Shown here one piece after another: positions 1-64,000 of a stretch of 64,000 bases of DNA. The position numbers and the translations under genes were made by a program. Below the pieces are notes generated by a model. The model made no database searches and was not told where the DNA came from. It worked only from the letters and a program-made list of their open reading frames with translations. Origin of the DNA: Candidatus Undinarchaeota archaeon. GTDB taxonomy: Archaea; SpSt-1190; JASMDC01. Location of the stretch: the NCBI GenBank assembly GCA_964519305.1, contig CAZFHY010000001.1:346132-410131 (forward strand), given 5' to 3'. How positions within the stretch are numbered: the first letter of the stretch is position 1; every line of letters starts with the position of its first letter.

Positions 1-1
1 G

Positions 2-514
2 AGCCTGGTCGGCGGTCTTTTCAACGCGATCAAGAAGTGGCTGACGGGCGAGACGATCGCCGTGAACAGGTACACCGGACCGGGTGTCATCGGTCTCTCG
101 GCCTCGTCCCCCGGGATGATCAAGGAGATCGACCTGGGGCCGGGACAGTCCGTCGACGTGTGCAAGGGCGCGTTCATGGCCGGCGACGTCACCCTCTCCT
201 ACGGCATCGAGCGTGTGTGGAAGGGCATCCTACCCTGGAAGTTCCTGTTCGGCGGCCAGGGTTTCTTCTATCAGAAGCTCACAGGACCCGGCAGGGTCTT
301 CATCGTGGTCAAGGGGGACCTTGTCGAGGCCACCTTGGCCCAAGGACAGAAGATGGACCTCGACCAGGGATACATGGCCTACAAGGACCCGTCTGTCGAG
401 GTCGACCTCACGAGGATCAAGGGATTGCGTAAAGTGTTCATCGGGGGCGAGGGGCTCTTCCTCCTCACATGCACGGGCCCTGGCAAGGTGGGCATCCAGA
501 GCACGGGGTGGTGA
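2..514 (+). CDS. AIM24 (TRAP-like) family protein, 5'-truncated by window edge
   Basis: Frame is open from the window start; GGQGFFYQKLTGPGRV and FIGGEGLFLL..GPGKV motifs are typical of AIM24. Confidence 0.8.
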   Translation, partial: SLVGGLFNAIKKWLTGETIAVNRYTGPGVIGLSASSPGMIKEIDLGPGQSVDVCKGAFMAGDVTLSYGIERVWKGILPWKFLFGGQGFFYQKLTGPGRVFIVVKGDLVEATLAQGQKMDLDQGYMAYKDPSVEVDLTRIKGLRKVFIGGEGLFLLTCTGPGKVGIQSTGW

Positions 515-518
515 TGGG

Positions 519-1151
519 ATGCAGACACGTATCATAGGGCATTTCGCACCGGTGATGGAGATCGACCTCTACCAGGGCGAGACCATCGTGTGCGAGCGCG
601 GTGCCATGTTGTACGAGACGCCGGACATCCACTCAGACGCCGTGCTTGGTATGGGATTCTTCTCCCGTCTGTTCACCGGCGAGTCCGCTGCTCTGGACAA
701 GTACGAGGGTCCCGGAACCGTAGGAATCGCTGCGGGCAAGCCCGGGATGATCAAGGAGCTCGACCTCCAGCCCGGCCAGGCCATCGACATCGCCCACTCG
801 GGTTTCCTTGCCATGGAGCCCACGGTACAGTTCTCTATCTCACTTGCGTCCCACAACCTCGTCAAGCTCATAGGCATGGCCAGCTTCGCCCGGGACAACC
901 TCATCTTCCAGAACCTGACGGGACCGGGAAAGGTGTTCATGCACGTCCACGGGGACTACGTCATTACGTATCTTGAGCAGGGCCAGACCATGATGATCGA
1001 TCAGGGCTATCTAGTGTTCAAGGACCACAGCGTCGAGCTGGAGCTGGTCCGCGTCCACGGCATCGAGAACATCCTCATCGGGGGCGAGGGGCTATTCCTG
1101 CTACAGGTCTCAGGACCGGGGTACGTGGGCATACAGTCGATGAGGGGGTGA
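519..1151 (+). CDS. AIM24 family protein (tandem paralog)
   Basis: ATG at 519 follows a GGTGGTGA SD-like site; ERGAM, FTGES and GGEGLFLLQVSGPG motifs; the ORF-track start at 213 overlaps the previous gene. Confidence 0.8.
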   Translation: MQTRIIGHFAPVMEIDLYQGETIVCERGAMLYETPDIHSDAVLGMGFFSRLFTGESAALDKYEGPGTVGIAAGKPGMIKELDLQPGQAIDIAHSGFLAMEPTVQFSISLASHNLVKLIGMASFARDNLIFQNLTGPGKVFMHVHGDYVITYLEQGQTMMIDQGYLVFKDHSVELELVRVHGIENILIGGEGLFLLQVSGPGYVGIQSMRG

Positions 1152-1486
1152 ACAAGGACATGGTGTTGTACACACAGGGCGAGCCGGGAGGGACGTACGA
1201 GCTACATCAGCCTGAGTACGACGGGTTCCGGTCCGTGGAGGAGTACACACAGATGCCGGGACTACCTGCATCGGACTCGTTCACCGTGCCCGGGTTCGTG
1301 CTCAACTACTACATAATCGTATACTTCTTGGGGATGCACCTCCACAAGATCACACGCATATTCTACAGGACGAAGGCAGGTCCGATCGCCGCCGGACTGG
1401 AGTTTGTGGTCGTTTTCGGGCTCGCCCTCCTGCCGCTCTGGCTGCCATTGGCGCTCGTCTACCTAGTGTTCGTGATGGGCATATAG
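1148..1486 (+). CDS. Hypothetical membrane protein
   Basis: GTGA overlap with the upstream stop codon; two C-terminal hydrophobic segments. Confidence 0.6.
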   Translation: MNKDMVLYTQGEPGGTYELHQPEYDGFRSVEEYTQMPGLPASDSFTVPGFVLNYYIIVYFLGMHLHKITRIFYRTKAGPIAAGLEFVVVFGLALLPLWLPLALVYLVFVMGI

Positions 1487-1505
1487 TCGCGGTCCCACTG
1501 GCGGG

Positions 1506-1566
1506 AGTACTTGAGATTCTACCGGCCTAAGTGCTCATCACGATTGTGATAACTATCGTTATATAC
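1506..1566 (+). promoter_or_regulatory. Putative promoter with operator-like palindrome
   Basis: ATCACgattGTGAT inverted repeat at 1537-1550 just upstream of TATA-like GTTATATA at 1558-1565. Confidence 0.4.
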
Positions 1567-1609
1567 CTGGGGCGCCTATTATTCTAGTAGCGCGAGAAGT
1601 TAGAGGTGC

Positions 1610-2203
1610 GTGAGCTTGAAATCGAGATATTTAATTCTAGGATTAGTGCTGTTGACGGTCCTGGGCGTCGTCCTTGCGTCCGGTCAGTCATTCTGGACAG
1701 AGGACTGGGGTTCAGGCCAGGACAACGGTCTGAGGCTCCTCATCGTTGAGGAGGATGCTGTGGAGGAAGAGGTCGCCCCGGAAGAGGAGGCGGTCGTCGA
1801 TGGACCACAGCTGGTGCTCGTTGAGAAACCTAAAGAAGAGGTAGTGGACGAGCCACCTGCAACGGTCACCCCTGCTGTCCTTCTGGATACGCCCATGAGC
1901 TTCCGTGATGATGGTGTCGTCAAGGCACCGACGACCATACCCGATGGACGAATCATCGCTACGTTCCCTGCAGGACAGTACATCATCGTCAAGCTCGAGG
2001 ACGAGGAGGGGATCATGTGGGTTGTCCTTCTGGACAGATGGACCAAGGAGGTCATCAAGTCATTCCAAGTGGAAGGCAAGTTCGGTAAGAACAGCCCCCA
2101 CCACGGTCGTTGGGGCCACCCCTGCGGCAGAAAGCGCAGGTTCCATCATGGATGTCGGAAGAGGCGCGGATTCCATCAAGGATGCATGAAAAAAGCCGCC
2201 TGA
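1610..2203 (+). CDS. Hypothetical secreted/membrane-anchored protein with basic His/Cys tail
   Basis: GAGGTG SD-like site and GTG start; N-terminal hydrophobic helix, acidic linker, RRFHHGC/RRGFHQGC tail. Confidence 0.6.
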   Translation: MSLKSRYLILGLVLLTVLGVVLASGQSFWTEDWGSGQDNGLRLLIVEEDAVEEEVAPEEEAVVDGPQLVLVEKPKEEVVDEPPATVTPAVLLDTPMSFRDDGVVKAPTTIPDGRIIATFPAGQYIIVKLEDEEGIMWVVLLDRWTKEVIKSFQVEGKFGKNSPHHGRWGHPCGRKRRFHHGCRKRRGFHQGCMKKAA

Positions 2204-2205
2204 AG

Positions 2206-2541
2206 CTACCTTGACTCTTTCCATGCACGCCCGCAGCGCAGACACTTGTAGAACTGTGTCGGCGGCTCGTCGGGGCGCCGGGTCTGTAGCTGCCAGGTCA
2301 TCACGCCGACACGACCGCAGTTACGGCAGCGGACCTTGAGCGTGCCCATTTTCTTAGCCATCTCCTCAACGTCGATGACTGCGATATCCTTATCCCGGTC
2401 GTCAGGGGTCGTGCGCTCCTCCATCTCCTTCCCGCACTTCTCGCAGCGCATTTTCCTGACGTCGCCGAACCCCACGAGCAGCAGATCACCTCCGCAGTCC
2501 GGACAGGTGCCGGCCTTCAGGAGCTTGGGGCGGACGGGCAT
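2206..2541 (-). CDS. tfs: Transcription factor S (TFS / RpoM-like)
   Basis: Two Zn ribbons (CPDC..CEKC; CRNC..CLRC) and the QTRRPDEPPT acidic hairpin motif. Confidence 0.85.
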   Translation of the reverse strand: MPVRPKLLKAGTCPDCGGDLLLVGFGDVRKMRCEKCGKEMEERTTPDDRDKDIAVIDVEEMAKKMGTLKVRCRNCGRVGVMTWQLQTRRPDEPPTQFYKCLRCGRAWKESR

Positions 2542-2618
2542 CGTCGGTGTATGAAGAAGGGAGGTTTATGAGGATTTCGGACTCGAAGCACTGCCCTCTC
2601 GGTCACGGATAGCATCGG

Positions 2619-3423
2619 AAAGAAAGGTTGGGACACAGGGGCGCCTTCCGCGGTACTGTTGCCAGCACCACTTCGGGCGTCCCTGTTGCGGACCCTCCCC
2701 GCCCGCGACCGGAGCCGCGTTCGGTTCTTGACCGCTCCGCCCCGCGACGCCGAAACGCCGCCGGTCGGCCCTGCCGGGCCTCGGGAGCGGGGATGCGCAC
2801 CCGGACGCCGTTTCCGGCACCCTTTGGGCATCCTCGCCGCGGCCTCCCGTTCCCCGGAACGTACGCCCCGGTTCTATTCAGGCCGCGCCGCTGTACCTTC
2901 GCTTCCACGCTGATCCAACGACCCACCGGGTCCCCGATACGCGACACGTCCTCCCGGACACCGTTGCCGGCACCCCTTCGGACACGCCCCGCCACGGCCC
3001 ACCCTTCCCCGCGGCTTGCGCCACGGAGCACCGGGCCGCACCGCCCGCCCGACGCCGAAGCGCCGACCGACCGGACCGGAGCCGGTACCAGGCACACCCT
3101 CCCAAGCACCGTTGCCGGCACCCTTTCAGGCATCCCTCGCCGCGACCGTCGCACCTCCACGGCTTGCGCCGCAGCGGTTGTCGGCCGCACCCCCCGCCAG
3201 CGCCGAAGCGCCGCCGAGCGGCCCGGGACCGGTGCCAGACACACCATCCCAAGCGCCGTTGCCAGCGCCCTTTCAGGCATCCCTTGCAGCGACATCAGCG
3301 CCCGTCAGCTTGCGCGTCAGGGCCCCTCTGTCGCACCGCCCAACCGACGCCGAAGCGTCACCGGACGGCCCGCGACCCCTGCCCGGTTCGCCCCGGAGGG
3401 CGCCTTGACAAAGGCCGGACCCC
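2619..3423 (-). ncRNA. Putative long structured ncRNA of five tandem ~150-nt three-hairpin units
   Basis: Unit spacing of 152/153/148/147 bp; compensatory changes around GNRA and UUCG loops; minus-strand BRE-TATA at 3441-3454; U-rich end (CCUUUCUUU) at 2619-2627. Confidence 0.7.
2630..3378. repeat. Degenerate tandem repeat, 5 copies, period ~150 bp
   Basis: Core GTT(G/T)CC(G/A)GC(A/G)CC begins at 2658, 2810, 2963, 3111 and 3258; CGCCGAA(G/A)CG-containing hairpins at 2745, 3050, 3198 and 3345. Confidence 0.9.
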
Positions 3424-3437
3424 TCGCTATAGTAGTA

Positions 3438-3454
3438 GGAAGTTTAAACCTTCC
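3438..3454. promoter_or_regulatory. Palindromic, probably bidirectional BRE/TATA (GGAAGTTTAAACCTTCC)
   Basis: TTTAAA at 3443-3448 flanked by GGAAG/CTTCC; lies between the repeat array and mutS. Confidence 0.6.
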
Positions 3455-3618
3455 GGATTAAGTGCGCGACGCCACTGCAGGGTGGGTCCGACACGATGTC
3501 AGCGTGGGTGGTGGCGCACGGTAGGGATCTCGTCGGAGCACGGTCGCCAGACGGCTCGGCCTGCCCATCCACAGGACATAAAAGTCTACCTTCCTTCCTG
3601 ACGACGGGAGGGTGACGA

Positions 3619-6306
3619 CTGGGTAAACCAAAGCAAAAGGAGACGCCCATGACCCGGCAGTACCGGGAAATGAAGCGACAGTACCCTGACGCCGTGCTCT
3701 TCTTCCGGATGGGCGATTTCTTCGAGACCTTCGGTGAAGATGCTGTCAAGACCAGCAAGGCTCTCGACATCGTGCTCACCTCCCGCAACCGCGGTTCGCC
3801 CCAAGAGACCAAGCTCGCCGGGTTCCCCCACCACGCGCTGGACAACTACATCGGCCGGATGCTCAGGGCAGGACACAAGATCGCCGTTTGCGAGCAGCTC
3901 GAGGACCCCAAGAAGGCCAAGGGCCTGGTCAAACGGGGCGTGATCCGGGTCTACACGCCCGGTACGCTGATGGAGGGTTTCCTGCTTGACGAGAAGGAGA
4001 ACAACTTCCTGGCCGCCGTGTCCGCCGGTGGCGGTTCGTACGGTCTTGCTGTCATCGACATCTCGACCGGCGAGTTCATGGCCACCCAGTTCGACGGCGA
4101 CGATGCTGCAACCGAGCTCAACGCCGAGCTCGTCCGGCTCGGGCCTGCCGAGATCCTCGTCCCGGAGTGGCTGCGACAGGATGAGGGATTCGTCAGGCTG
4201 GTACGAGTGCAGTCCGTGATGCGTCTCTCGGACTTCCCCGACGCGCACTTCGCCTACGAGCGGGCGTACGACATAGTGCGCGATCACTTCGGCACGCTCA
4301 CTCTTGACGGGTTCGGGCTGGAGGACCGGCGTCTGGCCGTGTCATCGGCCGGAGCCGCGCTGGTGTACCTCCGGGAGACGTTCAAGGGCACCAGTGAGCA
4401 CATCCGCGTGCTCCACCCTTACTCGACCGACGACGTGCTCGTCATCGACGCCGTATCCTCCCGGAACCTGGAGCTGGTGCGCAGCATCCGCACGAACGAC
4501 ACCACGAACACGCTCCTCGAGGTTCTGGACCATTCCACGACACCCATGGGCGGCCGGCTACTACGCCGTTGGCTCCTGCGTCCTTTAACGGATGTGGCCG
4601 CCATCGACCGACGACTGGATGCCGTTGGCGAGCTCCTGGAACAGCAGCTGGTGCGCGACGACCTGCGTGACCTGCTCAGGGGTGTGTCCGACCTGGAGCG
4701 GCTCGCCACACGCATCGTGTCCGGTACCGCCAATGCACGGGACCTCGTCTCGCTACGCGACTCGTTGCTGACGCTCCCGCATATCCGGGAGCAGCTGGCC
4801 GAAAGGTCCGCGGCCATCCTTACCGAGGCCTCCGAGACCCTGCCCGACCTCGTCGACGTCGCCGAGCTGATCTCACGCGCCATCATCGAGTCTCCCCCTA
4901 CCGCCGTGCGGGAGGGGGGCATCATCCGCGAGGGCTTCGATACCGACCTGGACGAACTGCGTGCACTGTCGCGCTCGGGCAAGGACTGGATCGCCACCAT
5001 GCAGGAGACGGAGCGCAAGCGTACGGGCATCAGGTCGTTGCGCGTAGGTTTCAACAAGGTCTTCGGCTACTACATCGAGGTCACACGACCCAATCTAGAG
5101 CTCGTCCCCGACAACTACATCCGCAAGCAGACGCTGGCCAATGCCGAGCGGTTCATCACGGAAGAGCTCAAGGAGTACGAGTCCAAGGTGCTCACGGCCG
5201 AGGAGCGGTCGGTGGCCCTGGAGTACGAACTGTTCTGTCGGGTACGCTCCCAGGTCGCAGAGAGCGCGGCCGATGTACAGGACGCCGCGCAGGTGCTGGC
5301 CCGTATCGACGTGCTGGCGTGCCTCGCCCAGGTCGCCCACGACCGGGATTACAAGCGACCACAGGTGAACGATGGCGACCGCGTCCGCATCCTCGCCGGC
5401 CGCCACCCGGTGGTGGAGCGTACCATAGGTCGGGGCGGTTTCATCCCCAATGACACGACCCTGGACTGCGGCGAGAACCGGTTCATGCTCATCACCGGCC
5501 CCAATATGGCCGGCAAGTCCACTTACCTGCGTCAGGTGGCGCTCATCGTGCTCATGACGCAGATGGGCTCGTTCGTCCCGGTACTGGAGGCCGTCATCGG
5601 CGTAGTGGACCGGATATTCACACGCGTGGGAGCGCACGACGACCTGGCATCGGGTCAGTCGACGTTCATGGTCGAGATGAACGAGACGAGCAACATCCTT
5701 CATAACGCATCGTCGCGCAGCCTAGTCCTTTTGGACGAGATCGGTCGGGGGACGAGCACGTTCGATGGCCTGTCCATCGCCTGGGCGGTGACCGAGTACC
5801 TGCACTCCCACCCGGAGAAGGGGTGCAAGACGCTGTTCGCCACCCACTACCACCAGCTCACCGTGCTCGAGGACGAGCTGGCGGGGCTGCGTAACCTCTC
5901 CATCGCCATAAAGGACGACGGGGGCAGACTGGTGTTCCTGCGCAAGATGGTGGACGGGCCGGCGGACCGCTCCTACGGAATAGAGGTGGCCCAGCTGGCC
6001 GGATTCCCCGAGGATGTGCTGGACCGCGCCCGACAGGTGTTGGGGACGCTGGAGGACCCGGACCATCCCGGGAGCCAGGCCTTGGCCATCGGACCACTGG
6101 CGCGACCACCGCCCCGTGCACCACAGGTGCGGACAGAGGAGCCCGAGCCCCCGCCCAAGCAGGCGTCCCTGGTGGAGTTCACCGCGGGTGCCACGGTCCT
6201 CGACGAGCTGTCGGACCTCAACCTGAACGAGATGACCCCCGTCCAGGCGCTGAACAAGCTGGAGGAGCTCAAGCGTCGGGCACAAGGTGGTGACGATGAT
6301 GACTGA
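3619..6306 (+). CDS. mutS: DNA mismatch repair protein MutS (MutS1)
   Basis: TPMTRQY, FFRMGDFFE, GPNMAGKST Walker A, STFMVEM, DEIGRGT and SYGIEVA motifs; start is either CTG 3619 or ATG 3649. Confidence 0.97.
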   Translation: MGKPKQKETPMTRQYREMKRQYPDAVLFFRMGDFFETFGEDAVKTSKALDIVLTSRNRGSPQETKLAGFPHHALDNYIGRMLRAGHKIAVCEQLEDPKKAKGLVKRGVIRVYTPGTLMEGFLLDEKENNFLAAVSAGGGSYGLAVIDISTGEFMATQFDGDDAATELNAELVRLGPAEILVPEWLRQDEGFVRLVRVQSVMRLSDFPDAHFAYERAYDIVRDHFGTLTLDGFGLEDRRLAVSSAGAALVYLRETFKGTSEHIRVLHPYSTDDVLVIDAVSSRNLELVRSIRTNDTTNTLLEVLDHSTTPMGGRLLRRWLLRPLTDVAAIDRRLDAVGELLEQQLVRDDLRDLLRGVSDLERLATRIVSGTANARDLVSLRDSLLTLPHIREQLAERSAAILTEASETLPDLVDVAELISRAIIESPPTAVREGGIIREGFDTDLDELRALSRSGKDWIATMQETERKRTGIRSLRVGFNKVFGYYIEVTRPNLELVPDNYIRKQTLANAERFITEELKEYESKVLTAEERSVALEYELFCRVRSQVAESAADVQDAAQVLARIDVLACLAQVAHDRDYKRPQVNDGDRVRILAGRHPVVERTIGRGGFIPNDTTLDCGENRFMLITGPNMAGKSTYLRQVALIVLMTQMGSFVPVLEAVIGVVDRIFTRVGAHDDLASGQSTFMVEMNETSNILHNASSRSLVLLDEIGRGTSTFDGLSIAWAVTEYLHSHPEKGCKTLFATHYHQLTVLEDELAGLRNLSIAIKDDGGRLVFLRKMVDGPADRSYGIEVAQLAGFPEDVLDRARQVLGTLEDPDHPGSQALAIGPLARPPPRAPQVRTEEPEPPPKQASLVEFTAGATVLDELSDLNLNEMTPVQALNKLEELKRRAQGGDDDD

Positions 6307-8149
6307 GATCCATGTACTGTCCGACGTCGTGGCGAACCAGATCGCCGCGGGTGAGGTGGTCGAGCGGCCTGCTTCTGTAGTGAAGGAGCTTGTGGAGAAC
6401 GCTCTGGACGCCGGATCTACCCGGATCGAGGTGCGCATCACCGATGGCGGTAAGGAGCTTGTGGCCGTGCGCGACAACGGCCGATCCATGACCGCCGAGG
6501 ACGCTGAGCTCTGCTTCGAACGTCACGCCACATCAAAGCTCGTAACCATCGATGACCTGGGCGAGCTGGGCACCCTGGGATTCAGGGGCGAGGCGTTGCC
6601 CTCTATCGCATCCGTCGCCCTTGTGCGGCTGGTCACCTGTCGTGATCCGCTGGCGGGAGCGACCGAGGTGCGGGTTGAGGGAGGTCGGACGGTATCGGTC
6701 CAGCCCACCGCTGCGCCCACGGGCACCGAGGTAGAGGTGCGCGAACTGTTCTTCAACACGCCCGCCCGGCGCAAGCATCTGCGTGCAACGGCAACGGAGC
6801 TGGGCCACGTCACCGAGGTCGTGAACGCCGCCGCACTGGCCCACGCCGATATCTCCTTCAGCCTAGAGCACGGGGGGCACACACTCCTGCTGACGCCGGG
6901 TTCCGGCGAGCTCAAGGCCGCGGCCATGGCGGTCCTGGGCAAGGACGTCGCCCGGTACATGGTGGCCGTGGACGACGACAGGGACGGAGTGCGTGCGTAC
7001 GGCCTCATCGTACCCCCTGACGCCCCGGCCCCGCCTGCTCGACCGCCTTTCGTGTTCGTCAACGGTCGACCTGTGCGCATGCCCCTCCTGCGCCGCGCGC
7101 TGTCAGAGGGTTACAGGGGCACCCTCCCGCCGGGCAGGAACGTGCCACCAGGTGTGCTCTTCATCGAGGTAGATCCATCCGAGGTCGACGTGAACGTCCA
7201 TCCCGCCAAGCGCGAGGTGCGGTTCGTCCACCCGTCCAAGGTGGCCGACGCCGTGGCCGCAGTGGTGGCGGACGCGCTCGCTGCACGGGCTCCGGTCTTC
7301 CGTGCCGCCGGTGCGGGGACGCCCTTGGCACCATCGACGCAGCAGGAACCATTACCGGGGACAGTGGGTGCTGACAGGGCGGCTCGGGGCATTCTCCGGC
7401 CCACCGCCAGGCCCGCAGGGAAGGTCACTCCGGCCAAGGGCAGTGTCGGGACGCGGTCCGGCCAGGTCCAGGCGGTGCTGGCAAGAGCACAGGAAACGGC
7501 GCCATCAGGCCGGACCGATACACCAGTCGAGGACCTGCCCCAGCAGGATCGGTTCGATGGACGTTTCGCAGGTCTTATCTACATCGGCGAGCTGTTCGAC
7601 ACCTACCTGCTCTTCCAGGGACGTGACGAGCTGCTGATGGTCGACCTCCACGCGGCCGCCGAGCGCGTCAAGTACGAACAGCTCGTACGGTCGCACGCCG
7701 ACGGCGATGTCGGAGGCCAGGAACTGGTGGCACCCCTGGTGCTCGAACTAGGACCGCGGGAAGCGGTGCTCCTGAAGGACCGGTTGGACGAGCTGGCCGG
7801 ATTGGGGCTAGTCATCGAGCCCTTCGGCGGGAACAGCTTCCAGGTGTGCCGCGTGCCCGTCGTGCTCGGTAGGACCGCCGGTCCCGATCAGGTGCGTGCG
7901 CTCATCGATGACATCCTCCGCCTCGGAAAGCCCAAGCACAGGGAGTCACGAACGGACGCCATCCTCAAGATCATGGCCTGTCGCGGCTCCATCAAGGCAG
8001 GCGAGCGCCTCACACCCGCGCAGGCCGAGGACCTGCTCCGCAAGCTCCTGCTATGCGAGCACCCCTGGAACTGCCCACACGGCAGACCCACAATCGTCGG
8101 CCTGTCCCGTACGCGTATCGAGAAGGACTTCTCAAGGATTGTAGCGTAG
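6296..8149 (+). CDS. mutL: DNA mismatch repair protein MutL
   Basis: NQIAAGEVVERP, ELVENALDAG, GFRGEAL and DVNVHPAKREV motifs; endonuclease motifs DLHAAAER, ACR and CPHGRP. Confidence 0.97.
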   Translation: MMTEIHVLSDVVANQIAAGEVVERPASVVKELVENALDAGSTRIEVRITDGGKELVAVRDNGRSMTAEDAELCFERHATSKLVTIDDLGELGTLGFRGEALPSIASVALVRLVTCRDPLAGATEVRVEGGRTVSVQPTAAPTGTEVEVRELFFNTPARRKHLRATATELGHVTEVVNAAALAHADISFSLEHGGHTLLLTPGSGELKAAAMAVLGKDVARYMVAVDDDRDGVRAYGLIVPPDAPAPPARPPFVFVNGRPVRMPLLRRALSEGYRGTLPPGRNVPPGVLFIEVDPSEVDVNVHPAKREVRFVHPSKVADAVAAVVADALAARAPVFRAAGAGTPLAPSTQQEPLPGTVGADRAARGILRPTARPAGKVTPAKGSVGTRSGQVQAVLARAQETAPSGRTDTPVEDLPQQDRFDGRFAGLIYIGELFDTYLLFQGRDELLMVDLHAAAERVKYEQLVRSHADGDVGGQELVAPLVLELGPREAVLLKDRLDELAGLGLVIEPFGGNSFQVCRVPVVLGRTAGPDQVRALIDDILRLGKPKHRESRTDAILKIMACRGSIKAGERLTPAQAEDLLRKLLLCEHPWNCPHGRPTIVGLSRTRIEKDFSRIVA

Positions 8150-8210
8150 CGGGGGAATCCGCACGATTTATAATATGTAGGACCGTCCTCCCTAGAAGGG
8201 GGACAGGCCT

Positions 8211-9668
8211 ATGACAATCCGTAAGTCGCTCACAAAATCCAAGATCATCTGCACACTGGGACCTGCGACCTCCTCACCCGAGCAGATAAAAAAACTGGCA
8301 GAGCTCGGGATGGACTGTGCACGTATCGATTTCTCGTGCGGGACTGTGAACGAGAGACTCTCATTGTTCAAGAACGTCCGGAAGGCGGATGAGACCATCC
8401 CTATCCTCTGCGAGCTCCAGGGACCGAAGATCAGGATCGGAAAGATGCAAAATGGCGGGGCCGTCCTCCTACCGGGGAACAAGATAACGATCACGAAGAA
8501 GGACGTCCCCGGCACCTGTGAGAAGATATCGCTCCCATGTAAGGACCTCTACAAAGATCTGAAGCAGGGCGACCTGTTCTACATCAATGACGGTATCGTG
8601 TGCCTGAGGATAGAGACCATCTCGGAGGAGGAGATGGAGTGCACTATCCTGTCGGGTGGGTTCATCTCCAGCAAGATGGGCGTGAACACACCGTCGCTCG
8701 TCTTCCCGTTCACGGTACCGACAGGGAAGGACATACAGGACCTCTGGGTCATCGCCGATCTCGATCCCGAGTTCGTGGCGGTGTCCTACGCGGACACCGA
8801 GAGCGACGTGCTAGCAGTCAAGAAGATCCTGACCGAGCGCGGTAACGACAGTATCAAGCTGATCACGAAGATCGACCGACCTATCGCGCTGGCCACGTTC
8901 GACTCCATCCTTGAGGTCTCAGATGGCATCATGGTGGCACGGGGCGATCTGGGTGTTGAGATACCCCCGGAAGAGGTGCTCCCCTACCAGAAGGAGATGA
9001 TCAGGAAGTGCAACATCGCGGGAAAACCTATCATCGTGGCCACCCAGATGCTCGAGTCCATGGTGAAGTCCCCTATGCCCACACGAGCAGAGATATCTGA
9101 TGTGTTCAACGCGATCGAGGACGGCGCCGACGCCGTCATGCTGAGCGCAGAGACCGCATCGGGCGACTACCCTGGTGAGGCGGTCGAAATGATGGAGAGG
9201 GTGATACGGGTGTCCGAGGCACTGATCCCCCAGAGGAACCCCGATAAATACGACTCGGAGAACGAGACCACGTCAGAGATGATCGGTCACCTTGTGTACT
9301 CAGCATGCAAGGAACTGAATGACATGCAGTACAAGAAAGGGATGATCATCTGCCTCACCCATAACGGCTACACTGGGCGCATGGTGTCGAAGTACAGGCC
9401 GGCACTGCCCATTCTTGGGATCACTTCCCATCCGCGGACGGCAAGGGAGATGAGGCTGGTGTGGGGTATAGAACCGCTCCTGATACAGGGACTTGACGGA
9501 TCTGAGGACAGCCTTACCCTGATACGAAGGTCCATCAAGGGCTGTTTCGAGAAGGACCTCATCGAACAGGACGAAACGCTCATCATCGCCGCCAACATGC
9601 TGGACCGCCCCTCGCAGACGAACATGGTCGCCGTCTTCTCTGCCAGGGATATCCTGAAGGACCAATGA
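8211..9668 (+). CDS. pyk: Pyruvate kinase (divergent active-site residues)
   Basis: KIICTLGPA, DGIMVARGDLGVE, ATQMLESM, PTRAE and DAVMLSAETA motifs. Confidence 0.9.
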   Translation: MTIRKSLTKSKIICTLGPATSSPEQIKKLAELGMDCARIDFSCGTVNERLSLFKNVRKADETIPILCELQGPKIRIGKMQNGGAVLLPGNKITITKKDVPGTCEKISLPCKDLYKDLKQGDLFYINDGIVCLRIETISEEEMECTILSGGFISSKMGVNTPSLVFPFTVPTGKDIQDLWVIADLDPEFVAVSYADTESDVLAVKKILTERGNDSIKLITKIDRPIALATFDSILEVSDGIMVARGDLGVEIPPEEVLPYQKEMIRKCNIAGKPIIVATQMLESMVKSPMPTRAEISDVFNAIEDGADAVMLSAETASGDYPGEAVEMMERVIRVSEALIPQRNPDKYDSENETTSEMIGHLVYSACKELNDMQYKKGMIICLTHNGYTGRMVSKYRPALPILGITSHPRTAREMRLVWGIEPLLIQGLDGSEDSLTLIRRSIKGCFEKDLIEQDETLIIAANMLDRPSQTNMVAVFSARDILKDQ

Positions 9669-9750
9669 TCCGGACAACCTAGGTGGGATCGCTGTCTACA
9701 GCGGGTCCGAACAGCACCTGAACCCGATGCCCGGCAGACCGTAACTGGGG

Positions 9751-10284
9751 CTATTCTTGGGACATGACCGGTCGTACCACGGGAGTCACTACGCCAGCAT
9801 CCTTCTCGAGCAGGGCTGCGGGGATGCATACCTCGAAGTACGGCCAGCCGTACTTGGAGTTACTAGAGTACACCATCATGTTCCGTGCCCGGCACGGATG
9901 GAGCGCGCACAGGTCCTGGCGGGGGCTTCTGTCCCTTGGCGGGATCGTGCATCCGGGATCGGCCCCGGGCATGCATCCGTTCTGGACGTACCAGATGCAC
10001 TCGGTGGCGTCTGCGGGATCGTCCGTGTCATCATGGTCGGGCGGCACGCAGTACTTGGGATCCTCGTATATGTTCCAGCTGCCACCAAAGGAGAACGCGC
10101 ACTGTACCGCACCGTCCCCGCCAGCCCCTTCCTCCAGCAGGTCGACGAACCCGTCCGATGAGGGTAGTGGCGGGGCGATGTTCACGAGCGCGGACCACAG
10201 CCCTACCGCGATCACACCGATGATGAGCAGATTAACAAGGTTCTCATTACCGGTCCCTTGGACTGCGGGACTGTCGTCCGTCAT
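9751..10284 (-). CDS. Hypothetical Cys-rich membrane-anchored protein
   Basis: GAGGGTGA SD-like site before ATG 10284; one TM helix followed by a domain with 8 Cys. Confidence 0.55.
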   Translation of the reverse strand: MTDDSPAVQGTGNENLVNLLIIGVIAVGLWSALVNIAPPLPSSDGFVDLLEEGAGGDGAVQCAFSFGGSWNIYEDPKYCVPPDHDDTDDPADATECIWYVQNGCMPGADPGCTIPPRDRSPRQDLCALHPCRARNMMVYSSNSKYGWPYFEVCIPAALLEKDAGVVTPVVRPVMSQE

Positions 10285-10288
10285 TGCG

Positions 10289-11725
10289 CTACTCATCACC
10301 CTCGGTAGCCGCCGGGCTCTCAAACTCGACACATCCTGACAGAGCGTCCTCGGCACCTTCGGCCTGGTACGCGAGCCTCCCCCGATGGATTACTGCCAGT
10401 GGCATGATCGGATTATCGATATTGGCGAGCACCACGTCGGCTGGCCGGCCCTCGGCGAGCACTCCCGAGTCGAGCCCGAAGACGCCCGCAGGCGTGCTCG
10501 TGAAGGTCGGCAGCACCCGCCAGTACTCCTTACCGGTCTCCTTACAGGCGGCCAGTACACGTCCTCTGATGGGATCATGGTGACCTGCGCCGTAATCGGT
10601 GGAGATTATGTCTGCCGCACCCTCCTCGATGAACCTTACAAAGGTCTCCAGCTCGTCGGCGAAGCCCTCTCGGGCCGAGTTGAAGGTCGAGGCACCGGCA
10701 TAAGTAGGGTACTTACGCCGCTTCTTGATGGAACTGACCCATGCCATCGCCTCGTCGGGCGGGATGTTCGGATGGTTCGTGTGACCCAGCACGAGAATCC
10801 GGGGCAGGTCTGCGATCCTCTCGATGACGCCCAAGGATGGGAGCCCGGTGTGGACGAGCATTGGAGCTCCGGTCATCATGGCCATCTGGGCGGCATATCG
10901 TGTGCTCTCCATCTCTTCCTTGACCGCAGGGCCCAACCGCTCCACAACGTCACGCCGGATCCCCTCCATCGATCCCATCGGTATGCCAAGATCGGCCGCT
11001 GCCTCGCGGTACGCCTTTATCTCCTTGGGCGACTCCCGGGGTGTGAGCGTCCGCAGGTCGTACAGTGCCTTCTTAAGTCTCTCCCCGCCCCGTTCGCCCA
11101 GCTCGACGCCACACCGCGCGCGGACGATGCCCGGGATGATGCGGTAAGCGGCGACGCCACCCAGGAATGTCGCGCCCGAGCCCACTTCGCCCACACCGAT
11201 CACAACGTCAGGATGGCGCTTGATCTGTGTCTCGGTGTCCAGGAAGCGTACCTCGGCGAGCCCGCACCCGTCCACGCAACGCGCCGCGGCCAGGGCGTGG
11301 GGGTTCACATTGGAGAGCGTGTAGATGGAAAGGTGGGGGAAGGCCTTACGGACAGCACGCACCTTGAGAGGATCACAGAAGTTGTCCGCCGATATGATCG
11401 TTCCGGTCCCCTGCCGCAGGTGTATCCGGAGGTTCTCCACCGTTTGCTCAGGTACCGGCGGCTCCGAACCGCTGGAGAAGAGCGGCGTGCCGGCGATTAT
11501 CCCGTGGGCGTGGATGTTGACAACCGAAGGTTCGGCGACGAGTTCGCACTCACCCTCGCCCCCGGGTGTTATCGAGGCGATGGTCCCGTCGGGAGCGAAC
11601 CTGATACTCGCATTCCTCGACGGATTCTCCCCGGTCCCGTCAAAGAGAAGGACGTTGTTAAGTGTCCTGACAAGAGGGCCGGGAGCCTCCCCCTCTAGTA
11701 GAACTGCTTGATCGTTTCCTTCCAC
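10289..11725 (-). CDS. Metal-dependent amidohydrolase superfamily protein
   Basis: NIHAH (HxH), later His residues, STD, PA..FG and G.LAEGRPADVV motifs; GTG at 11725 overlaps the upstream gene. Confidence 0.75.
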   Translation of the reverse strand: MEGNDQAVLLEGEAPGPLVRTLNNVLLFDGTGENPSRNASIRFAPDGTIASITPGGEGECELVAEPSVVNIHAHGIIAGTPLFSSGSEPPVPEQTVENLRIHLRQGTGTIISADNFCDPLKVRAVRKAFPHLSIYTLSNVNPHALAAARCVDGCGLAEVRFLDTETQIKRHPDVVIGVGEVGSGATFLGGVAAYRIIPGIVRARCGVELGERGGERLKKALYDLRTLTPRESPKEIKAYREAAADLGIPMGSMEGIRRDVVERLGPAVKEEMESTRYAAQMAMMTGAPMLVHTGLPSLGVIERIADLPRILVLGHTNHPNIPPDEAMAWVSSIKKRRKYPTYAGASTFNSAREGFADELETFVRFIEEGAADIISTDYGAGHHDPIRGRVLAACKETGKEYWRVLPTFTSTPAGVFGLDSGVLAEGRPADVVLANIDNPIMPLAVIHRGRLAYQAEGAEDALSGCVEFESPAATEGDE

Positions 11726-12924
11726 TTCCGCACCCCGGTTCGCGAGAGCCCCATGGCCGCGAGCGTCCTGCCTTCCTTGATGATGCGTCCCATACCGAGG
11801 GCGATCACCTCGTTGATGACGCTCTGGTGGACGGGCACGTCCATACCGAGCGCCCTGCCCAGCGACCACATGGGAACAACCCTGGTGGGTAGCTCCTCGG
11901 TGAGGTAGCGGTGGGTCAGGATACTGGGTGCAGGCGACACTGCTGGATCCCCGTAGTACGGGGTCTTGGGATCGTTGAGCATCTCGTGGAGCGAACGACG
12001 TCTGCCCTTCTTGTCATTGAGGGCTATGTCGTACGCCACGTTGAGGAAGGTTCGGCAGGACTTCGCAGGCTCCATGCCCAGGTTGACCGAGATCCGGGCC
12101 CGTTCCTCGTCGAAGCGCTCCATCCGTGCAGTCATCCTCTTGGTGAAGCTGAGGTAGAAGTTGAAGGGACCCCGATCACCCCTGGCGACTGCCATGATCT
12201 TGCTGACGTTACCGAGCATGCCCAGAGCATGGAAAGCAGGCGAGTCGTGGACGCCCTCCTCCAGGGGATCGTGGCAGGGCTGCAGCTTTGTCGGCAGGAA
12301 GAACGGCTGGACCTTCGCCATGTTCTTCTCCATTGGCTTAATGGGGATACCGGTTGCGAGCAGGTTGTTCTTCTGGCGCTTGAGCAGGGAGGTGACCGTT
12401 CCCTCTTCGATGTTCACGAAGGCCTTGCAGGTGATGCCCAGTGTCTCGGTGCCCAGGATCTGCACTGACTTGCGGATCTTCTGCTGGCGCTCCGAACCGG
12501 AGTCCTCGTGCAGGATCTTCCGTGCGCAGAGGGTGCCGCCCACGCCATCCGAGTGGATGATGAGGTGGGCCCCTTTCCGGTCGATGTGGGGTGCGAGGCT
12601 CCTGACCAGTCCCCGGTGGTGATGGGCGGGTGTGAGTAGGTGAATGTAATCTGCGCCGGTCACAGCCTCGGCTATGTCGTCGGTGACCTTGGGCAGCTTG
12701 GAGATCTCATGGGCGGTCTTGATCTTCGCCGGGTCCTTAATGTCCGCGATCTTGAAGGTCCACGATTTCGCTTGCTGTAGGGCCTCGAGGCGCTTCTTGA
12801 GCCCTCCCACCGTGGGCTCGAAGAGTGTGAGGTTCTTGGCCGGTACGACCTTGTTGAGGATCCATAGGAGGGAGTACGTGATGCCCCCCTGCCCTGCACC
12901 GATGACTGCGACCTTGCCTCTCAT
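11695..12924 (-). CDS. NAD/NADP octopine/nopaline (opine) dehydrogenase family protein
   Basis: VAVIGAGQGG Rossmann motif; C-terminal HRYLTEELP...LG...GRTLAAMGL pattern. Confidence 0.75.
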   Translation of the reverse strand: MRGKVAVIGAGQGGITYSLLWILNKVVPAKNLTLFEPTVGGLKKRLEALQQAKSWTFKIADIKDPAKIKTAHEISKLPKVTDDIAEAVTGADYIHLLTPAHHHRGLVRSLAPHIDRKGAHLIIHSDGVGGTLCARKILHEDSGSERQQKIRKSVQILGTETLGITCKAFVNIEEGTVTSLLKRQKNNLLATGIPIKPMEKNMAKVQPFFLPTKLQPCHDPLEEGVHDSPAFHALGMLGNVSKIMAVARGDRGPFNFYLSFTKRMTARMERFDEERARISVNLGMEPAKSCRTFLNVAYDIALNDKKGRRRSLHEMLNDPKTPYYGDPAVSPAPSILTHRYLTEELPTRVVPMWSLGRALGMDVPVHQSVINEVIALGMGRIIKEGRTLAAMGLSRTGVRKWKETIKQFY

Positions 12925-13046
12925 GGAAGGGGGATAGATTCCGAACAAATAAAAGAATGAGCGTGACGTTCCGACGGCGAGGCCGTGGGGGATTCACCCT
13001 AAAAAAACGTCGCGATATTTAATAACTGCTTGACTCATCCTAAAGT

Positions 13047-16000
13047 ATGGGAGACCGAGGAAGACTATCAATCGTACTGCTGGTAACCATAATTATCGCG
13101 CTCGCCATGGCCCAAGGCGCCAACACGAAGGTGCTGCCCCTTGTGGTCCAGCGTTATTACGAACCTGGCGAGACCATGGAGGTCAAGCTCGCCTACTTTG
13201 ATGACTCCGGGCTCGTGACCGGTGAGCCCACCATAATCCAGCTCACCGATCCGCGTGGTCAGGTGATGGACAAGCAGACAATCACGCCCTCGGGATCCAC
13301 TGCGTCCTATACCTACAAGATCCCCATGGGGACACCGCCCGACTACCAGGACCCGTGGTTCGGCAGCTGGACCATGACGGCCTTGATGGGTAATTACATG
13401 AAAGCGGTCACCTTCGACGTACGGCGCCAGGTAGGCCGCCGGTACCACCGCGGGCTGTACGAGAAGGAGGCCTACATCTCCCAGCATCCCTATGCCAACG
13501 ACGCGGCCATCATAATCTCCCCCCGCACCTCCGTGCTCCCGTCCGGCGTCGACACTCCGCTCCCGGTCACCGCTATCCACCGGTTCGGCCCGTACCGTGG
13601 GGTGATGATCGTGCGCGTGTACACCGACACCGAGAAGGTGTTCGAGGAGTTCACCTGGGTGGAGGACGGGACGTACGTACCGACAGTGAACCTCGAGCCC
13701 GGCTCATACCACATCGTCGCGGATATATTCCCCGGCGAGGGTCGGCGCACACAGGCCACGAGCCTCACCGCAGCTCCTGCGATAGTGCTCGTACCCACGC
13801 CCGACAGGTGCAACGTCTTCGTTGTGGTGCTCCTCGATCCGGCTACCCTGAAACCGGTCCCGGGCGCCTCTGTCACCGTCAACGGCGTCACGCTCACGAC
13901 AGATACGGCCGGTCACGTGCTGTTCCCCAAAGGCTCGGTAGCCAACGATCGGACCTCGATCAGCTACACGCTCCCCGACGGCAGGAAAGGGAGCTACGAG
14001 GTGGGCACCTACTCCTCTTGTTCGTCCTCGTCCTGGACCGACATCGCGTTCGCCACCGACAGGCCCATCTACAATCCTGGCCAGACCGTGTTCTTCCGGG
14101 GCTACTCCTGGAAGTGGACCGGAGAGCGTGTGCTCCCCGTCTCCCAGAAGATCAAGGTCACGCTCCGCAGCAACCGGGGGTTCACCATCCTCGAGGAGAC
14201 CGTGACCAGCAACGAGTACGGTATCTATGACGGCCATGTCACCCTCCCCATGAACATCGATGAGGAGACCTACTGGTTCCAGGTCGACGGTGGCCGGGGC
14301 CAGCAGATCGAGGTGAAGTTCTTCGAGAAGAAGCAACTTATCAGCGAGATGGAACTGGACAAGGAGCACGAGGGCTACGACCACGGTGATGTGGTCAAGG
14401 GCAACGTCTCCCTGCGCTACTACTTCGGTAAACCGGCCTCCAACAGCGACGTGGAGCTCACCGTTTGGTGGGCCGCCCGCGAGCCGGGGAGCGGCTACTA
14501 CGGAGGGCCGGTCTACTACGACGAGCCCATGTACTACGGGGGAGGTATGGACCTCTACGAGCCCATGATGGCCAAGGAAATCTCGTACCGCGGCATGCCG
14601 TCACCGCCCTGGGGGGGCGGGCCCGGTCTTGTCAAGCTCCAGGTCTACAAGCGCATCAATCTCACCACCGACACCGACGGCGTCGGCTCCTTCGAGGTAC
14701 CTCTGGAGGAGCTGAAGGGCACCCACATCATCGTTGATGCCCATATAACCGATCCCGCGGGCCGCACGGTGGACCTCTCCAAGAACGCCAAGCTCGCTCC
14801 CGAGGTGACCGTGAACGTCGCCATGACCTACTATCCGGGGAACGAGACGCTCCACCTGACGGCCACGAGCAAGGGTACCGACGCATCGAACCTCCGTTCC
14901 ATGACGATGGATCTCACTGGTGTCCCCCCCGACGGGGAGCCCGAGAAGATCAAATCCCTCACCCTCGACCCCACCACGGGCTCGAAGGTCGAGCAGGACT
15001 TCACGGTGTCCCGTGACGTCGCCCTGAAATACATGTACCTGGAGGGCGAGCTAGGGGTCGTGGACCGGTACGGACGCGCCTGGGGCGCGTTCGGCCAGGC
15101 GGTCTCGGGCAAGTACGAGCTCACGCTCACTCCGCGACTGGACGGGGAGAAGGTCGTTGCCGAGCTCGCTCTTATCGACACTCTCACGGGCGAGCCGGTC
15201 AGTGACAATGACATGCGCTGGTCGTTCAACGGCCCCATGGCGGGACAGTCTGTCGGCATCCATATCCAGACCTCTTCCGACGGGACCGAGACCATCGGTG
15301 TCCCCGTGCCCCATCATCCCGAAGGCCTCTACGCTATCTCCGCTACGGCCACCATCGGGTTCAACGAGGAGACGGGCTACGACAGGGGACTCACCCTGAC
15401 CGTGCAGCGTCCGGTCGTGCTCGGTACAATCCGCACCGCGCGACTGTGGACCCTCACACAGGAGGTGGAACCTGGCGATGAGGCGCGGTTCGTCCGCCAG
15501 TACAACGGATTCGATCCCGATGCGGTCATCGTGGAGCGGCACTACATGCGCAATATCCCCCTCCGGACCGTCGTTCGCACAGTGGGCGACGGCGGGAACG
15601 TAACGGTTGGGATCCCGACTAGTGAGGACGACCTGGGCGGTGTAGGGCTGGCCGTGTTCGTCGTTGGCACAAACGGTATCACATACCCTCTTGGTGGCCA
15701 GGCCAGGCTCAAGCTCAAAGGGTTGCGGACAACCATCAGCGTCGACCGCGAGGTGTATGAGCCCCGCGACGATCTAACTCTCACTGTAACGGTCACGGAC
15801 AAGGAGGGCAGGCCCGTACCGAACGCTGCCGTAGGTGTGAAGGTCGTCGACCAGTCGGTCATCGACGCGTCCGAGCGCGGTGATGTCGTTTCACGACCCC
15901 TCTCCCGCTCCTGGTCTATCACATCGAACGCGAACTTCCAGGGCAATATGAACATGCGACGGATGTACGGCACGCCCGTCAGCGATCCCGCGAAGCTGGA

Positions 16001-19000
16001 GACGAGCAGCGATAATCCCGCCCGAGCCCACTGGGACCGCGGCGATTACATGGAGCGGAACGCGGGTCGCGCGATGATGGGTGGTAGCATGGCCCCGCCC
16101 GGGGCACCGATGGCCGCCATGGAGATGGAAGAGGGATTCGCCATGGCCGACAGCGATATGGTGATGCAGAAATCCTCCGAGTCGAAGGCCATGTCCTTGG
16201 GCGCCGACGATACCGCTGCAGTGCTGGCGACGGTGCAGATGCGCACGATGTTCCCAGAGACATTCTTGTGGGAGCCGTTCGCCCTCACCGGCGAGGACGG
16301 CACCTTCACCACCACTGTGATGGTCCCCGACTCGCTCACCACCTGGAAGGCGGCCGTGTACGCGTCCACCATGGACGCCCGGTACGCCGAGAACGCCACC
16401 GACTTCGTCTCGCAGAAGGAGTTCTTCATCAAGCCCTACTTCCCGGCTTCGCTCACGCAAGGCGACAACACGACCATGCAGATGACCGTGCACAGCTATC
16501 TGGACGGCGACCTCGATACGCTCGCAGGGCTCAAGGAGGAGGAGTGGTTCGATCTGTTCACCCCCAATGCGGCCACATTCACCCTCCACAAGGACATCCC
16601 CCAGTCGGTCTCCTGGCGCCTGAGGGCCCGTACGCCCTTCTTCCAGAACCTCACGTTCTTCGCTACGGCATCGGCGTCCGACGGGACCGAGCTCACCGAT
16701 GGTGTCCAGGACCGCATCTGGGTCCGGCCCAACGGTGTGCCCTGGGAGGAGACCGTGTCAGGTGACACTGACAAGGAAGAGGTGACATTCACCATCAATG
16801 TGCCCAAGGAGGCCTACGACATCTCCGTGCGTGGTTACGCCCGGTTCGGCTCCGAGTCGCTGTCCATCTACACAGGTTCCGCCCGGGTGGACGGATACTC
16901 CTATCCGACAACCGAGGTCACCGCGTCCAAGATCATACCCACCGTACTCTCCCACGAGTACCGAAAGAAGCTCAAGCTCATCAGCAGCGAGCGCTGGTTC
17001 AAGGAGCGGGTCCGCAGCCTTGCCCTCGAGCTTGTGTTCATGCGCCACGCCGACGGCGGCTGGGGCTGGTGGAAGAAGGGTCCGTCGACCACCTACATGA
17101 CGGCCTACGCCCTTCGGGCGCTCTCCACCGCCAAGCGCCACGTGCTCGTGGACGACTCGATGATACAGGGCGCGGTCCGCTGGCTGGCCAACCACGCCAA
17201 CGGCGACGGGTCCTACAACGGCACTCAGTGGCTCACCGGCAACGATGCCGGGATGACCGCCTACGTGCTCCTCTCCCTGGCAGAGGCGGGTCAGTCCGTT
17301 CCCGGTGAGGGGATGAACTTCCTGCATCAGAAGTGGGTTGCTGGCGAGATCAGCGATCCATACACCATCGCACTTTACGCACGACTGCTCTCGCACACGC
17401 GTGATGCCCAGGGCGACGAACGGGCCGTTGTGAACAAGCTGCTCTCCCTGCTCAAGGAGGAGGATCCCTACATCTCGTGGAGCCGCGGGTATTCGCTCGG
17501 CGGGCCCGACGAGACCACAGCACAGGCCGCGATGGCTCTCCTGGAGCAGCCGGCCTATCGCGATACCGCAAAGGCCGCGCTGAAGTGGCTGCGTGAGCGC
17601 AATCCCTGGGAGTTCACCACCACCGCCGACCAGATCGCCTCTCTGGCCGCTCACCTGCGGCTGCTGGAGATCGAACCGCCCGTCATCCCCGACATGAACG
17701 TCGAACTGTACGTGAACGGTGAGCGGATCGACTCGGTCCATCTCGAGGGCATCTGGGGCATGTCGGGCGAGCTGCGCCTCACCGACTTCCTGCGACATGG
17801 TGATAACACCATCCGCATCGTGCGCCGCGGGAAAGGAAAGCTGTTCTACGACGTGTGGTCCACGGCCACCCTGGGCGGTAACGTGACCGCCGCGTTCGAG
17901 GTGGGCGAGCCCGCCTCACCGGGCGTGTACCCGGTCAAGATGACCCTCACACCCCACGCAGACGTGGCAGTGCCCGCACGCATCAGCATCGAGCTGCCCG
18001 TACCCGACGGTGTCGAGGTGCGGCCCACGCGCCGGCTCTACGTGGACAGCCTTCCCGAGCCACGGACCTTCGAACTCTACTACGTCACCGACCGCGCCGT
18101 CGATCGGCTGGAGCTGGGTAAGGCCAAGGCCGAGTACGGTCTGGCCCGCGGTACCAAAGTCGGCGGTAAGCAGTTCGAAACATGGGAGCTCCCGACGCTT
18201 ACCAACACCGAACCGGCCGGCACGGGCCCTGCGCTCACCGTCTCAAAGAGCGCTTCCTTCGCCACCGCAGGCAGGGATCGTGTACATGTGACCCTCGTGG
18301 TCCACAATACCGGGAACGATCCTGTGACGGGCGACCTCTACGACTTCGTGCCCGCCGGACTGACCGCGGCCGGATCCGAGGACAAGGACCCCGACCTCGC
18401 GCTGCACTGGCCTGTGGACCTCGTTGCCGGAGGAAGCACATCTGTCACCTACGAGCTCTACGGCGAGCCCGGGAAGTATAAGCTCGACGCCGCCGTCGCG
18501 TTCACCGATGACGGCATGGTATCCTCCGAGCCCGTCGGTATCGTGCTGGTCCGTGGCGAGGACATCGTCGTGCTCCGTACCTACGACACCACCGTCCCCG
18601 ATCCCGGGGACAACGTCAATGTGTCCATCACGGTCACCTCGGGCGTCCACCAGCACTTCGTGGTGGTAGAGGAGCCCATCCCACCCGGGTTCACCGTGAC
18701 CGGATACGCCGACGAGGGCGGTTCGGTACGCAAGGTCATGGTCAAGGCCGACAAGATCGTATGGTTCCTCGATCACACAAGCGACGTTGGTCTGTGGTAC
18801 GAACTGTCCGCCTCGTCCGAGGGACGGGTGCAGGCGGCCGGTACTCGCGCCTACCCGCAGTTCACGCCCGAGAACGAGGGCTTCGCTGACGAGGTCGTGC
18901 TGTCCATCGGCCAGAACGCCCCCGAGCCAGAGCCCGTGCACGTAGTGGAGCTGCCCTACGCCGAGGGCGTCGTCGTCGAGGACCCGCAGCCGACGGCAAG

Positions 19001-20537
19001 GCCTGTGACCACTCCCGGTCCGACGACCGATGCCACGCCCAAGCCCACCGCAGCCGCCACCCCGCGGCCGACCGTGGACATCCCAGAGGATCCAGCTGCC
19101 CGAGAGGCCTACTACCGGAACGCCATGGCCACCATCGATAGTGAGGCGGCGAGCATAGAGGATAGCGACGTCCGTGCCCGTATCGCTGACCTGCGCAAGG
19201 AGCTCGAGGCCGCCGTGAACGCTGACGACCACGGCCAGGCGAAGGCCCTCATCCAGGATATCAACCGCGAGCTCGACAAGGCCTCCGGCGTCCCGCCGGG
19301 CCCGGCCGGTATCCCCCACCTCAAGACCGTGCTGGCCGTTGGATTCATCATCGCAGCGCTCTTCGCCATGTCGATGTTCCGTAGTGGTAAGAGCGGCGGC
19401 GGGGGCGGTCTGAACGCCATGATTCTCGTGTGCCTCGCCACTGGTCTGGTGCTAGCGGCCGTATTACCGGAGGCGCCCGCCACCGCGATGACGCACGTGG
19501 ACATAACGGAGCGCGAGCTCTTCGTCAGGCCAAGCCTTTCCATCAATGTTGGTGCGCCCGAGGACGAGACCGTTGCTCTGACGTATAACATGGAGCTGTC
19601 CATGGTCAACCGACAGGAGACGGCCGTTGAGGCCGTGTCCTTCGTCATCGATCAGCCCGGACTGACCCTTGTACCCCAGGAGCGTGAGGACTACACCGAG
19701 AGTGCCCATGCGGCCCCAAACGGCGGTTCCATAATCACCGTGGCGTTCAAGACACCGGTGTTCATCGGCGAGGAGCGTTCCGTGTACATCGAGCTGAAGG
19801 GCGAGACCCAGCTCACCGACCTCGAGACGACCATCAAGACGGGCTTCTCAACGCCGGAGTTCTTCCGTTCCTACAACGTCCAGCTCACGATGGCCAACGG
19901 CATGTCACTCAACCGGACGAGCTTCGCTACCGCGAGCACCCGGGAGAACGAGTGGAACCCCGACTGGGCCCAGTGGAGCGAGACCTGTGCGTACGGAGAG
20001 GGTGAGGATACACTTAACGATGATCAGTGCTTCAGTGACGCCGTGGGCATCACGGCCACCCTGCGGGCGAGGCCGGTCACCATCACTGACGTCGTCATAA
20101 AGGACATCCTCAAGCGCGACCTGAAGCGCACCCGCACATGGACTATCACCTACCAGAACATCGGGCGGAAGTCCGTGGAGCGCCTGCCTTTCGACCTGGG
20201 CTCGAGGACCACGATCGCTACGAGCGGCGTGACCTTCGACAACGGCGAAGCTGTGCTCGCAACGCCTCTAGGGTACAAGGACACGATCACCATCGAGGCC
20301 CGTGAGAAGACGTCATCCCTCGGGTACGGCCAGGCCACCCTGGAGACCACGCCGGACGAGCTCAAGCGGGCCATCGCTCCGGCGCGGCGCTACAGGGCCC
20401 ATGTGGAGGTCCATGGCCTGACCATCGAGTGGCAGGACGGGCTCTGGAATGCCGATCGCGAGGAGGAGAGCGGTGTCATCACTTTCGATATGACTGACAC
20501 CAGCCCCATCACATATAGGATGCGGGTCGTGACCTAG
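13047..20537 (+). CDS. Alpha-2-macroglobulin family protein, membrane-anchored, with extra C-terminal domain
   Basis: Signal peptide; TDRPIYNPGQTV (MG2), RTMFPETFLW, PDSLTTW and DGGWGWW..TAYAL (TED) motifs; VVVEEPIPPGF receptor-binding-like region. Confidence 0.9.
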   Translation: MGDRGRLSIVLLVTIIIALAMAQGANTKVLPLVVQRYYEPGETMEVKLAYFDDSGLVTGEPTIIQLTDPRGQVMDKQTITPSGSTASYTYKIPMGTPPDYQDPWFGSWTMTALMGNYMKAVTFDVRRQVGRRYHRGLYEKEAYISQHPYANDAAIIISPRTSVLPSGVDTPLPVTAIHRFGPYRGVMIVRVYTDTEKVFEEFTWVEDGTYVPTVNLEPGSYHIVADIFPGEGRRTQATSLTAAPAIVLVPTPDRCNVFVVVLLDPATLKPVPGASVTVNGVTLTTDTAGHVLFPKGSVANDRTSISYTLPDGRKGSYEVGTYSSCSSSSWTDIAFATDRPIYNPGQTVFFRGYSWKWTGERVLPVSQKIKVTLRSNRGFTILEETVTSNEYGIYDGHVTLPMNIDEETYWFQVDGGRGQQIEVKFFEKKQLISEMELDKEHEGYDHGDVVKGNVSLRYYFGKPASNSDVELTVWWAAREPGSGYYGGPVYYDEPMYYGGGMDLYEPMMAKEISYRGMPSPPWGGGPGLVKLQVYKRINLTTDTDGVGSFEVPLEELKGTHIIVDAHITDPAGRTVDLSKNAKLAPEVTVNVAMTYYPGNETLHLTATSKGTDASNLRSMTMDLTGVPPDGEPEKIKSLTLDPTTGSKVEQDFTVSRDVALKYMYLEGELGVVDRYGRAWGAFGQAVSGKYELTLTPRLDGEKVVAELALIDTLTGEPVSDNDMRWSFNGPMAGQSVGIHIQTSSDGTETIGVPVPHHPEGLYAISATATIGFNEETGYDRGLTLTVQRPVVLGTIRTARLWTLTQEVEPGDEARFVRQYNGFDPDAVIVERHYMRNIPLRTVVRTVGDGGNVTVGIPTSEDDLGGVGLAVFVVGTNGITYPLGGQARLKLKGLRTTISVDREVYEPRDDLTLTVTVTDKEGRPVPNAAVGVKVVDQSVIDASERGDVVSRPLSRSWSITSNANFQGNMNMRRMYGTPVSDPAKLETSSDNPARAHWDRGDYMERNAGRAMMGGSMAPPGAPMAAMEMEEGFAMADSDMVMQKSSESKAMSLGADDTAAVLATVQMRTMFPETFLWEPFALTGEDGTFTTTVMVPDSLTTWKAAVYASTMDARYAENATDFVSQKEFFIKPYFPASLTQGDNTTMQMTVHSYLDGDLDTLAGLKEEEWFDLFTPNAATFTLHKDIPQSVSWRLRARTPFFQNLTFFATASASDGTELTDGVQDRIWVRPNGVPWEETVSGDTDKEEVTFTINVPKEAYDISVRGYARFGSESLSIYTGSARVDGYSYPTTEVTASKIIPTVLSHEYRKKLKLISSERWFKERVRSLALELVFMRHADGGWGWWKKGPSTTYMTAYALRALSTAKRHVLVDDSMIQGAVRWLANHANGDGSYNGTQWLTGNDAGMTAYVLLSLAEAGQSVPGEGMNFLHQKWVAGEISDPYTIALYARLLSHTRDAQGDERAVVNKLLSLLKEEDPYISWSRGYSLGGPDETTAQAAMALLEQPAYRDTAKAALKWLRERNPWEFTTTADQIASLAAHLRLLEIEPPVIPDMNVELYVNGERIDSVHLEGIWGMSGELRLTDFLRHGDNTIRIVRRGKGKLFYDVWSTATLGGNVTAAFEVGEPASPGVYPVKMTLTPHADVAVPARISIELPVPDGVEVRPTRRLYVDSLPEPRTFELYYVTDRAVDRLELGKAKAEYGLARGTKVGGKQFETWELPTLTNTEPAGTGPALTVSKSASFATAGRDRVHVTLVVHNTGNDPVTGDLYDFVPAGLTAAGSEDKDPDLALHWPVDLVAGGSTSVTYELYGEPGKYKLDAAVAFTDDGMVSSEPVGIVLVRGEDIVVLRTYDTTVPDPGDNVNVSITVTSGVHQHFVVVEEPIPPGFTVTGYADEGGSVRKVMVKADKIVWFLDHTSDVGLWYELSASSEGRVQAAGTRAYPQFTPENEGFADEVVLSIGQNAPEPEPVHVVELPYAEGVVVEDPQPTARPVTTPGPTTDATPKPTAAATPRPTVDIPEDPAAREAYYRNAMATIDSEAASIEDSDVRARIADLRKELEAAVNADDHGQAKALIQDINRELDKASGVPPGPAGIPHLKTVLAVGFIIAALFAMSMFRSGKSGGGGGLNAMILVCLATGLVLAAVLPEAPATAMTHVDITERELFVRPSLSINVGAPEDETVALTYNMELSMVNRQETAVEAVSFVIDQPGLTLVPQEREDYTESAHAAPNGGSIITVAFKTPVFIGEERSVYIELKGETQLTDLETTIKTGFSTPEFFRSYNVQLTMANGMSLNRTSFATASTRENEWNPDWAQWSETCAYGEGEDTLNDDQCFSDAVGITATLRARPVTITDVVIKDILKRDLKRTRTWTITYQNIGRKSVERLPFDLGSRTTIATSGVTFDNGEAVLATPLGYKDTITIEAREKTSSLGYGQATLETTPDELKRAIAPARRYRAHVEVHGLTIEWQDGLWNADREEESGVITFDMTDTSPITYRMRVVT

Positions 20538-20571
20538 GCGGGACGCAGGCGCTCACAGGCGTCCGTGACGG

Positions 20572-20802
20572 CTAGAGCTCCACCAGCTCGCGCTTCTCCC
20601 GTCGGGTCATGCGCTTGATCTCGATCTCCCTGCGCAGGGCCTCGCTCTTCGTTGCGTAGGCCTCGGAGAACACCATCGCCACCGGGAGCCGGGCCCGTGT
20701 GTACTTTGCACCCTTGCCACTGTTGTGCGTCTCCAGTCGCTTTCCGAGATCGGTAGTGTATCCTGTGTAATAGGTGCCGTCGGCACACTCGAGGATGTAC
20801 AC
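20572..20802 (-). CDS. GIY-YIG nuclease family protein (YazA/UPF0213-like)
   Basis: [16 protein letters not shown]...[15 protein letters not shown] motif. Confidence 0.9.
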
Positions 20803-20837
20803 GAAATGTCCGTGATCGGTCAGGATCGGTCAGCTCC

Positions 20838-21077
20838 CTACATGTACTGGGACGGGTGCTTCCCGTCGACCTCGACCACGATGATGGCATCCGAGTCGAT
20901 CCAGTGGACCTCGCCCTTCTCATCGCTCACAGCTAACACGGTGAACTCCCCTTTGTCCTCGGATGGTGCGAAATTACCCAGCAACATCCCCGGCCGCGCC
21001 GCCTTGAAGGCGCCGAACCCCGTTCCTAAAAGCACGTACCGCGCTCCCGTTTCTTTCTCCTTCACGATGATGGCCAT
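20838..21077 (-). CDS. Hypothetical protein
   Basis: 79-aa ORF with natural composition (YVLLGTGFGAFKA); fills the intergenic space. Confidence 0.65.
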   Translation of the reverse strand: MAIIVKEKETGARYVLLGTGFGAFKAARPGMLLGNFAPSEDKGEFTVLAVSDEKGEVHWIDSDAIIVVEVDGKHPSQYM

Positions 21078-21167
21078 GGTACCACGTCCCTTACGAGCCC
21101 ATGTAGGTTCACCTTGATAAACCCGTCGCCACCCAAAGGGCAGCTATTTATTCAGGTCGTCGTGACA

Positions 21168-21515
21168 ATGTTTGCCACGATGGACGGGCACTATCTCCCC
21201 ACACAGGAGAACCTGGCGTACGTGCACGACCATCTGGAGAAGTTCGGCAACTTCCCCGAGAACGAGATGATGCTAGAACGACTTGCCGAACACGGTGTCC
21301 GCACAGAGTACGACCAGAACTTCCTCGACCATGAGCTTACCGAGCGATGCTACATGGACGAGCAGGGGATGGACTACGATACCGCTCACGAACGCGCATT
21401 GAGCGACCTCGGCGTGTCGCCTTACGCGATCTACGACACAAGCGTAGTCGCAGCACTACCCGAGCACTTCAATGATAACTGGTACTCTTTCCACGGTATC
21501 GAACGCGAGTTCTGA
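21168..21515 (+). CDS. Hypothetical protein resembling a polymorphic-toxin C-terminal domain
   Basis: EN..MLERL, NFLDHELTE..YM...GMDY..AH and SPYAIY motifs; start ATG 21168 chosen. Confidence 0.55.
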   Translation: MFATMDGHYLPTQENLAYVHDHLEKFGNFPENEMMLERLAEHGVRTEYDQNFLDHELTERCYMDEQGMDYDTAHERALSDLGVSPYAIYDTSVVAALPEHFNDNWYSFHGIEREF

Positions 21516-21551
21516 AGAGAGGACTCAATTAGTAAGACCTCGGTCCCTGAC

Positions 21552-21881
21552 TCACATGCCAAAGGGTGTCGGCCGTCCAGTATCGTCAAGTTCCTCAGGG
21601 ACCTCGTTCCCCCCGGTGACCAGCACAACGAGGCTGCATAGAGGGAGGATGTCCCTCGGGTGACCTAGCAGGGCTTCACCGCACCCTAGCCCCAGCAGGA
21701 GCTTCTGAGCCTTCGTCGGAGCGAGGTCGGTCACGAGGTCGAACTGGACCAGTGCCAGCAACGGGTCCAAGAGGGATAGCACGGGTACGTACTCGAGGTT
21801 GAACGTGTTGAGGATATCGATTACCACGGCGAGAAGGAACCGGGTCGCGACCGGCAACTCCTTCCAGATTCCCGAAACCAC
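21552..21881 (-). CDS. Small membrane protein
   Basis: Hydrophobic segments and a DILP motif; TATA-like site upstream. Confidence 0.55.
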   Translation of the reverse strand: MVSGIWKELPVATRFLLAVVIDILNTFNLEYVPVLSLLDPLLALVQFDLVTDLAPTKAQKLLLGLGCGEALLGHPRDILPLCSLVVLVTGGNEVPEELDDTGRPTPFGM

Positions 21882-21935
21882 GGTGCGTTCACCCCGGATT
21901 ATCAGTAAGGGGACTCATCCATTTAAGCATAGGTG

Positions 21936-23123
21936 TCAGCGGCCAGAATCCTCACTCTGCTGACGCCCCTTTTTCACCGTCCGCTCCCAGGCAGGGTCCT
22001 CACCGCCCGCTAAGCGGTTGGCGATGAAACCGATAGGGACTAGGATGCACATGTACACGTCCAAGAGGCCCGTAAGGGGGAGGTAGAGTATCAGGCCCTG
22101 CTTGTAACCATAGATCCGCATGTAGACCAAGTAAAGGAGCACGGTCAACAGCAGGAGTGCAGGGTAGGGTTGCCCCTGTCCCAGAAGCACGGCCACGAGC
22201 GCCCATAGTGCCACTAGTGGCATGCTGATGTCCAGCCCCATGAGCACTACATCAACTATGCGTCCCAGGTAGTAGGGATTCCCGCGCGCCTCGCCGAAAG
22301 CGTTCAGGTACTCCTTGAGGGCACCGCCGCCCCATCTCTTACGCTGTCGAAGGAGCGTGTCCAGATCATCGGGCACCTCCTCGGTAACTATCGCCCCTGG
22401 GACGTATGCCACACGACGACCTGGCTCCTCATAGATACGGCGGGTGATGTAGAGGTCCTCGGCGAGCACCGTTTCGTCGAACCCGCCCAGATCGTTCAAC
22501 AGCTCCCGGCGTATGGCGAAGTTGCGTCCGGGTACGGGCACGAATAGCTTGTGACGAGCACGGTGGGCGTAGAGCCCGCCGTAGTACCAAGCGTACTCGA
22601 GGGAGACCAGCCTTGTGATCCAGTTGTCGGTGTGCTTTGCAGAGAGGATGCACCCTACGGCCACGGCCGAGTCGCCCCGGGCGATGGGGGCCACCAGCGA
22701 GCGCATGGCACCGCGCTCAGGCACGTTATCGGCATCGTAGACCACGAGCACCTCCCCAGGCGCGTTCTTAATTGCCTGGTTCAGGGCATGCGCTTTGCTC
22801 GCCCCGCCCTCGCCCTCGGGGACCGCCGTAAGATGATCGTGTTCCTCGGCGAACTCACGGGCGATCTCCATAGTACGGTCCTTGCTTTTCCCGACGATCA
22901 CAAGCACATCGTGCTCACCGGGGTAATCGAGGCGGGCGAGCGCCTCCAGTGTCTCAGCGATCACTGCCTCCTCGTTGCACACGGGGAGCACTACTGTGAC
23001 CGTGGGCCACGTCTCCGGCTCCGGTGATTCTCGTTGCCCCCCAAATAGGTTGCTGACTATCTCCGATAATAGCAGGATGGCGTAATAAGCACCAGCGACT
23101 ACAAGGAGGGTCGTGAGGGTCAC
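21936..23123 (-). CDS. Glycosyltransferase family 2 (processive type)
   Basis: P..NE, KAHALN, YDAD, AED and QRKRW (QxxRW) motifs; flanking TM helices. Confidence 0.9.
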   Translation of the reverse strand: MTLTTLLVVAGAYYAILLLSEIVSNLFGGQRESPEPETWPTVTVVLPVCNEEAVIAETLEALARLDYPGEHDVLVIVGKSKDRTMEIAREFAEEHDHLTAVPEGEGGASKAHALNQAIKNAPGEVLVVYDADNVPERGAMRSLVAPIARGDSAVAVGCILSAKHTDNWITRLVSLEYAWYYGGLYAHRARHKLFVPVPGRNFAIRRELLNDLGGFDETVLAEDLYITRRIYEEPGRRVAYVPGAIVTEEVPDDLDTLLRQRKRWGGGALKEYLNAFGEARGNPYYLGRIVDVVLMGLDISMPLVALWALVAVLLGQGQPYPALLLLTVLLYLVYMRIYGYKQGLILYLPLTGLLDVYMCILVPIGFIANRLAGGEDPAWERTVKKGRQQSEDSGR

Positions 23124-23181
23124 GGGAAGGGCACCGTCGGACTACAGCTTTATATGCCTGCCCCTAAGGGCCCGGGCGACC

Positions 23182-24840
23182 TCAGGCAGTGACCAGATAC
23201 CCGCCTATGACCATGGCGTCAAGCCCGATGCGCTTGAACGTGCGTATGGCGTCGTACGGCGTGCGCACGATAGGCTGGCCACGGGAGTTGAACGAGGTGT
23301 TGAGGACCACCGGCGGTTTGCCCTCCTTGGCGAACCGCGAGATGAGCTTGTGGTAAAGGGGAGTCGCCCGTCCGTCCACGGTCTGGAGCCGTGCCGAGCC
23401 GTCCACGTGGGTCACGGCAGGGATCTCGTCCCGTTTCTCCTCCCGCACCGGGTAGGTGAGGATCATGAACGGCGAGGGATGGTCGCCCTCGAAGTACTCG
23501 GGCAGGTGCTCGATGAGCACTGACGGGGCCAGCGGCCGCCACATCTCCCGGTTCTTGATACGGTTGACGCGGTCATGCATCTTTGGGTCCGTGGGGTCCG
23601 CGAGGATGGAGCGCTGGCCAAGGGCCCGGGGACCGAACTCCAGCCGGCCCTGGTACCAACCGATGACCTTGCCCTCGGCGATGAGCACTGCTGCGGTGCT
23701 GGCCGGGTCGTCGACAGGTTCGCCGGTTAGCCCCTCGTCAGCCAGTGCCCGGGCGATGGCTTCGTCGTGGTATGACGGGCCAAGGGCCGCTGTGATCATG
23801 GTCTCGACATGGACGCCTTCCTCGTGGCAGAGCTGGAAGGCGGCCCCCAGTGCCGTACCAGCATCGCTGGCGGCGGGCTGGACGAACACACGGTCCACCA
23901 TGGGCGTGCGCAGGAGCACTCCGTTCATGGAGCAATTAAGGACCACCCCTCCTGCCAGGCAGAGGTCCTTGTACCCGCTGGTCTCGTGCAGACAGTCGAC
24001 CATCTCTATGGCCACACGCTCCAATGCATCCTGCAGGCTTGCTGCGATGTCCTGGTGCTCCTTGGTGGGCTCGCCGCCGTACCGGATGTGCCGGGCCAGC
24101 TCATGCACGTGGTCCATGCGGATGTTGTAGTCGTGGTGCAGCACCTCGACCATCTTGACGTACTCGGGCCTCGGCGTACCGTAGGGCGCCAGGCCCATGG
24201 TCTTTCCCTGTCCGAACCGACCAAGACCGAGGATTAGGGATATGAACGTGTAGAGGATGCCCATGGAGTTGCTCTCGGCGATGTCCTTGACGGGCTCGAT
24301 ATCCCCGTCGCCTACGAACAATGAGGTGGAGTACTTCTCCCCCGAGCCGTCCATGACAAGGATGTTCGCCTTCCCGAACCCGGACGCACGGTAGGCGGAG
24401 GACGCATGTGCCAGATGGTGTCGGACTATCTCGAAGTCGAGCCCCATGCGCTTCTGCATGTACTTGCGCTCGAGCTTCCGGCGGTTGATGAGAGCGTTGA
24501 ACTGTGTCCAGTACGCAGCGTTCCCGGCCGCCTTGATGAGCGACTGCGGGAGCCGGTCAATGGTGCTGAGCCAGGCCGCGGGCGGGTGGAGCATGGTAGC
24601 GGGGAAGACCTGGTACCGGTCGAACCGGGGTACACGGAAGTCGTTGTACTCCATGGTGTACACGACGCGGTCGATGCCCGAGAAGTCGCCACCTGTGACA
24701 TGCTCGATGGCGTTGAAGGGGAATATGTCTACGTGTCGCCGGTAGGTGAAACGCTCCTCCTCGACCGCGGCGATGATGCGTCCGTCCTCCACGAGGGCCG
24801 CGCTTGAGTCGCTGCAGTCGTTTATGGCCAGGATGCGCAT
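23182..24840 (-). CDS. Carbamoyltransferase (NodU/CmcH family)
   Basis: EEERF, HHLAHA, DGSG, GKTMGLAPYG, AGGVVLN, EFGPRALG.RS and LNTSFN motifs. Confidence 0.95.
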   Translation of the reverse strand: MRILAINDCSDSSAALVEDGRIIAAVEEERFTYRRHVDIFPFNAIEHVTGGDFSGIDRVVYTMEYNDFRVPRFDRYQVFPATMLHPPAAWLSTIDRLPQSLIKAAGNAAYWTQFNALINRRKLERKYMQKRMGLDFEIVRHHLAHASSAYRASGFGKANILVMDGSGEKYSTSLFVGDGDIEPVKDIAESNSMGILYTFISLILGLGRFGQGKTMGLAPYGTPRPEYVKMVEVLHHDYNIRMDHVHELARHIRYGGEPTKEHQDIAASLQDALERVAIEMVDCLHETSGYKDLCLAGGVVLNCSMNGVLLRTPMVDRVFVQPAASDAGTALGAAFQLCHEEGVHVETMITAALGPSYHDEAIARALADEGLTGEPVDDPASTAAVLIAEGKVIGWYQGRLEFGPRALGQRSILADPTDPKMHDRVNRIKNREMWRPLAPSVLIEHLPEYFEGDHPSPFMILTYPVREEKRDEIPAVTHVDGSARLQTVDGRATPLYHKLISRFAKEGKPPVVLNTSFNSRGQPIVRTPYDAIRTFKRIGLDAMVIGGYLVTA

Positions 24841-24861
24841 GGTCGTCTCACTCTCACGTCT

Positions 24862-25977
24862 CTAATGTTTCAGCCACTGGGTCAAAAGCCACGGGAACCG
24901 CGGACTGATGCATGCGTGTGGGCATAGCTCCACGCAGCATAGGCACCGGATGCATTTGTCGTAATCGAACCGCACCCGGTCACTGACCGTGATGGCCTTT
25001 GCGGGACAGTTGGTCTCGCACGTACCGCACCGTTCGCAAGCGGCGTCGTCGCACATGGGCTTGGGAACGGTGAACGGGATGAGGAACCCGGCCTGGAACA
25101 CAGGCCAGAGCCGGTAGATGAACTGCGACGGTAGACGGACCTTGGTGGTCTCGGGCTCTTCGCCAAGGATCGTATAATCAGTGGAGCCCAATCCCAGCTC
25201 CTGGGCGACCTGTACGGTCACGAGCTTGTCCAGGGGGATGCCCATGATGCGTGCCAGCACCGTGTCAACGGCCACCGGATCGCGGCCGGCCACGATATAA
25301 CCAAGACGGACGCTCTTACCAAGATAGTTGGGCCCGTTACCCTCCAGCCCGATCACGGCGTCGGCCACTGCCATGTCCGCAGGGCACGCTTTATTGATCG
25401 CGGCCACAGCCTCGGCGAAAGGCCGGATGGTGTTGGCCCACTTGTGGATGAGCTGCTTCTCGTTGCCGGGGATGAGGCCGTACATGTTCTTGAGTGCCCC
25501 CGTAAGGATAGTGACCATGTGGGTCTTGGCCTTGGGCATGTTGATGATGTAGTCGGCGTCCACGGCGGTCTTCTCCAGGAACACCGTGCGCTCCTTCCCA
25601 CCGAACTCCATGGTGAAAGGGACCGGCGGCGCCTCACCGAACCGCATGAGGTGAAAGTCCTGTCGCTCGCTAATCTCTTTGAACCCCGTGACCTTGAGGA
25701 AGTCCTTGAGCCGTTTGTTGGCCCAGGTGCCGGGGGAGTCGCCCACGGTGAGCTGACCGCCCAGTCGCTTGACCTCCTCCACCATCGGTTCTACGACGGC
25801 GGGATGTGTCGTGACAGCATCGTCGGGCCGCCGTCCGATAAGGAGGTTGGGCTTGATGAGCACCTTGTCGTCCTTGGCAATGTCGAGCCCTCCCAAGAGG
25901 GAAAGTGCCTTGCGCACCGCGTCATCAGCGTCAGCGTAGTCCTTGCACCGGACCACAGCGACCTCGGACGGGGGCAT
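24862..25977 (-). CDS. DUF362 domain protein with C-terminal 4Fe-4S dicluster
   Basis: IKPNL, TTHP, PKAKTH, GALKNMYG and EGNGP motifs; two CxxCxxC..CP motifs. Confidence 0.9.
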   Translation of the reverse strand: MPPSEVAVVRCKDYADADDAVRKALSLLGGLDIAKDDKVLIKPNLLIGRRPDDAVTTHPAVVEPMVEEVKRLGGQLTVGDSPGTWANKRLKDFLKVTGFKEISERQDFHLMRFGEAPPVPFTMEFGGKERTVFLEKTAVDADYIINMPKAKTHMVTILTGALKNMYGLIPGNEKQLIHKWANTIRPFAEAVAAINKACPADMAVADAVIGLEGNGPNYLGKSVRLGYIVAGRDPVAVDTVLARIMGIPLDKLVTVQVAQELGLGSTDYTILGEEPETTKVRLPSQFIYRLWPVFQAGFLIPFTVPKPMCDDAACERCGTCETNCPAKAITVSDRVRFDYDKCIRCLCCVELCPHACISPRFPWLLTQWLKH

Positions 25978-26032
25978 CAGGCCAACCATCCTGTCCCAAG
26001 GATTTAAATGTTCCCCGGTACAGCCCCGCCAC

Positions 26033-27112
26033 ATGGCGTCGCCTGCCCACATCCCGCTCTCGCGCCCGGTAATTACCCAAGAGATGAAGGACGCTGTATG
26101 CCGCGTGCTGGACAGCGGGCGGTTCGTACTGGGGGACGAGCTCGCCGCGCTCGAGAAGGAGTTCGCCACATTCGTGGGAGTAGGCAACGCCGTGGGGATA
26201 TCTTCGGGCACCGATGCGCTCCACCTGGCCCTCAAGGCCGCGGGAATCGGCCCTGGTGACGAGGTAATCACCGTCCCCAACACGTTCATCTCCACGGCCC
26301 TGGCCATCTCGTACACCGGTGCGTCGGTCCGTCTCGTCGATGTGGACGAGAGCTACACCATGGACCCCTCCAAGCTGGAGGCGGCCATCACGCCCAAGAC
26401 CCGGGCGATCATCCCTGTCCACCTCTACGGCCATACCTGCGACATGGACCCCATCCGCGAGGTCGCCGAGCGTCACGGGCTGTTCCTGCTCGAGGACGCC
26501 TGTCAGTCGCACGGTGCCACCTACAACGGTGCTCGCACCGGCTCGCTCGCGGACGCGGGCTGCTTCTCGTTCTACCCATCCAAGAACATGACGGTCGCCG
26601 GAGAAGGCGGTATGTTCGTAACCGATGACGATGCTCTCGCCGATAAGGTGCGACTGCTCCGTGCATACGGCGCCAACGCCCGCAAGGGGATCGCCGAGGT
26701 CCTGGGGTACAACGCCAAGCTGTGCGAGATGTACGCCGCCATCGCCCGCATCCAGCTGCAGATGCTGGACGGGTTCAACGACGGTCGTCGGAAGAACGCC
26801 GCTCTCTACGACAAGCTGCTCGGCGATGCAGTGGTGACACCCCGGGTGCACTGGGGCACACACGTCTACCACCTGTACGTTATCAGACATCCCAACCGCG
26901 ACGCTTTGCGTGCACACCTCGATGGATGCGGCATATCCTGTGGCATCCACTACCCCGTCCCAGTCCACCGTCAGCCCTGCATGGACGTCCCTGGCTCGTT
27001 CCCCGTGGCCGAGGGGTTCGCGAAGGACATCCTCTCTCTCCCAATGTCGGCCGTCCACACGGACGAAGAGGTTGGTCGCGTGTGTGACGCGGTCCTTGCA
27101 TACGTGAAGTGA
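26033..27112 (+). CDS. DegT/DnrJ/EryC1/StrS PLP aminotransferase
   Basis: SSGTDALHLAL, PVHLYG, EDACQSHG and SFYPSKN motifs; TTTAAA at 26003-26008 in the divergent promoter. Confidence 0.95.
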   Translation: MASPAHIPLSRPVITQEMKDAVCRVLDSGRFVLGDELAALEKEFATFVGVGNAVGISSGTDALHLALKAAGIGPGDEVITVPNTFISTALAISYTGASVRLVDVDESYTMDPSKLEAAITPKTRAIIPVHLYGHTCDMDPIREVAERHGLFLLEDACQSHGATYNGARTGSLADAGCFSFYPSKNMTVAGEGGMFVTDDDALADKVRLLRAYGANARKGIAEVLGYNAKLCEMYAAIARIQLQMLDGFNDGRRKNAALYDKLLGDAVVTPRVHWGTHVYHLYVIRHPNRDALRAHLDGCGISCGIHYPVPVHRQPCMDVPGSFPVAEGFAKDILSLPMSAVHTDEEVGRVCDAVLAYVK

Positions 27113-27140
27113 GCCTGACCGCTATCTGGGATTGTAACTA

Positions 27141-27178
27141 CAAAAAAAGGTAGAAGCGGCCCCCTTGACGAGGGCCGC
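27141..27178 (-). terminator. Hairpin plus T-run terminator
   Basis: GCGGCCC/GGGCCGC stem (27156-27178) and A7 on + (T7 on -), between convergent genes. Confidence 0.55.
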
Positions 27179-27189
27179 GTTCTGTATGC

Positions 27190-28260
27190 CTATTTTTTCG
27201 GGAAGTACTTAGCTATGTTGGCCTCAGTGAAACCAGCATCCAGGAGGGACGACCGGATCTTGTCCATGGGCATCCCCTGGTCCTTGCACTTAGATATGTA
27301 GTCGGCGATCTCATCGGCACCGCCGCTCCCCTCTTCCTCGTCCTGGAGGACGTCGGGGATCTCGGTGTGTCGGCAGATCTCGTCAGCAAGGTTGGTGACG
27401 ATGCGGTCCACGAACAGCGCGGCCAGCAGCATGAACAGCGAGAACCCGAACGTTGAGAACACCAGGCGCTCACCTGACACCTTCTTGCGACACTTGCGGT
27501 CCTTGTCATAGCAGAACTCGTCGACGCCGCATGCCTTGTCCTGGTCTTCCGGAGCAAGCTTCGAGGGATCTATACCAGGTACACAATCCTTGTCCGTCAC
27601 CACGTTGGCGGCGAAGGAATAGAACATCCCCACGACCACCAGCGCCAGACCGACGAACGCAACGACCGCGATTATCTGCTGTTGCTGACTGAACGCGTCC
27701 ATGGGGCCGTAGACTACGCCCCCGATCTTGTTGATGGTCTCAGCGGGTACGAAGGTGTGCACCAGGATGATGACCACCAGGAACACCAGTGCGAGCCCGG
27801 AGAACAGGCCCAGCCCCTCGCCCTCGCCCTGGCCGAGTGTCAGGATGAAGAACGTGAAGATAGCCAGGAACGTCAACAGACACAGGGTGCGCAGATAGAA
27901 GTTGTAATTGCGCAGTTTGCGCTCGAACTCCTCGTCCGCGGTCACCACCGTGAGCAGTCCCGACGCGGCCTCGGCCATGTCGCGGATCTCCGACAACGCC
28001 TTGGAGAGCAGTATACAGATTACCACCAGCAGGATCGCACCGATCGTTTGGAATGCAGATACTCCATAGAAGTCCTGGAACGGAGCGAACTTCAAGAAGA
28101 GGTAACCACCGATCGTCCAAACGATGAACGCAATGAGCAGGTTTATAATGAACTTCGGGAAGGAGTCCCATATCTCTCGCACGGACTCGACGAATATCTT
28201 ACCCGAGGTCACGCCCGCTTCGATGGCAAACTTGCCAATGGCGAAACGTCCCTTAACCAT
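27190..28260 (-). CDS. Hypothetical polytopic membrane protein
   Basis: About 6 TM helices and a small Cys-containing loop; ATG 28260 lies ~25 nt after TTTATATAA. Confidence 0.7.
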   Translation of the reverse strand: MVKGRFAIGKFAIEAGVTSGKIFVESVREIWDSFPKFIINLLIAFIVWTIGGYLFLKFAPFQDFYGVSAFQTIGAILLVVICILLSKALSEIRDMAEAASGLLTVVTADEEFERKLRNYNFYLRTLCLLTFLAIFTFFILTLGQGEGEGLGLFSGLALVFLVVIILVHTFVPAETINKIGGVVYGPMDAFSQQQQIIAVVAFVGLALVVVGMFYSFAANVVTDKDCVPGIDPSKLAPEDQDKACGVDEFCYDKDRKCRKKVSGERLVFSTFGFSLFMLLAALFVDRIVTNLADEICRHTEIPDVLQDEEEGSGGADEIADYISKCKDQGMPMDKIRSSLLDAGFTEANIAKYFPKK

Positions 28261-28319
28261 GGTGTCAAAGGATTGACTTAATCCTTTATATAAAAATGTG
28301 GCTCGCGACCACCTGCGCT

Positions 28320-28904
28320 CTACTTGACCTGCTTGAGCAGTCGTATGGATGCTATATTGATGGCAACCTGTAGGTTGGTCCATGCTTTCCCGATGTTCCC
28401 GTGATCGAGTGCCTCGAGCATCTTCTCCATGAACACTCTGATGTCATAGAGGTGGGGTCGCTCGTTGATGTTGAGCTCGATCTCCACCTCCAGGAGGGTC
28501 AGGATGAGGCTGATTGTGTGACGTACCTTGCGCATGGCCGCTCGCCGGGAATCGCCTTCCAGATCATCGATTATCTTGAGTAGGACGAATATCCAGCTCA
28601 GCCTGTCGAGGATGCGCATGTACTTGAGCACCTGTATGCGCCGGGGGAGAACCAGGTTATACTCCTTGTCGTCAGTGAGGACCACAACAGCATCTATGTC
28701 GATGCCCTCGTGACAGGAGCGGTCCAGAAGGGCCTCGACCTCACCGTCGGCCATGTGAGGGTACTCCGAGCCCAGCTTGCGCACGAAGATGACGTTGTCC
28801 ACAACGCGCACCTCCTCGGGTTTCATGCTCGAGCGTATCCGGTCAAGCGACTTCTTGGAGAAGCCACCGAACACTTCGTCCTCGGGGCTCACGGTCCCAC
28901 CCAC
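28320..28904 (-). CDS. Hypothetical protein
   Basis: Natural composition; overlaps the end of the upstream amidohydrolase. Confidence 0.65.
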   Translation of the reverse strand: MGGTVSPEDEVFGGFSKKSLDRIRSSMKPEEVRVVDNVIFVRKLGSEYPHMADGEVEALLDRSCHEGIDIDAVVVLTDDKEYNLVLPRRIQVLKYMRILDRLSWIFVLLKIIDDLEGDSRRAAMRKVRHTISLILTLLEVEIELNINERPHLYDIRVFMEKMLEALDHGNIGKAWTNLQVAINIASIRLLKQVK

Positions 28905-29698
28905 TCAAGGATGTTCTGGCCCAGGATCATGTCGATCTTTTCCTTTGGGAGATGGAGCGACAGGGCGATGTCCACGACCGCTTCCAGCGCTGATGCCATG
29001 TGCCCGTACGGTGTGTCGGAACCGAACACCACCCGGTCGGGGCCCACTGTGTAGATGAGCTCATAGATGTCATAGATGGGAGCGACCGAGGTGTCGAAGA
29101 GGATGTTGTGAGCGCCCTTGAGCGAATACACCACACGGACTATGTCCACGTACGCCCCGTGGGCAAGGATTATCTTGAGCTTCGGGAAGTCCTTGATTAT
29201 GTTGGTGAGGGCGTCACCTATCCGCATACGTCGCATGAGCCCGGTATGGATGATGATGGGGATGTCGTGCTCCTGGGCAGCATCGTAGATGTTGAACGCG
29301 ATCTCCTCATCGATGGAGAAGCTCTGGGCACGCGGGTGGAGCTTGATACCGCGGAAATCCTGGTCCAGTCGTTCCTGCATTTCCTTTCCGCACGCTGTGG
29401 AGTGGGGGTCCAGACGCATGAAAGGGATCAGACGGTCCCTATGGGAGTCGTACGCTTTAGCGATGATCTCGTTGGCCTTGTGGAAGCACCGTCCCGGCCC
29501 CGGCATGTTGAACGGGAACGCCACCGCCCGGTCCACCTTATGCTTGTTCATGGCACGGATGAGCTCCGGCATCGCCTGATGCATGCCGTCCTTGTCCTCC
29601 CCCAGGTGGGTGTGGCAGTCCACGATCAGTGTGTCGTCGAGGAGCTCCTCGTACACGATGCGCGGGTCCTTGCCGGGGAAGCAGTGGTATGGAGTCAT
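28889..29698 (-). CDS. Amidohydrolase_2 family protein
   Basis: DCHTH, GIKLHP, IIHTG, ILAHG, DTS and FGSDTP motifs. Confidence 0.9.
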   Translation of the reverse strand: MTPYHCFPGKDPRIVYEELLDDTLIVDCHTHLGEDKDGMHQAMPELIRAMNKHKVDRAVAFPFNMPGPGRCFHKANEIIAKAYDSHRDRLIPFMRLDPHSTACGKEMQERLDQDFRGIKLHPRAQSFSIDEEIAFNIYDAAQEHDIPIIIHTGLMRRMRIGDALTNIIKDFPKLKIILAHGAYVDIVRVVYSLKGAHNILFDTSVAPIYDIYELIYTVGPDRVVFGSDTPYGHMASALEAVVDIALSLHLPKEKIDMILGQNILEWVGP

Positions 29699-29845
29699 GC
29701 GTGCAGTGGAGGTTACGCTCTGACGATTAATGAAGTTTTGCTTCGCGCCCAGGGATGACGGGATTACTCCACCTGCCGGGGACAGAAGGTTTATATTCCG
29801 GCGACCCCGCTAGATATCGCTTGAGGGGACAGTGGTCCCCATGGG

Positions 29846-31039
29846 GTGTACGGGATGGATATTGAGAGCAGTGAGCGTACGATAGTGTTCTTCGACAGGT
29901 CCTACGGTGGTGACGCCACCGGGGAGCTCGAGTCCTACGGCATACAGGTGGAAGAGTCCTACGCCGGTCTGGGCGCCGCGGTCGTGACCGGGGCCGACGC
30001 GCGCGAGCTGGCCACCCTGCAGCTGGCGGGTGTGGTATCCAAATATGGCGAGGACCAGTCCGTCACAATCTCCGACGAGACCCGCGGTCCGTACAACGAC
30101 AGCGCTCACGGCCCCGGCAGCATCTCCCCCGACCCGTACGACACCGGCGACCAGCCCGAGGCGCGCGACGTCCCTAACGACTGGGGCTACCTCCGGGTGC
30201 GCTCGGCCCAGGCCAACGCAAAGGGTCTGGACGGAGCAGGAGTCAAGGTCGCAATATTCGACACCGGCATCGACGCGAATCACGAATACCTCAAGGACAA
30301 CTACGCCGGCTTCACCGACATTCCCTACGGTAAACCGGACCCGTACGACGACCACGGGCACGGCACCCATTGCGCGGGTACGGTCAAGACCGTCGCCCCC
30401 GAGGTCGAGCTCTATGGCTACAAGCTCCACATGTCACACGGCGCCAACCGCATCTCGGACATCCTCCGCGGACTGGACACCATAGTCCAGGACGGCATGG
30501 ACGTGGTGAACATGTCCTTCGGTCTGGACACGGACGAGGAGCGCGAGGGCTACTCCAAAGAAGAGGGTGACCGCATCCTCAATGAGGCGTGCTCGCGTGC
30601 CTACGACTCAGGCGTGTTCCTCGTGGCCGCTGCTGGTAACGACGGCCAGGCCGCCGATCCGGCCACCGGCCGCAGCAGGTCCGCACCAGCCTCCGGTCCG
30701 GACGTCTTCGCAGTGGGTGCCATGAGCAAGTACAACGACAAGCTGGCGTACTTCACCAACCTCGGGTTCGACATCTCGGCACCCGGTGCACGGATCCTCT
30801 CCTCGATCCCCGGGGACAGGTACGCCACGTGGGACGGCACGTCCATGGCCTGCCCGTTCGTGGTCGGTGCCGTTGCGGCCATCAAATCCAAGTACAGCGA
30901 CCTGTCCAACGACGAGATCAAGGACGTCCTCATCGCCTCGTCCGACGATGCGAGCTGCAACACCTACCGCCACGGGTTCCAGGAGTACAAGGTGCTCAAC
31001 CTCGAGGCGGCAGCCGACCTGCTCGAGGACGTCGAATAG
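29846..31039 (+). CDS. Subtilisin-like S8 serine peptidase
   Basis: FDTG, HGHGTHCAG, AAAGN and GTSMACP triad motifs; no signal peptide. Confidence 0.92.
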   Translation: MYGMDIESSERTIVFFDRSYGGDATGELESYGIQVEESYAGLGAAVVTGADARELATLQLAGVVSKYGEDQSVTISDETRGPYNDSAHGPGSISPDPYDTGDQPEARDVPNDWGYLRVRSAQANAKGLDGAGVKVAIFDTGIDANHEYLKDNYAGFTDIPYGKPDPYDDHGHGTHCAGTVKTVAPEVELYGYKLHMSHGANRISDILRGLDTIVQDGMDVVNMSFGLDTDEEREGYSKEEGDRILNEACSRAYDSGVFLVAAAGNDGQAADPATGRSRSAPASGPDVFAVGAMSKYNDKLAYFTNLGFDISAPGARILSSIPGDRYATWDGTSMACPFVVGAVAAIKSKYSDLSNDEIKDVLIASSDDASCNTYRHGFQEYKVLNLEAAADLLEDVE

Positions 31040-31109
31040 TCCGTGACAGAACGGCCCACGCCCCGTCCCCCGGGGAAGGGTTAAAAACGCCATCGCCAGC
31101 AGCGCCAGC

Positions 31110-32246
31110 ATGGTGGAGCTTGCAGGTGTCGAGCGCACTGTCGTGTTCTTGGAACAGGGTCATGATGCGTACGACCTCGCGTCCTATGGGATTACCGTCG
31201 AGGAGGCGTACACGTCACTGAACGCCGCCCTCGTATCACATGCTGACGACCAGGAGCTCGCTGATCTCCAGACCACGGGCGTCATCACCTGCTACGGCGA
31301 CGAGCGCGCGGTCACCATAACCCACAGTGATCAGCCCTATGAGCTCGCCACGGGTGTCGGACCGGAGGACGTGGCCCAGGACTGGGGCTACAAGCGCGTG
31401 CACGCCACCGAGGCGAACGCCCGGGGGCTCACCGGTGTCGGTGTGAAGGTGGGCATACTCGACACGGGGATCGACGCGTCACATCCTTACATCATCGACG
31501 CCTACCGCGGATTCACTGACCTGATCTACGATAAACCCGACCCGTACGATGACCACGGCCACGGCACTCACATCGCCGGTATCATCCACACAGTAGCTCC
31601 CGAGGCCGAGCTGTACAGCTACAAGGTCATCACGGGCAAGGGCGATGACGGGTTCTCGGTAGCGCTCCGCGCACTCGACAAGGCCGTCGCGGACGGAATG
31701 GACGTGGTCAACATGTCATTTGGGATGGAGACCGCAGAGGACTTTGAGGGACTGCCCAAGGCCGAGGTGGACCGCCTCGTCAATGAAGCGTGCTCACGGG
31801 TGTACGACGCGGGAGTGTTCCTCATAGCGTCCTCTGGCAACGCCCGGGAGATGGCCGATCCTGAGACGGGCCTTAGCAGGACGTCTCCCGGCTCCTGCCC
31901 CGACGTGTTCACCGTTGGCGCGTCCTGGGAGGACAATGACCGCCTTTACAACAACACGAACCTCGGATTCGACATAGTCGCGCCCGGGACAAGCATCCTC
32001 TCCTCGGTCCCCGGTGGCTACACCACCTGGACGGGCACTTCCATGTCCACGCCCATGGTGACCGGCGCCGTGGCAGCCATCAAGTCAAGGTACAACGACA
32101 TTTCAAACGATGATATCAAAGAGACGCTCCTGACCTCGGGCACCGAGGCCACGAGCAGCGTCCTCCGCCCCTGGCATAGCCTTACCGTCGAGTACAACGT
32201 GCTCGACCTCGAGTCCGCCGCCGACCTGCTCGATGAACGTGCATGA
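31110..32246 (+). CDS. Subtilisin-like S8 serine peptidase (tandem paralog)
   Basis: LDTG, HGHGTHIAG, ASSGN and GTSMSTP motifs; no signal peptide. Confidence 0.92.
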   Translation: MVELAGVERTVVFLEQGHDAYDLASYGITVEEAYTSLNAALVSHADDQELADLQTTGVITCYGDERAVTITHSDQPYELATGVGPEDVAQDWGYKRVHATEANARGLTGVGVKVGILDTGIDASHPYIIDAYRGFTDLIYDKPDPYDDHGHGTHIAGIIHTVAPEAELYSYKVITGKGDDGFSVALRALDKAVADGMDVVNMSFGMETAEDFEGLPKAEVDRLVNEACSRVYDAGVFLIASSGNAREMADPETGLSRTSPGSCPDVFTVGASWEDNDRLYNNTNLGFDIVAPGTSILSSVPGGYTTWTGTSMSTPMVTGAVAAIKSRYNDISNDDIKETLLTSGTEATSSVLRPWHSLTVEYNVLDLESAADLLDERA

Positions 32247-32265
32247 TTCACGGCCTTGTTGGACC

Positions 32266-32378
32266 GAGAAAGTTCGGGGGGCGGTGGTGGCAGCGAGGAA
32301 GCGTAAACAGGAATAGGCGGCGCTTCCCCTTCCCGCCCCCCAGGAGGGTGCGAGAACGGAGTTCCCGTTCCCCCCGTC
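32266..32378 (-). ncRNA. Putative small RNA, copy 1
   Basis: GAAAGGTATATAT BRE-TATA on - (32400-32412); 5' hairpin, GC stem, invariant GCUGCCACCACCGC, UUUCUC end. Confidence 0.7.
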
Positions 32379-32428
32379 CATTAATCAGTCGTGGGCGGGA
32401 TATATACCTTTCTAATCGATAGAATCGT

Positions 32429-32540
32429 GAGAAGGGGCCGGGGGGCGGTGGTGGCAGCCAAAGGGAAGGCCAAGCAGCACTATTGATTAGGTGAACCTTC
32501 CATCCCGTCCCCCGGGGGGAGAAAAGCACTCACTCTCCCC
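32429..32540 (-). ncRNA. Putative small RNA, copy 2
   Basis: GGAAGGTATAAAT BRE-TATA on - (32563-32575); same scaffold, motif at 32445-32458. Confidence 0.7.
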
Positions 32541-32604
32541 ATTATATCTAGTCATGCATGCCATTTATACCTTCCGTAGACGAGGTCCGGGCAGAAAGGA
32601 TGTG

Positions 32605-32710
32605 GAGAAAGAGGCCCGGGGGAGCGGTGGTGGCAGCCAAGGATGGTCAGAAAAAAACAGGGAACCCATCCTATGTCGTCCCCCCGGGAGGCGTGTTTGC
32701 CGTTTTCCTC
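32605..32710 (-). ncRNA. Putative small RNA, copy 3
   Basis: GTATATAT on - (32734-32741); same scaffold, motif at 32624-32637. Confidence 0.7.
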
Positions 32711-32761
32711 AAATTGGTCATGGCGTGGATGGCATATATACGTGCCGGACGTGAACTGCGC

Positions 32762-34876
32762 TCACCGTGCCCGTCCTCTGCGCGCGACGCACGCGGCCAG
32801 AGTGAGCTGGTGACCACCGGGTGCCAGGCGCCTGGCGAGCTCCTCGGCAGGGATCCCGAAGGGGGCCAGGAGAGTCCCCGCGCTCCGGAGGAGTAGGTCA
32901 GTGTACCGGTCGGGAGCGTATCCGTCGGCCTCGCCCGCGGGCACGGGCCGGCCCTCGGCACCCCACACGTACCGCACCTTCTGACCAGGAAGGAGCTCGA
33001 CGCCCTCGTCGCGCAATGCCGTTGCCACCACCGCCGTGGGCGAGCGGCCGCGGTAGTCTGAGCGGGACACCACCGTGCATACCTCCAGTTCATCGGACCG
33101 GACGTCACCGGACCGCACCCCTTCCACTGCCTGACGCAGCACCTCCACGGCACCGGGCAGGGCTTCGTGCACCGCGGCGAGATCGGGGCAGCCGGCGAGG
33201 ATGCCCAGGATGCGTGCCTGGAGCCGGCGCACCACCCCCGGCGCGTCCCTGCGTCGCGACTCGAGCCCACGCACCTTGAGCTCGCCGGTGACGTACCGAC
33301 CGAAGTAGCGGTTCGCCGCCGCGACCTCGGGGTGGAGACGCGAGGGGGAGAAGGCCAGCCATCCGTACACCCCCTCCAGCTCCAGTTCCACGTCCACGGC
33401 TCTACCGATGGCCGATGCCAGGCCGGCGAGCTCGTCATCCCGCCCCGCGAGAGTGCTCCCGTCCTCGTGCCGCAACCACAGGCAATCCACTATACCGTGC
33501 ACCACCGAGAACCCTGCCTCCTCGGCCATGCGAGCCGCGCGAACGAGCTTGTCACGACCGAAGGCGGTCACCGACTCGTGTGCCTCGATCCGGCCGAACC
33601 GGGCGTTGCGGTAGCCCAGGTACCCGAAGCATGTTACCAGCATCCATTTGAGCGACTGCTGGCGCCGCTCGTACCCCACGCGCTCCGCACCGCGCGTTGC
33701 CCGGGCCCGTCGCTTGTAGTGCCGCCGCCGCGCAAGCAGCGGAGCGATGGTCTCGGGCACCAGCCCGCGGCGCCTGCTGCAGAGATGATAGCCCAGCACG
33801 GGCACTGTCGCTACGCCATCGTCCCCGCAGCACGGGCACTGGACGGTCTCGGGCGAGATGTTGTGGTGGTCCATGATGGTGGGGTACATGGACGCGAAGT
33901 CCATCTCGGCCACCTGCTCCACGGCGCCCGGCACCGGCTCCAGCACCAGACCGCCCCGGTCCGCCTGTACCAGCTGCCAGGCGGTCTTGAACGCCTCGGG
34001 CTCGCCCTTGCGCCAGGGCACCAGCATATCGTGGCGCAGCGCCGTCGCCACCTCCATGGCGCTGATGGCAGTGCCCGGTGAGGTATGCGCCATGCGCTGA
34101 GGGGTGATACAGGATAGCCGGGACAGCTCGATGAGCCCCTCAAGCCCGCACCTGCGCACGAAGAAGGAATGGTCGCCGTCCACGTGCCATCGGCCGTGCA
34201 GTGTCTGGAACGGGGGCTTGTACACCACCCGCCCGTAGGATACGTAGGAACGCGCGCGCCGCCGCACGGCCTCCACAGGCTCACGGGATACCATATGGAT
34301 GTCAGCGCAGGGGCCGTGGGTTATCACCACGTCCGGGTCCCGTCCGATGCAGGCCGCGCGTGCGCTCCTTCCCCGGGACACCTCCACGACCTCGAGACGG
34401 GGCACCGAGTAGTCCATGGCATCGGCAGCGTCGCCGTCGAGCGTCACGTCACGCAACCGCCCGTCGTCGTCGGCAGTGAACCGCACCCGTGCCAGGGGGA
34501 ACAGCCCACGCTCGATGAGGAAACGCGTCTCGAGCGCCACGTCGCAGGTGCACACCTCGCCCGCCGTCCCCACGTCATCGCGGACCCGGGCCGCCGTCGC
34601 CTCCATCCGTGCCGGATCGGCGGGATGGACCTCTGCCACTGTGGCCTCATACCCGGACCACACGTCCGCGCGCCGTGCTGTCGCCACCCGGTCCACCCCG
34701 GGAAGCCGGCGCAGGCGGGGGAGGAGCCGGGCCAGGGGCTGTGTCCGCGGGAGCACGTAGAAGGGAGGACGGTAGGATGCTGCGAGGCGGACGGTACCTC
34801 CCTGCTCGCGCTTCACCCAGAGGGCGACCTCGCTCCCGTCGGCATGGACGTCAAGGACCCAACCCGTCCCCTGCAT
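32762..34876 (-). CDS. polB2: Family B DNA polymerase, PolB2 group
   Basis: DFASMYP, Q..LKW.LVTCFGY.GY, HGIVDC (variant of YGDTDS), NRYFG and KVRGLE.RRRD motifs; degenerate exonuclease domain. Confidence 0.9.
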   Translation of the reverse strand: MQGTGWVLDVHADGSEVALWVKREQGGTVRLAASYRPPFYVLPRTQPLARLLPRLRRLPGVDRVATARRADVWSGYEATVAEVHPADPARMEATAARVRDDVGTAGEVCTCDVALETRFLIERGLFPLARVRFTADDDGRLRDVTLDGDAADAMDYSVPRLEVVEVSRGRSARAACIGRDPDVVITHGPCADIHMVSREPVEAVRRRARSYVSYGRVVYKPPFQTLHGRWHVDGDHSFFVRRCGLEGLIELSRLSCITPQRMAHTSPGTAISAMEVATALRHDMLVPWRKGEPEAFKTAWQLVQADRGGLVLEPVPGAVEQVAEMDFASMYPTIMDHHNISPETVQCPCCGDDGVATVPVLGYHLCSRRRGLVPETIAPLLARRRHYKRRARATRGAERVGYERRQQSLKWMLVTCFGYLGYRNARFGRIEAHESVTAFGRDKLVRAARMAEEAGFSVVHGIVDCLWLRHEDGSTLAGRDDELAGLASAIGRAVDVELELEGVYGWLAFSPSRLHPEVAAANRYFGRYVTGELKVRGLESRRRDAPGVVRRLQARILGILAGCPDLAAVHEALPGAVEVLRQAVEGVRSGDVRSDELEVCTVVSRSDYRGRSPTAVVATALRDEGVELLPGQKVRYVWGAEGRPVPAGEADGYAPDRYTDLLLRSAGTLLAPFGIPAEELARRLAPGGHQLTLAACVARRGRAR

Positions 34877-35129
34877 CCTCGTCCACCTCCGCCAGACGCG
34901 CGGTCAGCCGCTCGAGCGCCTTCTGGTGCTCCAGGAGCACCGCAAGCATCACCGGCTCCATGGCGAGCGGGCTGGCCGCCATGGTGGCGGCAGCGGCGTG
35001 GCCCCGGGCCAGGTCGAACAGCCGGTCGAAGGCATCCCGGTCCGGTCGCCGCAGCCCGTCACGGAAGGGCCGCCAGCGCGCCTCCTCGGCGGCCAGCAGG
35101 TGGCGGAACGTGGCCACGGTCCGGCCCAT
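34851..35129 (-). CDS. Small helical PolB2-associated protein (arCOG07300-like)
   Basis: MGRTVATFR...W..FR..LR..DR..FD.L pattern, immediately upstream of polB2. Confidence 0.8.
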   Translation of the reverse strand: MGRTVATFRHLLAAEEARWRPFRDGLRRPDRDAFDRLFDLARGHAAAATMAASPLAMEPVMLAVLLEHQKALERLTARLAEVDEDAGDGLGP

Positions 35130-35130
35130 G

Positions 35131-35796
35131 TCAGGCACCACACACAGCCCAGGGAAAGGGATCAGGCGTCGCCGCCAGCGGCACCACCGGCCCCCCCTCC
35201 AGCTGGAGCCGCAGCCCTGGGAGCAGCTCAGCGCACGCTACGGCCCGCCGCCGGGCCAGACGCTCCAGATACCCCTCATGCTCCCGGTCCAGGGTGACCA
35301 GGCACGCGGCGTTCGCGTATCGCACCGCGCGGGCGAGGGCGTCCAGGGTACGGCGGAAGAGCGCAACGCCCTCCCGTGCGGGCACGTCTGTGAACGAACT
35401 GGTCAGCGACAGCACCGCTACCAGCCGCGCCCCGGTGATCGCCAGCTGCCGGGGCAGCCTCTCTGTCACGAGCCGGGCCAGCTGGTGACAGGTGAACGCC
35501 CGGGAGACGGTCACGGCCTCCAGCACCCTCCGCGGCGGCGCGCCCAGGTGCTGTGCCCATCGCGACAGGGCCGAGGGGTCGAAGCGGTTGCCGCCGTCGA
35601 CCACAACGGCCCGCACCTCCCCCCCGGGCGCGAGCGCCGCCCTGGCCAGTGCCAGGGACACGGGGAAGGAGGTGGGTCGGAGCACGGTGACCCGGCCGGG
35701 CGCCAGGGGAAGCGCCACTGCCTCTCGACGGACATCGGAGGGATCGGTCCGGTCCAGGAACGGCTGCCGGGCCCCGTGCTCCCATGGAAGCGCCAT
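35131..35796 (-). CDS. Degenerate RadA/RecA-like protein of the PolB2 operon
   Basis: VDGGNRFDP and SRAFTCHQL motifs; no Walker A; TTTATTGA on - about 25 nt upstream of ATG 35796. Confidence 0.8.
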   Translation of the reverse strand: MALPWEHGARQPFLDRTDPSDVRREAVALPLAPGRVTVLRPTSFPVSLALARAALAPGGEVRAVVVDGGNRFDPSALSRWAQHLGAPPRRVLEAVTVSRAFTCHQLARLVTERLPRQLAITGARLVAVLSLTSSFTDVPAREGVALFRRTLDALARAVRYANAACLVTLDREHEGYLERLARRRAVACAELLPGLRLQLEGGPVVPLAATPDPFPWAVCGA

Positions 35797-35972
35797 GGTA
35801 GAGATGAGCCGTTCATGGGTCAATAAAGCCGGCAGGCCGGCGTGCCGGTACTCGCGGTGTGTGAGCACACTCACTACCACACCTAACACGGTCTTTTTCA
35901 ACCGTCCCGGCGTCGTCCTCTCTGGTGGGATGGACGGTACGAAAGCGCTCGCTGCTCAAGGGGGTCACATCC

Positions 35973-36713
35973 ATGGACATCATCATGCTGGTGTGCGTCC
36001 CCCTGATACTGGTGGTCGTTTGGGTGGACGCCGCCGTGTCCGAGGAGCGCCCGGTGAGACCATCGAGACCGCCGCCGCCCACGGGATATACCAGGAACGA
36101 GAAGGTCATGCTCTCGATCCCGACGTCCATCAAGATGACCCGCCAGAACCGGCAGCGCGACATCACCATCGCGATCAACAACATCAATCCCGACGACACG
36201 TGCTTCTGCGTCTACCCACACCTGCTACACGTGGATGGTCCCGGCTCGCGGAACTACACCATCGACCGTAACTTCACGACGCTGGAGGCCCGGCGCGGGC
36301 CGCTCGACGAGAAGACGAGGAAAAGATTGAAGCGCTACCTTCCATCGGAATGCTGGGAGGGGGTAGCCTCCTGCAGCCCGAACACGTGGTTCACGGGCCC
36401 CGGCCATATCGAGATCAACTTGGAGGAGGCTAACGCGCTGAAGACGAGGTTCAGCATCCCCGCCGATCCGCTCAGGGCGCCCAACGGCAGGTACGCGTTC
36501 ACCGTCGACGTGTGCGAGTACCGTCCCCCCTGCCTGACGTGGGATATAGCGGACCCTACGTGGTGCATCGAGCCTGCGGCGTGGTGCGAGGCATGCGAGC
36601 CGGAGAGCTGCCGTCAGAAACCGGCGCGGGAGTGTAACGGGAAGGTAAAGGACGACTGCTACGAGTGGTACGACTCGGAGTCGTTCCACGTGCAGCTGAC
36701 CGCACCGGACTGA
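35973..36713 (+). CDS. Hypothetical Cys-rich membrane-anchored protein
   Basis: N-terminal TM helix and many Cys; start uncertain. Confidence 0.55.
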   Translation: MDIIMLVCVPLILVVVWVDAAVSEERPVRPSRPPPPTGYTRNEKVMLSIPTSIKMTRQNRQRDITIAINNINPDDTCFCVYPHLLHVDGPGSRNYTIDRNFTTLEARRGPLDEKTRKRLKRYLPSECWEGVASCSPNTWFTGPGHIEINLEEANALKTRFSIPADPLRAPNGRYAFTVDVCEYRPPCLTWDIADPTWCIEPAAWCEACEPESCRQKPARECNGKVKDDCYEWYDSESFHVQLTAPD

Positions 36714-36777
36714 GGGGCCCGCCTTCCGCTCAGTTTAAATCGGTGAACCCTGTCGTGACCGCTATGGAGGGTCGAGG

Positions 36778-37689
36778 ATGAGGCTCAAAGTAGACAAGCT
36801 GTGCAAGTCGTACGGCGGCAGGGAGGTGCTCCACGAAGTGGACCTCACCGCGAGGGAGGGGGCGCTGACCGTCCTCCTGGGCCCCAACGGCGCCGGTAAG
36901 ACCACCACCCTCCGGTGCATCTGCGGCATCCTCATCCCTGACAACGGAACGGTGCTCCTGGACGGCACCGACGTGCGCGCGGACCGCCAGCGTGCACGCA
37001 AGGCCATGGGCTACCTCCCGGAGGAGAGCCACGTGTACGACGACATGGCGCCACTGGAGTACCTGCGGTTCTTCGGCCGGCTGCTCGGGATGGACGGGAC
37101 CGACCTAGAGGCGCGTGCCGAGGACCTGGTCAAGGAGTACGGCCTGCAGGGTCACGCAGAGCTTCCCGCGCGGGCGCTCTCCAAGGGTCTGCGTCGGCGG
37201 CTGGAGCTTGCGCGCACACTGCTCCCTGATCCGCCGGTGCTCATTCTGGACGAACCGGCCTCGGGCCTGGACCCTGCCAGCTCGGCAGCGCTCAACCAGG
37301 AGCTGCTGTCGCTCAAGCGCGAGCGCACGGTGCTGGTGTCCACCCACCTCCTCCTCGACGCCGACCGGCTCTGTGACGACGTGGTCATCATGAAGGAAGG
37401 CCGTGTGGTGACCGCCGGGCCCAAGGACGTGCTCAAGGAGGCGCTTGCCGCCGAGCGTCGGTACGTGCTGGAGGTGCTCGGAAAGGAGCCAGCGGGGAAG
37501 GGTCTGGAGATAGAGGGTCTGCCCGGGGACCGATGGAAGGTCGTGTACCGGGGGACGCCGGCCGGTTTTGCCGCGCTCACCGGCCGCCTGTCCAGGTCGG
37601 GCGAGGTGGTCCGTGTGTCCGTCGATGAGCCGGGGCTCGACGACGTGTTCTTCCACGAGATCGGGGAGGTGGACGCGCCATCGTCCTGA
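36778..37689 (+). CDS. ABC-2 type transporter ATP-binding protein
   Basis: GPNGAGKTT, LSKG, ILDEP and STH motifs. Confidence 0.95.
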   Translation: MRLKVDKLCKSYGGREVLHEVDLTAREGALTVLLGPNGAGKTTTLRCICGILIPDNGTVLLDGTDVRADRQRARKAMGYLPEESHVYDDMAPLEYLRFFGRLLGMDGTDLEARAEDLVKEYGLQGHAELPARALSKGLRRRLELARTLLPDPPVLILDEPASGLDPASSAALNQELLSLKRERTVLVSTHLLLDADRLCDDVVIMKEGRVVTAGPKDVLKEALAAERRYVLEVLGKEPAGKGLEIEGLPGDRWKVVYRGTPAGFAALTGRLSRSGEVVRVSVDEPGLDDVFFHEIGEVDAPSS

Positions 37690-39494
37690 GGGGCGCCCTG
37701 GAGCTGTCCCGTCAGGAAGCGCGCGTGCTGGCCGGCTCCCGTCGGCTCTCCCTGGCACTGCTGGCGGTGCCGCTGCTCTCCCTGGTGGTGCTCTCCGCCA
37801 TGCGGACGAGCATGGAGCGCGAGCCTCCGTCGCTCAGGGACGTGTACCGGCTGGGCCGGTCGGGCGATCCCCGGGCCGATGAGCTGTTCGCCTCGCCGCT
37901 GATCGAGATGATCGCGTTCGCCGATCGCGACTCTGCCCACGAGGCCCTGCTCACAGAACGTATCGACGGCTACCTCTGGACCGATGAGATGGACGTGCAT
38001 GCACAGTACGGCATGTCACGCCGTTCCCGTGCCCTCCGTCGGCTGATGACCGATGTGCTCGAGGTCACAAACCTCCGTCTGTTCGAGCAGGAGGCCGCCA
38101 AGCGACCGCTCCCCGACGTGCTCCTGGCACCCCTCCTCATCGACTCAGACGCGCTGGACCGAGGGACCGGTTTCCGTCCGGTACCACGGGAGGAGACGCC
38201 CAGCGGCAACGTACGTCCCGGCCCCGGCAGCGTGCCCGCACCGCCGTCCATCGATCCCTCGCTACTGGTGGCCCGGCCTCCGGGCGAGGCCTACGCGGCC
38301 GACGACCTTGGCGAGCGCCTGGCACGGCCGGACACCGTGGAGGAGGGTGAGGAGCTGGCCGTCCCACAACCGGGCGGTACCAATCCAATCGCGGGCCTCA
38401 TGGCGCCTCTGGGCATGCTCATCCCCATCCTGTTCTTCGCCTCGTCCTTCGGCGTGTCGCTCACCGGCTCGCGCCTGGGTGGCGGGTACGAGGTGCTCTC
38501 TGCCTATGTCCCCCAACACGCGATCATGGCCGGGAAGGCCGCACCCCACGCACTGCTGGCTGTGGCGGTACCCGTGATCCTCTCGCTGGTCCTTGCACCC
38601 CCTGCCCGCGCGTCGCTCCCGCTCCTCGTACTGGCCACGACAGCGGTGGTGGCGACGTTCTTCGCCCTGACGGCGGCTGTATGCGTCACGACCTCTTCCT
38701 ACGCCTCCATGTCGGCCAGCCTCTCGGTGGCCTACTTCCTGGGGACCGTGGGCCTGCTGCTCCCCACCCTGCTGTCCGGTGTGCACGACGTTGCGTTCTA
38801 CTCGCCGCTGACCACCGTGCTCCATGTTCTCCGCGGCGAGCCACCGGGCGCTGAGCAGGTGGGCCTGTCGCTGTTCTTCCCCGGCGCGTTCTCGCTGGCC
38901 ATGCTGCTGGGCGTGCTTGGCGCCGCCCGCGGTACGGTGACCGGAGGCCACACCCTGTGGGAGGCCCTTGTGCTCGCTACCCGGGAATCGCTCCCAGCCG
39001 GTCGCCCATCGCTCCTGGTGGGCATGCTCACGGGCGCCGGTACCGTGTTCCTGGGGCTTGCGGGCGAGGTGGCGGTGGTGGCCCTGGCCACCCTGGTCCG
39101 CGTCCCGTTCATACTCCTGCTAACGGTCCTGATGGGCGTAGAGGAGGCCGTGAAGGGCGCTGCGTTCCTACTGCTCCACCGCGCCGGCCGCCTGCGCTCG
39201 GACGCGGGCGACGTGGTCCCCTTGGCCCTTGCCGTGGGTGTTGGGTTCCTTACCTTCGAGAAACTGTACAACATCGCGTTCATCACACCGTTCGTCGGTC
39301 TCGAAGGCGTCGCCCAGACCCTCGAGACACTGCTCATGCTCCCCATCCTCCCCGTCTCGCTGGTCGTCCACGGCGTGTGCACTACTGTGTTCGCGCTCGT
39401 GTACCTGCGTAGCCACCGCGTATCCCTCGCGCTGGCGGTGGCCACCCTCCTGCACGCCGCATACAATCTCGCGGTGGTGATGATGTGGATGTAG
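37686..39494 (+). CDS. ABC permease fused to PrsW-like intramembrane protease domain
   Basis: Multiple TM helices; C-terminal EEAVKG, GVGF...EK, H and HAAYN motifs; start is CTG 37686 or GTG 37725. Confidence 0.75.
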   Translation: MRGALELSRQEARVLAGSRRLSLALLAVPLLSLVVLSAMRTSMEREPPSLRDVYRLGRSGDPRADELFASPLIEMIAFADRDSAHEALLTERIDGYLWTDEMDVHAQYGMSRRSRALRRLMTDVLEVTNLRLFEQEAAKRPLPDVLLAPLLIDSDALDRGTGFRPVPREETPSGNVRPGPGSVPAPPSIDPSLLVARPPGEAYAADDLGERLARPDTVEEGEELAVPQPGGTNPIAGLMAPLGMLIPILFFASSFGVSLTGSRLGGGYEVLSAYVPQHAIMAGKAAPHALLAVAVPVILSLVLAPPARASLPLLVLATTAVVATFFALTAAVCVTTSSYASMSASLSVAYFLGTVGLLLPTLLSGVHDVAFYSPLTTVLHVLRGEPPGAEQVGLSLFFPGAFSLAMLLGVLGAARGTVTGGHTLWEALVLATRESLPAGRPSLLVGMLTGAGTVFLGLAGEVAVVALATLVRVPFILLLTVLMGVEEAVKGAAFLLLHRAGRLRSDAGDVVPLALAVGVGFLTFEKLYNIAFITPFVGLEGVAQTLETLLMLPILPVSLVVHGVCTTVFALVYLRSHRVSLALAVATLLHAAYNLAVVMMWM

Positions 39495-40636
39495 GTCCAG
39501 TTGTACTCGTGGGCTGGCGCGAGCTCCAGCGCCTCCTGCGCGACCGGACGTTCTGGGTGCTGTTCTTCTTCCAGGTGCTCATGGTGGTGTTCGCCCAGGC
39601 CATCGTCCACAACTACGCCGCGCTCCTGTTCCCGTCCGAGGCCGGGGAGCCGCCGGGCGGGTGGCGCATCGGCGTGGTAACGTACGGCGAGCGTCCGTCC
39701 GTTGGCAACGCCCTGCTCGAGCGCGAGCAGCTGTACGCACGAGGGTACAATAGCCTCACCCAGGCGGAGTTCGCGTTCATGGAGGGACGTATCGAGGTAA
39801 TCCTGGTGCCCCCACCGGAGCTGGGCGATCAGCTGGGCAGGCCGGTGCACGTGGGCATGTCGCTAATCCACGACCCGCGCAGCCTGCTCTCGTCATATAC
39901 CCGGAACCGGCTCGAGGAAGCACTCGTAGAGCTGTCCCACACACTTGGCTTCGAGCGACTGCTGCAGGAGGTGCCCGCCGTACCCCAGGTGCGCGTGACG
40001 GGTGTGAACGAACCTGCGCCCGATGACGACCGCGGAGCCCCACCACTGCGCTCGGTGCGGCCCGTGCACGCGCTCTACGGCTTCTTGGTACCGTTCATCT
40101 TCCTGTTCCTGGCCATCAACGCAGGCGACGTGCTCATGGAAGCGCTGAGCCAGGACACCGAGACGCACAAGCTGGAGCCGTTGGTGCACACCCTGTCGCC
40201 AGGGATGGTGGTGCGCGGCAAGGTGGCAGGCGCCCTGATGCTGGCGTGCGCGCAGGCGGTGCTGTACATCGTCCTCCTCGAGACACAGGGCGTCCACATG
40301 GCGCATCCTGTGCTCATGATCGGGTACGCGCTGTCCCTGGCACTGCTGCTGGCGGGCGTGGGCCTGGCAGCAGCGGCGGCCGTCCCCGGGCGACAGGAGC
40401 TGCGGTTCGTGTACTTCGGTGCCATGTCGGCGGTGTTCGTCGTCAACCTCACCCCGCTTCCTCTTCCCGAGAGCGTGATAGCGCTGGTCCCGTCCGCCTG
40501 CCTGGCGACGCTGGCGTACTCGCCGGTGCTCGGAGCGCCTGTGATAATCTCGTTCGCCGTACTTCTTGGATCAGGGCTCATGCTCGTACGTATGGGTGAG
40601 ATATGGTTCGATGCGCACCCGGAGCGGTTCGTGTAG
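39485..40636 (+). CDS. ABC-2 type transporter permease
   Basis: RELQRLLRDR..TM, extracellular loop, LE.L...GK motif and multiple TM helices. Confidence 0.8.
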   Translation: MDVGPVVLVGWRELQRLLRDRTFWVLFFFQVLMVVFAQAIVHNYAALLFPSEAGEPPGGWRIGVVTYGERPSVGNALLEREQLYARGYNSLTQAEFAFMEGRIEVILVPPPELGDQLGRPVHVGMSLIHDPRSLLSSYTRNRLEEALVELSHTLGFERLLQEVPAVPQVRVTGVNEPAPDDDRGAPPLRSVRPVHALYGFLVPFIFLFLAINAGDVLMEALSQDTETHKLEPLVHTLSPGMVVRGKVAGALMLACAQAVLYIVLLETQGVHMAHPVLMIGYALSLALLLAGVGLAAAAAVPGRQELRFVYFGAMSAVFVVNLTPLPLPESVIALVPSACLATLAYSPVLGAPVIISFAVLLGSGLMLVRMGEIWFDAHPERFV

Positions 40637-40649
40637 GACCGGGGTGCGG

Positions 40650-40952
40650 TCAACCCAGTCCGGCGGGCTGCAGGTCACCGAGCTCTGCGACCAGGGCCTG
40701 CGCCTTCTTGGAGTACTTGGCGATGATCGCGTTGATATCGGCCTCGGTGATGTCCGGGTCCTTGTTCCGCAGCTCGGAGCACGCCTCCAGAACGAGAAGG
40801 TCGATGTGGTGGGCGGGCTGGCTCCGGAACCGCCACAGGATATTGGAGATGATGCCGCCGTCGGTGGGTTTCTCCCTCTCCAGCTTCGCCTTGTAGGGGG
40901 CGAGCGCGCCGCGGATGCGCTCACGGATCGCGGCGAAGTCCTGCTCGACCAT
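40650..40952 (-). CDS. Hypothetical protein
   Basis: 100-aa helical ORF with an upstream CCTTTA TATA-like site. Confidence 0.6.
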   Translation of the reverse strand: MVEQDFAAIRERIRGALAPYKAKLEREKPTDGGIISNILWRFRSQPAHHIDLLVLEACSELRNKDPDITEADINAIIAKYSKKAQALVAELGDLQPAGLG

Positions 40953-41035
40953 GATGAGGGTATGTGGCGCTCGTGGTACTAAAGGTTTTTGGTCGGGAGG
41001 CCGCTATTCTGCGATTATCGTGCCGTTCTGCGACA

Positions 41036-42145
41036 TTACGGCGCTGGCGGCATCCATTCCGTGATCACGTGGGCCAGCACGTCCCGGACCACCGGCAGAC
41101 TGGCAGCGTCCACCCACTCTTCCTTTGTATGGTCCCCGCCACCAAGAGGCCCGTATACAACCGTCGGGATACCACGTGCGCCCACTACGTTCTCGTCGGC
41201 GACGGAAGGTCCCGCACGCCACACAGCGTCCTTCCCGACCACGGCCTTGATCGATGAGGACATGACATGGGCCATGGCTGAGCCGGGATCGGTCCAGTAC
41301 GGGCGCAGGAACGGCGTGGGCCTGTCGGCCAGCCTCGCTTCTACACGCACCCCCTCGGGCGGTTCCGGCAGGCCATCTCTGAGCCCTGCAAGCGCGCTCT
41401 TGGGCGTCTCGGGCGGCACCAGGTGCCGGTCCAGGGTGAGCGTGCACCGCTCGGGGACGGTGAGCCCACGCGCCTCTGCGTGGATGCCCAGCGGGGCCAT
41501 GCTCGCGGGTCCGAGGTGCTCGTGGGTGGCCAGGGGCACGTCCCCCAGGGCCTGGAGCACCGGTGCTGCGGCGGTCACGGCGTTGGCACCGTGCTGAGGT
41601 GACGCGGCGTGTGCAGGCCTGCCGTACAGGTCCACCTGGAGCACGGCCCGGCCCCGCCTGCCCAGACACGCCTCCTCGAGTCCGCCGAGCTCGGCCGACT
41701 CCACGGAAACGCACCCGGCGACGTCGTCGAGGAACCCGCTCTTATCGAGCACGTTGGCACCCTGGCTGACGTTCTCCTCGTCCACGGTGAACGCTACCTT
41801 CACCGCATGGGACGTATCGCCCCCCTCGAGCGCAGAGAGGAGACATGCGATACCGCCCTTCATGTCGTGTGACCCGAGCCCAAGAAGACGGCCACCGTCC
41901 TTGCGGAGGGTGAACGGGTCGTCCCATCCCGGCTCCGGCGCCACTGTGTCCATGTGGCCAAGGAACAGCAGCGACGGACCACCACCCTTGGTGCCCAGTA
42001 CGTTAGCGCGTCCATCGGCCACCTGCTGGCGCTCGACCGCAAAGCCACGCTCCCGCAGCAGGTCGGCGAGCAGGTCACCGATTGCCCCCTCCTCGGGGTA
42101 GGGCGAAGGTACGGCCACCAGCCGGGCGAGGAGGTCCTCGATCAT
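41036..42145 (-). CDS. M20 family metallopeptidase (ArgE/DapE-like)
   Basis: GHMDTV, GLGSHDMKGG, DEE, G..AHA and H..EE motifs. Confidence 0.92.
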   Translation of the reverse strand: MIEDLLARLVAVPSPYPEEGAIGDLLADLLRERGFAVERQQVADGRANVLGTKGGGPSLLFLGHMDTVAPEPGWDDPFTLRKDGGRLLGLGSHDMKGGIACLLSALEGGDTSHAVKVAFTVDEENVSQGANVLDKSGFLDDVAGCVSVESAELGGLEEACLGRRGRAVLQVDLYGRPAHAASPQHGANAVTAAAPVLQALGDVPLATHEHLGPASMAPLGIHAEARGLTVPERCTLTLDRHLVPPETPKSALAGLRDGLPEPPEGVRVEARLADRPTPFLRPYWTDPGSAMAHVMSSSIKAVVGKDAVWRAGPSVADENVVGARGIPTVVYGPLGGGDHTKEEWVDAASLPVVRDVLAHVITEWMPPAP

Positions 42146-42232
42146 GGGTGCGTGGGGGCGGAACAGTAATAAAACACTATCGGCCGGACGGTCGAATATA
42201 ATACCAGTAGATTATAAGGTCACTTGCGGCCC

Positions 42233-43033
42233 TTACCCCGCCATTAGCACCTGGAACGCGTCACGCAGCCCCGGCCCGAACCCGAGAACGAACGCTGCCA
42301 GCTTCACGAACCGTGCCATCTGCCGGTCGTCGACGTCCTTGTCCACGACGTACACGACCAGCACCGCGAGAGCGGCCTTCACGGGCAGGAAGATGAGGGG
42401 TGTCCCGGCCATATTGAACAGGAGGTTGGGGACCACGTGCTGCTCCTTGAAACCGATGAAGGCCAGGCCGATGTAGGTCGCCGAGGCATCGAGGAGCTGG
42501 CCAGCGATCACTCCGATGTTCTCAGGGATTAGCAGTTCCTCCCGTCCCGAGAGCGCCAACACCTGGTACACGAACAAGGTGCACAAAGCCGTGAGGCCGA
42601 ATATGGCGGCGAACGCCGTGGGACGAAGCAGGACCATCAGCGGCAGGTGCATGAGCAGGAGAACCGTTCCTATGTACGCAGACGCCTTGTCCCAAGGTGT
42701 CTTGTTCACGCGCTCGATCTGGTACCCTATCGCTATGGAGATGACCGTGACGATGAACGACGTCCCGTAGATACCGGGACTGACGGTAAAGATGGACCGC
42801 GGGTACACGTGGATGTCCACCATAGCCCGCACCAGGCATGTGAGCACGATATACGGCGAGAAAGCCAGAGCGAACCGTTCTACGGTGATGCGCTTGCGCT
42901 TGAGGCCCTCGAATATTACGTAGATGAACGCTACGAAACCTATGGCGTAGGCCGTCGTGTTGACCATGTTGTAGCCGGAGCCCGTGCGGATAGGATCGAG
43001 GAAGTACGTCCGCACGAAGCCGGCAGGGTCCAT
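42233..43033 (-). CDS. DUF63 family membrane protein
   Basis: GYNMVNT..Y, SPGIY, LDASAT.IG, EQHV and LGFGPGLRD motifs. Confidence 0.85.
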   Translation of the reverse strand: MDPAGFVRTYFLDPIRTGSGYNMVNTTAYAIGFVAFIYVIFEGLKRKRITVERFALAFSPYIVLTCLVRAMVDIHVYPRSIFTVSPGIYGTSFIVTVISIAIGYQIERVNKTPWDKASAYIGTVLLLMHLPLMVLLRPTAFAAIFGLTALCTLFVYQVLALSGREELLIPENIGVIAGQLLDASATYIGLAFIGFKEQHVVPNLLFNMAGTPLIFLPVKAALAVLVVYVVDKDVDDRQMARFVKLAAFVLGFGPGLRDAFQVLMAG

Positions 43034-43034
43034 A

Positions 43035-43532
43035 TCAGCCACGCCGCCATGTCTGGAGAAGGTTCCAGATGTTCTTAAGCTGGCCGTCGATGATGTCCAG
43101 CTTCTTGTCGAGCATGTCGATGCGCTGCTCGAGCCGCTTGATGGCCTCTTCGCTGGCGGCAGGTGCCGCGGCAGGTGCGGCGCCGGCCGGAGCGGCACCC
43201 TGCATGAGGCCCAGCAGGTCGTTCATGTTACCCTGCGGTTGCGCTCCCGGTACCGAGCCGGGCGGTGCCAGCGGGCTACCCGGCGGCTGCATCGGCATCC
43301 CTCCGGGTCCAAGCGGCGGCTGCACGGGCGTCGACATCGGCGACTGGTGGTCCTTTAGGGCCGAGAAGGGATTGAGCGGCGCCAGAGGCGGCGGCGCTCC
43401 CATCCCCTGTGGATTCTCGGGACCCAGTGTGGGCTGTGTGCCCGGCGGGGGCGGCGGCGCGCTGGGCTGGGGCCCGAGCGGCGTGTGCTCCTCCTTCTTC
43501 ATGAACCGTTCGACTATGTCCTGCATGGTCAT
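43035..43532 (-). CDS. Pro-rich protein with C-terminal coiled coil
   Basis: ATGA-coupled within the operon; Pro/Gly low-complexity region then heptads IKRLEQRIDMLDKKL. Confidence 0.7.
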   Translation of the reverse strand: MTMQDIVERFMKKEEHTPLGPQPSAPPPPPGTQPTLGPENPQGMGAPPPLAPLNPFSALKDHQSPMSTPVQPPLGPGGMPMQPPGSPLAPPGSVPGAQPQGNMNDLLGLMQGAAPAGAAPAAAPAASEEAIKRLEQRIDMLDKKLDIIDGQLKNIWNLLQTWRRG

Positions 43533-44230
43533 GGTGTACCACCTGCTGCCCAGGTAATTATGTTCTCCGCCAGCCGGGCGCTCCCGCGCATGTAGCGGCT
43601 GTCGAGCAGGGACGCGTCGCCCAGGGCGACGACACGGCCCTTGCCTTCGTTCTGGAAGGCGAGAACGGGGTAGTAGTGTGCGGCCTCTAACGCCACCAGG
43701 GACCGCTCCTCGAGGGGCTCGTCACCCACCCAGACCGGTGTGGCCCCATCGCTGCTGGTCACCGAGCACCCGAACCGTACCCGCACGGTCCCTACGCCCT
43801 CGAGCACCGGGTGGCGCAGGAGCACGACGTGGGCCGCGTGGACCATGTCCTTGCGCAGCGGTACGCTCAGGCGGTCGGGATCATGGTGTAGCAGCTCCTC
43901 GCCGAACACCATCCCGAACCGGAACGCCAGCGCGTTGAGCACGTGCGAGCTCTGGTGGAGCCCGCCGCCCATCCCAACTAGGACGAGCCCGCCGCCGTTC
44001 TTGACATATTCCTGCACGGCCGCGCTCTCGGCCGGCTGGAACACCTGCCGGGGCACGGCAACAACTAGCACATCACCAGCGAAACAGTCATCGAGCTCGC
44101 TGGCCTCCTGAACGCGCAACCCACCGGACACCAGCTGACGGGCAAGGAGCCGGTACGACGGGTCCTCGCGCTTGCTGATGGAGTAGTATTCGTCATGCGA
44201 CGCATCGAACACAACGGTGGGAGCGGTCAT
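43529..44230 (-). CDS. GIFT/DUF4350-like (GldG/IFT52-like) domain protein
   Basis: VVFDASHDE, YVKNGGGLVL and GKGRVVALGD motifs. Confidence 0.7.
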   Translation of the reverse strand: MTAPTVVFDASHDEYYSISKREDPSYRLLARQLVSGGLRVQEASELDDCFAGDVLVVAVPRQVFQPAESAAVQEYVKNGGGLVLVGMGGGLHQSSHVLNALAFRFGMVFGEELLHHDPDRLSVPLRKDMVHAAHVVLLRHPVLEGVGTVRVRFGCSVTSSDGATPVWVGDEPLEERSLVALEAAHYYPVLAFQNEGKGRVVALGDASLLDSRYMRGSARLAENIITWAAGGTP

Positions 44231-44237
44231 GATAAGG

Positions 44238-44960
44238 TCACCTGAACATACTGGGCTCGTCGGGTGTGCTCTGCGACACCTCGTGGATCACCTGGTCGAG
44301 CCGGTCCTCGATGCGCTTTGCGCCGTCGAGCAGCGGCTTGGCATCGATACCCCAGTCGTACATGGCGTCCAGCGCCATGATTAGGTGCGCTGCGGCCCGG
44401 GCGTCGGAGAAGTCCTCCCGGGTTCGGATGAGAAGGCTCATCGTAGGGATCCGGCGCTTGGTGCACTCAAGCAGAAGCGTGCCCGATATACCACCGATCA
44501 TCCCGTGGTCGATGACGTTGATCTTGGCCTCCTTGGCCCGGTCGCTCAGTCCCGGATCGTTGGTCATGGCGTAGACCTTGTTGTCAGCCTCCTTCTTGGA
44601 CTTCACGCCCTCGATTGAGATCACCGTCCCTACGTCGTGGACCTTTGCCCAGTCCGAGATGGTCCGTGCCGCCGGGAACACCAGGGTGCGCGGCATCCTG
44701 AACTCGCTCGTCATGAGGTAGAGCTCGTGCGGGTGCGACTGGTAGATGCGGAACGGGTGGCTCGCGGTGTTCTCGTGGACCACGGCCACCGGCGGGAGCA
44801 CATCGGACTCGAAGTGCCCCATCCGCTCCATCTTGAGCGCTGTGGAGATGTAATGCGAGGCGATGTTGCTGACCATCCCCGAGCCCCGGAAACCCTCGAT
44901 GAGCACCGGTCTCTCGAACCGCGATTCCTTGTCAACGACTATCCGTAGTTCCATGATCAT
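44238..44960 (-). CDS. Proteasome assembly chaperone (PAC2) family protein
   Basis: IEGFRGSGMVSNIA, PFRIY, GGISGTLL and D.RAAA motifs. Confidence 0.88.
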   Translation of the reverse strand: MIMELRIVVDKESRFERPVLIEGFRGSGMVSNIASHYISTALKMERMGHFESDVLPPVAVVHENTASHPFRIYQSHPHELYLMTSEFRMPRTLVFPAARTISDWAKVHDVGTVISIEGVKSKKEADNKVYAMTNDPGLSDRAKEAKINVIDHGMIGGISGTLLLECTKRRIPTMSLLIRTREDFSDARAAAHLIMALDAMYDWGIDAKPLLDGAKRIEDRLDQVIHEVSQSTPDEPSMFR

Positions 44961-45859
44961 ATCTCCAGTGACATCAGGTCGAAAGCGATATCTGTGGCGG
45001 GGAATACCTCCCGCGCCTCTGCGAGCAGGGCGTCGGAATCATCGTACCGCTTACTGAAATGGGTGAGGATCAAACGCTTGACGCCCGCCTCCTTGGCAAC
45101 GGTTGCGGCCTCCACGGTGGTGGAGTGGCCGAACTCTTTTGCCCTGTCCGCGTCCTCTGCCGAGTAGGTGGCCTCATGCACCAAAACGTCGGCGCCCTGG
45201 GCGAGCTTGCGCACAGCACCGCACGGCCGGGTATCGCCCGAGTAGACGACCTTTCGCCCGGGGACGACACGGGACGCCACGTCCTTGGGCTTGATGGTCT
45301 TCCCATCATGCTCCACGGTCCTGCCCATCTGCAGGCGGGAGAGTTGCGGTGAGTTCTCCAGACCGAGCTCGGCGGCCTTGGCCCGGTCGATCTTGAACCG
45401 GTCCTCCTCGATGAACGCATAGGCCACCGCAGGTACGTTCCCGTGCTCCACGGGCGCGGCCTCCACTCGGAACCTGTCCGTCGAGTACACCACGCCGGAC
45501 CGGACCTCGCTGGATTCCACGTCGTAGTTGAGGCTCTGGTGGCCGAGGTGCGTGATGCGATCGAACTCCACCGTGGCGCCCCGGGGACCGTAGAGGGTGA
45601 CGCCCTTGGTGCGCTCTGCAAGTGACAGGGAGAACAGGAACCCGGGCAGGCCGAAGAAGTGGTCACCGTGGAAGTGGGTTATGAAAATCTCGTTGATGCG
45701 CATGAACTTGGCCCCGGCCTCCTGGAGCTTGACCTGTGCGTTCTCCCCACAGTCGAATAGGAACACGCGACCTTCGTGGGACAGGACCATGCCGGTGTGC
45801 CCCCGTTCCGGGGTCGGTGCACCGGCGGCGGTCCCGAGCATGGTGATGTTCATCGTCAT
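44957..45859 (-). CDS. rnz: Ribonuclease Z
   Basis: LGT..P..R, FDCGE, THFHGDH, YSGDT, HEAT, HST and LTHFSKRY motifs. Confidence 0.95.
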   Translation of the reverse strand: MTMNITMLGTAAGAPTPERGHTGMVLSHEGRVFLFDCGENAQVKLQEAGAKFMRINEIFITHFHGDHFFGLPGFLFSLSLAERTKGVTLYGPRGATVEFDRITHLGHQSLNYDVESSEVRSGVVYSTDRFRVEAAPVEHGNVPAVAYAFIEEDRFKIDRAKAAELGLENSPQLSRLQMGRTVEHDGKTIKPKDVASRVVPGRKVVYSGDTRPCGAVRKLAQGADVLVHEATYSAEDADRAKEFGHSTTVEAATVAKEAGVKRLILTHFSKRYDDSDALLAEAREVFPATDIAFDLMSLEI

Positions 45860-46860
45860 GGACGCTCCGCCACGCAGATATGCCGGGTCAGGCTCCCGTG
45901 GACGCGAATGCGGACACCCTGCAAATACTTAAACCCCACGTCACGGCACAGCGACTCCAACGGCACCTGCTGCGGCGCGCCCAGGCACAGACGTCCTCCC
46001 GGCCGGAGCACGGCGAACAATGCCGGGAACACCTCGGAGAACAGGTCCTTGAGACCGACACCCCACGTGGACGCGGCCCTACCATAGGGCGGGTCCGTGG
46101 CGATGCAGTCCACATTGCCCTCGCCGAACACCTCGGTCACGTGGCGCGCGTCGCCGGTGGCCATGAACGCTTCCAGGCCCAGGTGATCGAGATTGGCCTT
46201 GGTGCCCGCTACCATCTTCCGGTCGATGTCGGACGCGAGCACCTTGCAGCCCACCATGGCGGCCTCGATCGGGATGCCCCCCGTCCCGCAGAACGGATCG
46301 AGCAGGACCTTGCCTGATCGGGCGCCCGAGAGGTTCACCATGGCACGAGCGAGCTTGGGCGCCAGACTGGACGGGTGAAAGTACGGTCTGCGGTCGGATT
46401 TGCGGTCGTCGAACGTACCGCGCTGGTGGGCTAGAGCCCCCATCACGGCGCCATCGGGCGTGGCGATCACCCGGAGCACGGTGTCCGGACCATGCAGGTC
46501 GACAGGGGCCCCGGCCCCCTCGCAGATCACGGCGCCCAGCCGCGGCTCGAGCCGTGTGGCACCGCAGTCGAACGCGTTGGGCACGGTCGTGAGCCGGACC
46601 ACGAAGCTCCCAGTGAGCTCCGGGGGGGAGTCAGCGACGGCCGTGATGAGCTCCTCGGCAGTATCTGCGGTCGTGATGAGCTCGCCGAGCTCGGGCGTCA
46701 GCCCCATGCGCGTGGGCGGTGGCCCGTCGAGGTCGAGCACGGCCACCCGACCCAGCGATCCGGCCTCCCGCCACTGCACACCGTCGGCCGCAAGGCATGC
46801 CTCGAGCTCCATCCGTGGGAGGGGTTCATGTTCGCCTGATAAAAGGAAGAACGTGCGCAC
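45856..46860 (-). CDS. tRNA (guanine10-N2)-methyltransferase, Trm11/TrmG10 family
   Basis: LSGEH, THUMP region, RPYFHP, DPFCGTGG, TDPPYG and VHGSLTR motifs. Confidence 0.9.
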   Translation of the reverse strand: MRTFFLLSGEHEPLPRMELEACLAADGVQWREAGSLGRVAVLDLDGPPPTRMGLTPELGELITTADTAEELITAVADSPPELTGSFVVRLTTVPNAFDCGATRLEPRLGAVICEGAGAPVDLHGPDTVLRVIATPDGAVMGALAHQRGTFDDRKSDRRPYFHPSSLAPKLARAMVNLSGARSGKVLLDPFCGTGGIPIEAAMVGCKVLASDIDRKMVAGTKANLDHLGLEAFMATGDARHVTEVFGEGNVDCIATDPPYGRAASTWGVGLKDLFSEVFPALFAVLRPGGRLCLGAPQQVPLESLCRDVGFKYLQGVRIRVHGSLTRHICVAERP

Positions 46861-46926
46861 ATTCCCCGCGGCCTTTCAAAAGGTATATATACATAGACCC
46901 TTGCTGAAATTGACGGGGTACGGTAC

Positions 46927-48549
46927 ATGTTTGAAGAGTTTTACACGGGTCCGATGGACGAGCTGGATCTGGGCGGATTTGACGCCAACTTCCTGTCAGT
47001 CTATCGCCAGAGCGAGAACAAGACGAAGTTCCTCTACACCACGAGCGCGGCCGGTGCCGGCATGCCCATCATGGACGAGACGGACATCACCACGCAAGCC
47101 TCGAACAAGGGCAAGATCTTTGCCGGTCGAGGCGCGTCCGAGAACTACCAGACGCTCTACTCCCACGACGCGACCGCCGTGGACAAGGGCATCGACACCG
47201 CGATCGGACGGCTGAACGGTGACAAGGACGACGCGTTCTTCGATAACATCTACGCTCGTGGCCCGGATATCGGCACTGTGTACCGCAAGGCCGAGTTCGA
47301 GAAAGACCCCCATCAGTACCAGACCCAGATCAAGGATTACATGAAGCAGGTCGCCGACGAGATCAAGGCCGCGAACCCCAACGTCAAGAACGTGAAGGTA
47401 CAGTACACCCTGACCGAGACCGTCGACGACTACCAGGACAACCTGGCCAACCACCTGTGCGAAGAGCGGATGCTCGGGCACGTGGCGGTCCAGATCGAGC
47501 TGTCCAAGACGGTCACCGATGAGGACGGTACCGAGAGCGAGACGGTCGTGACCGGGTTCGACTCCATCGGCACCACCGCCGGCGCAGAACTTGTGTTCGA
47601 CGGCCTCAAGGACACCGCGTACAGCGCCCTCAACAAGGCCCTCATCCAGTATGACGCGCGCAAGATGCCCGTGGCGGACGGCGATAAGGTGCGCGTGATG
47701 CTCGGTGGCAAGGTCTCAGGTGTGTTCATCCACGAGATGGTGGGCCACATGGCCGAGGCCGACGCCGTGCTGGAGGGCGGCAGGCTGGGCCAGAAGTTCG
47801 GCGAAAAGATCGCTCCTGACTTCGTCACGATCAAAGAGATAGCCCAGGTCCCCGGGGGTCACGGCAACATCTACTACGACAACGAGATGATGAAGGCCAA
47901 CGACCTGACCATCATGGACAAGGGGACCGTGACCGGCTTCATGACCGACAGGCACACTGCCGTCGAGCTCAAGAACCGGATGGGCATCGACATGGGCGTC
48001 ACCGGAAACGGCCGCTCCATGGACGGGTCCTACGACCCTATGCCCCGGATGCGCAACACTATCCTCGAGAACGGCGACAAGTCGCACGATGACCTCCTGG
48101 CACAGCTGGGCACCGGCCTGTACATCGTCGGTTCCAGCGGCGGGTACGTCTACACCTCCACCGGGCAGTTCGCTGTCAAGGCCTCTGAGGCCTACTGGGT
48201 GGAGAACGGCGAGATCCAGTACGCCGTGGACGCCGCTGCCGTGTCGGGCTACTCGCTCGACGTCCTGGGCAAGATCGAGGCACTGGGTGACGATGCTACC
48301 GAGGACAACTTCGTGGGCTTCTGCGGTAAGGGCGGCTGGTGGTCGTCCCAGTGGGCGCCCGTGAGCGGTATAGGCCCAGAGGTGCTGGTGAGCGAGATGA
48401 GCGTCGGTGAGGGCGGTTTCAGCCGTTCCGACCTGTCGCGCGTCTCCGAGGAGAAGATCGACCGACCCTTCGAGTTCGAGAGCTTTGGTCGCTCCGGTGA
48501 GACGTTCGGTCGGCACATCGTGACCGACAACGGCGTCCTGTGGTGGTAG
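46927..48549 (+). CDS. tldD: TldD family metalloprotease
   Basis: HEMVGHMAEAD, TGNGR, PRMRNT and CGK motifs; AAGGTATATA promoter at 46880-46889. Confidence 0.88.
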   Translation: MFEEFYTGPMDELDLGGFDANFLSVYRQSENKTKFLYTTSAAGAGMPIMDETDITTQASNKGKIFAGRGASENYQTLYSHDATAVDKGIDTAIGRLNGDKDDAFFDNIYARGPDIGTVYRKAEFEKDPHQYQTQIKDYMKQVADEIKAANPNVKNVKVQYTLTETVDDYQDNLANHLCEERMLGHVAVQIELSKTVTDEDGTESETVVTGFDSIGTTAGAELVFDGLKDTAYSALNKALIQYDARKMPVADGDKVRVMLGGKVSGVFIHEMVGHMAEADAVLEGGRLGQKFGEKIAPDFVTIKEIAQVPGGHGNIYYDNEMMKANDLTIMDKGTVTGFMTDRHTAVELKNRMGIDMGVTGNGRSMDGSYDPMPRMRNTILENGDKSHDDLLAQLGTGLYIVGSSGGYVYTSTGQFAVKASEAYWVENGEIQYAVDAAAVSGYSLDVLGKIEALGDDATEDNFVGFCGKGGWWSSQWAPVSGIGPEVLVSEMSVGEGGFSRSDLSRVSEEKIDRPFEFESFGRSGETFGRHIVTDNGVLWW

Positions 48550-48635
48550 GGTAACTCCCTACCACCCGGGCCTCGCCCGGCCTGTAGAATAGCCTTTTAA
48601 GATTTTGGTAGGTCCATTGAGCGGGAGGAAGTTCC

Positions 48636-49142
48636 ATGCGCGCTGCTGTACTGCTTGATGACGGGGTCGATGCCACCGAGTTCATCTACCCATACTACCG
48701 CCTGATCGAGGCCGGTTTCGATGTCGACGTGGTCGCCGTCCGGACCGGGGAGTTCTCGTCCAAGAACAAGCTCATCCTCAGGGCCGACACCACGGTGGAG
48801 GAGGCGCTGCTCAACAAGTACCAGGTTCTCGTCGTTCCCGGCGGGTACGCCCCCGATCGCCTTCGTCGGAGCGAGAAAATACTCGAGCTGGTGGCACAGG
48901 TGTACGAGCACGGCGGCCGGATCGCGGCCATCTGCCACGGCCCTCAGGTGCTCATCTCGGCAGGCATCGTCACCAACAAGAAGATCACCGGGTTCCTCTC
49001 CATTAAGGACGACATCATCAACGCCGGCGCGGACTACACCGGGCTGGCGGTCGAGTCCGACGAGCGTATCGTCACCGCCACCGACGTCAAGGCACTGCCC
49101 GAGTTCATGAGCACGCTGCTCTCCGGGCTGGAAGACGAGTGA
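48636..49142 (+). CDS. PfpI/DJ-1 family protein
   Basis: EFIYP, VPGG.APD.LR and AICHGP motifs. Confidence 0.92.
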   Translation: MRAAVLLDDGVDATEFIYPYYRLIEAGFDVDVVAVRTGEFSSKNKLILRADTTVEEALLNKYQVLVVPGGYAPDRLRRSEKILELVAQVYEHGGRIAAICHGPQVLISAGIVTNKKITGFLSIKDDIINAGADYTGLAVESDERIVTATDVKALPEFMSTLLSGLEDE

Positions 49143-50404
49143 GAGCGCTCCCGCTGCTCATTGGTGCACTGGTCCTGCTCCAGCTGCCGCATACTTTCGC
49201 GGCGATTCCAGGATGGGACTCTCTGGCGTTCCTCTCCAACGCGCAGGTGATGGCTGGCGAGGGACATTACTACGAGTGGATCCGACCGCCAGGGATGCCT
49301 GCGCTGCTCGCGGCCGTGCAGGGTGTGTGCGGGCAAAGCCTGCTGGTGCTCAGGTTATGTGCGCTGGTGCTCCTGGTGCTGCCCATGGCGGCCGCTGCCG
49401 TGCTGGCACGGCGGGAGGGGTGCGACAATAACGCAGAACTCGTCGTTCTGCTGGTGGGGCTGAGCCCTCTGGTGCTCCTCTACGGGGGACAGGTGCAGGC
49501 CGATATCGCTACAGCAGGGCTGGTCACGACCGCGCTGGCCGCGTGGGGCCGTGACGAGCGGTTAGGGGTGATACTGGGCGCGGTGGCCGTTCTGTTCCGA
49601 TACCCTGCGGGTGTAGTGCTGCTGGCGCTCTGTCGGCGGCGGACAGTTCCTGTGGTCGCGCTGGTGGTGGGGATCGTGCTCCTGCCGTGGCTCGCGGCCA
49701 ACCACGCGCGCTTCGGAGACCCTTTCCATTCCATCACTGCCAAGCTCGTGCAGCAGCAGAGGATGTCGCGGATGCCGCTCATGTTCTATATTGGGCAGCT
49801 CGCGCCCGCCCTGGGCCCTGCCGTGCTAGCTGCGATAGTCACACGGAGACGGGATGTTTTGCCAGTGGTGGTCGTGCTCGCGCTGACACTCCTGACGCTC
49901 AACGTCAACAAGGAGGCGCGCTACCTCATGGTCGTCGCTCCCGCCGCCCTCGTGCTCGCCTCGGGCGGGCTCTCCCGGCTCGGCAGGCCAGCGATCGTCA
50001 TTGCCATCCTGCTGCAGGCGTGGTACGGCCATGCAGCGCTTGGTATGGTGGGGACGGGCTTCCCGGCAAGGGTGGCAACAGCACTTGTCGTCGCCGATCT
50101 CCGGCCGGGAGTGGTCCTGTCCGATGTATGGGTGCCCCTGAGTTATTATGGGAGGTTCCCGGCGCGATGGATACCGGACGAGTCGTACGTGGACGGGATA
50201 GTCGATACATACGGAGCGACCCACGTAGCTATCTCGGACATGGCCTGGGAACCGCTGTACGCTACAGAGGCGCACCTCAATGGAAAGGGCTATACTCCCG
50301 TGGCGGCGGTATTGCGCGGCGGCGAGCGCATCGTCGTGTACGGAACGGGGCATCCCGGTGGCGAGGTTGAGATGGTGGAGAACTGGTTCAACATCAACGA
50401 GTGA
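49139..50404 (+). CDS. GT-C-type membrane glycosyltransferase-like protein
   Basis: WDS..F, RPPG.P, D, RY, WL..N...FGDP and KEARY motifs; many TM helices. Confidence 0.7.
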   Translation: MRALPLLIGALVLLQLPHTFAAIPGWDSLAFLSNAQVMAGEGHYYEWIRPPGMPALLAAVQGVCGQSLLVLRLCALVLLVLPMAAAAVLARREGCDNNAELVVLLVGLSPLVLLYGGQVQADIATAGLVTTALAAWGRDERLGVILGAVAVLFRYPAGVVLLALCRRRTVPVVALVVGIVLLPWLAANHARFGDPFHSITAKLVQQQRMSRMPLMFYIGQLAPALGPAVLAAIVTRRRDVLPVVVVLALTLLTLNVNKEARYLMVVAPAALVLASGGLSRLGRPAIVIAILLQAWYGHAALGMVGTGFPARVATALVVADLRPGVVLSDVWVPLSYYGRFPARWIPDESYVDGIVDTYGATHVAISDMAWEPLYATEAHLNGKGYTPVAAVLRGGERIVVYGTGHPGGEVEMVENWFNINE

Positions 50405-50416
50405 TACTCTTCTCGC

Positions 50417-51580
50417 CTACTCGTCCCCATACTCGCCTTTCGCTTCCATCTCTAGCTGCTCGTGGAGCGCGTCGGAGATATGCATCGACTCCCGGAACAC
50501 GTGGAGCATCTCCTCCTCCTTGTCCGTCAGCTCGCCGTCCCGCCACGCGATCCTCAGCTCCTCCCGGTAGAGGTCGATGACCTTCTCGGGCGTCATGTGC
50601 GCGAGGGCGGATTCAACTATGTCAGGGAACATTCGGTCGGTTAGGTTGTCGCTCACGCGCTTGGCGGGAACGGAGATGGCGAGCACAAGGCCCGAAGTGG
50701 CGGCCTTGGCCACCTCGATACCCCCCAGCACAGTCGTTTGCAGGCCGGCCAGGAAGGTGGTTGAAACAAGGCGCTCCATGAGCCCCTCGATCCCAACGAA
50801 CGCCCCGGCGAGAATCGTTGTGAAGATGGTGTAGAGGATGCTCTTCTTCACCACGAGGTTGATGTCGAAGAGCTGCTCCTTGACGATGCCATAGGCCATG
50901 ATGATAGCGGGGAACGGTATCAGCACGGTCCCGACGTTGAAGCTGAAGGTGTAGTCGAAGATGTAGTAGGCGAACCGGGTGCTCAGGACGCTGGCAAGCG
51001 GGAAGAGGGCTGCGAGCATGAAGTAGGCCATGCGTCTCCGCAGTGCTGGGTTCTCCCCCTGCTGGAACATCCTGAAGAAGTCGTTGATCAGGAGCACCAG
51101 CATAACGATGAGATAGACCGAGCGGAGGACGTGCAGGGGTCCCGACTTGTCAGCACTGTCGAACCGACCATAGGAAGAGCCCTCCATCTCCACCACCGGG
51201 TCCAGGAACAGGTGCGGAAAGGCGAACAGTACGACGAAGTAGATGAGAGGGATGACGTACAGAAGGAGAATCTTCTTGCTCTCGCTCACGGCGCCCCCAT
51301 ATCTCAACTCACGGGTGAAGTGGAGCATGAAGGCCACACCGAACGTATCGGAGAGGACGTAGAACGAGCGCCAGAGACGCCAGGCCGCGATGGTGGTACT
51401 GCTCACCATCATCGCCGTGGAGATGGAGAACGTCGCCATGCAGTAGAACGAGGAGACGAACAGCATGGTGACCGGGTCACGGCACTTCTGGTAGCACACG
51501 AAGGACGTCACGGTGAACACGATCAGGAACGAGAGGAGGTACAACACTGTCTCGACCGTGAAGACGTACGATTCCAGCAT
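50417..51580 (-). CDS. HisKA_7TM-like membrane sensor domain protein without kinase domain
   Basis: About 9 TM helices, YGIVKEQLFDI motif; short C-terminal Y...L..AW.DG.LT..E..ML helical domain. Confidence 0.65.
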   Translation of the reverse strand: MLESYVFTVETVLYLLSFLIVFTVTSFVCYQKCRDPVTMLFVSSFYCMATFSISTAMMVSSTTIAAWRLWRSFYVLSDTFGVAFMLHFTRELRYGGAVSESKKILLLYVIPLIYFVVLFAFPHLFLDPVVEMEGSSYGRFDSADKSGPLHVLRSVYLIVMLVLLINDFFRMFQQGENPALRRRMAYFMLAALFPLASVLSTRFAYYIFDYTFSFNVGTVLIPFPAIIMAYGIVKEQLFDINLVVKKSILYTIFTTILAGAFVGIEGLMERLVSTTFLAGLQTTVLGGIEVAKAATSGLVLAISVPAKRVSDNLTDRMFPDIVESALAHMTPEKVIDLYREELRIAWRDGELTDKEEEMLHVFRESMHISDALHEQLEMEAKGEYGDE

Positions 51581-51651
51581 CCTAAATAATCCAGAGGGGG
51601 TTATAGCATAAAAAGGGGCCACCTGTTGCGTGCGAGATGCTCTAGGGTGTC

Positions 51652-52134
51652 TTATGGCCGTGCCGGGACCGTCGCATTGAACATAGGCGTACCATCGATG
51701 GAGACGGTCAGGCGCACGTGCCGGGCCGGGTCCACCGGTAGGTCGGACAGCCGTATCCCCGTCTCCTGCACTACCTTCGAGAGCGGACGGTCCTGTTCCG
51801 CCCGGGCCTGTAGCCGGTGCGGGCATTCCCTGCACTGGTGGGCCCTGCCGCTGATTAGCTCAACCCGCACATCCTGTCCGGAGACCGTGAACGTACCGTT
51901 GGTAAAGACGTCACAGATAGTCTCCCTCCGTATCAGAACGCTCATGAACACCGATGTGGAATCCTCACCCAACCATCGCGCCGTAACGCCGTCGAGAACG
52001 AGCTCAGGTGGGAGACCTCGGGGGTAGTGTCCGGTCACGAACTCCACCTCCCGCAGCTCTTGCTCTAGGACGCGGGAGGTACACCCGGTCGCAACGACCG
52101 CCACGAGGATGAGGAGGATGGCCCTCCGATCCAT
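51652..52134 (-). CDS. Putative lipoprotein
   Basis: MDRR + hydrophobic stretch + VATGC lipobox. Confidence 0.6.
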   Translation of the reverse strand: MDRRAILLILVAVVATGCTSRVLEQELREVEFVTGHYPRGLPPELVLDGVTARWLGEDSTSVFMSVLIRRETICDVFTNGTFTVSGQDVRVELISGRAHQCRECPHRLQARAEQDRPLSKVVQETGIRLSDLPVDPARHVRLTVSIDGTPMFNATVPARP

Positions 52135-52221
52135 AGAGCAATTTTATCCCTTATGATTAATTAAACGTAATCCTGTCGGCCCGGGCGAAGGTATTCAAAC
52201 CTTAGCCAGCGTAGAAGGAGC

Positions 52222-52419
52222 ATGGACGGACGCCACCGCAGGGATATCCGCCCGGGCATTAACGTCCGGATCGTGCTCAAGAAGGACCAGCGATCCGGGA
52301 AGCTCACCGAGGGCGTGGTCAAGGACATCCTCACCCGGTCGGCCACCCACCCTCACGGCATCAAGGTCCGCCTACGCGACGGTCAGGTGGGCAGGGTCAA
52401 AGAGATAGTCGAGGGCTAA
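52222..52419 (+). CDS. YwbE (DUF2196) family protein
   Basis: IVLKKDQRSGKLTEG..LT.S..HPHGIKVRL..GQVGRV motif. Confidence 0.92.
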   Translation: MDGRHRRDIRPGINVRIVLKKDQRSGKLTEGVVKDILTRSATHPHGIKVRLRDGQVGRVKEIVEG

Positions 52420-52868
52420 TCGCGGTCCGACCGGTCGAACTCCACGGGGATGCTGATGCCCCTCCCGTCCTCGATCTCGAAGGCGTTGAAGTGTAGGTGT
52501 GGATGCGACATGCACCCCGAGAGCCCGGTGTAGCCAAGGATATCGCCCGTACTAACGTACTGGCCTTTCTCCACCTCCACCGCGTCCTTACCGAGGTGGA
52601 TGTACTCGGCGTAAGTGCCATCGCCGTGATCAACGACCACGTAGTTCGCCTCGTGAGCAAGGGCCACGTCCAGCCCCCAGCGGTCCGAGTCGTCCTTGGT
52701 CATGATGACCGTTCCCTCTCGGGCGCAAAGGACCGGCGTGTCCACGTCGAGTAGGAAGTCCACGGCGTACCGGGACTCGGGGAAGTTCTCGTGAGCGTAC
52801 CGGCCGCCCGGGCGGCCCACCCGCTCCTCCACCGATTCGGGGAATGGGAGCTGGTACTCGGCCTCCAT
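52416..52868 (-). CDS. M23 family peptidase domain protein
   Basis: H..AVDF, NYVVVDH.DG..Y.HL, G.TG and PHLHF motifs. Confidence 0.85.
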   Translation of the reverse strand: MEAEYQLPFPESVEERVGRPGGRYAHENFPESRYAVDFLLDVDTPVLCAREGTVIMTKDDSDRWGLDVALAHEANYVVVDHGDGTYAEYIHLGKDAVEVEKGQYVSTGDILGYTGLSGCMSHPHLHFNAFEIEDGRGISIPVEFDRSDRD

Positions 52869-52999
52869 GTGACACGTCCGTCCCGCAGCCCATACTTCAA
52901 GGTTTCGGTCCGCACACGAGGACCATGCGTTCCCGGACCCCGGGTGCCTGCCCGGGCGAGGGGACGGTCTTTTTATTATTGCAGGCGGGCTGCCCCACC

Positions 53000-53365
53000 A
53001 TGGATGACAGGAACCTACTGCATGCAGTGCTCGCCCTGTGCGCGATCTCGCTCATAGTCAACGTCATGGTCCTTCAAGAGATGAAGGGCACTCCGGTAGC
53101 CTCGGGGGATCCAGCCGCCCCGCCGGAGAACTTCGGCGAGGGGAGCGGGTGCAACGCCATATGCGATGATATGTTCCGGCAACTTCGAGAATACCACGAT
53201 CTGGACCTGACGGAAGCGAAGGGCAAGATCCGGCAAGCGTGCGTGAATGCCTGCGTTGGCAGGGCGGACCCGATCCACAGAAAGTGCCTGAGCATGGAGG
53301 AAGAAAAGAGTGATTTTCATTCCGTCGGGTGTCTCAGATTCCACGATCTGCTCATCGTGGGATGA
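53000..53365 (+). CDS. Hypothetical membrane-anchored Cys-rich protein
   Basis: TTTTATTA upstream; TM helix and CxxxC pairs. Confidence 0.55.
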   Translation: MDDRNLLHAVLALCAISLIVNVMVLQEMKGTPVASGDPAAPPENFGEGSGCNAICDDMFRQLREYHDLDLTEAKGKIRQACVNACVGRADPIHRKCLSMEEEKSDFHSVGCLRFHDLLIVG

Positions 53366-53967
53366 TCGATACCTGCAAGGTCCTCGTAGAAGTCGTCCAC
53401 TGAGCCCGCGCCTGCAAGCGCCAGCATGGCCTCCTCGTACCGCTCGAACCTCGGCATCGCCTTGTGGAGGTTCTCGATGATGGTGTCCTTGATGTCCTGC
53501 GGGATGGGGAGGCCGTTGACCCTGTCCTCGATCTCGGCGGCGCGCTCCCGGACGGGGATCGCCCTGCCAACGCGCACGGACATGTCCGCATAGGTGAGGA
53601 GCATGCCCTCCAGGCCCACCGGCAGGTACTGCTCGACATCGCCCTCGGCCTCGCCGTACTGCTCGGCGAGCTGGCCATGCATCACCAATTTAGCAACGGT
53701 CGGATCGACACCCTCCTCTAGAAGAAGTTCGATGGAAGCTAGCTCGTGCTTCTCGGGTCCAGCGGCGTAACCGATATCGTGGACGTAGCCTAGAAAACCG
53801 ATAAGCTCAGGATCGAGCCCCAGCTCGGGGTGGCGCTCGCTGATGCGCTCGGCTACTATGTAAGCGAAATCGCCGACCCCCTGCGAGTGCTCGAGCTTCG
53901 TCGCGAGCTCGTCAGCGCCCAGGTAGGACTCCATAAGCTCGAGACCGGCATCCCGGTCGTACCCCAT
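53317..53967 (-). CDS. HD domain protein
   Basis: HS..V, VHDIG, H..H and YAD motifs. Confidence 0.85.
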   Translation of the reverse strand: MGYDRDAGLELMESYLGADELATKLEHSQGVGDFAYIVAERISERHPELGLDPELIGFLGYVHDIGYAAGPEKHELASIELLLEEGVDPTVAKLVMHGQLAEQYGEAEGDVEQYLPVGLEGMLLTYADMSVRVGRAIPVRERAAEIEDRVNGLPIPQDIKDTIIENLHKAMPRFERYEEAMLALAGAGSVDDFYEDLAGIDHPTMSRSWNLRHPTE

Positions 53968-54036
53968 TGCTCGTTCTTACGCGTCAGGCACTAATAAGCG
54001 TTCGTCCACCGCTCGCCGGAGTGCTGGCGGGCCGGT

Positions 54037-54933
54037 TCAGAGAAAGGCCTCTAGCTCATCGGGGAGGTTCTCGATGAACCAGTCCATACCGCGCCCATCG
54101 GCCCGTGCCGTCTCAGCGATGTAGTCGAACCCGATTATGTACTGGGCGTCCTTTAGCGCGTGGGCGAACTGCGGCGATGTGCACAGCTCAGGGGCCTTGC
54201 CCGCTTCCATCTGCTGCTTGGCCACCAGAAGGCCCTGGACCATGGTCCGGTAATCCTCGCCGGGAGCGGTCTGCTCCACGTACTTCCGGGCCGCGTAGGC
54301 AGCTGCTTCGGGCAGCTCGTCCTTGTGAGTGAGCAGTGCGCCCATGGCCATGTAATCGGCCTGTCCCTCGATGATCGTGAGGACGGGGAGGGCGTTGTAC
54401 ACCAGTTGCATCCCTTCAGGCATGTGGTTGGTGCTGAATAAGCCTTTGAGCCTGCCCGTGACCGAGTCCTTCTCCTGCTGGATCGCCTTGGCGCTTGCAG
54501 CGATGAGCTCGGGCTCCGAGGGTGCCCCGTGGTTACGCTGGTAACCGTGGACCAGCTCGTGGGCGAGGATGTACACCAGCTCGCCTTGGTCCGCCATGGT
54601 CGAGGGATCCACCTCGACACCTCCGCCCAGGTCGTCCAGGACACGGGGACGGGCGGCGTTGTCCATGACCAGCACACGGTGGTTGAGACCGTCGTAGATC
54701 CCGGCCGTGGCCGAGTACACGTGCTTGGCGCGCTCGTGCACCGTCGCTGCGTCCGGTTCGGCACCGGTCAGGGCACGGTCCCTGTCGCGCACGTACGACT
54801 CGACGTCAGTGATACTTGCATGCACTACCTCGGGGACGGCGCCGTACTCGACACCAAAGCTCTCCTCGATATAGGAGACCAGGGTATGCACCAACTCATC
54901 GCATCCCATGACGTCCACGCTGGGGCCGTACAT
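54037..54933 (-). CDS. Putative zinc metalloprotease (zincin)
   Basis: AHELVHGYQ (HExxH) plus downstream IEGQADY and Y..G motifs. Confidence 0.75.
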   Translation of the reverse strand: MYGPSVDVMGCDELVHTLVSYIEESFGVEYGAVPEVVHASITDVESYVRDRDRALTGAEPDAATVHERAKHVYSATAGIYDGLNHRVLVMDNAARPRVLDDLGGGVEVDPSTMADQGELVYILAHELVHGYQRNHGAPSEPELIAASAKAIQQEKDSVTGRLKGLFSTNHMPEGMQLVYNALPVLTIIEGQADYMAMGALLTHKDELPEAAAYAARKYVEQTAPGEDYRTMVQGLLVAKQQMEAGKAPELCTSPQFAHALKDAQYIIGFDYIAETARADGRGMDWFIENLPDELEAFL

Positions 54934-55097
54934 CAGACAGTTCGGCGATAGAAGTGTCCGTTTATAGTTTCCCATGGGTGGATGATGATCGTATACCATT
55001 GAGGGGACAGGATTACCGTTTTCCGGAAGTCAGATCCACACTATCACAATGATAGCACGGTCTACGACAGTGGATCCCTGGATCTCCGGACGTCCGC

Positions 55098-56264
55098 TCA
55101 GAGCTCGAGGCCGAGGTCTGCGACCTTCCCGCTGTAGGTCTCCTTGAACTCCTTAGCGTCGACCTCGAAGTTGTAGCCCGTGGAACGCTCGGCGTACCGG
55201 ACGGCGGCCATGTCACGCTTGTCGATGTACGTCTTGGACATCACGTTGAGCGCGGTGCTCACGTCGAGGTAGAGCTTCTTGACCTCCTTCTCGTGTCCCT
55301 CGATGTCATCGATGGCAGCGTCCATGTGCTTGCGCATCCCATCCATGCCCGTCTTGAGGTAATCGATACGCGTCCTCCACCGGTGGTAGGTGCTCTCCTT
55401 CTTGCCCTGGTAGAGCACAGTGGAGAGGTCGCCGACGTTCTGGCCGATACCGGTGTAACCTGAGTCGTTGATCCCGTCAATGGTGGAGAGGAGCGCGGAG
55501 GGCGGCCGCTCGCCGACATCCGCATAGAGTTCCTTGAAGGTGTCCACGTTCTCTTCGAACGAGTAGCCCTTGGCCCTTTCTGCGAGGAGCACGTCGTTGG
55601 ACTCGGCCTTGAAGCCGAGGTAACCCTTCTCGAGGTAGTTGAGGGCCGTTGACACGTCGAGGATGAAGGACTTGCCCGTGCTCTCGTCCATACCGCCCAC
55701 CTCACCGTCGATGTTGGCGTAGAGGTTGGACATGGTCTCTTTGAGCACGTCGAGCCGGGTCTCCCAGTTGCCCTCCTTGGAGTTGAGGGTGGACCTAAGC
55801 TTTGAGAGGGTGCCGGTCACGTCGGCGTGGTCCTGCTTGTTGAGGTTGTTACAGACGACGTCGAACTCGGTGCCGCCAAGGTCCTTCTTGAGGAACTTGC
55901 CCACGTACGCACCGGCGAGCGCCCCGACCCCGAGCCCGACGACGAGCCCGCCCGGACCGAAGTGGCTGCCCACGTACGCACCGATGCCCGCGCCAACGTT
56001 GCCTGTGAGGCCTCGGACGTCACCGAACATGGTCTCACCCACGGTACCGACGAAATCCTGGACGTGCTCGTAGCGGTCCTTGATGTAGTTGCCGAACCGC
56101 TGGTACCACTTGAGGTCAGGCTCCTCGGCCGCCTCTTCCTGGTCGGCCTGCTCGTCGACAGAGTACTCAGAGGTACCGTAAGAGGGCACGGAGACGTCGT
56201 CCAGCTTCGGCTGGTCCTCCGTGTCGTTCTTATCCTTGAAATCCTCTTCGTCGAGCGCAAACAT
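55098..56264 (-). CDS. Hypothetical protein with glycine zipper and duplicated ~100-aa domain
   Basis: GAGIGAYVG..GLGVGALAGAYVG zipper; two copies of W.TR.D.LK/LDVSTALN/AER..GY.FE. Confidence 0.75.
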   Translation of the reverse strand: MFALDEEDFKDKNDTEDQPKLDDVSVPSYGTSEYSVDEQADQEEAAEEPDLKWYQRFGNYIKDRYEHVQDFVGTVGETMFGDVRGLTGNVGAGIGAYVGSHFGPGGLVVGLGVGALAGAYVGKFLKKDLGGTEFDVVCNNLNKQDHADVTGTLSKLRSTLNSKEGNWETRLDVLKETMSNLYANIDGEVGGMDESTGKSFILDVSTALNYLEKGYLGFKAESNDVLLAERAKGYSFEENVDTFKELYADVGERPPSALLSTIDGINDSGYTGIGQNVGDLSTVLYQGKKESTYHRWRTRIDYLKTGMDGMRKHMDAAIDDIEGHEKEVKKLYLDVSTALNVMSKTYIDKRDMAAVRYAERSTGYNFEVDAKEFKETYSGKVADLGLEL

Positions 56265-56409
56265 TCCTATCGCCTGTCACAATGTCGCACGATAGCTGGT
56301 ATTTATAGTTTCCCTGTGGATGACACGCCGTCCCTGGAGGCCGGTGACGGCGCCCGGGGGCCGCCTTTTAGCCGACACGCATAAAAACCTGTAGGAGCAC
56401 GGACCCACC

Positions 56410-57189
56410 ATGGGGAAGAAGGTCGTGCTCCTGGCATTGCTTGCCATCACCGTAGCGATCCCTTTGATCGAACAAGGCCTGCTACACCTCGCAGTCTCAT
56501 CGGGCAATCCCGACGTGTGCTCGGTGGTATCCATGGGCCCATGCACGCTGTGGCGGTACAATCAGGCCCCGACAAGGATGAACTCCACGGAAACGGCCGA
56601 CCTCTACCTCTGCGCGCTCCTCGGTTCCTGCGACCGCGGGCCGGAGGTCGACTGTCACGATGCGTGCCTGACCGACGTGTGGCGTGCATCGGCCTCAGCG
56701 TCGTTCTCCTGCGACATGTTCACCCAGACCGAGACCGGTATGGAGACCAGCCCGTTCGCGTCCCAGGCGTCCAGCGACCTGCGCACCATCTGCTATTGTC
56801 GACGCGCGGCCAACGCTGACAACGTGACCTTCCTGGACATCCTGAGCGAGCGGGACCGGGACCTATGCCTCGCCCGGTTCGCCGAGGTGAAGGAGGACGC
56901 TGCCTACTGTGCGATGATCGGTCAGAACGGTACGAAGACCACTGGCGCGTGGTCCACGGCCCAGGCCCTGTGCCTGAGCGACACCATCAAGGTCTCTCTG
57001 GACAACAACTCGACGTTCGACTGCGACACGGTAGACAAGAGCGCCAGCGCCGTCCTTGGTGATACCAAAATGCCGCTCCCGTTCTATTGCAAGTCGAGGC
57101 TGGCCCGCCACAGCGGATCGGTCTCGCACTGCGACAGCATCCCCGAGGATTATGCACGGGTGTCCTGCCTGCGCAACTGGCGCAACTGA
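56410..57189 (+). CDS. Secreted Cys-rich protein
   Basis: Signal peptide; repeated C..I....C motifs. Confidence 0.65.
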   Translation: MGKKVVLLALLAITVAIPLIEQGLLHLAVSSGNPDVCSVVSMGPCTLWRYNQAPTRMNSTETADLYLCALLGSCDRGPEVDCHDACLTDVWRASASASFSCDMFTQTETGMETSPFASQASSDLRTICYCRRAANADNVTFLDILSERDRDLCLARFAEVKEDAAYCAMIGQNGTKTTGAWSTAQALCLSDTIKVSLDNNSTFDCDTVDKSASAVLGDTKMPLPFYCKSRLARHSGSVSHCDSIPEDYARVSCLRNWRN

Positions 57190-57245
57190 ACGGCCCCTAC
57201 TGAAAATTGCGGTCTATCTGGTGATGATAATCAGACCGTTCCTCT

Positions 57246-57848
57246 TCAGTACGAGCCGTCCCCGCTTTCCTTGAATATCAAGTCGCCGCCCTCTGTCCTG
57301 ATGGTCAGCCTTCCTTCGTGCTCGTTCTGGGCCTTGTGGGCAAAGAGGGATTCTTCGAGCCCGATGACATCGCTGGCCTTCCCTTCTCCGGTTATCTGGG
57401 CGCCGTACACGTCGACGCCTCCGGTCCAGCCCGAGGTCGTCCGGTAGCTGCCTGATGCGACGGAGTACTGCATATCATCCCGTCCGGCCCCGTAGGAGTT
57501 CACTGTCCTCTCGATGGAGTCCAGAGTGTTCTTCCCGAACTCTTTCATCATCAGCTCGTAACTGGCCCCGGTCACCAGCGACGGCTCACTGGTCTTCATT
57601 CCTGAGCCTTTCAGGTAGGATGAGATCTCGTTCGCTTTCTCCTTACTCACAGTGGTGACGATCGTTGCCTTGTTCGTGCCGAACGGGTTCAGAGCGGACT
57701 TCCTGTCGTAATGGGTGAACGATGGCACCACGCTCGTCGATTCGTAGATGCTTCCTATAGCTTTCTCGAGCGTCTCCATGTCCCGGTAAGAGCCCTGGAT
57801 AAGGTACGTCCCTACCCCGCTCCCATCGATTTCAGCACAATAATTCAT
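57246..57848 (-). CDS. Hypothetical protein
   Basis: Natural composition; AT-rich promoter upstream (57860-57900). Confidence 0.65.
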   Translation of the reverse strand: MNYCAEIDGSGVGTYLIQGSYRDMETLEKAIGSIYESTSVVPSFTHYDRKSALNPFGTNKATIVTTVSKEKANEISSYLKGSGMKTSEPSLVTGASYELMMKEFGKNTLDSIERTVNSYGAGRDDMQYSVASGSYRTTSGWTGGVDVYGAQITGEGKASDVIGLEESLFAHKAQNEHEGRLTIRTEGGDLIFKESGDGSY

Positions 57849-57952
57849 CGAACATCACCAGATTTACTACTATATAGTAGTAATATTATTAAAGGAATTA
57901 GAACCCCCTGAGTGGTTGTATTCATTTCCGATGCACGGAGGCGATGTCGTAC

Positions 57953-59557
57953 CTACTTGTTCACGGTCATCATCGCGCTCAACACCAGCCCGGCCAGTAG
58001 CCCGAACACAGCTCCCAGCACAGCAGTGGGGCCGCAGGAGGACGGTGTGGACGTGTCAGATCCGGCGGGCGGGCAGGAGGGGCATGCCGTGGCCTGCGGA
58101 CCGCAGCTCGGTACGGGAGGGCAGGGCGTGGTCTCGGCAGGCACGGTTACGGTAACGGTGACGTTCTTCTCCACTACCTTCTCCACGACCTCGGGGGTCA
58201 CCTCGGGGCAAATCTCCTCGGGGCACGGTGTGCATTGGGGCACGACCGAGGGACCAGGGGTGGCCGTCGGTCCAGTGGTGGCCGACTCTATGCAGTAGGA
58301 CCGCTCCGTGTCGCACGTGTTATACGGCGGGCAGTGAGCGTCCTTGGTGCAGCACACCTGGTCCTCCAGACAGCATACCTGGCTCCTGCAGTTGCCGGAA
58401 AGACAGTCGGCGTTGTTCATGCAGGCGTCGCCTGCGTCCTTTCGGGGTATGGCCACGGACGTGAGGTCGTCAAGACCCCACTGGGAAGTGTGGAGGTCCT
58501 TCTCCAACAAGGCCGAGGCGAGGCCGATCATGAGCTGGGCCTGCTCGATGGCCGTGTCGCACTCCCAAGCATTACCGTCCTCGTAGGAGCCACATGGCTG
58601 GTCTACGTCGGCGAGCTTGTCCATGTAGCCCTTGTATGTCGTGTCGTTGGTTGCCTCGTACAGAGCGGCGTAGGATACGATGAACCAGCCCTGGGTGGCC
58701 GGGTAGTCGCAGTCCCAGTCGTCCGTCCCGGGGCCGCACAGCGAGCTACCCTCGTTCCCGGACGAGACAGCGCGCTCGAGGTATTGGTCCTCACCGGTGA
58801 ACCGGTAGTACACGAGATTGTCCGCGAGGAGCTTACCGAGCCCCTCCTGCTCGCGCACCACGTCGAAGAAAAGGTCCTTGTACCGGTCGTCCCGTGAGAG
58901 GTGGTAGGCACGGATGAGGCCTGTCGTGCAGGGGTGGAGCGAGCCCTGGAACTGCACACCGTTGCAGTTATCGGCCAGCTTCTTCACAGCGTCCAGGTGG
59001 TCCTCCTCGCCGGAGTCCTCGTAGAGGCGTGCGTACGCGAGGATCATGAGGTTCTGTGAGCTGACGTCACCACACTCCCAGTCCGAGCTGCCGATGTCGA
59101 AGCTCGCGTCGGGACCGCACTCGGGCGTGGCAGTGTTCGCCAGCAGTAGGGCCCGGGAGTAGTACAGCGGCTCACCCGTGTACTCGAAGGCTGACAGCAG
59201 AGCGAGGATGAGCGTCGCTTGGTCCTTTGCCGTGCCGCAGTCGTAATCGCCCGCGTTGTCGCAGGCGCACGCGGCGCACCCGGCAGCGCCGGATATCTGG
59301 GCGTTGGCAAGGTTCTTGGCGCGGTTCTTGTACATGATCTCGCCAGTGGCCTTGTACATGGCAGCGTAGGCCATGATCATCTTACCCTGGGCCTCGGCGG
59401 TGGTGCAATCCCAGTCAGTCTCAGGACCGCACTCCTTGGAACCATTGATGGTCAGATTGGTCAGGAACTCGGTGGTGTCCAGAGATACCGCCGGGAGCAT
59501 CGTGGCGAACACCACGAGGAACATGAATAGCGATAGCCGTATGCGGGAGGGGGCCAT
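57953..59557 (-). CDS. Secreted, C-terminally anchored protein with Cys-looped helical repeats
   Basis: Signal peptide; five C..[WY][DE]C.....Q repeats; Cys-rich module; P/T stalk; C-terminal TM helix. Confidence 0.75.
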   Translation of the reverse strand: MAPSRIRLSLFMFLVVFATMLPAVSLDTTEFLTNLTINGSKECGPETDWDCTTAEAQGKMIMAYAAMYKATGEIMYKNRAKNLANAQISGAAGCAACACDNAGDYDCGTAKDQATLILALLSAFEYTGEPLYYSRALLLANTATPECGPDASFDIGSSDWECGDVSSQNLMILAYARLYEDSGEEDHLDAVKKLADNCNGVQFQGSLHPCTTGLIRAYHLSRDDRYKDLFFDVVREQEGLGKLLADNLVYYRFTGEDQYLERAVSSGNEGSSLCGPGTDDWDCDYPATQGWFIVSYAALYEATNDTTYKGYMDKLADVDQPCGSYEDGNAWECDTAIEQAQLMIGLASALLEKDLHTSQWGLDDLTSVAIPRKDAGDACMNNADCLSGNCRSQVCCLEDQVCCTKDAHCPPYNTCDTERSYCIESATTGPTATPGPSVVPQCTPCPEEICPEVTPEVVEKVVEKNVTVTVTVPAETTPCPPVPSCGPQATACPSCPPAGSDTSTPSSCGPTAVLGAVFGLLAGLVLSAMMTVNK

Positions 59558-59631
59558 GGGACGCGAGGACCCGCCATCATTTATTAAGATAGTCGTGGGC
59601 CGGCGGACGCTCTCACACGCCCGGACCAGGT

Positions 59632-59767
59632 GAAACCGTACTAGCGAGTCCGATGGTTCCACCGATAAGGCCCATGGTTTCACGAAATCACACCATGGTT
59701 TCGGCTTTCCGTACAACGGTTTCAGCAACTTGGTTATATGGTTTCAACCTACGGTCCTTATGGTCGT
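59632..59767 (+). promoter_or_regulatory. Phased direct-repeat operator array overlapping a TATA box
   Basis: A(T/C)GGTT(T/C)C at 59653, 59674, 59695, 59716 and 59738; inverted copy at 59632. Confidence 0.7.
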
Positions 59768-59798
59768 CCCCCCGGGGGTCGACCAGGATGTGATACCG

Positions 59799-60311
59799 AT
59801 GAAGACGACAACTATCATGGTGCTCGCGGCCCTCGTCGCGACAGGGCTGCTCCTGTCCGCGGGTGTTGTGGGCGCAACGGACGTACCATCCCCCGGCTAC
59901 GGCCCTTTTCATAGTGATGAGCGACACGAGCTGATGGAGAAGGCGTTCGAAGAGAACGACTATGAAGAATGGAAGGCCCTCATGACCGAGAACGGACGCC
60001 GCCCCCGGGTGGTGGACGTGGTCACCGAGGAGAGCTTCCAGAAGTTCGCCGAGGCCCATGAGGCCATGGAGTCCGGCGACCTCGACCTTGCCGCTACCAT
60101 CCGCGCCGAGCTCGGGCTCGGCCAGGGACGCGGTCGGGGCGGGCCCGGTCGGGGTGTCGGGATGCGCGGCGCCGGTTTCGTGGACGCGGACGGCGACGGC
60201 CAGTGCGATAATCTCGCTGCAGGTGGTTGCGGTGGCTGCGGACGAGGCCGTGGCGGCGGTCAGGGACGCGGGATGGGCCGCGGGTGGCGCTTCCAACAGG
60301 AGGTACAATAG
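59799..60311 (+). CDS. Secreted protein with Gly/Arg-rich tail and DxDxDG motif
   Basis: Signal peptide MKTTTIMVLAAL; FVDADGDGQCD; GRG repeats. Confidence 0.7.
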   Translation: MKTTTIMVLAALVATGLLLSAGVVGATDVPSPGYGPFHSDERHELMEKAFEENDYEEWKALMTENGRRPRVVDVVTEESFQKFAEAHEAMESGDLDLAATIRAELGLGQGRGRGGPGRGVGMRGAGFVDADGDGQCDNLAAGGCGGCGRGRGGGQGRGMGRGWRFQQEVQ

Positions 60312-60328
60312 TAATGTCCATCGTCCGG

Positions 60329-60360
60329 GGAGGCGGGGGCCCGAGAGGACCCCCGCCCTC
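60329..60360 (+). other. Intergenic GC hairpin
   Basis: GGCGGGGG...CCCCCGCC stem between co-oriented genes. Confidence 0.4.
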
Positions 60361-60380
60361 CAGAGGACGGAAGTAACGAT

Positions 60381-60599
60381 GTGATCATCATGTATTTCGG
60401 CTATGGTTACGGTATGTACGTGATGGGATTCAACGTCCTTTTCTTCGTCGTGACGCTAGGTCTCATCATATGGGTGTTCCGGGACCACGAGCGGACGCGA
60501 TCGGTGTCCTCGTCCCCCGAGGACATCCTGAAGCGACGTCTCGCCTGGGGCGAGATCGACGAGGAGGAGTACAAGAGGTTGCTCAAGGTCATCAGGTGA
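60381..60599 (+). CDS. SHOCT domain membrane protein
   Basis: TM helix + ILKRRLAWGEIDEEEY. Confidence 0.85.
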   Translation: MIIMYFGYGYGMYVMGFNVLFFVVTLGLIIWVFRDHERTRSVSSSPEDILKRRLAWGEIDEEEYKRLLKVIR

Positions 60600-60644
60600 A
60601 CTGCGACCTGATCATACTATACGAGAGACTATGGACGTGATACG

Positions 60645-61853
60645 ATGGACAAGGACAAGCGAGAGGATAACGAAGAGAAACAAGTGAAAAGAAAGGGATC
60701 AGGCATCCCGCTCAGGACCATCATACAGCTTCTAGCGCTGGTGCTCGTCACCTACCTCGCCTGGCAGCACCAGGCACTGGGCATCGAGAAGGCAGCGCCG
60801 ATCGACGGTTATTGCCCCTTCGGTGGTGTAGAGAACTTCCTGACGCTGCTCGCCACCGGCGAGTTCATCAAGCGCATCTACTGGGCGTCCATCTCCCTGA
60901 TGGTCATCACGGCCATCATGATTGTGGTGTTCGGGCGCGCGTTCTGTGGCTATATCTGCCCCCTGGGGACGCTGCAGGAATGGATACGCGCCCTAGGTCG
61001 CAGGCTGGGGATAAAGAAGGACTACGAGCTTCCCGTCGAGGTCGACCGTTACGCACGCAACGTCAAGTACGTCATACTGGTCGTAGTGCTCTACCTGACC
61101 TTCACCACGGGCGAACTGGTGTTCCGCGATTATGACCCGTACGTGTCGCTGATGCACTTCGGCGAGGAGTTCGAGGAGAAGATCCTGGGCTACTCCGTGC
61201 TCGGCCTGGTGCTGGTCGCCGCGCTGTTCGTCAAGAACGCATGGTGCCGGTATCTCTGCCCACTGGGCGCGTTCTACGCGGTGCTCAGTAAGCTGAAGGT
61301 GTTTAGTATCGAGCGCGACGCGGACACGTGCACCGACTGTGGGGCGTGCGACAAGGCCTGTATCGCTGGCCTCGATGTACAGCACAGCGACAGTGTCACT
61401 GACGTGGACTGCACCAGCTGCATGAAGTGCGTGGAGAGCTGCCCGGTCAAGGCACTGAGACCCGAGGTTAACCATAAGGAGGTCACCTCGACCACCACGT
61501 TCGCTGCGGCCGTAGGCGGTAGTTTCGCCGTGCTCGTCCTCATCGCCATGGTGACGGGCTCGTTCCAGGCCATGCCTGCGTCGAACATAATGGCGGAGGG
61601 TGGTTCCATCGATGTGGCCAACATCCGCGGGAGCAACACGCTGGAGTACGTGATCGCGACGACCGGTGTCCCGCTAGAGGTGTTCATGCGCGATCTCAAG
61701 CTCCCCCTGGACGTCGATACGAGCATGAAGCTGAAGTCCATAGGCCCGACCTACGACCTCAAGGACGCTCAGGGCAACGTCATCGCGACATACCACTTCC
61801 GCGAGGTCATCGCAAGGGAGCTGGGCATCGAGTACACGAGCGAGGGGCATTAG
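60645..61853 (+). CDS. Membrane 4Fe-4S binding protein (NapH/YccM-like)
   Basis: CPFGG, GRAFCGYICPLG and WCRYLCPLG motifs; two CxxCxxC ferredoxin motifs. Confidence 0.88.
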   Translation: MDKDKREDNEEKQVKRKGSGIPLRTIIQLLALVLVTYLAWQHQALGIEKAAPIDGYCPFGGVENFLTLLATGEFIKRIYWASISLMVITAIMIVVFGRAFCGYICPLGTLQEWIRALGRRLGIKKDYELPVEVDRYARNVKYVILVVVLYLTFTTGELVFRDYDPYVSLMHFGEEFEEKILGYSVLGLVLVAALFVKNAWCRYLCPLGAFYAVLSKLKVFSIERDADTCTDCGACDKACIAGLDVQHSDSVTDVDCTSCMKCVESCPVKALRPEVNHKEVTSTTTFAAAVGGSFAVLVLIAMVTGSFQAMPASNIMAEGGSIDVANIRGSNTLEYVIATTGVPLEVFMRDLKLPLDVDTSMKLKSIGPTYDLKDAQGNVIATYHFREVIARELGIEYTSEGH

Positions 61854-61925
61854 CCCCAGGAACGGCCGGACCGGTCCGTCGGTCCGGTCCCAACCCTTAA
61901 AACATCTACCCGCGTACAGCGGTCC

Positions 61926-63965
61926 ATGCTCCCGATAAAGAAGGTCGTCCTGTACAAGCACGGCGTGGGCTACTTCGAGCGTGCCGGTAAGGTCAAGGGC
62001 TCGCAGCAGCTCTCGTTCACGTTCCGCCAGTCAGAGATCAACGACGTTCTCAAGTCGTTCACCTTCATGGACGCCGGGAAGGGTGCCGTAACCAGCATCT
62101 CCTACGACGCCTTCAAGCCCGTGGCCAAGGCACTGGAGGACGTCTCGTTCCGACTCGACGGCGACGAGAACCTCACCGAACTGGTGGGCCAGCTCAAGGG
62201 CGCAGAGGTGGAGGTGTCCACCGGTGGCAAGACCATCAAGGCCACCGTGACAGGGATCCAGACACGCACCATCGTGGAGAACGACAGGGAGCACGAGCAG
62301 CGCCAGCTGGTGCTGCTGGACGACGCGGGCAAGGTCAGGACCATCCCTTTGGAAGAAATCGCCTGGTTGCGGCCTACCGACGAGACGCTGGCCCGGGAGC
62401 TTCGGTTCTATCTGGATACGGTGTTCGCCGCCACCCGACGCGACAAGAAGACCGTCACGGTGTACACCAAGGGCAAGGACTCGCGTGACGTGGCCTGCGC
62501 CTACGTCGTGGAGTGCCCGGTATGGAAGACATCTTACCGGCTCCTGGTGGATGACAAAGGAAAGCTCACACTGCAGGGCTGGGCCATCGTGGACAACGTC
62601 ATGGACGACGACTGGAAGGACGTGGAGCTGTCGCTGGTCGCCGGCCTGCCGGTGTCCTTCCGCAACGACCTCTACTCGCCCCGGTACGCCTTCCGCCCCG
62701 AGATCGCCGTGAAGCTTGACATGGGCGTTCGGCCGGTGGACATCGAGGACGCCATGGAGGACGACGAGGAGTACGAGGAAGCGGGGGTGCCCTCCGAGAT
62801 CATGATGGAGAAGTGCGCGGACATGGAGATGCCCATGGCCAAGAAGGCATTGGCGTCCACCATGATGATGCGCTCACGAGCGCCTCCGGCACCATCCCGG
62901 GCCGCGATGGCCAAGGAGAGCTTCAAGGCCTCGGCCGTGGGTCGCGACATGGGCGAGGTGTTCGCCTACGACGTGGCCGAGCCGGTGACGGTGCTGCGCA
63001 ACCAGTCGGCCCTGGTCCCCATCCTCCAGCAGGGAGTGTCCGGAAAGAAGATCCTGGTCTACAATGAGACAGGGCGCGCAGACAATCCCATGGCATGCCT
63101 CAAGGTTACCAACGACACCGGGCTAGCCCTCGAGGAGGGGCCGGCCACGGTGCTCGACCAGGGTACCTACGTGGGCGAGACCATGCTCCCGTTCCTCAAG
63201 AAGGACGGCGACCGCACCCTGTCCTACGCCGTCGAGCTGCGGGTGAAGGTCACTAAAGAAGAACGGCACGTCGGCGAGTCCATCCAGGAGGTCCATGTAG
63301 AGAACGGAGCGCTCGTAGGCCTCAGCTACCGGAAGAAGGAGACCATCTACTACGTCAAGGGCGCGGTGGACAAGGAGGTCCCGCTGTTCATCGAGCACCC
63401 CAAGGAGACCGGCTACGATGTCATCAGCGAGGTGCAGCCTACCGAGGAGACCGAAAACTTCCGCAGGTTCAAGCTCCCCGTCAAGCCCAAGACCAAGGCC
63501 ATCAAGCTCATCATCCTGGAACGCAAGCTCGAGCGGACCCGCATCTACGTGCGCAACATGTCCACGAAGGACGTGAAGTGGTACTACGATAACAGTCTCA
63601 TCACCCAGACCGTGGCCGACGAAATCAGGGCCATCCTCGAGCTCTACCGGGACATCGCAAGGCTCGACGAGGAGCGGAAGAAGCTCGACGTGGAGCGAAA
63701 GCGGATCTTCGATCACCAGACACGTTACAAGGAGAACCTCACCTCCCTGGGCACGTCGTCCGGAGAGAACGAAGTGCGACAGATGTACGTGAGCAAGCTC
63801 AAGGTCCAGGAGACGCGTATCGAGGAGATCGAGGCGCGGTTCGAGGCGCTGGAGAAGGATAAACAGAAGATACAAGCCACCATCAACGAGCGGAGCGCGG
63901 GACTGGTCCCCCTGTCACGGAAGGACGCGGGCGCGCTGGCAAAGCTCAGGCGTCTTGTTGCGTAG
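61926..63965 (+). CDS. DUF4139-like protein with C-terminal coiled coil
   Basis: VVLYKHGVGYFER, WKTSYRL, LQGWAIVDN...DW..VELSL and SALVP motifs. Confidence 0.8.
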   Translation: MLPIKKVVLYKHGVGYFERAGKVKGSQQLSFTFRQSEINDVLKSFTFMDAGKGAVTSISYDAFKPVAKALEDVSFRLDGDENLTELVGQLKGAEVEVSTGGKTIKATVTGIQTRTIVENDREHEQRQLVLLDDAGKVRTIPLEEIAWLRPTDETLARELRFYLDTVFAATRRDKKTVTVYTKGKDSRDVACAYVVECPVWKTSYRLLVDDKGKLTLQGWAIVDNVMDDDWKDVELSLVAGLPVSFRNDLYSPRYAFRPEIAVKLDMGVRPVDIEDAMEDDEEYEEAGVPSEIMMEKCADMEMPMAKKALASTMMMRSRAPPAPSRAAMAKESFKASAVGRDMGEVFAYDVAEPVTVLRNQSALVPILQQGVSGKKILVYNETGRADNPMACLKVTNDTGLALEEGPATVLDQGTYVGETMLPFLKKDGDRTLSYAVELRVKVTKEERHVGESIQEVHVENGALVGLSYRKKETIYYVKGAVDKEVPLFIEHPKETGYDVISEVQPTEETENFRRFKLPVKPKTKAIKLIILERKLERTRIYVRNMSTKDVKWYYDNSLITQTVADEIRAILELYRDIARLDEERKKLDVERKRIFDHQTRYKENLTSLGTSSGENEVRQMYVSKLKVQETRIEEIEARFEALEKDKQKIQATINERSAGLVPLSRKDAGALAKLRRLVA

Positions 63966-64000
63966 GCGGGACGGGCCCAGATCCGCTCGCGGCGGACCGC

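What the first reader, a model, noticed from the sequence alone, without database searches (positions are those of the whole stretch)
2619..3423. Five-unit tandem structured RNA array (~800 nt) between tfs and mutS
Seen: five degenerate units spaced 152/153/148/147 bp. On the minus strand each unit reads as three hairpins that keep pairing while the sequence changes. H1 has a UUCG loop: UGACGC-UUCG-GCGUCG (3345-3360), CGGCGC-UUCG-GCGCUG (3198-3213), CGGCGC-UUCG-GCGUCG (3050-3065) and CGGCGU-UUCG-GCGUCG (2745-2760); one unit has a different hairpin here. H2 has a basal stem GCGACA/UGUCGC, GCGGCCG/CGGUCGC, GCGGCCC/GGGCCGU or GCGGCCU/AGGCCGC, with apical GCAA loops (3310, 3164, 3016) or GUAC/UCCG. 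H3 has an apical GNRA loop in all five units (GCAA x4, GAAA x1; e.g. GUGGUGCUG-GCAA-CAGUACCGC vs GGGCGCUG-GCAA-CGGCGCUU) above a purine-rich (Y)GAA/GG(G/A)A internal loop. Stable tetraloops and G-U wobbles fit only the minus strand. A BRE-TATA (GAAGGTTTAAAC) lies ~20-25 nt upstream of the 5' end and a U-rich tract ends the array. I do not recognise it as tRNA, 5S, SRP, RNase P, C/D or H/ACA RNA. Inference: a novel modular ncRNA, which could be a multivalent protein scaffold or sponge, a precursor processed into ~150-nt RNAs, or a tandem regulatory leader for tfs.
Basis: partly seen in the sequence, partly recalled or inferred. Interest (0 to 1): 0.9.

Follow-up and report, generated by a model that had tools for sequence, protein, structure and literature searches.

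The report
Tandem-module structured RNA gene, archaeal
A stretch of about 800 bases in an uncultivated marine archaeon is a real, previously undescribed non-coding RNA gene made of five similar 150-base modules, each folding into three very stable hairpins; what it does is unknown, and its build suggests a platform that binds several copies of some partner.

Summary
Window 3423-2617 (minus strand) carries five degenerate ~150-nt units. Each has three hairpins, and 14 of the 15 hairpins are capped by GNRA or UNCG tetraloops. No Rfam family matches.

A same-genus genome has the orthologous array with seven units, and two more variants are visible only as mis-called antisense "proteins". No match turned up in 15 other genomes of the phylum or in 448 genomes of six other archaeal phyla.

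Selection acts on the minus-strand RNA fold:
- 114 G-U versus 4 A-C cells among 478 pair cells.
- 31 of 42 stem pairs that differ between orthologs stay paired on the RNA strand, against 3 of 42 on the other strand.
- The array is 91% identical between species, against 79% at tfs third codon positions.
- The minus-strand fold has z = -3.3; the plus strand has z = +1.0.
- There is no codon signal in any frame.

A TATA/BRE like those of the genome's tRNA genes precedes the array, a T-rich tract ends it, and homology between the two genomes starts at the promoter. Contigs from four seawater metatranscriptome runs cover only the array.

The function is unknown. A multivalent scaffold or sponge is the best guess, and the tfs-leader reading is disfavoured. 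It is a new RNA family with a narrow distribution.

The parts
3442..3453 (-). BRE/TATA-like promoter element GAAGGTTTAAAC
   Evidence: Located. The motif [AG]A[AG]GGTTTAAA occurs only 5 times in the 3.63 Mb genome, once before tRNA-Asn. Similar AAAGGTTTAAA-type elements precede several tRNA genes. Homology with G001 begins about 20 nt upstream of it, near 3475, and is lost further upstream.
3381..3423 (-). Predicted transcript start (about 3423, inferred from TATA distance) and 5' leader with two small hairpins, one UCCG-capped
   Evidence: Sequence and MFE. 25 of 31 positions of 3423-3393 are identical in G001. The UCCG loop is UUCG in G001. The start site is not mapped.
3228..3380 (-). Unit 1: H1 3368-3336 (UUCG), H2 3334-3289 (GCAA), H3 3282-3239 (GCAA)
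   Evidence: Alignments A2 and A3, RNAalifold, coordinates. CM hit at 119.8 bits. Ortholog R1 in G001 is 87.5% identical.
3081..3227 (-). Unit 2: H1 3221-3190 (UUCG), H2 3188-3142 (GCAA), H3 3135-3092 (GCAA). Its H3 holds the junction where G001 has two extra units.
   Evidence: CM hit at 119.1 bits.
2933..3080 (-). Unit 3: H1 3074-3041 (UUCG), H2 3039-2994 (GCAA), H3 2987-2944 (GCAA)
   Evidence: CM hit at 111.7 bits. Ortholog R5 is 94.6% identical.
2780..2932 (-). Unit 4: H1 2921-2888 (GGAA), H2 2886-2839 (GUAC), H3 2833-2791 (GAAA)
   Evidence: CM hit at 118.9 bits. Ortholog R6 is 94.8% identical.
2628..2779 (-). Unit 5: H1 2768-2737 (UUCG), H2 2735-2688 (UCCG), H3 2682-2639 (GCAA) with closing strand running to about 2632
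   Evidence: CM hit at 103.6 bits. Ortholog R7 is 90.1% identical.
2617..2625 (-). T-rich tract UUUCUUUCC, candidate archaeal termination signal at the end of the array
   Evidence: Located. The 28 nt from 2639 to 2612 are 28 of 28 identical in G001, while the next 70 nt are 74% identical. One RNA-library contig ends at 2626; contigs cannot prove an RNA end.
2563..2580 (-). Conserved BRE/TATA-like element CCGAAATCCTCATAAACC, candidate own promoter of the TFS paralog (context)
   Evidence: Located. It differs by one base from G001 inside an otherwise 74%-identical spacer. It lies about 30 nt before the ATG at 2541.
2206..2541 (-). Divergent TFS paralog (111 aa), the only conserved neighbour of the array (context)
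   Evidence: Pfam Zn_ribbon_TFIIS 3.6e-15. TFS_arch 55.1 bits, below the 64.75 cut-off. 32% identical to the second TFS on contig C2. Same position in G001.

Best explanation
Window 3423-2617, minus strand, is an independent gene for a structured non-coding RNA of a family not yet described. It is about 0.8 kb here and about 1.1 kb in a congener.

Shown:
- It consists of 5 (or 7) old, diverged copies of a ~150-nt module.
- Each module keeps the same three hairpins. H1 is a capped rod. H2 and H3 each have a basal stem, a purine-rich internal loop, an apical stem and a tetraloop.
- Evolution preserves pairing on this strand only.
- The array diverges more slowly than neutral proxies.
- It does not behave like coding sequence.
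- Sequence from it is present in RNA libraries.

Inferred:
- It is transcribed from the TATA/BRE at 3453-3442 and ends at the T-rich tract 2625-2617.
- It works as a multivalent platform. Each module would offer the same conserved purine-rich internal loops and GNRA-capped H3 to several copies of one partner, most likely a protein, which it scaffolds or titrates.

The number of modules can change by unequal recombination (7 to 5) without loss of the gene. That fits a valency-type function better than one unique global fold.

My odds are about 0.8-0.85 that it is a functional structured RNA gene, and about 0.35 that the scaffold/sponge mechanism is right. The partner is unknown. The confidence figure given for this explanation refers to the first claim, a functional structured RNA gene.
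For: Structure and strand.
- Minus-strand MFE z -3.3 (0 of 20 shuffles as good), against plus strand z +1.0.
- Twelve units (5 + 7): 43 consensus pairs and 91.8% of 511 cells paired, against 86.3% in shuffles and 40-51% when slid. 13 pairs have changes on both sides (0 of 500 shuffles reach this) (similar on A2).
- 325 Watson-Crick, 114 G-U, 4 A-C and 35 other cells of 478.
- 14 of 15 apical loops here are GNRA or UNCG. H1 and H2 swap between the two classes, while H3 is always GNRA.

Orthologs.
- Of 42 stem pairs that differ between the window and G001, 31 stay paired on the RNA strand, 4 are lost, 5 gained and 2 are neither. On the other strand only 3 stay paired.
- 32 of 37 substitutions that hit a standard pair keep it, against 27.6 expected given the substitution types (P = 0.006). 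T<->C changes number 25 against 8 A<->G.
- Changes inferred from two further variants keep 19 of 22 and 19 of 24 changed pairs.

Constraint.
- The array is 91.1% identical (740 of 812). The tfs third codon position is 79.3% and the spacer 74.3%.
- Unpaired columns change at 0.062 per site, paired columns at 0.115.
- Orthologous units are 88-95% identical and paralogs 61% on average, so the modules are old and individually kept.

Not coding.
- Substitution phases are 23/28/21 (p = 0.58).
- The synonymous-to-nonsynonymous ratio is about 1:2 in all six frames, against 21:10 in tfs.
- All three antisense frames are open in G001 and nearly so in the window, a composition effect.
- No Pfam match.
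- Unit lengths of 147/148/153/152 shift the frame.

Gene signals and expression.
- The promoter motif is rare (5 occurrences in the genome) and shared with a tRNA gene.
- Homology with G001 starts at the promoter although the upstream genes differ.
- Five contigs of 164-290 nt with 0 differences, from 4 seawater metatranscriptome runs of one study, all lie within 2626-3394.

Single locus.
- The CM finds only this array in the genome.
Against: - Only two genomes give DNA, and they are close relatives (91% identical). Most support comes from G-C/G-U exchanges. Double-sided changes are few: 2 between orthologs and 13 of 43 pairs among paralogs.
- The T<->C excess could partly reflect transcription-linked mutation bias. 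The conditional test that allows for this is only moderately significant (P = 0.006).
- Paralogous units share ancestry, so the shuffle controls overstate significance, as the tool itself warns.
- Expression rests on assembled contigs from RNA libraries of a single study. They show neither strand nor ends nor level.
- The transcript ends are inferred, and the T-tract (T3CT3) is weak.
- Nothing identifies a binding partner. The H3-only model finds no similar hairpin elsewhere in the genome (next best E = 0.19).
- The family is confined to one genus as far as searched, so the function may be minor or lineage-specific.
Confidence: 0.8

Rival explanations
1. The array is a precursor. The long transcript would be cut between modules into ~150-nt RNAs that act singly, as polycistronic snoRNA or tRNA clusters and type III antitoxin arrays do.
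For: Modules are regular in length (142-153 nt) and self-contained, with three local hairpins and only a weak 4-bp closing helix. Each module is individually conserved between species and differs from its neighbours, mainly in the H2 internal-loop sequences, as expected if modules had separate specificities.
Against: No recognisable processing signal is seen at unit borders in the sequence: no tRNA-like element and, by eye only, no bulge-helix-bulge motif. The RNA-library contigs of 205 and 290 nt cross unit borders, but contigs cannot show cleavage. The H2 pockets have no H/ACA-like bipartite match to the organism's 16S or 23S beyond shuffles.
Confidence: 0.15
2. The array is a long structured 5' leader or cis-regulator of the downstream TFS paralog, with read-through of the T-tract tuned by the fold or by a bound factor.
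For: It lies on the same strand, ends about 75 nt before the tfs ATG, and this adjacency is the only conserved neighbourhood between the two genomes. The T-tract is short (T3CT3), so read-through is plausible.
Against: A conserved BRE/TATA-like element at 2580-2563 sits about 30 nt before the ATG within an otherwise diverged spacer, which suggests tfs has its own promoter and a near-leaderless mRNA. The array's 3' tail and T-tract are 28 of 28 conserved, as for a terminator. With only two close genomes, conserved adjacency carries little weight. A leader of 0.8-1.1 kb with variable module number has no known counterpart (recalled).
Confidence: 0.1
3. It is a single large RNA that folds or self-assembles into a defined three-dimensional object through tetraloop-helix contacts, comparable to the large ornate bacterial RNAs ROOL, GOLLD and OLE (recalled).
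For: Every H3 ends in a GNRA loop, with three different sequences that are all GNRA across 12 units. There are many G-C helices and purine-rich internal loops that could act as receptors. The size is 0.8-1.1 kb.
Against: The loss or gain of two whole modules between species is hard to reconcile with one obligate global fold. No conserved long-range pairs or pseudoknots were found; the MFE long-range helices are not supported by comparison. No tool here tests tertiary contacts.
Confidence: 0.1
4. It is a degenerate tandem DNA repeat with no RNA function, and its hairpins are by-products of GC-rich palindromic repeat units.
For: It is a single locus, restricted to one genus. Copy number changes by unequal crossover. 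The genome has many other tandem repeats.
Against: The other repeats lie inside long ORFs at average GC, unlike this one at GC 0.75 with skew -0.25. The strong strand asymmetry of pairing (114 G-U against 4 A-C), the pairing-preserving substitutions, the divergence below neutral proxies and modules that stay alike in fold at 61% identity are not expected of neutral DNA.
Confidence: 0.05
5. It encodes a Pro/Arg-rich repeat protein on the plus strand (ORF 2628-3461, 277 aa), or a protein on the minus strand (2603-3295, 230 aa).
For: The ORFs are open across the array in both genomes. Gene callers have deposited two such 'proteins', P0004 and P0005.
Against: All three antisense frames are open in G001 and nearly so in the window, a composition effect. 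There is no Pfam family. There is no codon periodicity, and the synonymous-to-nonsynonymous ratio is about 1:2 in every frame against 21:10 in tfs. Unit lengths of 148 and 152 shift the frame, so the 'repeats' would not be protein repeats.
Confidence: 0.02

Closest known systems
CsrB/RsmZ-type protein-sponge RNAs of bacteria (recalled, not from a call)
   Same: A non-coding RNA built of many similar hairpin modules. Module number varies between species. Its presumed role is to bind several copies of one protein.
   Different: Those modules are short hairpins presenting GGA in the loop and bind CsrA. Here the modules are 150 nt with three hairpins and closed tetraloops, the conserved single-stranded parts are internal loops, and the genome has no CsrA (0 matches to PF02599). 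No Rfam CsrB/Rsm model matches.
NORAD-type repeat-unit long non-coding RNAs of eukaryotes (recalled)
   Same: A long RNA composed of diverged tandem units of a few hundred nucleotides, each keeping the same local motifs. It acts by multivalent protein binding.
   Different: Different domain of life, no sequence relation, and the partner here is unknown.
Type III toxin-antitoxin antitoxin RNA arrays (ToxI, CptI). The listing of PMC4627078 was seen; the rest is recalled.
   Same: The order promoter, tandem RNA repeats, terminator-like tract, downstream protein gene on the same strand.
   Different: Those repeats are about 36 nt, near-identical, cut by the toxin and form pseudoknots. Here the units are 150 nt and 61% identical, and the downstream gene is a TFS-like zinc-ribbon protein, not a ToxN/AbiQ endoribonuclease.
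Archaeal H/ACA guide sRNAs (recalled)
   Same: H2 resembles a guide hairpin: lower stem, large two-sided internal loop, upper stem. Multi-hairpin forms of H/ACA RNAs exist.
   Different: There is no conserved ACA after the hairpin (only unit 5 has ACA). No K-turn or K-loop is seen in the upper stem, which is closed by a tetraloop. The pockets have no bipartite match to 16S or 23S beyond shuffles.
Large ornate bacterial ncRNAs (OLE, GOLLD, ROOL; recalled)
   Same: A large, highly structured, GNRA-rich non-coding RNA of unknown function found by sequence analysis.
   Different: Those have one complex non-repetitive fold. None matches here (Rfam). This RNA is a tandem of simple modules in an archaeon.

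Membership tests
Any Rfam 15 family | Covariance-model score at or above the family's gathering score | tested here: not met
   There were 0 matches at gathering thresholds in the whole window. With E up to 10, only chance-level hits appeared. Prion_pknot scored 16.7 against 39 bits, outside the array. ybhL scored 20.8 against 50 on G001's array. M23 scored 17.3 against 41.2 on unit 2 alone.
tRNA / tmRNA | Cloverleaf detected by ARAGORN | tested here: not met
   0 genes in the window.
SRP RNA / RNase P RNA (divergent copy) | The genome lacks a canonical copy and the array matches the model | tested here: not met
   Canonical Archaea_SRP (146.5 bits, contig C42) and RNaseP_arch (135 bits, contig C13) lie elsewhere in the genome. 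The array matches neither.
H/ACA guide sRNA | ACA box 3' of the hairpin | tested here: not met
   The linkers after H2 read UGCAAGG, GGCGAGG, GGCGGGG, GGCGAG and AACAGG. ACA is present in unit 5 only.
H/ACA guide sRNA | Bipartite pocket complementarity to rRNA around a target U | tested here: not met
   The best matches of all 12 pockets to the organism's own 16S and 23S are reached by 21 to 200 of 200 shuffled pockets. tRNAs were not tested.
H/ACA and C/D sRNPs (L7Ae clients) | K-turn or K-loop: 3-nt bulge followed by tandem sheared G-A pairs | tested here: inconclusive
   By eye only. The H3 3' strand ends GGGA next to the basal stem, as the non-bulged strand of a K-turn would, but the 5' strand has one nucleotide (U) instead of three before GA. 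The consensus is recalled and no motif tool was available.
Type III TA antitoxin array | Near-identical short repeats followed by a ToxN/AbiQ/CptN endoribonuclease gene | tested here: not met
   The units are 150 nt and 52-75% identical. The downstream gene is TFS-like.
CsrB/Rsm sponge | CsrA encoded in the genome; GGA in hairpin loops | tested here: not met
   PF02599 has 0 matches in a genome that is 99.8% complete. The apical loops are closed GNRA or UNCG tetraloops.
CRISPR or TIGR guide arrays | Short identical repeats alternating with unique spacers, and an associated Cas or Tas gene nearby | tested here: not met
   There is no repeat-spacer organisation. The neighbours are AIM24, two hypothetical proteins, TFS, MutS and MutL. 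The abstract start of the TIGR-Tas paper was seen only in the listing.
Repeat-protein gene | One conserved frame, excess of synonymous change, period a multiple of 3 | tested here: not met
   as given under the rival explanations.
Archaeal stable-RNA gene (generic) | BRE/TATA about 25 nt before the start, oligo-T at the end, conserved between species | tested here: met
   The ends are inferred from sequence and have not been mapped.

The most novel reading that the evidence does not exclude
The RNA is an archaeal multivalent regulator of the transcription machinery. Its modules would bind and titrate RNA polymerase or the adjacent divergent TFS paralog, so that RNA and paralog form one module tuning transcript cleavage or elongation. 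It would be a functional counterpart of bacterial 6S RNA, which has not been found in Archaea (recalled). The only support is the conserved adjacency to a TFS paralog that falls below the equivalog cut-off while a canonical TFS exists elsewhere. Nothing excludes it.
Probability: 0.07. Interest if true: 0.9.

Novelty: categorically new. Interest (0 to 1): 0.7.

Why it matters
Large structured non-coding RNAs of unknown function are rare in prokaryotes, and very few come from Archaea. I found no precedent for an archaeal RNA built of tandem, individually conserved 150-nt structured modules, either in Rfam or in the listings of four literature searches.

If it is a multivalent scaffold or sponge, it would show that this regulatory design, known from bacterial CsrB and eukaryotic NORAD (recalled), also arose in Archaea. 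The natural 5-unit and 7-unit versions would make a ready experiment on valency.

The practical limits are that the host is uncultivated and the family is known from only four sequence variants of one genus. A side benefit is that it flags two database 'proteins' (P0004, P0005) as probable mis-annotations of an RNA gene.

Tried and rejected
Search for more homologs.
- A BLAST-type search of 41 relatives found only G000 and G001 (2 of 41).
- The unit model R1 found matches in 2 of 17 genomes of the phylum. In six other archaeal phyla it found 0 of 2, 133, 6, 151, 5 and 151 genomes. Above 40 genomes the tool uses stricter filters.
- The exact H3 pattern gave 35 stretches in genome contigs. Only L024 (= G001) was real by the model; the other 34 gave only weak or partial hits with E of 0.0019 or more.
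- The H1+H3 pattern gave 54 stretches in metagenome contigs. Only L078 and L104 were real, and both score identically to G001. The other 52 gave nothing at E up to 0.001.
- The viral-contig scan gave 0 stretches.
- Protein searches with the antisense ORFs gave only P0004 and P0005.

Ideas tested and dropped.
- H/ACA-like guide.
- CsrA sponge.
- H3-like hairpins elsewhere in the genome that could mark a natural target of a titrated protein: none, next best E = 0.19 at window 62069-62112.
- Other arrays of this kind in the genome: the other tandem repeats are in long ORFs.
- Weak R1 hits at G000:C16:40757-40908 (E 0.47) and G001:C95:119586-119698 (E 0.34) were taken as noise and not examined.

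RNA runs.
- Parts of the laid stretch 2400-3700 without contig cover (tfs end, 3395-3700, and small gaps inside the array) prove nothing.
- Contig ends at 3095/3096 and 3104/3105 in two runs each were considered as processing sites. I dropped this because contigs cannot show ends.

Literature.
- One search was a badly chosen search and gave nothing useful.
- No paper was opened. Only search listings (titles and abstract starts) were seen.
- All statements about CsrB, NORAD, ToxI, H/ACA, K-turns, 6S RNA, ROOL/GOLLD/OLE and archaeal promoters or terminators are recalled.
- Supplementary files were not consulted.
Full report
WHAT IS THERE

Read on the minus strand, window 3423-2617 holds five tandem units. 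The motif at the tip of the third hairpin recurs at 3263, 3116, 2968, 2815 and 2663, a spacing of 147/148/153/152. The units align at 75% mean column identity.

The region stands out from its surroundings. GC is 0.71-0.74 against about 0.60-0.65, and the plus-strand GC skew is -0.2 to -0.3, so the minus strand is G-rich.

It lies between a TFS-like gene (2541-2206, minus strand) and mutS-mutL (3649 onwards, plus strand).

ANATOMY OF A UNIT

RNAalifold on 12 units (5 here, 7 in a relative) gives the same three hairpins in two different phasings of the unit.
- H1 is an extended hairpin of about 10-12 bp with a small G-rich internal loop.
- H2 has a 6-7 bp basal stem, a large internal loop that is purine-rich on both sides, a 7 bp apical stem and a tetraloop.
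- H3 has an outer and a basal stem, a GAA(A/G) / GGG(A/U) internal loop, an 8 bp apical stem and a GNRA loop.
- H3 extends about 12 nt further 3' than I first cut it.
- A 4-bp helix that would close each unit competes with a small local hairpin between units and is not settled.

In the window, 14 of 15 apical loops are GNRA or UNCG. H1 is UUCG x4 and GGAA x1. H2 is GCAA x3, UCCG x1 and GUAC x1. H3 is GCAA x4 and GAAA x1. In the relative, H3 also shows GUGA, and H2 shows GCGA. So H1 and H2 exchange one stable cap for another, while H3 keeps the GNRA class.

A 43-nt leader with two small hairpins precedes unit 1.

IS IT MORE THAN CHANCE, AND WHICH STRAND?

The minus-strand RNA folds at -481.6 kcal/mol, against -446.9 +/- 10.5 for dinucleotide shuffles (z -3.3, 0 of 20). 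The plus strand gives -342.6 against -350.9 (z +1.0, 16 of 20 shuffles as good).

On the 12-unit alignment:
- 91.8% of 511 pair cells are standard pairs, against 86.3% after shuffling partners and 40-51% after sliding them.
- 13 of 43 pairs show changes on both sides (0 of 500 shuffles reach this) (A2 gives 11 of 40, with 15 of 500 shuffles reaching it).
- The tool warns that related sequences can beat the shuffles without structure, so I looked for tests that do not rest on them.
- Of 478 cells, 325 are Watson-Crick, 114 G-U, 4 A-C and 35 other. The same pairs would be only 68.8% paired on the other strand.

RELATIVES

- A DNA search of 41 relatives hit only the window's genome and one same-genus genome, G001. 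G001's contig is titled 'Candidatus Undinarchaeales archaeon' in the public record.
- G001 has seven units. W1-W5 correspond to R1, R2, R5, R6 and R7. R3 and R4 are extra, and the junction lies inside the H3 of unit 2.
- Orthologous units are 88-95% identical. Paralogous units average 61% (52-75%). The modules are therefore old, are not homogenised, and are kept one by one.
- A covariance model of the unit finds only this one array in each genome. It finds nothing in the other 15 genomes of the phylum, nor in 448 genomes sampled from six other archaeal phyla.
- Exact-pattern scans of the species-representative genomes and of the JGI metagenome collection gave, besides chance hits, only G001 and two contigs that score identically to it. 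The viral collection gave none.
- Searching the spurious antisense ORF as a protein turned up two deposited 'proteins', P0004 and P0005. They are colinear, without gaps, with the antisense frame of G001's array at 86% identity, and are 86% identical to each other. They stand for two further variants with the 7-unit layout.
- With three of the four variants in the 7-unit layout and R3 and R4 as diverged as any other units, the 5-unit form here is most simply a deletion by unequal recombination (inference).

EVOLUTION BETWEEN ORTHOLOGS

Over the aligned RNA the two genomes are 91.1% identical (740 of 812). Third codon positions of the adjacent tfs are 79.3% identical, and the spacer between array and tfs is 74.3% identical. 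The last 28 nt of the RNA, including the T-tract, are identical.

Homology begins about 20 nt upstream of the TATA element and is lost beyond it. The upstream genes differ: mutS/mutL here, an AbiEi/AbiEii pair in G001.

Fate of stem pairs:
- Of the 42 stem pairs that differ, 31 remain standard pairs on the RNA strand (29 by a one-sided change through G-U, 2 by a double change), 4 are lost, 5 gained and 2 unpaired in both.
- Read on the other strand, only 3 remain paired and 21 are lost.
- Stem substitutions that hit a standard pair are mostly T<->C (25) rather than A<->G (8).
- Transcription-linked mutation bias could produce such a skew, so I permuted each substitution type among stem sites with the same base. 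32 of 37 keep the pair against 27.6 expected (P = 0.006).
- Single-base changes inferred from P0004 and P0005 keep 19 of 22 and 19 of 24 changed pairs, with 0 and 2 lost. These two sets overlap in ancestry and see only changes that alter the antisense amino acid.
- Unpaired columns change half as often as paired ones (0.062 against 0.115 per site). This points to the loops and linkers as the sequence-specific parts.

NOT A PROTEIN GENE

Long ORFs cross the array, but all three antisense frames are open in G001 and nearly so in the window, as expected of a C-rich strand with few T and A. The ORF products match no Pfam family. Unit lengths of 148 and 152 shift the frame, so the 'repeats' would not repeat in the protein. 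The 72 substitutions fall 23/28/21 on the three phases (p = 0.58). The synonymous-to-nonsynonymous ratio is about 1:2 in all six frames, against 21:10 in tfs.

GENE SIGNALS AND EXPRESSION

The element GGAAGGTTTAAAC resembles what precedes several tRNA genes of this genome, such as AAAGGTTTAAAA before tRNA-Asn and TAGGTTTAAAAG before tRNA-Glu. The motif [AG]A[AG]GGTTTAAA occurs only five times in 3.63 Mb. A start near 3423 and an end in the T-tract are inferred from these signals and have not been mapped.

The run index listed 19 RNA runs that hold part of the stretch; the best held 0.23 of its words. I laid the four best, all from one seawater study. Five contigs of 164-290 nt, with no differences from the window, cover 2626-2830, 2899-3095, 2912-3096, 3104-3267 and 3105-3394, all inside the array.

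Contigs show presence in an RNA library. They do not show strand, ends or level, and I could not lay a silent control stretch. I count this as modest support for expression.

WHAT IT IS NOT

- No Rfam family and no tRNA.
- The genome has its own SRP RNA, RNase P RNA and rRNA operon elsewhere.
- H2 looks like a guide pocket, but there is no conserved ACA, no K-turn in the upper stem by eye, and no bipartite match to 16S or 23S beyond shuffles.
- There is no CsrA in the genome.
- The downstream gene is not a type III toxin.
- The other tandem repeats of the genome lie in long ORFs at ordinary GC.
- An H3-only model finds no similar hairpin elsewhere in the genome.

HOW IT MOST LIKELY WORKS

Shown: a conserved RNA fold made of repeated modules, a single locus, and promoter-like and terminator-like signals conserved with it.

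Inferred: an independent, probably abundant stable RNA.

For the mechanism I commit, at about 0.35, to a multivalent platform. Each module would present the same purine-rich internal loops (H2, H3) and GNRA-capped H3 to several copies of one partner.

Three observations favour this over the alternatives:
- Module number differs (5 against 7) while each remaining module stays under constraint.
- Loops and linkers are more conserved than stems.
- There are no conserved long-range pairs that would define one global fold.

Rivals:
- A precursor cut into unit RNAs (0.15).
- A leader for the TFS paralog (0.10). This is disfavoured by a conserved TATA-like element at 2580-2563 just before tfs and by the fully conserved T-tract.
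- A single folded or self-assembling object (0.10).
- Neutral repeat DNA (0.05).
- A protein gene (0.02).

COMPARISON AND NOVELTY

In design it is closest to protein-sponge RNAs such as CsrB and to repeat-unit RNAs such as NORAD (both recalled). It is a member of neither. It matches no curated family, and four literature searches (listings only) showed no archaeal RNA of this build.

I rate it a new family and, as far as I can tell, a new kind of archaeal RNA. The caveats are that its function is unknown, its distribution is one genus (four sequence variants), and its host is uncultivated.

VERDICT

Confidence that it is a functional structured RNA gene is about 0.8. Interest is 0.7.

Noticed in passing
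window 2206-2541 (-); G000:C2:151597-151713 (L108 1489-1842, -): The genome has two TFS-like genes. The one beside the array is the divergent one: 32% identical to the other, and TFS_arch 55.1 bits against a cut-off of 64.75. It still carries the acidic DE pair. The copy on contig C2 scores 87.7.
   Followed up: partly
L107 6289-7868 (G001:C95, just upstream of the array's promoter): In G001 an AbiEi/AbiEii toxin-antitoxin pair sits where this genome has mutS-mutL. Synteny breaks exactly at the array's promoter.
   Followed up: partly
whole genome G000 and its phylum: The genome is 3.63 Mb (G001 is 3.8 Mb), about 60% GC and 99.8% complete. The other 15 species genomes of its phylum are 0.6-1.2 Mb. 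G001's record is titled Candidatus Undinarchaeales. It is either a large-genome lineage beside a reduced (DPANN-type) group or a doubtful placement.
   Followed up: no
proteins P0004 (314 aa, ENA) and P0005 (303 aa, Logan): These two database 'proteins' without Pfam domains are translations of the strand antisense to homologous arrays. They are probably gene-calling artefacts.
   Followed up: yes
G000:C18:69293 (+), C11:123108 (-), C11:1544 (-): These are three further copies of the rare promoter-like motif [AG]A[AG]GGTTTAAA. What they drive was not examined. The sequence after the C18 copy does not obviously start an ORF.
   Followed up: no
G000: C6:10286-10562, C6:77293-77671, C6:96026-96485, C16:102592-103227, C23:39783-40240, C24:24063-24493, C8:144365-147194, C9:8252-12000 and others: There are many tandem repeats with periods of 147-150 nt and other multiples of three, inside ORFs of 446-2064 codons. 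The genome seems rich in large repeat proteins.
   Followed up: partly
window 213-1151 (+); L107 10575-11405 and 11841-12896 (-): AIM24-family genes lie two to three genes downstream of tfs in both genomes, and G001 has two copies. Between them and tfs lie small ORFs without Pfam or NCBIfam matches.
   Followed up: no

Follow-up and report, generated by a model that had tools for sequence, protein, structure and literature searches.

Behind a gene for a family-B DNA polymerase-like protein lie three structured units, here called A, B and C, which are all read from the minus strand and are arranged as direct repeats with a period of 164 and 179 nt (Table 1; positions are those of the window, the 64-kb stretch of DNA that was analysed). 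The repeat layout as first noted for this region is confirmed. The array shares the strand of the polymerase gene and starts 21 nt past its stop codon; a subtilase gene converges on the array from downstream. The polymerase gene matches Pfam DNA_pol_B (1.7e-25) and scores 389 bits with NCBIfam NF004416, under the cut-off of that model. By the SSU model the host is archaeal (1508 vs 1157 bits); it is uncultured and marine, with a genome of 3.6 Mb, compared with 0.6 to 1.2 Mb for its class-level relatives in the genome set. Its lineage is otherwise known only from metagenomes.

Table 1. Features of the array, its neighbors and further family members (window positions unless a contig is named)
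Feature	Position	Strand	Remarks
Subtilase gene	31110..32246	+	convergent, downstream of array; Pfam Peptidase_S8 2.3e-44; context only
Unit C RNA, approximate ends	32264..32382	-	covariance model (CM) R2, 94.1 bits
Unit C tail	32274-32264	-	
Unit C outer stem	32342-32333 with 32284-32275	-	
Unit C bulge GCUGCCACCA	32294-32285	-	
Unit C inner stem	32329-32321 with 32303-32295	-	
Unit C apical loop	32320-32304	-	
Unit C 5' two-tier hairpin	32375-32343	-	
Unit C BRE/TATA-like promoter GAAAGGTATATAT	32400..32412	-	TATATAT at 32406-32400; sister genome has GAAAGGTAAATA
Unit B RNA, approximate ends	32427..32545	-	CM R2, 70.2 bits
Unit B tail	32437-32427	-	
Unit B outer stem	32515-32505 with 32448-32438	-	
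Unit B bulge	32463-32449	-	
Unit B inner stem	32501-32496 with 32469-32464	-	
Unit B apical loop	32495-32470	-	
Unit B 5' hairpin	32540-32516	-	
Unit B BRE/TATA-like promoter GGAAGGTATAAAT	32563..32575	-	TATAAAT at 32569-32563; GGAAGGTAT kept in sister genome
Unit A RNA, approximate ends	32604..32714	-	CM R2, 82.3 bits
Unit A tail	32614-32604	-	
Unit A outer stem	32688-32677 with 32626-32615	-	
Unit A bulge UGGCUGCCACCA	32639-32628	-	
Unit A inner stem	32672-32666 with 32646-32640	-	
Unit A apical loop	32665-32647	-	
Unit A 5' hairpin	from 32710	-	
Unit A TATA-like box TATATAT	32734..32740	-	23 nt upstream of 5' hairpin; identical in sister genome
Family-B DNA polymerase-like gene, 704 aa	32762..34876	-	upstream neighbor, same strand; context, outside RNA family
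Member D	contig C4		solo gene; syntenic orthologue on C29 of sister genome; own TATA-like box
Member E	contig L093, sister genome		own TATA-like box
Member F	contig C6		compact two-hairpin relative; own TATA-like box

Architecture and promoters of the units

All three units follow one plan: a 5' hairpin, a G:C outer stem, an inner stem that differs in sequence from unit to unit and yet pairs, an unpaired GCUGCCACC, and a pyrimidine tail. Stems, bulge and (U)UUCUC tails all agree with the description in the earlier note, with apical loops of 19, 26 and 17 nt in A, B and C. The 14-mer GCGGTGGTGGCAGC is found exactly at 32281, 32445 and 32624 (plus strand), one per unit; at up to two mismatches there are 5 matches, where 1.41 would be expected, and these include the three exact copies of A to C. 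That note had called the 14-mer invariant, which is true of the window but not of a sister-species genome, where unit B has U and unit C has C at the central position. The loops, which it had called variable, do differ among the paralogues, but UUCCUGUUU-like runs are common to A and C, and CCUAAU/CCUAUU to B and C.

Each unit is preceded by a TATA box of its own, with the 5' hairpin beginning 22 to 24 nt beyond it. These promoters are of the same type as those before host tRNA genes (gaaaGGTTTAAAA), and the boxes are kept in the sister genome, whereas the spacers diverge; at promoter A, 23 of 25 positions are identical. A scan for sigma-70 promoters and intrinsic terminators gave no sites, as is to be expected of sigma-70 promoters in an archaeal host. 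The tails contain only two or three consecutive U residues and are weak as archaeal terminators, and so termination behind each of the units is uncertain.

Folded singly, the units are not clearly or significantly better than shuffled sequences (z of -1.6, -0.65 and -2.36). The antisense strand folds equally well or better for A, B and the further member E (see below), so that fold energy does not discriminate between strands and the strand assignment relies on promoter orientation, wobble pairs and the tails.

Conservation and distribution of the family

In the sister-species genome, A, B and C are all present at the same location. The scaffold is identical at 182 of 202 positions (90.1%) and the spacers at 41 of 80 (51.2%; Fisher p 6e-12), compared with 161 of 204 (78.9%) for the third codon positions of the polymerase gene; unit A alone matches its orthologue at 102 of 113 positions. 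The apical loops are 72.9% identical, and the RGCUGCCA-type motif is conserved far better than they are.

The changes that do occur in stems between the two genomes are wobble or compensatory. In the orthologue of unit C, three stem positions go from G-C to G-U, and 5' hairpins are retained through differing sequence, as is seen for unit B. When the structure was given by hand, 94.5% of 128 cells paired, vs 54 to 66% with the partners slid. Five stem pairs have changed on both sides, with a covariation score that was matched by none of 500 shuffles; given that the family is found in just two closely related genomes, this covariation amounts to few independent events, and a shuffle control overstates covariation among related sequences. 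By the pair-type count in the same test, 14 cells are G-U wobbles, which are compatible with the minus strand only.

The units share no peptide, as had been noted before. The sole minus-strand ORF spanning them (32248-32529, 93 aa) has a GC3 of 0.60, vs 0.79 to 0.88 in neighboring genes, and in the sister genome there are indels of 1 nt and 7 nt inside the units. Coding is excluded by the indels together with the low GC3.

The array is not the only home of the family. Searching the genome and its relatives with covariance models, as the earlier note had advised, turned up further copies and no linked gene. There are four loci in the genome of the window and five in the sister genome. Members D, E and F resemble A to C in layout and stand at unrelated loci, and neighbors differ from locus to locus (polymerase with subtilase, TPP enzyme with GTPase, or a small ORF). 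Member F, which surfaced in a genome-wide scan of hairpins with UGCCACC loops, has no counterpart in the sister genome. The contig that carries E is 1,559 bp long with no convincing ORF, and its ends overlap by 77 nt, implying that it is circular or tandem.

RGCUGCCA is the truly invariant core of all members. In A to C, RGCUGCCA(CC) lies in an asymmetric internal loop beside a rigid G:C helix. In D and F, UGCCACC appears in two places each: F displays both copies in hairpin loops, and D has one in its 5'-hairpin loop and a second that may be paired within the inner helix.

Covariance-model matches were found in 2 of 151 genomes. A pattern scan gave at least 119 metagenome loci and 10 viral-contig loci; after rescoring with R2, one of the 129 matches listed is real (L171, 88.9 bits, the same score as unit C of the sister genome), and the others listed reach at most 25.5 bits. 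As far as searched, which for the metagenomes means among the matches listed, the family is restricted to one genus.

Comparison with known RNAs and elements

At the gathering threshold, Rfam 15 has no matches across the window. With 4227 models and E up to 10, the region 32200-32800 gives chance matches to miRNA and lncRNA models only, at 14 to 22 bits vs gathering thresholds of 50 to 97; the best are animal miRNA models with E of 0.3 to 8.6. At the other loci of the family, Rfam finds one tRNA and one weak chance match. A match to a known family, which had been named as evidence against a new one, was thus looked for with Rfam and is absent. Taken with the conservation of the units, the covarying stems and the tRNA-type promoters, this supports the view that A to C represent a previously undescribed family of small, separately promoted structured RNA genes, as far as sequence can tell.

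Several established classes were considered and rejected. ARAGORN finds no tRNA genes in the window, and no Rfam tRNA model matches the units. Archaeal box C/D sRNAs have a C box (RUGAUGA) near the 5' end, a D box (CUGA) near the 3' end and a K-turn within about 50 to 70 nt; units A to C, at about 105 to 125 nt, contain no UGAUGA, and a single CUGA lies in the apical loop of A. Archaeal H/ACA sRNAs have a pseudouridylation pocket formed from two sides, an upper stem that contains a K-turn or K-loop, and an ACA/ANA box immediately 3' of the lower stem. Here the trinucleotide behind the outer stem is GCC, CCC or AAC, no tandem G-A motif was noticed, and the internal loop has 3 to 5 nt on its 5' side vs 10 to 15 nt on a 3' side that is near-identical across units. 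Thus, although both guide classes are likewise small archaeal RNAs, of an abundant type, that combine a constant, protein-binding scaffold with variable guide parts, the units lack their defining boxes and pocket geometry and have no match to a snoRNA-type Rfam model. The stand-alone intergenic archaeal RNA genes HgcC, HgcE, HgcF, HgcG and SscA, which were discovered through their G+C-rich composition and have G:C-rich helices and unknown function, differ in that no Rfam model matches the units even with E up to 10.

A CRISPR array consists of identical repeats of about 25 to 40 nt with unique spacers of similar length and one leader, usually with cas genes nearby; the present array has a period of 164/179 nt and a promoter-like box per unit, and no cas-type domains were found in 16 scanned neighbor proteins. 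A MITE or other dispersed mobile repeat, an origin that the earlier note had said would tell against an RNA family, would show many scattered copies bounded by terminal inverted repeats and target-site duplications; here the copies are few, A to C and D are syntenic between the genomes, and no terminal inverted repeats were noticed by eye. In an archaeal replication origin, ORB repeats flank an AT-rich unwinding element beside orc1/cdc6; here the single Cdc6_C match (C2:55512-55760) is on another contig, and the units are direct rather than inverted.

The nearest likenesses are bacterial. In the published description of the LhrC family of Listeria monocytogenes, the RNAs are 105 to 121 nt long, form two stem-loops and repeat a short C-rich motif in their loops and single-stranded parts, and four of the genes lie in one intergenic region with others elsewhere. 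Going by that description, the present family resembles LhrC1-5, Rli22 and Rli33-1 in size (about 105 to 125 nt), in its three adjacent genes with D and F elsewhere, in its two hairpins and in a C-rich element, here UGCCACC/GCUGCCACC, in loops or bulge. The layout of LhrC-like siblings, with homologous genes of about 100 nt, clustered and dispersed, two stem-loops and a shared exposed motif, is therefore what is found here. There is no similarity of sequence or model to LhrC; the promoters are archaeal and not bacterial, the motif is neither UCCC nor complementary to the host Shine-Dalgarno (SD) sequence, and the second hairpin of A to C holds a large inserted inner hairpin. The units are best read, tentatively, as multicopy sibling regulatory sRNAs, LhrC-like in layout, by which we mean a functional class and not homology.

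The published account of CcsR1-4 ("cuckoo" RNAs) in Rhodobacter sphaeroides and other Alphaproteobacteria gives four tandem homologous sRNAs that follow a protein gene directly, each folding into two hairpins with a conserved C-rich motif in the loops, cut from an mRNA 3' UTR, with copies at other loci and on plasmids. Against that account, the units here differ by an own promoter-like box each, by a different motif and by an upstream gene family that is not linked to the RNA. The anti-SD motif of the CcsR RNAs, CCUCCUCCC, is missing from the loops of all units.

Possible roles of the RNAs

We favor the view, at a probability of roughly 45%, that A to C are independently promoted noncoding RNA genes of about 105 to 125 nt, belonging to a one-genus family of sibling sRNAs whose motif pairs with targets in trans. 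We infer that the family RNAs are transcribed, act in trans and do so by base pairing. In each RNA the 5' hairpin would come first, followed by a long G:C-clamped hairpin and a U/C tail. The clamp would present an unpaired RGCUGCCA(CC), placed in an internal loop in A to C, in the hairpin loops of F and in the 5'-hairpin loop of D. The exposed C-rich element could then be the recognition site, most probably through base pairing to GGUGGCAGC-like stretches in target RNAs, and the variable apical hairpin might tune stability or specificity. One can imagine that multiple gene copies allow dosage or differential regulation, by analogy with the logic of bacterial siblings such as LhrC1-5.

Searches for targets found none above chance level. 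The earlier note had suggested that CCACCA is an anti-SD seed for GGUGGUGA. The host SD is instead GGAGGUG: GGAGGTG occurs 72 times with a peak at -14/-13 (16 and 9 of these), GGTGGTG shows no peak among 25 occurrences, and the central A of the motif varies between species. The genome contains the complement of the motif, GGTGGCAGC, at 52 sites, compared with 78 for its reversed control; the sites show no pattern around start codons, and none is in the rRNA operon region. Genome-wide, 25 hairpins have a UGCCACC loop vs 31 to 49 for control motifs, that is, no general enrichment. A stretch of the polymerase mRNA, GCGGUGGUGGCAAC (33021-33034), is complementary to the bulge apart from a single mismatch; synonymous substitutions set it apart in the sister genome, and the complementarity, not being conserved, is treated as chance.

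It is possible, though less probable, that the family RNAs instead bind or sequester proteins or act as RNP scaffolds, with RGCUGCCA(CC) as a protein site and a logic like that of CsrB/RsmZ or Y RNAs. A protein-binding role would account equally for the facts behind the pairing view. It suits a motif that lies in an asymmetric internal loop by a rigid G:C helix, that repeats in loops of the same RNA, and that is much better conserved than the apical loops with no convincing RNA target found. It fits less well with the different neighbors at each locus, among which there is no linked partner gene, and with just one or two motif copies per RNA; known sequestering RNAs have far more motif copies each.

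The position of the array close behind the polymerase gene, in the same orientation, and the weak terminator tails of A to C would also suit 3'-UTR, terminator or stability structures of the polymerase transcript, or RNAs processed from it. Similar G:C hairpins follow many host tRNA genes, and CcsR1-4 are described as coming from a 3' UTR. We consider this unlikely: a conserved BRE/TATA-like box precedes each unit, D, E and F occur at unrelated loci, each behind its own TATA-like box, and units were found beside none of 78 homologous polymerase loci, where model R3 had no matches below E 0.35. It is quite unlikely that the repeats are DNA-level binding sites, ORB-like in kind, or the debris of a small mobile element such as L093, with no functional RNA. 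The copy on that 1,559-bp unit speaks for such an origin, as does the G-run beside the conserved box, which we take to be loosely ORB-like. Against this, the wobble and compensatory changes in stems are not needed by DNA-binding sites, the sole orc1/cdc6 match is on another contig, the few copies are syntenic without noticeable terminal inverted repeats, and none occur in phage, plasmid or viral collections (for the viral, among the matches listed).

A constant scaffold whose loops differ among paralogues had also suggested programmable guide or template RNAs with a target-specifying loop, and the resemblance of the element to an acceptor strand, discriminator and CCA had suggested a mimic of the tRNA 3' end (GCC-A-CCA). 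Both ideas are now highly improbable. The loops are neither conserved nor wholly replaced; they drift between species at about the synonymous rate, roughly neutrally, and the residual likeness of the A/C and B/C loops is what duplication predicts. A search of loops and units against the genome (blastn-short) and of loops against viral DNA, proposed together with the guide idea, found no significant target: the best complement or identity matches in the genome are 12 to 17 nt, at chance level, and the loops match none of 50,697 phage and 72,556 plasmid records. One 17-nt stretch of same-sense identity, in coding sequence on contig C20 (E 0.021), is taken as chance. Effector genes (Cas, TnpB/IscB, reverse transcriptase, recombinase) are absent from the Pfam-scanned neighbors. 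As for mimicry, a GCUGCC-A acceptor end occurs in none of 38 tRNA genes, the base following GCUGCCACC differs between species, and where the motif has CCA the sister genome has CCU or CCC. It is very unlikely, too, that we are dealing with an undescribed system, either one in which a scaffold with a GCC-A-CCA-like element would recruit a tRNA-end-recognising or dedicated protein and the apical hairpin would pick the partner, or one in which a 1.56-kb RNA-only circular replicon (L093) would have seeded the chromosome.

Beyond model species, few archaeal sRNAs have a defined family. A limited literature search found no description of tandem sibling sRNA arrays in archaea, which does not imply that there is none in print. 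If expressed, the sibling sRNAs favored here would be a compact, sequence-defined family of four or five genes with an exposed invariant element of 8 to 9 nt. They could offer a handle on posttranscriptional control in archaeal lineages known from metagenomes, and a test of whether the bacterial design of sibling sRNAs with C-rich loops has arisen independently in archaea. A family confined to two genomes, with target searches that gave no hit above chance, limits how much practical weight this carries.

Both genomes appear to be represented in assemblies of four DNA runs; no RNA run is among those listed as containing this stretch. Two of the four, which are flagged as possible sources of the DNA, cover the window with near-identical sequence, in one case as a single piece. 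The other two, from other studies, yield short pieces that are 80 to 90% alike, and among the differences listed those that could be checked are the sister genome's. There is one "skip" of low likeness between units B and A, for which cross-mapping of the repeats is the simplest explanation.

Array layout, promoters and host

On the minus strand, three units follow one another head to tail within 32745-32260, and the unit coordinates and stems of the earlier note are all correct in that reading. In each unit a 5′ hairpin begins 22-24 nt past a TATA-like box. An outer stem follows, formed by a G-rich strand and a C-rich strand ~60-75 nt further downstream, together with an inner stem whose sequence varies by unit with pairing kept. 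The apical loops of units A-C are 19, 26 and 17 nt, and on the 3′ side an unpaired (U)GGCUGCCACCA precedes a pyrimidine tail.

The host genome, G000 (3.63 Mb, 42 contigs, ~63% G+C), is archaeal by its SSU rRNA, which scores 1508 bits with the archaeal model against 1157 bits with the bacterial one. Many of its 38 tRNA genes (ARAGORN) have boxes such as cgaaaGGTTTAAAAaaag, ggaaaGGTTAAAAaatc and aaaacCTTTATAAtt at about -30 to -45. As before tRNA genes, the promoters of units B and C (GGAAGGTATAAAT and GAAAGGTATATAT) consist of a purine-rich BRE-like stretch and a TATA box, and their distance to the first hairpin matches tRNA-gene spacing. The BRE-to-TATA order indicates transcription along the minus strand. 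A bacterial promoter and terminator scan gave no sites, as expected for an archaeon.

At 3.6 Mb and 63% G+C, this genome is assigned to a class from which the other genomes sampled are DPANN-sized (0.6-1.2 Mb); its family and genus hold one further genome only in the set searched. A few bases 3′ of many of its tRNA genes lie G:C hairpins (GGGAGGGG-loop-CCCCUCCC, lacking any long run of T), which may be a lineage-specific terminator or 3′-processing signal; the outer stems of the units resemble them.

Positions of the features (bare numbers, window; G000, host genome; G001, same-genus sister-species genome; C plus number, contig; L093, contig C115 of G001; L236, a further locus)
Feature	Position	Strand	Remark
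Unit A TATA-like box	32740-32734	minus	TATATAT
Unit B TATA-like box	32569-32563	minus	TATAAAT
Unit C TATA-like box	32406-32400	minus	TATATAT
14-mer GCGGTGGTGGCAGC	32281, 32445, 32624		exact copies
Polymerase-like gene, family B	32762-34876	minus	same strand as units; stop borders array
Subtilase gene	31110-32246		convergent with units; stop borders array
Two-gene polymerase cassette	32762-35901	minus	
Member D	G000:C4:158028-158108	plus	orthologue G001:C29:30074-30155
Member E	L093:151-237	minus	full unit
Member F	G000:C6:52505-52602		compact form
26-codon ORF region after F	G000:C6:52616-52696		= L236:617-697
Mini-hairpin, loop UUUGCCA	L093:921-965	plus	a UUCCUUCCCCCCGG mini-element
Other UUCCUUCCCCCCGG mini-elements	G000:C6:4354, C18:85886, C18:72166		
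Hairpin, loop UCUUGCCACCU	L093: about 840-870		found by eye
CGGCCTTCTAGCTCCGGGCCGCTGAGACGGCCCTCCGCC element	G000:C8:660-716, C8:129327-129400, C8:129885-129942; L093:1488-1562		
~40-nt repeat	G000:C26:31725, C26:28511, C15:101350	minus	
tRNA genes with 3′ G:C hairpin	G000:C8:41253, C11:61046, C11:120775, C12:36401, C20:35106, C21:56736		examples

Conservation, structure and distribution

The polymerase protein has a single near relative (92% identity), at locus L006 of the sister species; its remaining matches are all bacterial, at 33-41%. L006 has all three units in the corresponding position between polymerase and subtilase genes, with promoter boxes retained and inter-unit sequence scrambled. 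The scaffold (model span minus apical loop) is identical at 182 of 202 positions (90.1%), against 41/80 (51.2%) in the spacers between units and genes (Fisher p = 6e-12). Identity is 51/70 (72.9%) in the apical loops, 64/87 (73.6%) in the 5′ hairpin regions, and 161/204 (78.9%) and 64/87 (73.6%) at third codon positions of the polymerase and subtilase. By these figures, purifying selection acts on the scaffold, and drift in the apical loops proceeds at roughly the synonymous rate. A coding role is excluded by indels of 1 and 7 nt within units between the two genomes and by the low GC3 (0.60) of the only ORF overlapping them.

A first covariance model (R1) combined unit C, its orthologue and a structure written by hand; six units were aligned with it and the model rebuilt as R2, and R3 was built from eight sequences. 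In the eight-sequence alignment, which was fitted to the very structure whose pairs were counted, 94.5% of 128 cells pair in standard fashion, and 54-66% do so once the 3′ partners have been shifted by 1-3 columns. Both sides changed in five pairs, and none of 500 shuffles reached the covariation score (six sequences were also tested), with two close genomes plus paralogues as input and hence few independent events. By hand count, fourteen cells are G-U or U-G, which would be A-C mismatches on the opposite strand. Three G-C pairs of unit C are G-U in its orthologue, and in the orthologues differing sequence maintains the 5′ hairpins of both B and C. Single-sequence folds did not significantly outperform shuffles (z -1.6, -0.65, -2.36), and antisense folds of A, B and E were equally or more stable.

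In the host genome, R1 found the three units and nothing else. Three further members (D, E and F) emerged from relaxed model searches of the two genomes and a motif-in-loop scan, all within one genus. Member D has its own ACCTTTTTAACC box, a 5′-hairpin loop GUGUGCCACCCG, the outer stem of units A-C, a AGCUGCCACCU element and, as its tail, U5. It is flanked by genes for a TPP enzyme and, convergently, a YchF-like GTPase, an arrangement syntenic between the two genomes. Member F, searched for in G001 but not found there, has one hairpin with loop AAGUGCCACC, a second with a GGGGGGGACG/CGUUCCCUCC stem and loop AGCUGCCACC, and a U6 tail. Directly after F comes a strong Shine-Dalgarno sequence, GAGGAGGU, with an ORF of 26 codons behind it whose peptide (MYMLSVVIGGALVIYISITQYLAFKA) would be very hydrophobic, so that F may also double as the leader of a putative small membrane protein gene. 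Constant across all members is RGCUGCCA / UGCCACC, shown unpaired on G:C-rich helices. The 14-mer once taken as invariant, though exact in units A-C, is its local form only: in the sister genome, units B and C have U and C, respectively, directly after GCUGCCACC.

R2 matched 2 of 101 genomes, G000 and G001. With an E cut-off of 0.1, R3 matched three of 151 genomes, but we regard the G139 match (23.2 bits, E 0.067) as noise; class-level relatives in that set (0.6-1.2 Mb) gave none. At least 119 metagenome loci and 10 viral loci matched a 19-letter pattern drawn to fit all six units, and among the 129 matches listed, R2 rescoring left one real: L171, a contig beginning within the array, at 88.9 bits, the same score as unit C of G001. 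Sister-species-like pieces of the array also occur in contigs from two further DNA studies, and phage and plasmid collections gave no match to the units.

Candidate roles

We put the chance that the units are real noncoding RNA genes of a new family at about three in four. That the family was undescribed has held up: neither Rfam nor ARAGORN gave a match, and C/D-box, H/ACA, CRISPR, MITE and origin-box identities each fail a defining feature. A replication origin at the array was rejected, orc1/cdc6 sitting on another contig. The suggestion of guide or template RNAs, drawn from the variable loops, found no support: these loops drift neutrally between species. Apical loops of paralogues retain traces of common descent; the genome holds no significant loop complement (the best hit, 17 nt identical in the same sense within a coding region, has E 0.021), phage and plasmid records no match to the loops, and the scanned neighbours of the units and D no effector-type gene. 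Pairing of CCACCA as an anti-Shine-Dalgarno seed with GGUGGUGA was also proposed, but GGTGGTG shows no peak before candidate starts; it is GGAGGTG that peaks there, at -14/-13, and the 16S 3′ end reads ...GAUCACCUCCU. Mimicry of a tRNA 3′ end fails too, as no tRNA of the genome has a matching acceptor end. A complement of the units in the polymerase mRNA (33021-33034) is not conserved in the sister genome. An accessory RNA of the polymerase cassette was likewise rejected: none of 78 homologous loci has a unit, and D, E and F lie elsewhere.

On our preferred reading, the units would be transcribed independently as structured sRNAs of a small multicopy family, and these siblings would act in trans, contacting partners through RGCUGCCA(CC), which would base-pair with partner RNAs. 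Promoter-like boxes, scaffold selection, stem covariation, the motif, clustered and dispersed copies and the parallels below all suggest this reading, which, pairing mechanism included, we hold tentatively, at a little short of an even chance. The exposed, invariant, C-rich element, present twice per RNA in some members, might instead bind a protein; RNA pairing seems somewhat more likely. The LhrC family of Listeria comprises RNAs of 105-121 nt with two stem-loops; four of its genes share one intergenic region and others lie elsewhere, and the RNAs pair with targets through a short C-rich motif found in their loops and single-stranded parts. Multicopy, clustered and dispersed, and C-rich in motif, it is the nearest functional parallel documented here. 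The CcsR/cuckoo RNAs are a second parallel: four sRNAs with two hairpins each stand in tandem behind a gene and share a C-rich motif in their loops. The family is new but of a general kind already known. Tandem siblings with their own promoters are unusual for archaea; the literature found, in a search far from exhaustive, concerns bacterial sRNAs, judging by titles. The feature looks real and undescribed, and is limited, within the searches above, to one uncultured genus.

Neighbouring cassette and other repeats

In the polymerase-like gene the third polymerase motif is degenerate, reading HGIVDC where YGDTDS is the usual form. A 256-aa RecA/Rad51-fold gene precedes it, and bacterial MAGs share this cassette of two genes (Deltaproteobacteria, Bacteroidota and Ignavibacteria; L012 and L017 among them) at 33-41% identity. 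In L017 it lies directly 3′ of a lexA gene, which suggests a putative SOS-type damage-tolerance module common to both domains.

The most intriguing loose end is L093, the RNA-only 1.56-kb contig of the sister genome that carries E. Its 1,636 nt have ends with an exact 77-nt overlap, implying a circle or tandem unit of 1,559 bp; its G+C varies between about 36 and 58% along the sequence, which has no convincing ORF. Either a tiny replicon encoding RNA only or an assembly artefact derived from a repeat could account for it. An element of ~60-75 nt (CGGCCTTCTAGCTCCGGGCCGCTGAGACGGCCCTCCGCC...) has one copy there and three on C8 of G000, the latter near a tRNA-Cys gene and lower-G+C DNA; it has no Rfam match and may be a further small RNA or a repeat of attachment type. 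A ~40-nt repeat, GGCATGGTGTGGCACCTGGAAT(T/A)..TTCCTTCCCCCCGC, occurs at at least three G000 sites. Several mini-elements, with TATA-like boxes in front of some, read UUCCUUCCCCCCGG-hairpin-AC(C)UUYUUUCUU; they resemble an outer stem plus tail of the family from which the insert is missing, and could be either terminators or RNAs of very small size.
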